Assembly: GCF_001186125.1 (NCBI RefSeq)
Contig: NW_014040341.1
Span: forward strand, 39,929-103,928
Origin: Sphaeroforma arctica JP610
Lineage: Eukaryota
Length of the DNA stretch: 64,000 nucleotides
Direction of reading: 5' to 3'
A program made the translations under genes and the position numbers. This document shows, in pieces, positions 1 to 64,000 of the stretch; positions within the stretch are counted from its first letter, which is position 1; each line of letters begins with the position of its first letter. The notes under the pieces were generated by a model that saw nothing but the letters and a program-made list of their open reading frames with translations, made no database searches and was not told where the DNA came from.

Positions 1-12800: not shown

Positions 12801-15117
12801 CGAGGATGCAGACGAGTACCAGGTTATCTGCAAGGTGTGTATGCATCTGCATACTTTGTGAATGTATAAGAGTCTACACTTTTTTCATGTATGCAAAGCA
12901 TATTGGCTTTCCAATGCACATCCACCGGGCCCTTTCGACCCATTCACGCATATTATTAGGCTACTCGTCTATCGCTGAGCGTAGGCAGTTGTGTATATGC
13001 ACTCACGGTGCTATCTCGTACACGCAGGGTTGTGTCTATACGTACAAAAACGACGATATGTTCAGGCACGCAGCCTTGTACTACATATGTGCACATTGGT
13101 CGTTTGAGGGATGTATGCATATGCAGAAGCAGCGGTAAATACGAGAATCAAGGACAAACCCGCATACCCAGCTCTTACAGTTTTTTTACATCGGTCTTTT
13201 GACACTGTAGGTGGGTACTGGGATGACCAATGAATTCCTCAAGGACAGCAACGAGTTCTTTGCAAAGCATCTCTCTGAATCGGGGAAGAAGGCGTACTAT
13301 CGCACTACTGAGTCCTCCAAACCAGACGTCTGGTTCGAACCCGTACAGGTACGGAAAGTGAGGCCACATGGCGTGTGTATGTGGCGTGTTTCGTTTGTAT
13401 CATTGATATAACGTTGTTGCGTCTGCGCGTCGGTATGAATGGTTTTTACGCGTACATATGAGTGTGTCTGAGAGCAGGTGAGCATGGATCGGGATTTACA
13501 TAGGAGTTTCCTCTTCGGTGGGTGTGTTTATGGTATCCTCTCAAAACCTATTCCTTTTCGAGGGGACCGACATTTGTACGGAATGGACAGCAAGGCTTTC
13601 ATATTACATACTCGGTATCTAATGCCCCTTTTTTACGCCTCTAGTTGAGAGACATGTCTGTTTGTATTCATATAACATTGCGATATTGGGCAGTGCTCTC
13701 TCAAGTATAACGCCCTGTGCGAGGCTCTTTGGTTGTGTGCAATCGAGGCAATCAATCTTGTTCATATCGCTAACTTATCCAGCGAGTGAAGTACTTTTAA
13801 CCGGAAAAAAAATCATATACATACTCAGTGCAATGAACCTATTGTGCGTTGGCATGTACGAGCACATACACAAAAGGCTTGTGAGCTTAACTGTATTGCG
13901 GTTTGATGTCTTAAATGTCTATTCTCTTTCCAATATATACATTTGTCTTCCAATCACATCAGGTATGGGAAATCAAGGCAGCGGATCTGTCCATCTCACC
14001 AGCTTATTTGGCCGGTGTGGGTGAGGTTCATCCCACCAAAGGCATCTCTCTGCGCTTTCCTCGAGTGCTGCGAATTAGAGATGACAAGAAACCCGACGAG
14101 GCCACCAGTTCTAGCAGAGTACGTGTGATCGTGTGCGTGTGCGCGCCCGTGTAGAACTTGCTTTGGACCTTCCTTGTAGATGTAGTTAACTGTGCTCAAA
14201 TAGTTTGTGTTTAAATAGGAATGCTTGTCTAAGGTCTATCTGCACAGTGTTACTTTACAAAGCTATTTGAGATAGTCAGTCGAATGTTGAAGCAACAAGG
14301 GCGTTGGCGCTATCACTGCCGTCATGTGAGGATGGCGCTTATAATCTCACATGATGAGAAGTGCGCTGTCGCTTGAACCGTTTGGTTGTGTTGCTTGCTG
14401 ATACCAAAGGTGTGATGTTGCTTGCTGATACCAAAGGTGTGATGTTGCTTACCACAAGAGGACTATGATGTGAGCATGTTATGTGCGTTCTCCGTCGCTT
14501 TTGGGTTGTGTCGTAATCCACGTTTCGATTGACAAACTTAACTGCAAGTGTGTTGATTATTAGACACCAGTCCCACGTGGTCAGTCTGTGTATGCAATAG
14601 TGAGCGGGGCTGCTTGGTGCCACCCACGCGTGCAACCTGCACTCGCATAGTTCTTAATGCGAGTTTTCGTGAAAGAAATATACCTGTGTATTGAGAGCAT
14701 TCTATGTACCCGCATTTTCTGCATACATGGTCTACATAGAGACGCGCCACTCCATATATATTTCTCGGGTAGCTATTTATTTGTCAGAGAATATGGAAGT
14801 GTGCAGCAGTAGCATTTTCAATACGGCTCCCAGACATATAGTCTTATCTTTGTATATTTGTGCACAATTTCGAAATCCAAACGGGCATTTTTAGTGTATA
14901 TGTTAGCACAAACAGTTGCAGTTGAAATCACACATAGAAGACACTTGCTACATATCAACGGTTCGGCCTATATTGTTGAATACGCACAGGTTGATAACAC
15001 AATGAACTTAAAGCCTCATGTCTAGTACCCTCGCATTTTCATTGAAACTGCCCTCAGATCGCAGAGATGTACTCTGCGCAACCACTGGTACAACAGAACG
15101 GGCCGCCTCGAAGGTGA
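1478..15117 (+). CDS. LIG1: DNA ligase I (ATP-dependent), multi-exon
   Basis: GT-AG exons read by hand: 1478-1837, 2965-3202, 3697-4078, 4461-4614, [exons missing near gap 5193-5238], 5408-~5496, 5877-6056, 6772-6887 ([14 protein letters not shown], motif I), 7646-7741 (IYSRNLE), 8440-8550 (FIIDAEAV), 9172-9258 (FAFDLLYLN), 10409-10541, 11286-11368 (CEGLMIK..WLK), 12275-12433 ([19 protein letters not shown]), 13211-13348, 13963-14118 (SLRFPR..RIRDDK), 15058-15117. Start codon uncertain. Confidence 0.95.
12500..12836 (+). repeat. Four degenerate intronic copies of the 3' end of the preceding LIG1 exon ([13 protein letters not shown])
   Basis: Copies at ~12500-12532, 12641-12673, 12723-12751 and 12802-12836 resemble exon end 12401-12435. 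Confidence 0.8.
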
Positions 15118-15709
15118 TCAAAGAGGTGAAGATACAGGTGTATGTGAAAGAATATAGCTTACGCCTGACGGATTAGGTATTTACACAAGCAGTTGTACCA
15201 ATTAGACGTGTGTATGACAGAAGAATTTACATACACAGGCGTAGGTATCTGCAGGTCACTGGAGCAATAGTACCACACAACTGAGTGAAAGAACGCACAC
15301 TTCAGCATGAGGTGGGAGATTTACATGCGCATATATAGGTCCACTGACGGGCTCTAAATTAAACAAAAAATATTAGGCCGTTCTATTCGATAATTCTGTT
15401 GACTCTATGACAACGGATCTGGGAGTTGTCTTGTTGTATAGTACCCCCAGGGACATTATTATGACAGCCAGCTATAAAGAAGTTTTCTCCGCCGTCGACA
15501 CACCCACATACTGCCTAGTCTGTGATACTGGAGATTAGCTTAGGCTATTCACAATATCCACAGGGTTTACCTCGAAGAGCTCGACCTGCCTATCCAACGT
15601 CCATTGTGTGAGACAGCAAGATGGTTGACACTTCCTACATTCCGCTTCATCTTTCTCACATTTACCGGTAATTCTTACGGTACTTGATATATATGTGTGT
15701 GTGTGTGTT

Positions 15710-15776
<67 letters not shown>

Positions 15777-15805
15777 TTATATACTAATATACATACATTA
15801 TATAC

Positions 15806-15837
<32 letters not shown>

Positions 15838-15852
15838 GTGTGTGTGTATAGG

Positions 15853-15938
<86 letters not shown>

Positions 15939-15974
15939 TATATATATATTATGTAGTATATATATATATATATA

Positions 15975-16010
<36 letters not shown>

Positions 16011-16655
16011 GTATGTATGTATATATCAAAGCTCAGAGAAGCGATGCTCCGGGCTGATCAATAAAACTGCGAGTAAATGTCATATCGTTGATTCTCCAGG
16101 ATGAGAATTGCAGCTTTTAGTTTGGAATGTTGTCTTACGAGACAAGCACAGGAAGTGCCTGATTTATGACGGTGTTTCAAAAACAAAAACCTTTGCCAGA
16201 GTAACGAATGTCAGCAATCGACCTCGGAACATCTGGGATCTGTGAACGAATGTGTATCTCTTTGCGGTTTTTAAGTGTATTTAAGAACCCGCTGGTGCTT
16301 TAGATTGACTATCCCGCGAGGAACTTTGGCACCAACAAATTTGTGGAGATAACTTTAAACTAAATGGAACTTGTTTGCCTGGGCATGAATACCAATGCAA
16401 CAATGCTATTGATGTCTGTGCATTTTATACGTCTTTTGGAGTCCCGTTGTTGATTCCTGTTGTCCGCTTGTCTACTATACGACAGTCCACAGTGTTGATC
16501 ATCGCCCCGGTCAGCGGTTACTAAGCACGACTATTGGCCATCCTCGCCTGTTAAAAAAGGATAGCGTGACAACAACGTTGCGTTGCTTGGTGTTGTTGTT
16601 GATCCCTTAAGCATTTATGTGCCATCTTATACCCGGGGTCACCATTATTGGATTC

Positions 16656-17427
16656 CTATACGGCAGCCCACAGCGTCATCATCGTTCTGGTGAGCGGTTG
16701 CTGTACACCATCCACCTTTGACCGTAACCACGGGCACTGGTGCATCAAATGCAACACATTGAGTATCACTGGTTTTGGAGCCAGACCCATTCCAAATTCA
16801 CAATCTACTTGCTACCTTACTCGTGTAATATGCTCGTAACTAGTACATGACCTTTCATCCCCACTGTCACTTAGTCTGTTTCGTATCGGTATACCCTACT
16901 TTAATACTGCTGCCCATCCGCCACCTACACGGCAGCCCATTGTGCGATAAGGTTCCCTGTGCGCAATTGCTGCACGGCATTGGCCATTATCACCGGCACA
17001 GGAGTATATCAGACACATATCAGCTTTGAGGTTGATGTATCCATCCCAGACTTGTCATTTACCTGCTACCTCTACCGTTCTCATCAATTCTGCGGTACAT
17101 AGACATCACGCATTATCTATACTGCTAATTGGCCAACTGCACACCAGCCCATTGTGCGATCACATTCCCAGTGAGCGGTTGCTGCAATCCATTGACCACA
17201 CTGCCTGTAATAGAGCACACCACCACATCGTTTTGCCTACTCGCTTTGTAGCTGCTATACCCATCCCAGACTTATCTCGTCTCTTTGCTCCCTTGCTCAC
17301 ATAATCTGCTACTCATTGGCGAATCATACTTTATTCTCCTACTAATTATTCTCAACTACACGGCAGCCCATTGTACAATCATGTTCTCCGTAAGCGGTTG
17401 CTGCACGCCATTGGCCATCACTACCTG
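16656..17427 (-). repeat. Degenerate ~215-270 bp tandem array: last coding ~70 nt plus 3' flank of the thioredoxin-like gene (1 real copy + 3 echoes)
   Basis: cta(c/t)acggcagccca..gttgctg core at 16656, 16925, 17137 and 17356; spacers share cccatcccagactt. Confidence 0.75.
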
Positions 17428-20400
17428 TCCATTCGCATCGAAGACTATCAAACGAGGCACTCCCTTCACTTCGTAGACGCGCATGATGTTCTCTATGATC
17501 TGCGTGTGGTTTAGATGATATATATATAAATTTATTAGATGATATATATATATATATATATATATTGTGTTATATATATATATATATATGTAAGTATATA
17601 TATATATGTATATATATATGTGTGTGTGTATGTGTGTGTGTGTGCGTGTATGTGTGTCTGTGTCTCTGTGTGTGTGTGTGTGTGTGCGCGCGTGTATAGT
17701 ATGTGCGTGCGTGTGTTAAGGAATATACGGTGTGTCATGTATAATATATGAATAAAACATTATGTCTAATATGAATAAAGCGGCACTGTGTCCAACGTAG
17801 CCCTGTATTTAGTTGTCAATCGCCTTTACATGGTTTTTGGAAAGCCGTTGGATGGCTGTCAGAAACGTATTCAGGTATCAGCACACTCATGCACCACTTG
17901 AACGAGTATAAATTCAACATCGTGTGTAAGGAATAACCAATGTTATTCTGCAGGCAATCTATCAAGGCATATCATGGATGACGTTCCCGAATAAGATGTC
18001 CTACAAGACCATTACGGGATAGTAGACCCGATGTAAATAAACAAAGCAAGTAGCATCGGTACTTAATGAAACTCCAGTGTAGTTGTAGCGCAGCACGTAA
18101 ACATACGCATACATGCACACACTCTTAGTATTGCCGATGCACTCACACTCATACATACTGACTATCAAAGGCAACACACGCACGTGTGTATCAGAAATTC
18201 CTTACCTATGTACATCCACATATAAACATGTATATATAAACAACTCTAATTATATATAGCACACTTTGCAGATTTCCATATAAAGCTAGAACGACACACC
18301 TCTTGGTTCTCATATGGAATGGCCAGCCACGGCATCTTCGCAAAGTATGCCTGCATGCTCGTCGCATCCCTATCCGCACTTGCAAACACCACCTCAAACT
18401 GTAACCCTTTCTTCTTGAAATCTTCGTACATCTGCGTCAACTTGGGCGTGTACTGTCTACATGGCCCACACCAACTGGCGCTGCAGTATAAGGCAACACA
18501 CTTCCCTGAGAGACTCTGAGTGGGCTCAGACTCGCCGCGGGCGTTTACTAGTGATTTACCTGTGGCAGCGTATGCGAAATGTGAGTTAACGTGTGATAAA
18601 GCATGGGTGTATGTGACATATTTACTCTCGCACACACATTTACGTCAGCTTGCGAGTGCATTTCTTGCAAAAGCCCTGCTACGCCACACCCCTCCCTACA
18701 CGTGGGGCTACACGCCTACCACTTACCCGTACAATACACTCTAAGCTGACACTACATCAATACTGAGCTAAACATACGGACAAGTACTGCCATAGCCATG
18801 GAAAGCGCACAGCACAGACTCCGCCGGATACGTTCTGGGCCAATATGGCGTTGACTGTGATTATGATGTCCGTATCAACTTACATAGTCAGATATTTTTG
18901 CCTGTTATGGCGTTGACCGTAATTACGATGTACATATCAACTTAAATGGTTGCATCTTCTCGTCTATGACACTTTTACGCTTCCACCTACCGAATAAATA
19001 ATCCCATTGCGTTGGGGGGCGCAACGCGAAGAACTCGCTGGGTACACTGTACGGCGATAGCGTTACATCGTCCTGAGCAGACGTGTCGGTGTCGGATCCT
19101 GATTCGGCCTTTTTATTCTTTGTGATAACCGCTCGAACCCTGTTCAGATCAGAGGTAAAGAGAGACTTGTTGGTATATACAGCTGGAACCTACTGTGTGT
19201 GTCTCTACCTGTTGAAGGTACGTTTCATGCAGGCCATGTGCACTCATACGGCGCTATGATACGCTAGGTTAAACCATGTCCCAGTGATGGCACAGTTGTG
19301 TTTAGCAAACGCATGCATTCCGAGACGTGTGTGTGTATTGAACTCTAAAAACAAGACATCAGTTTTAGAAGAAGAAAAGCGGCCCTTCTACACGCTGAAG
19401 GGAGGGGATACATCGAAAGCACCAATGGGTGTCTATCAACAGCACCTGGCTGACAACTGATTCAATATCGAGCACACACGCGGTTAACAATCAGCGTATA
19501 TGTAGCAGATATGTTATATCACGGTTACATGGTGCAATTTCTTCTGCGGAGCATGTGCACGGCCTACAATTCTAAGACCGTTCTGGTTACAGTGCAAATA
19601 TACCAAATGGGATAGTAGATGGACACCTACCTGAAGGAATAAGTGTTGTCTTTGTCCAGATTGCGTTTCCTAACGCTGGTAGAAGTCAGATTAGATGCCA
19701 CGTCACTCCATTCGGCGTCGTCAGCGCTTCGCATCTGTAGCTTATACTTCACGGTGCAATTCGGTACTAAATATGCTTTCCACTCCACCACCAGCGCGGA
19801 TGACTAATTTTGTTCGCAGATGCGGGTAGACATGTACAGATGAGGAAAAATTTTCGTTCGTGGATATGAATTTTTTTTTGTATCGTGATAGATGCACTCA
19901 CATGTATTTAGGGGATAATCTGATTTTATTCAAAAGGACGTTTTCTTCAAGTAGATACACATTAACTCATGTGTGCTTAGGACTTATGTTACTGTGCGCT
20001 ATTTAAAGAAAAAAACAGCAATTGCGAGTGGCCTTCTGCATGTCACTTCGAGCTCGGCAGTTGCTCAGCAGTAGCTTAGGCTACGCCATGGGTGGGTAAC
20101 CACCACTTCAATTTGGTACCAAATGAAAACATCCTTTCTTCACAACTTGAACAATCAATTATTTCACGTAATACGTCCAAACATATTCAGAGCTGTCGAA
20201 TAAATCCTTATACATATACCCTGGCACATCAACGACTGCCATACATTTTCACCTCACATTACATTTCCACGGAACTACTGGAAACGGTTTAACAATTTGG
20301 CTCTGTATTATGGCGTAAATAAAAACAGAAAAATCCACCTATGACGATAACATCCACGCCTTTTCGCTAGTAAACACGTACACCTGCCAACACACACACA

Positions 20401-21074
20401 CATACAATCTCTCTCACATCACGCACACGGATCTCACAATTCAATACCAATATGCATAACTTCCCATATCTCATGAGCCATAAGCGTGGGCTTCTGAGTG
20501 GCCTCACATCGCTATCGTGGATCGACCACCATTCCATATATAACGTTTATTCGCCCTCAAAACCCCCTCACATACACCACGAGCTGTAAGCTGAAACATG
20601 TATCATTACACACCCAACACAGTCACTCTCCCGTGCACTCTTAAACTTCGTACACAACACACACACCTCAGGCGCCCTTAGTTGGGGCTGAGTTGGGCGC
20701 GCTGTTGAAATCTCCAGCGTACGCCACTCCTCCGTAGGCATAGCATAGCTCCTCTGCCCGTCCACTTTGGTCCTGAAAGTGTAGAGGGTATTGGGTTCCA
20801 AGTTTTTTTTCCTAATAATCCGCGATGTGATGGGTTTGCCCTGGGCTATATCCGCCCACTTACTCCACGACAGGTCTCCAGCGTCTCCCTCTCTTTTTTT
20901 GCGTAGTGACCGAAACTGCAAACATACCCCTCGGGACTCTTCCGCGGACTTCACTACCTGTAGCACTACGTAGTCGGGTCCGATATCGAACAATTGAACA
21001 CTGCATTGGTAAGGAATATTGAGCAGGGCATTTAGAAATACCCTCCGAGAGAGCAGACTAGTGTTTCCTTGCAT
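17356..21074 (-). CDS. Two fibronectin type III-like domains followed by a nucleoredoxin/tryparedoxin-like thioredoxin domain (WCGPC)
   Basis: Phase-consistent exons 21074-20667, 19803-19631, 19139-18991, 18559-18300, 17499-17356. FN3 signatures KKNLEPNTLYTFR and LVVEW..YKLQMR..RNLDKDNTYSFRVRA. Trx-like GKCVALYCSASWCGPCRQYTPKL..FEVVFASADRD..MPWLAIPY..VKGVPRLIVFDANG. Start codon uncertain. Confidence 0.85.
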
Positions 21075-21269
21075 TGACTCTACTTTTAGAAACACTCATA
21101 GACCATCAGTCCTCTCATTTCGCTCATCTTATCCGTTTAGGCGATGTAGAACCCACGGCATTGTAAGTGCCACACCCACATTTGCTTTCATGTTTGCTAT
21201 GGTACACAATTGTTATAATACATATACATGTACATGCGACAAGTAACACACCAAGATGTGCAGTATATT

Positions 21270-21700
21270 CGTACAACACAAACTATACACAAAATACAAT
21301 CATACCACACATACTACACACAGAATTCAATCATAAAAGCACATACTGCACACAGGATACGATCATAAAAACACACAATACAAACACGATACCATTATAA
21401 AAACACATACTACACACAGAATACAATCATAAAAACACATACTACGCACAGAATACAATCATAAAAACACATACTACATACAGGACACTATCTTAGAACA
21501 ACACACTACCCACAGAATACAATCATTAAACCACAAACTACACTCAGAATACAATCATAAAAACGTATACTACACACAGAATACAGTCACAAAAAACATA
21601 CTACACACAGAATACAATCATAAAAACACATACTACACGGAATAAAATCTTAAAAACACAGAATACACACAGAATACAATCATAAAAACACATACTACCA
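21270..21700. repeat. Minisatellite, ~32 bp unit (cacagaatacaatcataaaaacacatacta)
   Basis: About a dozen degenerate tandem copies are visible. Confidence 0.85.
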
Positions 21701-21708
21701 CGGTACGA

Positions 21709-22562
21709 TCATAGAATCAGTATACACACAGGTACACACCACGACGGTGGACCATCGTCCGACTGCTTACGCCTACACTCGCTGCATCTGCAGCTCACTT
21801 CGAACACCCAGGGGTCTCGCAGGGCTTTGAGCTGAAGCTTGACATGGCCGACATTTTCTTGCTTATCGCTCTCGGGCTGATGCTTCGTCAACTCCAGAAG
21901 TGCCTGTGGGTAGGTGTATACGGTGTTCCTATTAGCAGCGCATTCTCATACCGTCACAGAAACTTAGCTCTTGAACATTATAGATTGGTATTTCCCCTTT
22001 TTTGGGCTCTTCTTTTGTGCCGCTATACAAATGGTTCGAAGATGAGTGTCTACAAACTAGCTGCGATTTACCACGGGTTGTAGGCACGCATGAACGATGG
22101 AACTCCTTGCAGCCAAGTAATACATTCCAAGTATGCAACACCTTTCGATTGAATAACACCGCTGCATATATATGAACAAATAAAAATACACATATATATT
22201 CGTACATGATAAATACGTCTATAATTAGATATGAATACGAATATATATATTTATATATATATATATATATATATATACTANNNNNNNNNNNNNNNNNNNN
22301 TTGTTGTTTATATTATTATTATTATTATTTATTATATTACTATTATCATTATTATTATTACTATTATTATTATTATTATTATTACTATTATTATTACTAT
22401 TATTATTATTATATATATGTGTGTGTGTGTTTATGTTTGTGTGTGTATGTATGTATGTATATATATATATATTCATCTATATATGTATTTATTCACCTAT
22501 TTCTATTATTATGATTATTGTTATATTGTTATACTATATTAGATATTTATATATATATATAA

Positions 22563-22600
<38 letters not shown>

Positions 22601-23811
22601 TGTAATGTAATGTAATATATATATATATATAAATGTGTGTGTGTGTGTGATAAGTTCATTCATGCGATACATCTATGCTTACATCAAGAAGTCGATTATT
22701 CGCCTCAGGATCATGGAAGATATCATCTTTGTCGATTGTGGCTGTAGTCGGCTGATATTTACTCATCTGGTCTGCCGCAGCAATATCATCGAATAATACG
22801 CAGTCCAGTGACATAGACTTGACTGCCGAGTAGTGCTTGTAGGTGGATTCCTTATGGCTGGTGCCTGCGATGTGTGCATGCATATCAAGCAAATAATCTT
22901 GAGTGGAGTGCTGGCGGTAGCCTTGTGCCTAGAGAAAGCTGGCTAATGCATGGAAATATAGGTCTACCATAGTGAAATATGTACCTGAAATATCGCAACT
23001 TGAGAAACTAAGATAGTACATACCTCTGCGTTTCCTTGGAGTGGCCTAACTGAATAAAAAATCGGAGAAGATTGACTGGAGTGCATTAACTTTGCTTTTA
23101 ACTCATGGTGGAGCCTCTGACAGAAGTGTAGGTTATAAGTACTGTTCTAAGTATTACGTTCACTGATCGCAGACTCTTCACTGTCACGTGAATACTTCGG
23201 TGTTGCGAGATACAGATATTCCAATAACGGCATTCCGAATGACTTATAAAAGATGTTGAACTTAATAAAGGCAGCTCTCAGAGAAAGATCCGACTTGTAT
23301 AGAACCATATCGCAATATATGACAAAAGTGTATTAACATACAATACACATTGATCTGGAATACAGTCAGAGCAGCTTACTCGCAGATCTACGTATAGCCC
23401 AGTAGACTCGGTTAATATTGTAATTCTGCCTTCGTATATTTCACCAGATTCTGTTGTGATCTAATGTATCAATCGAATAAGCACCTTTACCTGCGGCAGT
23501 CTTAAAAATACCACCAAAGTACCTAAAATATGTCTGAGTATACCATTCGTTTCCTATACACGAGATATAAAAAAGGCTGGGCATGACAAACTGATCCCAA
23601 TAAGCACCTATCCAATATACAACATGCACAAATACAACCAACATGCACATATACAATTCAAATGTAAGCGGCACTTCGTTACGAAACACAAGATGTCTGC
23701 GCGACATACTATTTTCCAAGCGAGGGTCTTTGAATTGCACGCTAAGTTTAGCATTAGTGGCCATCACATCATCAACTGTCATATCGGGATCGGCATTACG
23801 ACCTCCCTGTC
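21709..23811 (-). CDS. Exons of an unidentified spliced gene (3' part)
   Basis: Exon ~22863-22683 ends ..ANNRLLD|gtaagc and joins in phase to the exon after cccacag at ~21903 (ALLELTKHQPES..CILIL*). Upstream candidate exons near 23490-23811 have unresolved phases. No family recognised. Confidence 0.4.
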
Positions 23812-24575
23812 CTGGGATTTGGAGTAGATACGCAATAGGCTCATCACTGGTAAATCGAACGACTAATGTCATGTTGAGATGTATGTAGCTATATCCTAGA
23901 ACCTGTTGAATGTACTACGTGTTTCTTCTACGGGGATATATGCTTCTGAATTTAGCTACTATATCAAATGAATCGATAAAGGAAATAATTTACTTCAACC
24001 TAGTATGTATAATCATTCATCTTCGAGTGTTTACGATAAGAACGCATGTGCAATATTATGTGCATGTTGTAGACTTGTAGACACTTGTATTTAGGGGGGT
24101 TTTTTTTGATAAAAACAAAATACATCATGGAACGGGAGAGACACATCATACTTCTTTCCTTATATGGCGCATATATCAAATTGGCGGCATCGTACCAGCG
24201 AAGTTATGTATTATCGTCAGATCTGGTGAAACCCCTGGTTTTTCTGGTCGGATGCACTTGTTATCATCTAAAAAATCCGTAGGATCTTTTATAATATTAA
24301 CTCTAAAAATTGGGGAAGCTCTGGAGTTTTTGGAGTCGAGTCCGATAGAGTCCTCCTGCCTCGTACCTGGGGTCAACAGTCCGACATCCGGCGGACAAAG
24401 ACGACATATAAAAGGGTACTCAAATAGGGCAAAGAACAACAGTCTACAAAACAACAAAGCCTTCAAACGTCCACATGAATACCCAGCCCAACCCCGAAAG
24501 TTCCCCTCACCATCGACGAACAAGACACCCAAGGGGACCTTCTTTCCCAAGACTCCTCGACCAAGCGAACCCAGA

Positions 24576-24979
24576 ATGACTTGGATATCCCCGAGACTGA
24601 TGAACCTATCACGAAAACCCCTCGTGTCGATGAAGAATCCGACACCAGGATGGAAGCATACGTGGCTGCACTCGAGAAGAAATCCCTCGCCCGCGACGCC
24701 GAACGTGAAGAACGTATGCAAGCCATGATTAACCTACGTGACCATATTATACGAGATCCAAACTTTGAAGACTAGTTTTCTACCCATGAACAAACAGCTC
24801 AACGTCAAGAAGATCACAATCTTACATAGATAATACCGGGACTATCTTTTGTTTCCCCACGACCTCTCTTCCCGAGCCCGTCAAGGAGAAACTGAAACTA
24901 GGGAAATATATAAACCTATCCGCAATTAAGAGTGCAATGCGCCCCACCCATACACGAGAGAGCACCACGGAACTTAAGA
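24576..24979 (+). mobile_element. Degraded DIRS/Ngaro-like gag (ORF1) fragment
   Basis: LPEPVKEKLKLGKYINLSAI (24868 onward) resembles the 'I..GEYIDL..L' motif of tyrosine-recombinase retroelement gag; preceded by a coiled-coil ORF; cut at 24980. Confidence 0.4.
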
Positions 24980-25668
24980 TGTGGACAAAGTACCCTAGGC
25001 GGAGGTTTAGGACCGGACAAGAGGACCTGACCTGAGAGAGGATTTTAGGACCGCACCAGAGGACCGGACCTAGGGGATTATTTGAGGACCGGACCAGAGG
25101 ACCGGACCAGAGGACTGGACCAATTAGTGGAATAGAGAATTTAAAGAGATAAAAGTGATAACTCATACGAAACCATAGAGACGGGTACTTCCACATAACC
25201 CGATGGTAGAGAAAGTCTCGTTCCACATAGGATTGTGATTAATAACTATAGCAGGCGCGCCATTCCCAATGGCAATTCTGACTGGGTTTGTGATAAAAAC
25301 CAAGTAACACAGCGTAAAAAAAGTGTGAAGTCTGAAATAAGTGAACTCTTTATTAATCACGCTCCTATGTGGGACGAGATTTTCTCTAACAACGGCAGAT
25401 TGTGAAAATCTCCGTATCTAAGATTCTGGTTTCCTAGTTACTAAATAATGGCGACGTCCGGTGAGTCATCATTCTCTCTCACTAAATAATATATTCTATT
25501 ATCTAGTCCGATCCTCGGATCACAATTAAATCCTCTCAGGCCCGATCCTATGGCTCGGTCCTAAATAAAATCTCCTAGGTCCGGTTCTCCGGTCCGGTCT
25601 TAGATTTTTCATGTCGGTCCGGTCCTCTGGTCCGGCTCTATATCTCCGTCTACGGTACTTTGTCCACA
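24980..25668. mobile_element. Non-autonomous 689 bp TIR element (TGT...ACA ends)
   Basis: TGTGGACAAAGTACC at 24980 and GGTACTTTGTCCACA ending at 25668; imperfect inverted repeat extends ~40 bp; many GGACCGGACC subterminal repeats in mirror orientation; no ORF; no TSD. Confidence 0.7.
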
Positions 25669-26142
25669 GCCCCACCAAGTTGAGTGTTGGTATTTTTGTA
25701 ATAACTATTTATGCCACAAATCTGTGATATTTTGTAAATAAAAATATAAAGGTAATATCTACACGGACCGTGGGGTTATTGCATCGTCATAATTATTATT
25801 TGCTATTTATTACAAGTGTCGTAAATATTCGTAGCTAAAGTATCACTCAGTCAACTGTAAACAGACTAAAGTACCTGTTTTATATTGAAATGTATAAAAT
25901 GCGGTAGTATTATCGGCTGTATGACCAAATTCTTTTGTCCTTTTGTAAATGCAAGAAAAAATCTGAATAACAACAAATACAATTAAGAACAGTCCTAAAT
26001 TTATATATTGTCGTTTTTTTATATCTTGTATTTGTATCCGGTTCAAACTATGTTTAATACATTACGACTCGTGTCTAAAATTCGTGTCACCAATTGTTGT
26101 AACTCTTTATAATGACATATGTGGCTCATTTAACATATTGTC

Positions 26143-28292
26143 TTATTCTACATCTATATCCAATGCTGCAACCAGGGATTCCATATGTCTAGCGAGGTTG
26201 ATTTCTGGTACTCCGTGAGAGAGTGGGAACCCCAGGCATTTGGAGTGTTTCGGTTCGGCATGTGTGGGCGCCAGTTTCAGGGGGAGGTAACGTGTGCTCC
26301 AATGTGCGTCTGCAAGCGTCGGCGTAATAAGCTCACCATTTATACGAAGGGTTGGCGCCGCGTGTCGCAAGTCGGTAGATCGTACTCGGGGTTTAATGAT
26401 ACCCTGTTCGAGGCCAGATTTGCGTCCCCACGCATCAATGTCATCTAAGAAGGGCTGGAGCGAAACCGATCGAGGGGCTTGGATCCGTGTGTCATCGACA
26501 AATAAATAAGAGCGGAGGAGCTTGGGCCGAAATTGTGCTAGCGTGACAGCTAAGGAATTCATGTAGATAATAAAGAGCTGGGGGCCGATGATTGAGCCTT
26601 GTAGGATGCCATTCGTTCTATGAAATAGAGACGAGAGCGTGCCGCGGTATGTCACTCGGGTAGGGACCCTCCCAAACAGCGCGCGGGGGCAGTTGATCCA
26701 GTTTTCGGGCATTCCAGCGTGACGCAGAAGTACCCATAGGCGTGGGAGAGCGACCTTGTCGTATGCCTTGGTTATGTCCAGACAGACGTCGTTCCACTCC
26801 TCTTCTGACTGTGTCTCATATTCCATGGCGGCAAGTGCTTGGGTATGACAGGAGTACCGTGATTTGAAGCCAGCTTGGGTAGCATGGGTAGCAAAGCCGG
26901 GGTGGCTCGTAATCAGATTAAGAAAGCACTTTTTAAAGATGCGTCTGACTATTTGCGTAAGCGTGATGGGGCGGAAGTCGGCGGGGGAGGTGATATTTGC
27001 ATCGGCTTTCTTTGGGTGCGCTGTCAGGAGACTACAGTTCAGGGCTGCGGGGAAGGTACCCGCCTTCAGTAGCTCAGTGAATGCTTCGGCAAGGAGTCTA
27101 ATCAGTGGGCTATTGGCGTCGGGGCGTCCTAATGTACGGCGTTCGGTAGAGCGCTCCACTGCGGCCTTCAGGAGGAGGATGTGAATCTCGTCGGGGCCAG
27201 GTCCCTTATTGGGATAGCGTAGTATTGCCTCCATTACATCGTCAAGGCGTATGGTGGAAGTGACATCAGGAGAGGGTTCGGTATCCGGTGGAACCACGTA
27301 CGGGTTCGTAGAGTTGAATAGGGCCTCAAAGTAGCCAGCGAGGGTAGCGCCTGTGTCATCGGTACCCGGTATGCAGGGTTGGCGCGGAGACCGTCGTTGG
27401 TACGCAATATCTTTGAACATTTGAGCATTGCTTTGGGCGGTCAGACGTGGCCGGAACGAGTGCTTTGGCAGCCGCTGAACCCAAGGTCTGTTTAAGTCAT
27501 AATAGAACCCTCCAAAGATTTGTGGGTTAGTGGCATAGCGCCAGATGCGGTCGAGGATTCGTAGCAGCCCTTCCGCTGGTCCATGCACATTGAGATACGA
27601 CCGTAGTAGGTTCTGATGCGCCCGAATTTCGGCTTGGAATAGTCGCGCGCGGGATTTGTATTAAGGCTATATGTATAGTCGCTGTAGTATTTGTTATGAA
27701 TATGTATATACGTGTGGATATTGCTCTGCGATTGTGTTGTAGTATCGTAGCCGTTATACTTGACCTATGTGAATGGTATATGATAAATAAGACTACTGTA
27801 ATGTTAACTAATATCCTATCCTGTATATGTCGTGCAAGTATTATATTCATGTCTCAAAGTCTACGTAAGTTTACTTTATTATTAATAACGTGTAAGTGTG
27901 TATCCTCTCGTGCAGACGTCATTCATGCATGCAGCAAGGACGCAGCCCCGGCCAGACATACCAACAACCAAGGCCGCTCGAACCTTGGACCAGCCGTCGC
28001 CGTCGTCGACTCTCACGAGTTTGAATCCGCTTACGGTATGCAGTCACCACATTCGGATCATTAAAAGCATCCGCTGTCACCCATGTGGGAGAGCCCTCTA
28101 AACTCCGATTGCTGAGCTGCCTCATTGTGGCGGTGTGACATGATGAGCCGGAATGTCGATCTCCCTTCTTTCCATAGCGATTCATCTAGCGGTGGCTCCG
28201 TAGCCCGGTGAACTAGCCGAATAATCTCCACATTAACTGGACGGTCTCTGTGTTCCGGTGGTTTGCTGCCATCCTTCTCTCGTAGATGGTAA
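26143..28292 (-). mobile_element. Non-LTR (LINE-type) retrotransposon fragment with reverse transcriptase
   Basis: ORF 26143-27588: KGPGPDEI, DFRPITL, QAGFK, LDITKAYDKV, GILQGSIIGPQLFIIYM, LFVDD. An AT-rich interruption lies at ~27650-27900; the 5' part is cut by the LTR at 28293. Confidence 0.85.
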
Positions 28293-29054
28293 TGTAATAG
28301 CCAGACCTCCACATTAGACTCTATGTTATAAACGTACTCTTAAGCAGTACGTAAATTATAACCGGTACGAGGAACTTAAGTTTCCTAATGGTCTTTAATG
28401 GTTTTATTAATTAATACCTTTTCCATTTTACATATCAAATATTTGGACGAGGCCATAAAAAGGCCCCAGTAAAATACCAAACATAAAATTTGGTCTAGTT
28501 CTATTAATAGAACTATATTTACTTTCCAAATCTATTTATATCTGAATACTTCGGTAGCGAGATGGCTCAACCGAATATAGGTTTCTAGGGACTATTAATG
28601 TTACCTAGTTGATCCTCCGATCAGCCAACCAGATGTGACAGTCTGATGAAGGCTAAGTCGGTAATTCTTGATAAGTGGTAAGTTGTTGGGTAAGACAATA
28701 ACTAAGGACATCAAGAGTTTTTTTTCCTTTTTCTTTTCTTTTCTTTTTTTCTAAAGATAGGATTTTATGAGTCTCTCGGATTCGCCCCAACGAAACATAC
28801 CATAGTTTCTAATAGAGCGACAACGAAACACTAAACAAAATCCCTTCGGCGGAAACAGTACTGAGAGGATTATATTTAGGCAATGTCTCAGCCTCACAAT
28901 CCCTGAGAGTATTGCTGTTTTCACGAGGCATACCTAACTTTACTAAAAGTCTCATTTCGATTATATACTTTGATATTTTCACAATACTTAGAATTTACAT
29001 ACGCGTTTATATACTCTAAGGCGTTGATATTGCCTTAGTAGACCGAATCTTACA
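28293..29054 (+). repeat. 5' LTR of element 1 (~762 bp)
   Basis: Starts TGTAA and ends TTACA (possibly 2 nt further, at CACA); its extent is defined by the inverted copy at 38335-39106. Confidence 0.8.
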
Positions 29055-29238
29055 CATTTTAAAGTTAGCAAAGGTATTAATTACTTAGACTACTTCAGCG
29101 TCAAGGTAGATTAACTACTACAAAAAAAATATTGTCCAAGCTAGTCCTTAAGAGATCAGCTAGCAGTCATAAGTTAAGATTATAACCAAGAAAGACAATA
29201 CTCCTTCTAAGAAGCGTAGTATAGCTGAAAAGAAAAAG

Positions 29239-31353
29239 ATGGAGAGAGAAACCTCTGTCGCTGCTGATGCGTTTAACCGCACTGTAGCCGAAGCACTTGC
29301 CTCCGACAATAATAGTCAACAGGACAATGCTTCAGATAAGGATGTAGCCACTCCGATTAAGGAGACTACTCCCTTTGCCTCAACTTCAAAGCTTTCATTT
29401 ACGAAGCCAAGAAGTGAGACAAGGGACACGTCTCAAGACGCCCCAACCCATTCTTCTGACGAAACTCAGAAAGAAAAGTTCCCAATTATAAGGGAGTCCC
29501 CAATTATAGGGGACAAGGACAAATCTCAAAAAGATCCTATATTGGAACCAGAAGAGGAGGCAAGCTCAAGTGGCAACCCCGAATCTGCGTCCGAGATTAC
29601 TAAGCTAACGCGCATAAGTAAGATAATTACTGACAACACTGATCTTAAGAATCAGTTAGCTACCCTTATGAAAGACTTGACTGTTGAGGATAACATACAC
29701 AGCACTTACGCGAGCATGTTTCTCCGGGATTACTGAAGCCCTACAGAAGTGAACAAAACGTCGACAGGCAATTACGCCCGAAGAACGTAAAGACTCGAGC
29801 GCTACACCTGTGGCATATGAGCCAGATGTGCTCAGCGTATCTATACCTAACGAGGTACTACCACCAGAACTTCAGGCTAATTACTCGCCTGTTCTGACAC
29901 CCGGCCGTGAGTCACCCATCCTTGAGGGTATTATAGACCCAGAGGCAGGTAGAAATACTCCGCCACTTTTACCCAATTGGGATGACAATCGTCGGAAACC
30001 AGTTAAAACTGGGTATGTTATCCAGACGCATGAATCACTCAAGATTATAATATCAACCACTATCCGAGGAACAGAGCACCGAAGGGCTTCAACCATGGAC
30101 TTTACAAGGGGTAATAAACACCCCCGTAAACGTGTTAACGAAGTCGAATTTAATCGCTTCGATCGCACAGCACTACATCAATCCGCAGAGAATTTTCACT
30201 TTGACGAGGTGACCGAACTTAACAAATCGGTCGACGATTATACCATTAAAATGGAAATCGCCCACGATGCGCATCATGCTGAGGATGTATTATACTTTGC
30301 TAATATGATTGCGATTAAGCAAAAGCGCATCGATCAGCTACTTCAGGCCCAACGTGGACAAGACCACAGGGATAATCAGAAGTACAAAGACAGATCAGTC
30401 GACTTAAGTCGAACTGGGATGCCAACAGTAAGCAAGTCGAGTTTATAAACATCCATGACCTCGACACGCTAACCAGTACGCTTAATGCGTTTACGGTCAT
30501 GCTGGAGACGAATGATATCGCTCCCCAGCAATGGATCTCTGCTGCAATGCAAACGTTTGACCCTACAGGTACAAGTTATTTGATCCTGCAGCGACACCAA
30601 CATGGGCTAGACACTTGTCGTGACTGGCCAGCTGTGTATTGGTTGGTTACATCCTTGTTAAGTAAGGACATGCGTAGCCTAGGACTGAGTTCAATTTTAA
30701 CTGAACCAGTTGAGAACACGCCCATTCAGAGTTATATTCTGAAGCTAGATGCTGACCTGAAACGTCCAGATATAACAAAGGACAAGGCACAGCGATGGTA
30801 CGAGCATCTGGTTATGCACGTGATCTGTAAGAACATAGGGAATAACGACCATGAGAGCCTGTACACCGAGTTACGACGTAAACACGCGACTGAGGCTCGA
30901 GACAAGGGACATAAAACAAAGTTTTATCTATTCCGACTTATGTTGAAACATTATGATACTGTATCCACCCTTTTCCCCGCACACCGAGTAACATCGAAGG
31001 GAAAAGTGGCTGTTAAGAAGCCGCGGGAGCACACCGATCACGAATACGTATCCAGGCAGACCTCAAACGAGAGACCCCAACATACACGTGCTCGCGACTC
31101 CACTCTATCCACGCGACCCAATAAACGGGCACGCGCGGAGGCGAAGGACAAGGAACCTCCATTTAAGGAGATTAAGAAATGTGCCGACGCACAGTGCGGG
31201 TATGACATGTACCAATTGACCCCTAACGGTTATTGGAATGGCAGGCATGCATTCACCTGTACACACTTTCTTTTTAAGTGCGACAAGTGTGAGAAGACCA
31301 ATGGCTATCACACTAAGTCTTGTGACAAAAAGCCCGACATTAAGTTGGAGTGA
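29239..31353 (+). pseudogene. gag: gag of element 1, frameshifted (ORFs 29239-29736, 29810-30448, 30499-31353)
   Basis: Lies between the LTR and the protease; C-terminal knuckles CADAQC..H..C and CDKCEKTNGYHTKSC. Confidence 0.7.
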
Positions 31354-31693
31354 AAGTACTACCAGGTACAATCGTTACACAGACAATACAACGACTCTTT
31401 AGATGAGCGTGTAATAATCCCTGTATACTGCCATGGAAATAAAATCCTTGCATTGATTGATCCTGGTTCAGAAATTTCATGTATATCCGATCGCTTTGCA
31501 TTAATGTAAGATATCGAAAGGAGAAGTACTACCAGGTACAATCGTTACACAGACAATACAACGACTCTTTAGATGAGCGTGTAATAATCCCTGTATACTG
31601 CAATGGAAATAAAATCCTTGCATTGATTGATCCTGGTTCAGAAATTTCATGTATATCCGATCGCTTTGCATTAGTGTAAGATCTCGAAAGGAG
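31354..31693 (+). repeat. 170 bp tandem duplication covering the aspartic protease active site
   Basis: 31354-31523 and 31524-31693 are nearly identical; both encode KILALIDPGSEISCISDRFA. Confidence 0.9.
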
Positions 31694-32099
31694 AACACAA
31701 ACAACTCACCTCATTTTAGCATATGATAAAACTTCTACGTGTGATACCATGGCCACAGATGTTAAAATCTCCCTGGCCGATGATAGGAGTATCACTACCC
31801 AAGCTGTGATAGTTAAGATGTCACAGAAGTACGACATTATAGTCGGAATGAGCGATTTGCTCACTCTAGGTATAACCGTAACTGGTCTACCAAATAACAT
31901 AGATCCATTAAGGGATCAGTCAGACGATAACTGTCTGAATCCATATAAGCCCCCGTCAGACACAGTCAAGGCATTAATACCTGACTTTGCGAACAAAATC
32001 ATAGATCTGATTCTAGTTAATAAGAAGATAAAAATCACAGATTGGGCAAAATTCCGTTTTAACGACGGGTATGTCAGCCTAGACTTAACCAAGGTGGAT

Positions 32100-33305
32100 T
32101 TTATACAGTCAAAGTGTCCCTCAAGGAACTATGTATCCTGGAGACATGAGGCTGTGGTACAAGGACAAGTTGAGAAATGGCTAGCAGATGGAGTGATAGA
32201 AATTAACTATCAACAGACGTCAGTTAACTTGGCACTGACATAACTCTGACGGATCATTTAAAAAAGTCAGAGTATGTTTAGATATGAGTCCGATAAATAA
32301 ATTATTGCCGACTCATAGCTTTCACTTACCTCGTATTAACGAGCTACTGCGAAGCATGGAAGGTGCTACAGTATTTACAACTATAGACTTTATATAAGGA
32401 TACCATCAAACGCAGGTATATGAACCAGATCGTAAATAATCTAGTTTTACATGGAAAGGTAAACAATACAGGTTCAGAGGTGCACCTTTCGGGTTNNNNN
32501 NNNNNNNNNNNNNNNATAGATGACATAGTCATCTTTTCTAAAACTAAGGGCGAACACGCCGCATTAGTCGGACGAGTCCTTAAGAGACTCAACGAGCAAC
32601 ACTTCAAGATTAACGAGAAGAAATACTTCGCAATGAGCGAAATACAGCTCTTAGGCTACCATATATCTGGGGAAGGTATTAAAATCGACCCCGGTAAGGT
32701 AGAACACCTGTTAGATTGGCGAACACCATTTACAGGAAGAGATGTTAACAGCATGTGTGAGTTTGTATACTTCTTTTCAAATGGAGTACTACACTTAGCT
32801 GACTACCTTAAACCTTTTGGACACAAGATATCATAAAAGTAAACTAGGAGACTTGTGGACTAAAGAGTGTGATGACGCATTTAAAACGCTCAAACACGCA
32901 GTCCATCAAGCCCCTGTTGTACAAGGACCGATCGATGGCGTGCCGTTTGAAATAGCAACGGACGCCTCCGATTTAGCCTTAGGAGGAGTATTATATCAGG
33001 TTATAGATAACAAACCTAGATATATACAATTCTTTAGTCGAGCAATGAATGCTTCACAGTTGAATTATCCAACTGTTAAACAAGAGCTATTAGCCATAGT
33101 GGCAGCTCTAACACACTTCCGAGATTACTAATATGGAACAGCATTTACGCTGATGTGTGATCAGAAATCTCTTCAATATATGAAAAAGATGAACCCCGAC
33201 TCACAATTACTGAGTCGCTGGCATGATACAATATCAAAGTTTAATTTTGATATAAAACATCTGCCAGGAATACATCACCATTTACCGGAAATGTTATCAC
33301 GCTTC
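32100..33305 (+). pseudogene. pol: Gypsy-type reverse transcriptase and RNase H with stops and frameshifts
   Basis: VEKWLADGVIE; KVRVCLDMSPINK; FTTIDFI*GYHQ; GAPFG-gap-IDDIVIFS; LLGYHIS; PFEIATDASDLALGGVL; NYPTVKQELLAIV; FNFDIKHLPG..LSR. Confidence 0.9.
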
Positions 33306-33347
33306 GTACCGAACTTTAATAAATCCGTACGTGAGTTACTAGCCACT

Positions 33348-33746
33348 GACTGGAAATGTAATCCCAGGTAGTTTGAACTGGCTCAAAATATAATTAGGCC
33401 ACATACCATAGATATGTTTGCTGCACATCATAATGCACAACTATCGAATTACAGGACTTTAAATCATCCTTTGGGAGAAGCCTTTCAAATAGACCTCTCC
33501 AAACATAATGCGTGGGCTAATCCACCATGGCAGTTAATTGCCCAGCTATTAAATTTTGTTCATATACATAAAGCTACCATCACGTTGTGTTGCCCATTAC
33601 GGAGTAAAGATCCATGGCTCAATAAATTAATAAGCATGATACAATGCGAGCCAATACATTTAAATAGGGAAGTAGATACTTTCCTATATCAGGGTACCCG
33701 AGCCGTCCAGAAGACGCCCTGGAGACATACTATAATATGTCGTATA
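33348..33746 (+). CDS. DNA N6-adenine methyltransferase-like (phage Dam / DIRS MT type) domain within pol
   Basis: DWKCNPR*FELAQNIIRPHTIDMFAAHHNAQL..EAFQIDLSKHNAWANPPWQLIAQLL..KATITLCCP....PW...L...EPIHL. SAM-binding-like IDMFA and catalytic NPPW (33519-33530). Same frame as RNase H and the integrase N-terminus. Confidence 0.85.
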
Positions 33747-34199
33747 GGTCCCATTGGAATAACCAAATGGACCCCTTCTGAGACCTTCCTTAACAAGGTC
33801 AAAGAATCAGAGGTTCCACTCTCTACTAAATTGAACGTCAAGCAGTTCAAAGGCAACACAGCACTTGAAGTCTGTGCACAAGAAATACAATCTACTAATG
33901 ACACTACTGCTAAGAAGCGTCAGTCTCTAGCTAGAACTCTGTTTAGTAACATAAAGTCCAAGCCCGAGGTCTTTCAAACCCTATTTCCAAAGGGATTAAT
34001 GAAAAACAATCCTGAAGCGTATAAACATATAATGCGACTATTTAATAAGTCAGGTGTATCTAACGCACATGAGCATACTTATAACACTCATGCGAAAGCA
34101 GGACAGGAGTCTTGAAATACTACAGACTTAGAGACCACGCAAGTGGATTCTCAACACCCTACCTTTATTCTGGAGGAGCAGAATGATGAAAACATTCTT

Positions 34200-35391
34200 G
34201 CTTGGCTGACGCAAAATCATAAGCTGAAGCACCAAAACGTAGTAGACGCACTTAAAGATGCTAAGCGAAATGGGATCGCGTACCCTAAGCTGGCAACTTT
34301 AGTTGACAGAGTATATCCGTCATGTACAGACTGTGATCTCAATCTGATCAAGCGTTATGGGTTCGCACCGCTTAAGAGTGTGACTGATGATGTTCCATAG
34401 CGCAGGGTCATCATTGATCTGGTTAACCTACCCACGTCCGAGCACACAGGCGACCGTTACGTATGCCACTTCTTTGATGTGACATCACAGTTTAATTTGC
34501 TTTATCCATTAAAGGATAAGAATACGCAGACCGTGGCAGAATTATGTTGCCAAGTCTTTGCTGACCACGGGTGGCCAGGTATTATGTGCACTGATAACGA
34601 TAGTGTGCACTGAAAACGGTAGCGAGTTCTACGATGACGTAATGGAATCGCTAGTACTCGTATCAGGCATATGCCATAAAAGAGGTGTGCCATACAAGCC
34701 GCAAACGCAAGGCACGAATGAAACGCACCATAGAAGACTTAAGTTCTTCTTGCGTACTGCATTAACGAATGATGCAGATGATTAGCCGTACCACCTTAAG
34801 TGGGTACAAACACATATGAACGAGTGTGCTGATCCGGTTACAAGAACTACACCCGCTCACTATTTTCGTGGCGGATATAGTGAGTTACAAATACCCTTTA
34901 ACAAGGACGAACCTGATCACCACGAGTTACCATGGTTAGAGAAGGTACAACGTATTTATAACGTTGTATATCCTTGCTTGCGAGAAATACGCAATATAGC
35001 CTTATTAAAAAGGCAAAAGCGTTGGAACCCTACCAAGAAGATAGCAGAGTATCAGGTCGGTGACAGAGTTAATATCCGTCAACGTAATTCCGATGCTACT
35101 GTATTAACATCTAAATGGATAGGTTCATATATAATCTCTGTAGCAGACACTAAAAGTGGAATATACGAGGTAAATAACCCCGATGGTTCTAGTGCGCTTA
35201 ATATAGGCACAAGTCGTATTCCGACTACAGAGATTATACTCGTAAGAAGACATGACTCTAATGCCCCTCTTGATCGTTCTGAATTTAACGACACTATATG
35301 GAGAACGGATAAGGGAGGCTATACATACTATCGTACACGCTTTATCGGACCTGATAAGTTGTTAGAGTACAATGTAGTAGACTTAAAATAA
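34200..35391 (+). pseudogene. DDE integrase of element 1 (HHCC zinc finger, core, C-terminal extension)
   Basis: HKLKH..CTDC; P*RRVIIDLVNLP; FDVTSQF; TENGSEF; VPYKPQTQGTNE; YQVGDRVNIR..LTSKWIGSY (GPY/F-like). Confidence 0.85.
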
Positions 35392-35876
35392 AGTGCAAAT
35401 GTATGTATTTATTTCTGACCTCACCTTTGGTTTTATACCTAAAGTGTTTGTGCTAGTGTTCAGCCGCTTGGGCTGGCCAGGGTAAAAACTCAAATGGTCA
35501 GTATGAGAAACCTTATGCGGAACACTTTAACACTTCGATGCTTTTCTATTTCAACTTCTCTGCAACTAATCTCACGCTGATCACATGAGGCCTTTCCGCA
35601 TAGGTTGTGACTCACATAGAACCGCAGCTATTAGTAATATGTTGTGGTTGACAGGCTTAATCCACTCTCGGGAATCGGTTGAGAAACCAAATCTGCTCTC
35701 GGAAGTCGGTTAAGTAATAACTCAACTCTTGAGAGTAATTTGAGCAACTTGATTAGCTCTCGGGAGTAAGCTACCTCTGATGACTTAGCTCTCGGGAGTG
35801 AGCTAATTCTGATGACTTCCATAAATCAAAGATGGTTTCTTGCTGTAAAATCTGGCCTGAGATCTGTAATCTCTCA
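35360..35876 (-). repeat. Possible Copia-type LTR truncating the 3' end of element 1
   Basis: On the minus strand, PPT-like TTGAGGGGGGG (35887-35877) is directly followed by TGAGAG and ends ..CTCTAACA at 35360; it lies downstream of a minus-strand Copia RNase H; internal short repeats (tagctctcgggagt). Confidence 0.35.
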
Positions 35877-36283
35877 CCCCCCCTCAATTTTACAATCAAC
35901 AAGGGCTGAAGTCTGAAGGCTGAAAATTGGAAACTAAAGACTAATGAAGGCTGAAGACTTAAGACCTGGATTGTGAAATTGCTGACTTTGTAGATGGATT
36001 GGGCGATAAGTGTTGAACCAATGTATATTTGTCGAAGACGATTACGAATTGGTGCTGTTGAGTATTGTCTCGATGAAAATTGTTGAAAACGTTGATTTTT
36101 CTGAAAAGTAGACGATCTCCTGTACAATGACAGGCTTCACGACTGGCGTGGATAATCTTATGTACGGTGGACAGGCATCACAATTTCGCAGGTAAAAATA
36201 CTCGAGATTTTCTTGAAAAATGAATTTTGCTTACTGAATCGGTGTATGGGGGGGGGGGGAGCAGCCAGTGTTAGGTTGTGGTC

Positions 36284-36796
36284 CCTGTAGGGCCTGTGGG
36301 CTGTGAAATTCCCAATTTTGTTTGTATCCTGCGAGTGAATTTCTATACAAATTGTCACAGGTATGCAACTTTTACGATATCACGCAAAAAATTAAAACCA
36401 GTAAGTTACTAATATTATGTGTATTGATGAATACAAATTGTCTGCGGGATTCAACTCTAACTTCAGAGTATTTTATGTCAAAACACAGTCGCACAAGTAA
36501 ATACTTGGGTGTTTATCGATAGGAACAATTATATGGGTTTTCCTGTAGGGCCTGTGGGCTGTGAAATTCCCAATTTTGTTTGTATCCTGCGAGTGAATTT
36601 CTATACAAATTGTCACAGGTATGCAACTTTTACGATATCACGCAAAAAATTAAAAGAACCAGTAAGTTACTAATATTATGTGTATTGATGAATACAAATT
36701 GTCTGCGGGATTCAACTTTAACTTCAGAGTATTTTATGTCAAAACACAGTCGCACAAGTAAATACTTGGGTGTTTATCGATAGGAACAATTATATG
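36284..36796. repeat. 258 bp-period tandem duplication
   Basis: 36284-36535 and 36542-36796 are near-identical. Confidence 0.9.
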
Positions 36797-36982
36797 AACA
36801 AATATATAGTTATATATTGCGTGTACATTATTTATAATTTCATTTTTACGTATAATACAAACAGTTTGTACACACTCTTTTCACAAGGTACGATATATCT
36901 GTATATTTTGCAGTCAGAGATAGAAGCACAAAGCTTTTGGTACCTGCTTACCTTAAAATACTTACCTTTATTATAAATTGGA

Positions 36983-37245
36983 CTATGTTGATACTGGCAT
37001 CCGAGTTATTAGTCTGTCGCGTATGTCGGTAAACTTCTTTCGGCTGAGTGGCTTCGTGAAGAAACCACTGAGTAGCTGTCCTGAAGGTATGTATTTTAGC
37101 TTGAGGATGTTGTTCGATGTGAGTTCCCTGATGTGATGATATCGTAGATCGACATGTTTTGTACGGCGGGATTTCGTGATACCATTTCCCATCAGTATTG
37201 CTGACTTGTTGTCCTGTTCTATGTTGGTGGGTTCTACGAGCGGAA
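36983..37245 (-). mobile_element. Ty1/Copia RNase H C-terminal fragment
   Basis: EQDNKSAI..RRTKHVDLRYHHIRE..LKYIPS..QL..FFTKPL..KF is the Copia pol C-terminus. Confidence 0.88.
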
Positions 37246-37780
37246 TGCCGATGCTGACCATAATGGGGTTGTTAGTGATGTTGCTGAGGACAGTCCGAGT
37301 GTGAATGATGCCTTAGGGGCGTCGTTGGCTGGCACGGAGTGGGTCCAATTGGATGCGCCGGCGAGTTTGCAGTCAGGTGAGGTCTTGCAGCCTAAGGACA
37401 CTTTGGCTAGCCCGGGGCCAGTCCAGTCGGACGTACCGAGCACTTTGAATTGGGTGGGGTCGTGGAACCAAGGGACACCACCTTGGCTAGCACGGGGACA
37501 GATTATATGCAGGATCCGTTCGCGAGTATGATGGGTGAGGATTTTGGATCCAGTGACACCCCAGCTCTCGACGAGCAAGCCATGGACGACAGTGCATTTC
37601 TTGTACTTTTACATGCACAAAAATTTTATTATTGTTGTTTTACATTTAAGCAAGATTTTGCAGATTTGTGAGTCGGTTGTCAGTTGTCACACTCACCGGC
37701 ATTTGAACCTGACAAAAATAGAAAAATCAAATAAATTTTTTTGCGTCGAAACCAGTTGTCATAATTTTCATTTACAGCAC

Positions 37781-37941
37781 TGGAAAGTCACTAAATGTAC
37801 ATAAAAAAGGTCTCTATATGTACTTTTTAAACTTCATTTGAAACGAGTTTGAGGAAGAACTTGAATATCACATTTAGCGAATTTGATTGAGCAATTAGAA
37901 AACGTACCCGTATATTTGTATGTACATTCAGTGACTTTCCC
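37781..37941. repeat. Small inverted-repeat-bounded element (MITE-like)
   Basis: ggaaagtcactaaatgtacata (from 37782) pairs with tatgtacattcagtgactttcc (37919-37940). Confidence 0.5.
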
Positions 37942-38334
37942 ATGTAGGCCATGTACACTTAGAGTATTTCCTCATATCAAAAGGTGAAGATGTGAAAATC
38001 AAAGGTGACACTGGAGCCGATACAATCCGACGAGCGTAAACGAAGGTGCTGACAATGAAAACGGTGACTATGAGCCTGAAGTATGACAAGGACTCGAGGC
38101 TGAAGAGATAAAACTTCCGAGTGAGGCTGTTGACTTTCTCGTCGAAACACCAAGAGCCCCTAGACGCCCTTCATTTGCAATATGCGCTAAAGTAGGATTC
38201 CAAGAAAGAATGGCTGAGGAGTGGATGAAAGAACGCAAGGCGACAAGATATGCGAAAGAGGGGCCAAAGCAAGTGCAACTCGCTTGATTCACCGATGTAT
38301 GTCTGAGATTTGGGATAAAGACTCTATACGGATG

Positions 38335-39106
38335 TGTAAAATTCGGTCTATCAAGGCGATATTAACGCCTTAGAGTAATTAAACGCGTAGGTTAAGTCTA
38401 AGTATCGTGAAATTCGAAGTAAATAAACGAAATGGGTCTTTTGGTAAAGTTAGGTATGCCTCGTGAAAATAGCAATACTCTCAGGGATTGTGAGGCTGAG
38501 ACATTGCCTATATATATTCCTCTCAGTACTGTTTTCGCCGAAGGGATTTTGTTTAGTGTTTCGTTGTCGCTCTATTAGAAACTATGGTATGTTTCGTTGG
38601 GGCGAATCCGAGAGACTCATAAAATCCTATCTTTAGAAAAAAAGAAAAGAAAAGAAAAAGAAAGAAAAACTCCTGATGTCCATAATTATTGCATTAACCA
38701 ATAACTTGCCACTTATCAAGAATTACCGACTTAGCCTTCATCAGAATGGCACATCTGGTTGGCTGAACGGAGGTTAAACCAGGTAACGTTAATAGTCCCT
38801 AGAAACCTATATTCAGTTGAGCCATCTCGCTACCGAAGTATTCAGATATATATGGATTTGGAAAGTAAATATAGTTCTATTTATAGAACTAGACCAAATC
38901 TTATGTTTGGTATTTTACTGGGGCCTTTTAATGGCCTTGTCCAAATATCTGATATGTAAAATGGAAAAGGTATAAATTAATAAAACCGTTAAAACCCATT
39001 TAGGAAACTTAAGTTCCTTGTACTATTAAGAGTACGTTTATAGTTTACGTACTGCTTGAGAGTACGTTTATAACATAGAGTCTAATGTGGAGGCCCGGCT
39101 AATACA
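38335..39106 (-). mobile_element. Inverted full-length copy of the element 1 LTR (probable solo LTR)
   Basis: Reverse complement aligns along 28293-29054; flanks GATG (38331-34) and GATA (39107-10) are a 3/4 TSD-like match. Confidence 0.85.
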
Positions 39107-42100
39107 GATACAGACTTTTCAGAGTCATTGAAAACTAAAAAGTGGCACGAACTACTTAGACAGTTCGAACAGGCTTGTTCGTAGGGTTTAATTGGTAGGC
39201 TATAAAAACTACCTAAATGATTTATCTACACTAATAACCGATTATGTTACATCACAAAGTGTGATGATGATCATACACCCCTAGCCGATTGAGCGAAGCA
39301 AATTTTAGCCTGGGTTTCTGTGGAGCCACCATCTTAGATGTTATCCGAGGTCATGATTTGCAAGGAACCGTCATTGGATAAAATGTCTTTCGAAATTCAT
39401 GGAAGAATATTTCCGCTTACGTCACCGCAAGCCTTGAAACACCAAGACCACAAGAAAACAAAGCTCAGGCTTCAGAAGAAGATGATGAGGTATGACTGCG
39501 TGGCCAGATCCAACCCAGCTTTGACATTAGATCAGGTAAGCATAAGGAAGCCAATCTGTTTTGAGCCATTTTCTTACAAGTTTACGAAGTTGGCGAAGGC
39601 GAAAGCTAACTGTGACGCAATCAAAGTCGTCGTAAAGTTAGAGTGAGATTAAACGTACATATTCAATATGGAAATATCACATTAATGTTCACACGCTCAT
39701 TTTGACATTGAAAATGAACTGAACATTTAAAGACACTTTCACATCTAATTTAATAGGGACATTCTATGACTTTCTCTGACATAACTATTTTAGATATCAA
39801 AAGAGCCTTCCGTTAGGCGGAGACTAGTTTTATTGTTTGGCTCCTTTATAAGAATAAGCGAGGAAAATAGTGTATCATAAGTACATTTTCAGACTTTATC
39901 GTCCTGTGGAGAACTCGTGGCATAGTCCCGGAAACACAATTACTTCAGGTCACGGGCGTGGTGTGGGTTTTATGCTAATACTATCCCATCAGCACAAAGC
40001 AATCCTCCTTTTGAGTAATGCCACTTGCACTGAAGCCATATGTGATATCATCTGCAGGACAATGATTCATTCATAGTACTAAACATCCAAATTGTTCATC
40101 TGAAAAACCCAAATAGTTGGCGCAACAATTTTTTTTTTGCAGTTTGACAATTGTTAATTTTCAATATGCATTTTCATGATTCCAAAGAGTCAGTACCGAA
40201 TATATTTCGGAAACCTGTGTAGGCCCCCTTGGTCATATGCCTGCCACCTTACGAAGCTTGTGCAAGTCCTTCAACAGCTCTATATGCATCAGCATCACAA
40301 AAGCGAATAGTCTGAGGACAACTGAAATAAGCAACAATTTCACCACCGTACCCATAGTAGTTGTTACATTTGTACACGTTCCTTGTATTTGAGTAACACT
40401 TCATACATGCAAAAGTACACTCGCGAAAGTATACGGAGAACTTGTCACGATCACTCTGTATACCATAAAGCAACTTTACGAGTCTACTGTTGTGGAGTTG
40501 TGTCGAGGCAGTATCTGGAGTACTTGAATGTTCCTATCTTCTCGAAATCTTCCACCTAAGTGGCTTCTTATGTGACCATATAGATTAATCGTGTAGTCTT
40601 GTCTGCATTCACCAGTTTAGAGATGTGCTCGTTTGACTCGTGATGAGGTGCGTTGATGTACTTAACCATTTTCATGTTCTTTATAGGAGACCTACCTCTT
40701 GACAGGATTGTTTTTATTTGTATAAATTCATGCGCAGAATCATGCGGGGTGTGTAGTTGACTGCTTCTGTCTGATACAATCTGGTAGAGGTTTATAGACT
40801 GATTGCTTTGGGTTAAATGTCTATACACCTGACATCATGGATACTGTTCTTTAGTTTCTTAAACCTTGAGAGATTCTTTCTGTGACTACTCAAGTACAGG
40901 TGAAAGACTATTTCTCTGGCGACTGCTTCGGTAATAATGTGAGCTGCCTTTTTCACAATCAGCCTCATCATTATCAATTTCTGAGAACAAAATAAAATCT
41001 ACACTCCTTTACTGATGAGATTTCTCCATGACAGCTCTTCTACGGCTTACTGCAGTTACTCTAAAACATACTTATAACTTATTAGGCTGTATATGTGTAC
41101 CGCCAGGTTTATCTTTTCATAAAATAGTGGAACATTTGTAGCCTTCGGTCTCCATCATATGTGTGTGTCGACTCATACTGTATTTATTATAGAAGAAAGC
41201 TATATCTATCTAAATAAGATAAAGCTCACTGTACCTCAAGTTATAATATTAAAACCACTTGGTAAAATCTCTATATGTAAGACAACGCCATACAGTATCG
41301 ATAACCTTTGTTTATTTACATGTAGTACAAGTAGCTCCGGAGCCTGATATAAGATCAGACTCTCGGCGATATTGGCATTCAATACTGTCTCGATCAGAAA
41401 ATGTAATGGTTTCAGGTAGTCGGAAACTTTTAGAAATAGGTATTAGTAGTGCAAGCGATTGGCGGCTGAAGAATTTAGTAGTTTTCTGAACAGTCAGTTT
41501 CATTTAGTCTTGTGCAATTCTAAAAAGATTAAATTAAAATGTTCGTAGTACACCTTCAGGCCATGTAAAGCTGTTTAGAACTGAAAAAAAGAGAAAACAA
41601 AACAAAATCAATACGCGGCTATTTACGTCCAAACCGTCACGAGTTTGAATGAGAAGTAATCCTTGCGAGAAGGTCTTGAAGAAATGCGTCAGAAACAGCA
41701 AACATATAAACTTTAGGGCCCATGCTCTGAAGTCTGTGTAATCAAGCAACCAGAGATGCTTAGCAAATTGTTTGAGTAGTGCAAGTGAGAGATTAAGCAT
41801 TCAAATCTGCACCTCACTATTCCGAATTAACTCATTACTTCCCGGAGTTAAATCTCAAAAATCTTAAAGGATAACATTGAAGAAAAATTCTCATCGCAAT
41901 GCATTACCGCAGTCATGACAGAAGATGGACAAGCGTTCACGTTGAACTAATATAGCCCCATATCACGATCTGCCCATAGCACACGAACGCATGGTTACCA
42001 AAAAAACTAATTCGTTGGCACTTTTGAGGAGTTTCATGTAAAACCGAATAACTCAAACAGAGACCTAATTTCATTTGAACTCATATACCAGTGTACTCGT

Positions 42101-44175
42101 ACGGTTAAAAATAATAATAATTATATATTGGGATATACTGATGGCGAGCTGGGAGTGTCAGGACCCAAAACTTCTAAAGAGCCGCGAAAACACAATGTAC
42201 ATTGCAAGTGATGTATGTTATCAATCCTGACAGTTTGCATACATTGGATTCTACGAGTGAACGAACAGAAGAAGCATTGTAAAGAAGCCAAACCATTCTT
42301 ACATACTTGAGTTCTTCTCGCATCAAAGTAATAACAAACATATAAACTTAAATTCTGTGCTGTCGCGCAACCAGAATCGCCAGTACTGAGTTTAATTAGC
42401 ACAAGTGTGTGATCAAGCTTTGGAATCACCTATTTCAAGTCAACCCGTTACTTCTCGTGTCAGTTGAAGGCTATGTAATGGATCTCAGAAATGCCACAAG
42501 AAAGATATCAAGGGAGAAAATCTCCCGCTTAGTGTAATACAGCAGGTATGATTAAATATGGACTCATAAAGTTAAATATCACAATCTAACTCATATTTGT
42601 TCTCAGGACTACTCAGGCGAATGCATGTGTGTCAAAAAGTGGATTTGTTGGTGATTTTGAAGAGTTGCATGCAGACCCGAAGTGCTCAAATAAAGGCCTG
42701 ATTCCATTTGAATTCATACAAAAGTATACTCGTACGCTTCATAACCCGAACCGTCTCTTAAGGGACGGCAAAGACAAAGTGTACATTGCAAGTGGTATAT
42801 GGCTACAAGCCTAGCTGTTTGTATAACACTGGCTCTACGGATGAACGAGTAGAAGATGCGTTGAGAAGTAGCAAGATCATTTATACACACTTGCGTTCAT
42901 CCGTATAAGTTGATGCATATCATCCGTATAAGTTGATGCATATCATCCGTGACACAAATCAAGGCTCCTGCGTCTGGTAATATGGGCATGATAATTCACC
43001 TATTGCCATCACAAACCTGGCTTGAGACATGTTACCGGTAAACAGGTAATTATAGTGACTCATTCTCTCGAGATGCATTACACGACCAGTGATCAAGCGG
43101 TCGACTTTAATCAGTAAGGGATGCTTTAGCAGAATACGACGCAATATAATCAATATTCGGGTTTTTTTATGAACGAGGGTCAGTGTAGTCCTTGGTCGTA
43201 TCGTCAACGTGCTGAACATGGCGAGCCGTACTCGTTTATATGGGTGATTCGATCACACCCAATTTTTACGAGTCTATGTCATGACAGATATTGACCTATA
43301 TATCTCACGAATGACTTCAACTGAAGTTAATAAGTAGAAGGAAAAATATCAACGTAACAAACGCAGAACAGGATTTCCTTTCGTGACTAGCATATGTAGA
43401 TACTATTTTCCCCAAGTTTGATCAGAGGTCTGCGAGTTTATACTAAAAGATATTTGGTGACTACAATAACCGAACTTCTCAAGTCAAATATTTCAATTAA
43501 TCAAGGGACTTTCCAAGCTTATGATTCTGACTCTTAGGTCTCTTGAATCTGATATTCAATTTATGCGCAGAGACGCAAATCGCAAATTGTTCTAGATCTA
43601 CAAAGAAAGTACATTTAGACTTGGTAATAGATTTAAATATTTTACAATTACGCATGATTTAATCATTCGATTACTTACTAATACTTATATACTTGCAACT
43701 TGGGTGATACATAGTTAAACGGCTTTGCAAATATTTCGAAGATCTGTCAAACTTTACAGTACTCTGCATAGTAGATAGCAAGACACAAGTGTTCATGTCA
43801 CGATTTTCAGCAGCAACTACGGGACATGATTATTGTTCATACTTCAAAAACTCAACCTTGCATGCGCAATCGTCTATTCAGCTCAGGAGTCGCCAGTAAC
43901 TTTACCTTGTCTATTATCCCTACTCTTCAGTACATATTTGGGATTTCGGAAAAAACGCAAAGTGATAATTGGTTTGCATTCATCCTTTTAAATTAATTCA
44001 TCGATATTTCCAGTCATAGGCTGTGATAGCGAGTTTTATTTGTATATTTGAACTCGCATATACATAACCATTTCGCAATTTATAGTCATTCGCATATACA
44101 CGTGTATGTTTTGTTTCCCCCACTGTAACTTTAGCACCGCTTTATCTAATTCCATACTTCATCAGAGTAGGGTTC

Positions 44176-44675
44176 TGTAATGTCAACCATGTTTATCTCC
44201 GATTTAAAACAAAACAATGCTGGTGTTATAAGTACCGAACTGTTCGGTAATGTTCCTGGGCGTTAATAAGAGTGTGAGAACTTTTAAGTGTGGGCGATAA
44301 CTGATAGGTGTGAAAACTAACAAGTTTGAAAAGTTCTAAGTTGTATTGTGCGGTTTGTTGGCGAACGGCCGCGCAGGCTCGAAAGAAGAGGAGGTTGGTG
44401 TATGATTGGTGTTTTGCGAACCGAAGTGCGGGGTAATATGAGCTGGAGGTTGGCAGACGACGATATATGTTGAATGGACTTGTAGGCTCGAAATTGAGAA
44501 GATACACGTTTTGATTGGCGGCCGGATTCTCAAGGAAATCCTTCAGAGATAGTAAAAATACGTGGTTTAATTCATTCAAGAAGTTCATTCTGCTAAGGTA
44601 GACGTTTATTCAACAATCGAGGAAACAAATCTAAGTTCACCGTTACATTGTGTTTTGAGTCGATCTAAGATTACA
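44176..44675 (+). repeat. 5' LTR of element 2
   Basis: TGTAAT...ATTACA; direct repeat of 49839-50317. Confidence 0.95.
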
Positions 44676-45167
44676 AATAAACGTTAGTGGAAAATGATTT
44701 ACGAGAAGGATAATACAGCTGGGACTGGGTAACCTCTCTGGAGATATGTGAGAGGGGAGCCGATGACGACACTTATGGATCGATGGGATTACGTCAGGGG
44801 TACCAAGGCTTATGAGCTCGAGGCGAAGAAAGGAGGGTCCCGCCCAGCGATGGCTCTTTTGAAGGAGATTACACCGGAGACGAAGTCGGAACTAGAGGGC
44901 TATATCAGCAAGACTTATTGAGACGAGGGATCTGTACATCGCGGCTGCAGCATTGTATCCAGCGTTTAAGGACCCATTTGAAGCGAGTGGAACCCAGGCG
45001 GATTTTGCGAAGGCAATAGGAGGGTGAGAATCCAAGCCTGAAAAGGTTATTGATCATCTTCGTGAGATTTATTACTATGGTGCTCGGCATGTTGCGGCGA
45101 AAGCTGAAGCAAAGAAAGTGCTCCCAGAACGGGATCCATTTACTGAGGTGCCTTCTGAGGACGAACA

Positions 45168-46128
45168 NNNNNNNNNNNNNNNNNNNNNNNNNNNNNNNNN
45201 NNNNNNNNNNNNNNNNNNNNNNNNNNNNNNNNNNNNNNNNNNNNNNNNNNNNNNNNNNNNNNNNNNNNNNNNNNNNNNNNNNNNNNNNNNNNNNNNNNNN
45301 NNNNNNNNNNNNNNNNNNNNNNNNNNNNNNNNNNNNNNNNNNNNNNNNNNNNNNNNNNNNNNNNNNNNNNNNNNNNNNNNNNNNNNNNNNNNNNNNNNNN
45401 NNNNNNNNNNNNNNNNNNNNNNNNNNNNNNNNNNNNNNNNNNNNNNNNNNNNNNNNNNNNNNNNNNNNNNNNNNNNNNNNNNNNNNNNNNNNNNNNNNNN
45501 NNNNNNNNNNNNNNNNNNNNNNNNNNNNNNNNNNNNNNNNNNNNNNNNNNNNNNNNNNNNNNNNNNNNNNNNNNNNNNNNNNNNNNNNNNNNNNNNNNNN
45601 NNNNNNNNNNNNNNNNNNNNNNNNNNNNNNNNNNNNNNNNNNNNNNNNNNNNNNNNNNNNNNNNNNNNNNNNNNNNNNNNNNNNNNNNNNNNNNNNNNNN
45701 NNNNNNNNNNNNNNNNNNNNNNNNNNNNNNNNNNNNNNNNNNNNNNNNNNNNNNNNNNNNNNNNNNNNNNNNNNNNNNNNNNNNNNNNNNNNNNNNNNNN
45801 NNNNNNNNNNNNNNNNNNNNNNNNNNNNNNNNNNNNNNNNNNNNNNNNNNNNNNNNNNNNNNNNNNNNNNNNNNNNNNNNNNNNNNNNNNNNNNNNNNNN
45901 NNNNNNNNNNNNNNNNNNNNNNNNNNNNNNNNNNNNNNNNNNNNNNNNNNNNNNNNNNNNNNNNNNNNNNNNNNNNNNNNNNNNNNNNNNNNNNNNNNNN
46001 NNNNNNNNNNNNNNNNNNNNNNNNNNNNNNNNNNNNNNNNNNNNNNNNNNNNNNNNNNNNNNNNNNNNNNNNNNNNNNNNNNNNNNNNNNNNNNNNNNNN
46101 NNNNNNNNNNNNNNNNNNNNNNNNNNNN
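45168..46128. other. Assembly gap inside the gag of element 2
   Basis: Run of N. Confidence 1.
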
Positions 46129-49100
46129 TAATTTCCATCGAAGTTTACAATGCTAAGAAGAAGAAAGGAGTGCCTGCAGTGAAGGCAGCTACAGTAGGGA
46201 AGAAGGCTGATGCATCAGACAAGCCAAGGGCAGCAGCTAAGTTGAAGATAGAGGCTAAGCAGAAACGGCGTGAGTATGATGCTTTGTGCAAGGTGATTCG
46301 TAGGAATGCTAAGAAAGCGAAACAGCATGGGGCACGCTGGATGGTTCCTATGCTGAGGGATGATGACTATGTGGATATGCTGCTTAAATTGGCAAATGAT
46401 GTGTGCTCTAAAGATGTAGTGATGGAGGGTTTAAAAGGATTGACTGAGCGGTGTATAAATCTGTTGAAAGCCTTATTTGCGAGTCGCAAATCGGAGAAGA
46501 ACATGGTTCTGAGGATGTTTGAGGCAGGAGGGTTGGGGCAGGTGCTGGAGCAATTGTCTGAGATGAGAGAAGACGACATAGCGCGTCAAGAAGAGCGGGA
46601 ACAAGCGGGCCGGAGACATCAGGCGAGGGTGGCCACGAGAGCAGGACAGTTGCAAGCAGCAGCAGCTAGACAGGAGTCCAGGGTTTCAGGGATGACAGGT
46701 CTGAGAGGGGCTTGCTTGTTTTGCAAGCAGGATGGTCACTATGTGAAAGAGTATTCTGTGTTAAAAGACGTGGTATGTCATACGTGTAGCAAGAGAGGTC
46801 ATACTCCGAGATTCTATCCTACAACACGATCCGGGGGTAATGTAGCGGCAGCAGCGTCTGGGGAGGTGCGTATGAGTGCAGATGGGACACTTGAATTGTG
46901 ACATGCGGCGGCGGCTAGTTATGAAGGACCAGGCCAACCGTTGATCTATAGTTATGTGGAGAGTGGACAGTGTTATGTCGATATGTATGTTGATCAAGGC
47001 GCCGATATATCGATGATTTCTAAGGGTTTGGCAGAGCGTCTGGGGCTGGTTGCTCAGTATGATTTGTCTGGAGAGTGGGTTATGGGGTTTAGTGCTCCGC
47101 TTCATGTGGAATACAAGGTGCGAGATGTTGAGGTTGTTTTGCCTACTTTAGTAGGAGAAAGGAGGGTTAAGTTGGATATGTGGGTTATGGATTGGATTCC
47201 ACACAATGCGGGTATGTTGTTAGGTAGACGTGAATTGAATGGGTATGGATTAACTGGGGCAGTACTCACTAGGCAAGGGGTGACTAAGTATACACTGTTT
47301 CCGATTGAGGTGGTAAGAGATAAGCCATCAGACTTTAAGACCTGGCTGAACAAAAAGGCGTCTGAGCCGGTGCTAGATTATATTCAGCATGTGGCGGCGC
47401 CGTTATTATATGGGGTTATGATTCAGGTTATGAAAGTGATGGATCCGGGGGTGAGGACGATTATCTAATGTTCGATACGAGTGGCTTGGAACTGTTGACT
47501 GAAGAACCGGGGAAGTCTATGGAAGAATTGGCAGAGTTGGTGGCGGCTATTAGGAGGGTGGCGTACAATGACAAGAAACCGAAGTTTGTGAAGGATCGGA
47601 TGCTTAAGCTTCAGATCAAAGAAGGAGGGGCGCCTTTGAAACAAGTATATGCGGAGAAGATGTGCGCCTTATAGAAGTGATGATGAAGAAGATACAACTA
47701 TTGCTTGAAGCTGGGTTGATAGAGAGGGTGCAAGATACGGATTGGCTTACAGTGCCGAAACTTGTGCCGAAGAGATGGAGAATGGCTTCCTGTGGGCGTT
47801 GTGAGTTCCAAGATAGGTTTCCATGCTAATTTGTCTCCGACAGATAGAGAGTTGATAGCGCTAGCATTTGGGGTTTTGAAGTTCGCGGGTTTGATTAGGA
47901 GATCGTACGAGGAGCTTATAGTAGAGATGAATCATCAGCCTTTAATTGGTGTGGTTCAGCAGTTAGAGTTCACGTCGGATCCAGTTGGGTACGAGACGGT
48001 ACAGGAATGTTATGTATGTACGATCGTTTGATATGGATCTACGGTACCTGGAAGGGCCAAAGAACAAAGTTGCGGATGGACTTAGTCGTATACCGTGATG
48101 ATTTGATCCTATTATGGTGCCTGTGTCGGTAGAGGGTGTTAAGTTCGCTGCATGTGCAAAAATGAGTCTGCCAGAGATTGATGAAGGTGTGGATTTGTCA
48201 TTTGATAACGTCTGCAAGAGTGTGGAAGACAGGAGGGTCCGGCTGGCGGTGGTTAAAGAGAAGCTGCGAGTGTTAGAGGAGGGTCTTGATGACAAGGTCA
48301 GTGCCGACTTGTGTGGGTTTATTGCATCAGCAGGTTACTGCAGTGATGGAGAGAGGTATTACTAAGATGTGGGATCCGGATGTAATGGCTAGCGAACGGC
48401 TTAAGTGTATTGGTCTAAGTGTATGGTCAGAACTTGTTCAGCCTTTGCAAGTTTAGCGCATGCTGGGGTAGATAGGATATGGGAGTTCCTGAAGGTTAAG
48501 TATGGAGAGGAAGTGGTGCTTTCGCAGGTTGTGAAGGTTTTGAAGAGTTGTGTTGCGTGTCAACAAGTTGAGGGGCTTCGTGGGACTACAGGGTTGTTAA
48601 TGCAGCCTGAGAGGCCGAAAAGGGGTTGCAGTGTGTATAGGCATGGATCATTTGACCTTGCCAAGGACAGTTCACGGTTTCGAAGGTATAGTAGTGGCCA
48701 TAGATCATTTTTTCGAGGATGGTGTGGTGTCGGCCATACACGTTGGAAGAGAAGAATACTAAAGGGGTATTAGAGTTTGTTCAACAACAAGTGTTGCCTT
48801 GGGGTACACCTAAGAAGGTAGTGATGTATGAGGGTGGTCCGTTCGCTTCAGCAGATATGAAAAGTTTCTGGGCAGAGAGAGGTGCAGAATGCCATTACGT
48901 ATCAGTAAATAGGCATCAGGGCAATGGTAGGGCAGAGAGGGTCTTGCGTACGATTGTGGATTGGCTTGCTAAGAGCTTGCCGTTGGGGAGGAGACCTTGT
49001 GGCCAGCACATATATATTCAGTTATGTTGGCGTACAATGCGACAGTGAATTCGGCCACAGGTATTAGCCCATACTATCATGTTACGGGCCGGCATTATAC

Positions 49101-49838
49101 GGGGCAGGTTGATAGAGTAATTCAGGCGAAGTTGTTAGAGGTGATAGGTTCTGAGCTTCTGAGTGAAGCTGCTATGCGGGATAGATCGGTGGCCATTAGA
49201 GATGAAGTAGCGAAGGCGGCGCAGGCAAAGGCGGCAGACAAGAATAGAAAAGAGGCACCAGATTGGCAGCCGGGGCAGTTGGTTTGGTATACTGGTAGGT
49301 CGAAGGATAATAAATTGGCGAAAACCTATTTAGTGAGAGGCACGATTGTTATGAGGGAACACTTACAAGGGATGTACAAAGTCAGAGTTAATGGGAAGGT
49401 TAAGTCAATACATGTGGATCAGCTTAAGGTGAGGTTAGAGGATCCGAAGCATGAGGCCAGTATTAGAATGCGTAGGAGGGAGGCTTGTTTGATCTGGCTC
49501 TACAATTATACTGGTGAAGGGGCAGCTAGTGTTACAGAACTTGATGAAATGGTGGCAGTAATGCGATCAACAAAGATGGAGAGGACTTGGTTATATGCCA
49601 TGAATTCAGCTTTTGGTATAGATGTTGACACGATAGTCGATGCGGCGAGGCGAGGTGAGAGTAAGGGCGTGGTAGAAGATACTTTGGATTTGGCTATGAA
49701 GCATCACTTCAATAAGAACAGGTAGAACAAGTTGCAGATGTTCTTCCAGGTTGCGAGGGATTCGATTTTGCGGAAGAAGCAGTTGAGTAAATGGATGAAT
49801 GAATGAACTCGACACTAGTGTCTTGTTCATTGGGGAGG

Positions 49839-50317
49839 TGTAATGTCAACCATGTTTACCTCCGATTTAAAACAATGTTGGTGTTGTAAGTACCGAACTG
49901 TTCGGTAATGTTCCTGGGCGTTAACAAGAGTGCGAGAACTTCTAAGTGTGGGCGATAATTGATAAGTGTGAAAACTAATAAGTTTGAAAAGTTCTAAGTT
50001 GTATTGTGCGGTTTGTTGGCGAACGGCCGCGCAGGCTCGAAAGAAGAGGAGGTTGGTGTATGATTGGTGTTTTGCGAACCGAAGTGCGGGGTAATATGAG
50101 CTGGAGGTTGGCAGACGACGATATATGTTGAATGGACTTGTAGGCTCGAAATTGAGAAGATACACGTTTTGATTGGCGGCCGGATTCTCAAGGAAATCCT
50201 TCAGAGATAGTAAAAATACGTGGTTTAGTTCATTCTGCTAAGGTAGACGTTTATTCAACAATCGAGGAAACAAATCTAAGTTCACCGTTACATGTTTTGA
50301 GTCGATCTAAGATTCCA
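49839..50317 (+). repeat. 3' LTR of element 2
   Basis: Preceded by PPT TGGGGAGG and followed by TSD GTTC. Confidence 0.95.
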
Positions 50318-50606
50318 GTTCTTACATAATTAGCCTTCCGTGATTTACAAAATAGTAAAAGTGATGTAACGGAATACATTTTAATGCTTTGATTTAAGTA
50401 TAGCCCAGGAAAAGTTCTAAATATTTAGTCATATACCAATTGTACGGCTCGAATTGTAAATTGAAGCCTTGAGTGTAATCAAGAGTAGCTCCAATTGTAA
50501 GTTGAAACCTCGAATTTTACTAATGGGTATGTTAATTTTCAACCGCTCGTAGTATTCCATGCACATTCACCGAATTCTTTGAATACTAACTAGCACTGCT
50601 GAAAAC

Positions 50607-64000: not shown

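What the first reader, a model, noticed from the sequence alone, without database searches (positions are those of the whole stretch)
33348..33746. Ty3/Gypsy LTR retrotransposon with an adenine-methyltransferase-like domain between RNase H and DDE integrase
Seen: in one reading frame (ORFs at 32817, 33153, 33414 and 34143 share it), Gypsy RNase H is followed by DWKCNP..PHTIDMFAAHHNAQL..EAFQID..AWANPPWQLI..KATITLCCP..PW..EPI, then a ~150 aa linker and an HHCC/DDE integrase. Established: this motif string matches the phage Dam-like MT domain that DIRS tyrosine-recombinase retroelements carry after RNase H, and [DNS]PP[YFW] is the catalytic motif of amino-methyltransferases. Standard Ty3/Gypsy pol has no such domain. 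Inference: a Gypsy lineage that captured or retained an MTase and could write 6mA (or 4mC) on its own cDNA or insertion site, for protection, expression or self-marking. NPPW is intact although this copy is decayed. I cannot confirm from here that the architecture is unreported.
Basis: partly seen in the sequence, partly recalled or inferred. Interest (0 to 1): 0.88.

Follow-up and report, generated by a model that had tools for sequence, protein, structure and literature searches.

The report
Decayed methylase-carrying Gypsy retrotransposon
This is a broken copy of a multi-copy Gypsy-type jumping gene that carries an adenine-methyltransferase-fold domain between its RNase H and integrase, which it likely uses to mark its own new copies; the design, and likely this very lineage, was described in a 2026 preprint, so it is a real but known thing.

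Summary
RNase H, a Dam-like (PF05869) domain with NPPW at 33519-33530, a 150-aa linker and the HHCC/first two catalytic Asp of a DDE integrase share one frame. This copy has stops, frameshifts and no 3' LTR. Two intact relatives (64-72% identical over the domain) carry RT-RH-MT-IN in one ORF and are colinear with the window. The RT groups with integrase-bearing Gypsy elements (100/100), not inside DIRS-like ones. The domain folds as an N6-adenine methyltransferase, and differences shared among other copies are mostly synonymous (10 of 13), so it is a selected family trait. It is not new: bioRxiv 10.64898/2026.05.21.726589 describes 'DAM-LTRs', including a chromodomain-less ichthyosporean lineage, and the named nearest relatives here are from Abeoforma whisleri and Sphaeroforma arctica. 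This scan has also noted such elements on other DNA (23 notes, at least 3 genomes). Activity is unproven: the preprint's E. coli assay was negative. My small additions are the selection signal and that the closest solved structure is the RNA cap methyltransferase PCIF1 (Z 10.0), not T4/EcoDam (Z about 7), which keeps an RNA or hybrid substrate open.

The parts
28293..29056 (+). 5' LTR-like repeat, TGT...ACA ends
   Evidence: 91% identical to a second copy at 38332-39106; high contig depth
29173..30448 (+). two broken ORFs of low-complexity protein in the multi-copy part, likely the gag N-terminus
   Evidence: ORFs; no Pfam hit; multi-copy; gag label inferred from position
30376..31353 (+). gag-like ORF with Cys/His-rich C-terminus
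   Evidence: ORF of 325 aa; no Pfam hit; label inferred from position
31402..31850 (+). aspartic protease, disrupted by a 170-bp tandem duplication (31354-31693); end approximate
   Evidence: PF13650 E 8.5e-4; tblastn to P0004; repeat D16
32209..32824 (+). reverse transcriptase core, broken by stops, frameshifts and a 20-N gap (32496-32515)
   Evidence: RVT_1 E 1.3e-7; tblastn 60-73% to P0003/P0004; tree
32856..33302 (+). Ty3/Gypsy-type RNase H (stop at 33129)
   Evidence: PF17919 E 2.7e-30, PF17917 E 1.9e-28
33339..33752 (+). Dam-like / PCIF1-like N6-adenine methyltransferase-fold domain (stop at 33369)
   Evidence: PF05869; AF2 pLDDT 90.3; fold matches; 64-72% to intact relatives
33519..33530 (+). 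NPPW strand-4 catalytic-type motif
   Evidence: no difference listed at these codons among other copies at 8% or more of depth
33753..34202 (+). 150-aa poorly conserved linker (stop at 34113)
   Evidence: 27-31% identity to relatives against 64-74% for RH and MT
34203..35391 (+). integrase: HHCC finger, DDE core (stop at 34398, frameshift near 34600), C-terminal tail without chromodomain hit
   Evidence: rve; integrase profile E 1e-38 and 1e-19; tblastn to P0004 residue 1286
35392..36026 (+). multi-copy 3' region, likely the 3' UTR; no 3' LTR follows; end approximate (bin edge)
   Evidence: depth stays high to this bin and then falls more than 10-fold in all 4 runs
38332..39106 (-). separate solo LTR of the same family in the opposite orientation
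   Evidence: flanked by single-depth contigs 37780-38364 and 39077-39500; no matching target-site duplication seen

Best explanation
This is a decayed, 3'-truncated copy of a multi-copy Ty3/Gypsy LTR retrotransposon whose Pol carries an N6-adenine methyltransferase-fold domain between RNase H and integrase, likely a member of the ichthyosporean DAM-LTR lineage, and in intact copies the domain likely methylates adenines on the element's own new cDNA. Shown: architecture, family-wide presence, Gypsy-type RT, fold, NPPW motif, excess of synonymous differences among copies. Inferred: the MT is made as part of Gag-Pol and packaged; it likely stays joined to RT-RH (15 residues away) and is cut from integrase in the variable linker; it would act in the particle on single-stranded or hybrid intermediates; host AMT1 would then maintain 6mA after integration and favour expression (the preprint's model). 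This copy cannot express it. Confidence in the identity is about 0.93; the number given is for identity plus mechanism.
For: Intact P0003 (RT-RH-Dam-IN, 1376 aa) and P0004 (PR-RT-RH-Dam-IN, 1400 aa). P0004 residues 20-1286 are colinear with 31402-35346, one HSP spanning RH-MT-IN. 14 of 271 proteins collected have RT-MT-IN. The window RT sits in a 10-row RT-MT-IN clade (100/99) with an Abeoforma protein, on the integrase-bearing side (100/100). Best solved match of P0003 is Ty3 Gag-Pol, E 3.4e-71. Fragments of the family are S. arctica SARC_08637 and SARC_02119. Fold hits to phage DNA N6-adenine MTases, E 1e-8 to 1e-6, TM 0.65-0.71. NPP[WF] in 16 of 17 close relatives I grouped. Shared differences 10 synonymous to 3 non-synonymous, private ones 0 to 9, Fisher p 4.6e-4. 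The preprint reports more 6mA and expression on DAM-LTRs in S. arctica and A. whisleri.
Against: The preprint's E. coli expression of DAMs gave no rise in 6mA. Iyer et al. call DIRS1 MTase domains likely inactive. Intact P0004 has CPPW in place of NPPW. The closest solved structure is an RNA enzyme, PCIF1. The window domain and P0003 score below Pfam's Dam cut-off (20.1 and 26.2 against 28.1). My MT tree does not resolve the S. arctica-type and Abeoforma MTs as one supported clade. The AU test does not reject the family as the branch nearest the DIRS-like stem (p 0.63 quick, 0.068 careful). 6mA enrichment could follow from transcription rather than from this enzyme (inference).
Confidence: 0.48

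Rival explanations
1. The domain is kept for a non-catalytic job: binding the element's RNA or cDNA, folding or processing of Pol, or mimicking PCIF1; 6mA on copies is written by the host.
For: Negative E. coli assay; Iyer et al. predict inactivity and RNA binding or mimicry for the DIRS1 version; CPPW in intact P0004; N is replaced in 28 of 150 aligned motifs (F 14, H 8, C 2, other 4). Purifying selection fits this too.
Against: NPP[WF] is kept in 16 of 17 close relatives and 38 of 43 DIRS-like rows, with a DxFA-type upstream motif, which is more than a purely structural role would need (inference).
Confidence: 0.25
2. The domain is a PCIF1-like RNA methyltransferase that puts m6A or m6Am on the element's own transcript or on the RNA strand of the hybrid.
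For: Top solved match is PCIF1/CAPAM: Z 10.0, rmsd 3.6, 145 aligned, against T4Dam Z 7.4 and EcoDam Z 7.2; Foldseek ranks 1-3 (E 1.2e-3 to 2.5e-3). PF12237 (PCIF1) matches 11 of 98 aligned relatives. Iyer et al. place DIRS1 MTases in the PCIF1 clade. It would explain a negative genomic-DNA assay.
Against: Predicted phage DNA N6-adenine MTases match better than any PCIF1-like protein (E 1e-8 against 2e-5), and PF05869 matches 84 of 98. The domain lacks PCIF1's helical domain, which binds substrate and helps cap recognition. A shared fold shows no substrate.
Confidence: 0.2
3. A DIRS-like element with inverted terminal repeats that swapped its tyrosine recombinase for a DDE integrase; the inverted pair at 28293 and 39106 would be its ends.
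For: A 775-bp, 91% inverted pair flanks the element. MT follows RH as in DIRS. The AU test cannot exclude a basal RT position.
Against: The 2.3 kb before the second repeat is low-copy and the repeat sits between single-depth contigs. Nesting the RT inside DIRS-like rows is rejected, p 2e-5. The window RT scores 137 bits on a Gypsy profile and 68 on a DIRS-like one (the Gypsy set came from hits to P0003, which biases this). Protease and Ty3-type RH are present.
Confidence: 0.04
4. A one-off nested insertion or assembly chimera joined a DIRS fragment to a Gypsy copy.
For: The region is a nest of mobile elements with an N gap and local duplications.
Against: Intact single ORFs with the same order; the MT bin is as deep as its neighbours in 4 of 4 runs.
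Confidence: 0.01

Closest known systems
Ichthyosporean DAM-LTR lineage (Fernandez-Moreno et al., bioRxiv 10.64898/2026.05.21.726589; whole main text read, supplements closed)
   Same: Dam domain in a Ty3/Gypsy Pol, no chromodomain, NPP triplet; nearest named relatives are from two of its three named species (A. whisleri, S. arctica).
   Different: No difference shown. The text does not state the domain's position for this lineage and I could not see figures or sequence tables, so identity with their exact family is likely, not proven. Their text does not mention PCIF1 (0 hits) and describes no selection test.
DIRS1-type retrotransposon Pol (RT-RH-MT; PMC3783388, passages read)
   Same: Homologous MT directly after RNase H; DxFA and NPP[FW] motifs.
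   Different: DIRS lack protease and DDE integrase and use a tyrosine recombinase and ITRs; this element has protease, Ty3-type RH, DDE integrase and a Gypsy-side RT.
Phage PF05869 DNA N6-adenine methyltransferases
   Same: Best predicted-structure matches, similar size (TM 0.65-0.76).
   Different: 10-20% identity; embedded in a polyprotein; score under the Pfam cut-off; target unknown.
PCIF1/CAPAM cap-specific m6Am methyltransferase (PMC4738411, PMC8287941, passages read)
   Same: Closest solved fold (Z 10.0); NPPF-type motif; same clade according to Iyer et al.
   Different: No WW or helical domain; 12% identity.

Membership tests
Ty3/Gypsy LTR retrotransposon | Pol order PR-RT-RH-IN | tested here: met
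Ty3/Gypsy LTR retrotransposon | RT groups with Gypsy | tested here: met
   100/100 split from DIRS-like rows; best PDB match Ty3; no outgroup, basal position not rejected
Ty3/Gypsy LTR retrotransposon | HHCC + DDE integrase | tested here: met
Ty3/Gypsy LTR retrotransposon | Two direct LTRs with target-site duplication | tested here: inconclusive
   only a 5' TG..CA repeat; this copy has no 3' LTR; no genome held
Ty3/Gypsy LTR retrotransposon | Primer-binding site and polypurine tract | tested here: inconclusive
   no TGG after the LTR; one purine run at 36248, outside the multi-copy part; possible self-priming match
Ichthyosporean DAM-LTR lineage | Dam domain in a Gypsy-type Pol | tested here: met
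Ichthyosporean DAM-LTR lineage | No chromodomain | tested here: met
   no Chromo hit in window tail, P0003, P0004 or the 7 other proteins of the RT clade, one of which (P0130) ends inside the integrase
Ichthyosporean DAM-LTR lineage | Occurs in Pirum, Abeoforma, Sphaeroforma | tested here: met
Ichthyosporean DAM-LTR lineage | One clade in the DAM tree | tested here: inconclusive
   145 columns, not resolved as one supported clade; the RT clade is supported
Ichthyosporean DAM-LTR lineage | 6mA enrichment and expression of copies | not testable with these tools
   contigs only
DIRS retrotransposon | No protease and no DDE integrase | tested here: not met
   both present
DIRS retrotransposon | RT inside the DIRS group | tested here: not met
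   AU p 2e-5 for nesting; DIRS-like rows are defined by architecture, none carries the name
DIRS retrotransposon | Tyrosine recombinase | tested here: inconclusive
   no hit in six frames of 28293-39109, but that scan also missed the integrase
DIRS retrotransposon | Inverted terminal repeats as part of the element | tested here: not met
   second repeat lies beyond low-copy DNA
PF05869 Dam / N6-adenine MTase | Pfam curated cut-off | tested here: not met
   20.1 bits (window), 26.2 (P0003) against 28.1; close relatives pass, e.g. P0126 43.5, P0132 53.8
PF05869 Dam / N6-adenine MTase | Rossmann-like MTase fold and [DNS]PP[YFW] motif | tested here: met
PF05869 Dam / N6-adenine MTase | Methylates adenine in DNA | not testable with these tools
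   published heterologous assay on representatives negative
PCIF1/CAPAM | WW and helical domains beside the MTase domain | tested here: not met
   domain is 138 aa between RH and linker; no such hits

The most novel reading that the evidence does not exclude
The retrotransposon 'DAM' is a PCIF1-related enzyme that methylates the element's own RNA, or one strand of the RNA-DNA hybrid inside the particle, rather than genomic DNA: a retrotransposon-encoded m6A/m6Am writer. That would explain the failed E. coli assay, and the intact NPPW copy P0003 would allow the test.
Probability: 0.2. Interest if true: 0.7.

Novelty: already known. Interest (0 to 1): 0.2.

Why it matters
If active, the domain would let a retrotransposon write an 'active chromatin' mark on itself in hosts that use 6mA. 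That idea and this lineage are already in a preprint, so the finding mainly confirms it. What remains open is the substrate. The intact NPPW (P0003) and natural CPPW (P0004) relatives, the selection signal and the PCIF1 link give a concrete pair of proteins and substrates to test.

Tried and rejected
No whole genome is held, so full-length copies could not be mined. Sequence search of the MT against the PDB: 0 hits; profile search gave PCIF1 only at E 0.91. PHROGs: weak only (DNA methyltransferase phrog_111, E 0.026). No related loci in metagenome or viral contigs. No RNA holder listed among runs. Atlas: unnamed eukaryotic clusters at 0.95, one set with PF05869 on 14% of members; a lead only. 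AF2 of RH+MT: both domains confident, pTM 0.55, low-confidence linker, so no fixed packing predicted. No tRNA genes in the window. ApT is not enriched in the element (observed/expected 1.0). PMC8931429 passages gave nothing on PCIF1 acting on DNA or hybrids. The inverted-repeat (DIRS-like ends) reading and the nested-insertion reading were considered and rejected (see rivals). Earlier findings by sequence and by place: none. Literature searches; 'DAM-LTR' occurs in 1 paper only.

Full report
Observation. Read with X at stops, the frame gives Ty3-type RNase H (E 2.7e-30 and 1.9e-28), Dam PF05869 (E 5.4e-4 on the 157-aa stretch, 20.1 bits, under the cut-off of 28.1) and a weak rve hit. A profile of relatives that excludes the window's own family scores the domain 145.3 bits; the best of 1000 shuffles scores 12.8. 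The copy is decayed: stops at 33129, 33369, 34113 and 34398, frameshifts in PR/RT and near 34600 in the integrase, and a 20-N gap in RT.

One element, one family. A search with the MT region among longer proteins found 2 of 11 candidates: P0003 (1376 aa) and P0004 (1400 aa). Both are open ORFs with RT-RH-Dam-IN; P0004 also has the protease. P0004 residues 20-1286 align in order to 31402-35346 at 54-61% identity, with RH, MT, linker and the integrase N-half in one HSP. Window identity to the two is 69-74% in RH, 64-72% in MT, 27-31% in the linker and 43-53% in the integrase part tested. A profile-free HMMER search of 1.84 billion representatives gave 274 hits at E up to 1e-3, 150 listed. Of 271 proteins collected, 14 have RT-MT-IN, 4 MT-RT-IN, 7 MT-IN and 45 RT-MT without integrase; 43 of these 45 I treat as DIRS-like by architecture, the other two being short Gypsy-type fragments. 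Contigs of 4 runs from 4 studies show the stretch 28287 to about 36026, MT included, at far greater summed depth than the flanks (not a copy number). At three of the four stops (33129, 33369, 34398) about 99% of the depth differs from the window, so these are private to this copy; 34113 was not among the rows shown.

Ends. A 765-bp TGT...ACA repeat starts at 28293; a 91% identical copy lies inverted at 38332-39106. This looked like DIRS-type inverted ends, but the DNA between about 36030 and 38330 is low-copy, the second repeat is flanked by single-depth contigs, and I saw no shared target-site duplication. I read it as a solo LTR; this copy lacks its 3' LTR. Direct LTRs in other copies were not shown.

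Phylogeny. RT tree, quick, 84 rows (51 MT-bearing, 32 of 94 non-MT RT-IN rows, the window): DIRS-like rows form one side, support 100. Careful tree, 48 rows (three long DIRS-like rows, P0137, P0155 and half of the remaining DIRS-like and non-MT rows dropped): same split at 100/100; the window sits with P0003 and P0004 (100/99) in a 10-row clade (100/99) in which every row is RT-MT-IN. Against this: the AU test does not reject the family as the branch closest to the DIRS-like stem (p 0.634 on the quick tree, where the held tree was even better by 9.4 lnL; p 0.068 on the careful tree). Nesting inside DIRS-like rows is rejected (p 2e-5). There is no outgroup. The MT tree (77 rows, 145 columns) groups the window with P0003/P0004 (100/100) and 42 DIRS-like rows together (100/94), but does not resolve the ichthyosporean-type MTs as one clade, so I did not test the direction of transfer. 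Named relatives: P0123, P0124, P0126 are Abeoforma whisleri proteins; P0138 and P0145 are Sphaeroforma arctica fragments, 67% and 82% identical to the window over 45 and 34 residues; P0138 is 71% identical to P0004 over 155 residues. The host is therefore likely an ichthyosporean; no tool named it.

Fold and motifs. AF2 with 98 sequences: pLDDT 90.3, pTM 0.86. Against predicted viral structures the best named hits are phage DNA N6-adenine methyltransferases (E 1e-8 to 1.7e-6, TM 0.65-0.71), then giant-virus PCIF1-like proteins (E 2.3e-5). Against solved structures Foldseek has no hit under 1e-3; ranks 1-3 are PCIF1/CAPAM. The wide search gives PCIF1 Z 10.0, rmsd 3.6, 145 aligned, then RNA methyltransferases at Z 7.4-8.4, T4Dam 7.4 and EcoDam 7.2. 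In 154 aligned domains the motif is NPPW 59, NPPF 55, other 36 or gapped 4 by first residue tally (N 122). In a set of 17 close relatives that I grouped by hand it is NPPW 14, NPPF 2, CPPW 1; the CPPW is the intact P0004.

Selection. One run laid on 33300-33790 listed 22 differences at 8% or more of depth. The 13 shared by part of the other copies are 10 synonymous and 3 non-synonymous; the 9 at which 95% or more of depth differs from the window (private decay) are all non-synonymous, the stop included. Fisher p 4.6e-4; against a 25.6% synonymous expectation p 1.5e-4. Limits: one run, depth-weighted contigs, my own 95% cut, no matching test on RH or IN. This shows constraint on the protein, not catalysis.

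Mechanism. Established for Ty3/Gypsy (own knowledge): Pol is packaged, cleaved by the protease and reverse-transcribes in the particle. The MT begins 15 residues after the RH end in this family (5-11 in six DIRS-like rows, 16-94 in other LTR-type rows) and is separated from integrase by a variable linker, so it likely travels with RT-RH (inference; AF2 predicts no fixed packing). I favour methylation of the element's own nascent cDNA (0.48), over a non-catalytic role (0.25) or RNA methylation (0.2).

What is known. The preprint 10.64898/2026.05.21.726589 (whole main text read; figures and supplements not seen) reports Dam domains in Ty3/Gypsy elements, five lineages, one in Pirum, Abeoforma and Sphaeroforma arctica without chromodomain; more 6mA and expression on these copies; and a negative E. 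coli assay. DIRS MT is described in PMC3783388 (passages). PMC4738411 (passages) puts DIRS1 MTases in the PCIF1 clade and calls them likely inactive; the preprint text has no mention of PCIF1. PMC8287941 (passages) describes PCIF1's NPPF motif and helical domain. PMC6338049, PMC8931429 and PMC6317226 were seen as passages only. The scan's own notes hold 23 similar findings in at least 3 other genomes; they are unchecked and I found the preprint before seeing them.

Verdict. Real, correctly read, already described. Interest 0.2.

Noticed in passing
window 28408-28421 and 29070-29083: A 14-nt exact complement joins a site inside the LTR to a site 13 nt past its 3' end; RNA 28400-29110 folds these together, z -4.3 on 20 shuffles (start chosen after seeing the match). 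No TGG primer site follows the LTR. Possibly Tf1-like self-priming.
   Followed up: partly
window 31354-31693: 170-bp tandem duplication (98%) at the gag/protease junction; a similar 255-bp one at 36284-36796. Real or assembly artefacts.
   Followed up: no
window 26143-27660 (-): 505-aa open RT ORF (RVT_1 E 1.9e-18), non-LTR type by recalled motifs, just upstream of the LTR.
   Followed up: no
window 44211-50168: A second LTR element with 300-bp direct repeats (97%), protease and integrase remnants and a long N gap; no MT hit.
   Followed up: partly
window 36983-37312 (-): Fragment resembling a Copia RNase H end (label recalled; no Pfam hit).
   Followed up: no
proteins P0137, P0155: Polyproteins with endonuclease/exonuclease/phosphatase (PF03372), then Dam, RT, RH and integrase; P0155 also has a protease. 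An odd DAM-LTR order, long RT branch; may correspond to the preprint's Euglena group (not checked).
   Followed up: no
proteins P0044, P0086: Chromovirus-type polyproteins with the Dam-like domain at the N-terminus, before protease and RT.
   Followed up: partly
protein P0004: Intact 1400-aa Pol of the same family with CPPW instead of NPPW: a natural variant for assays.
   Followed up: partly
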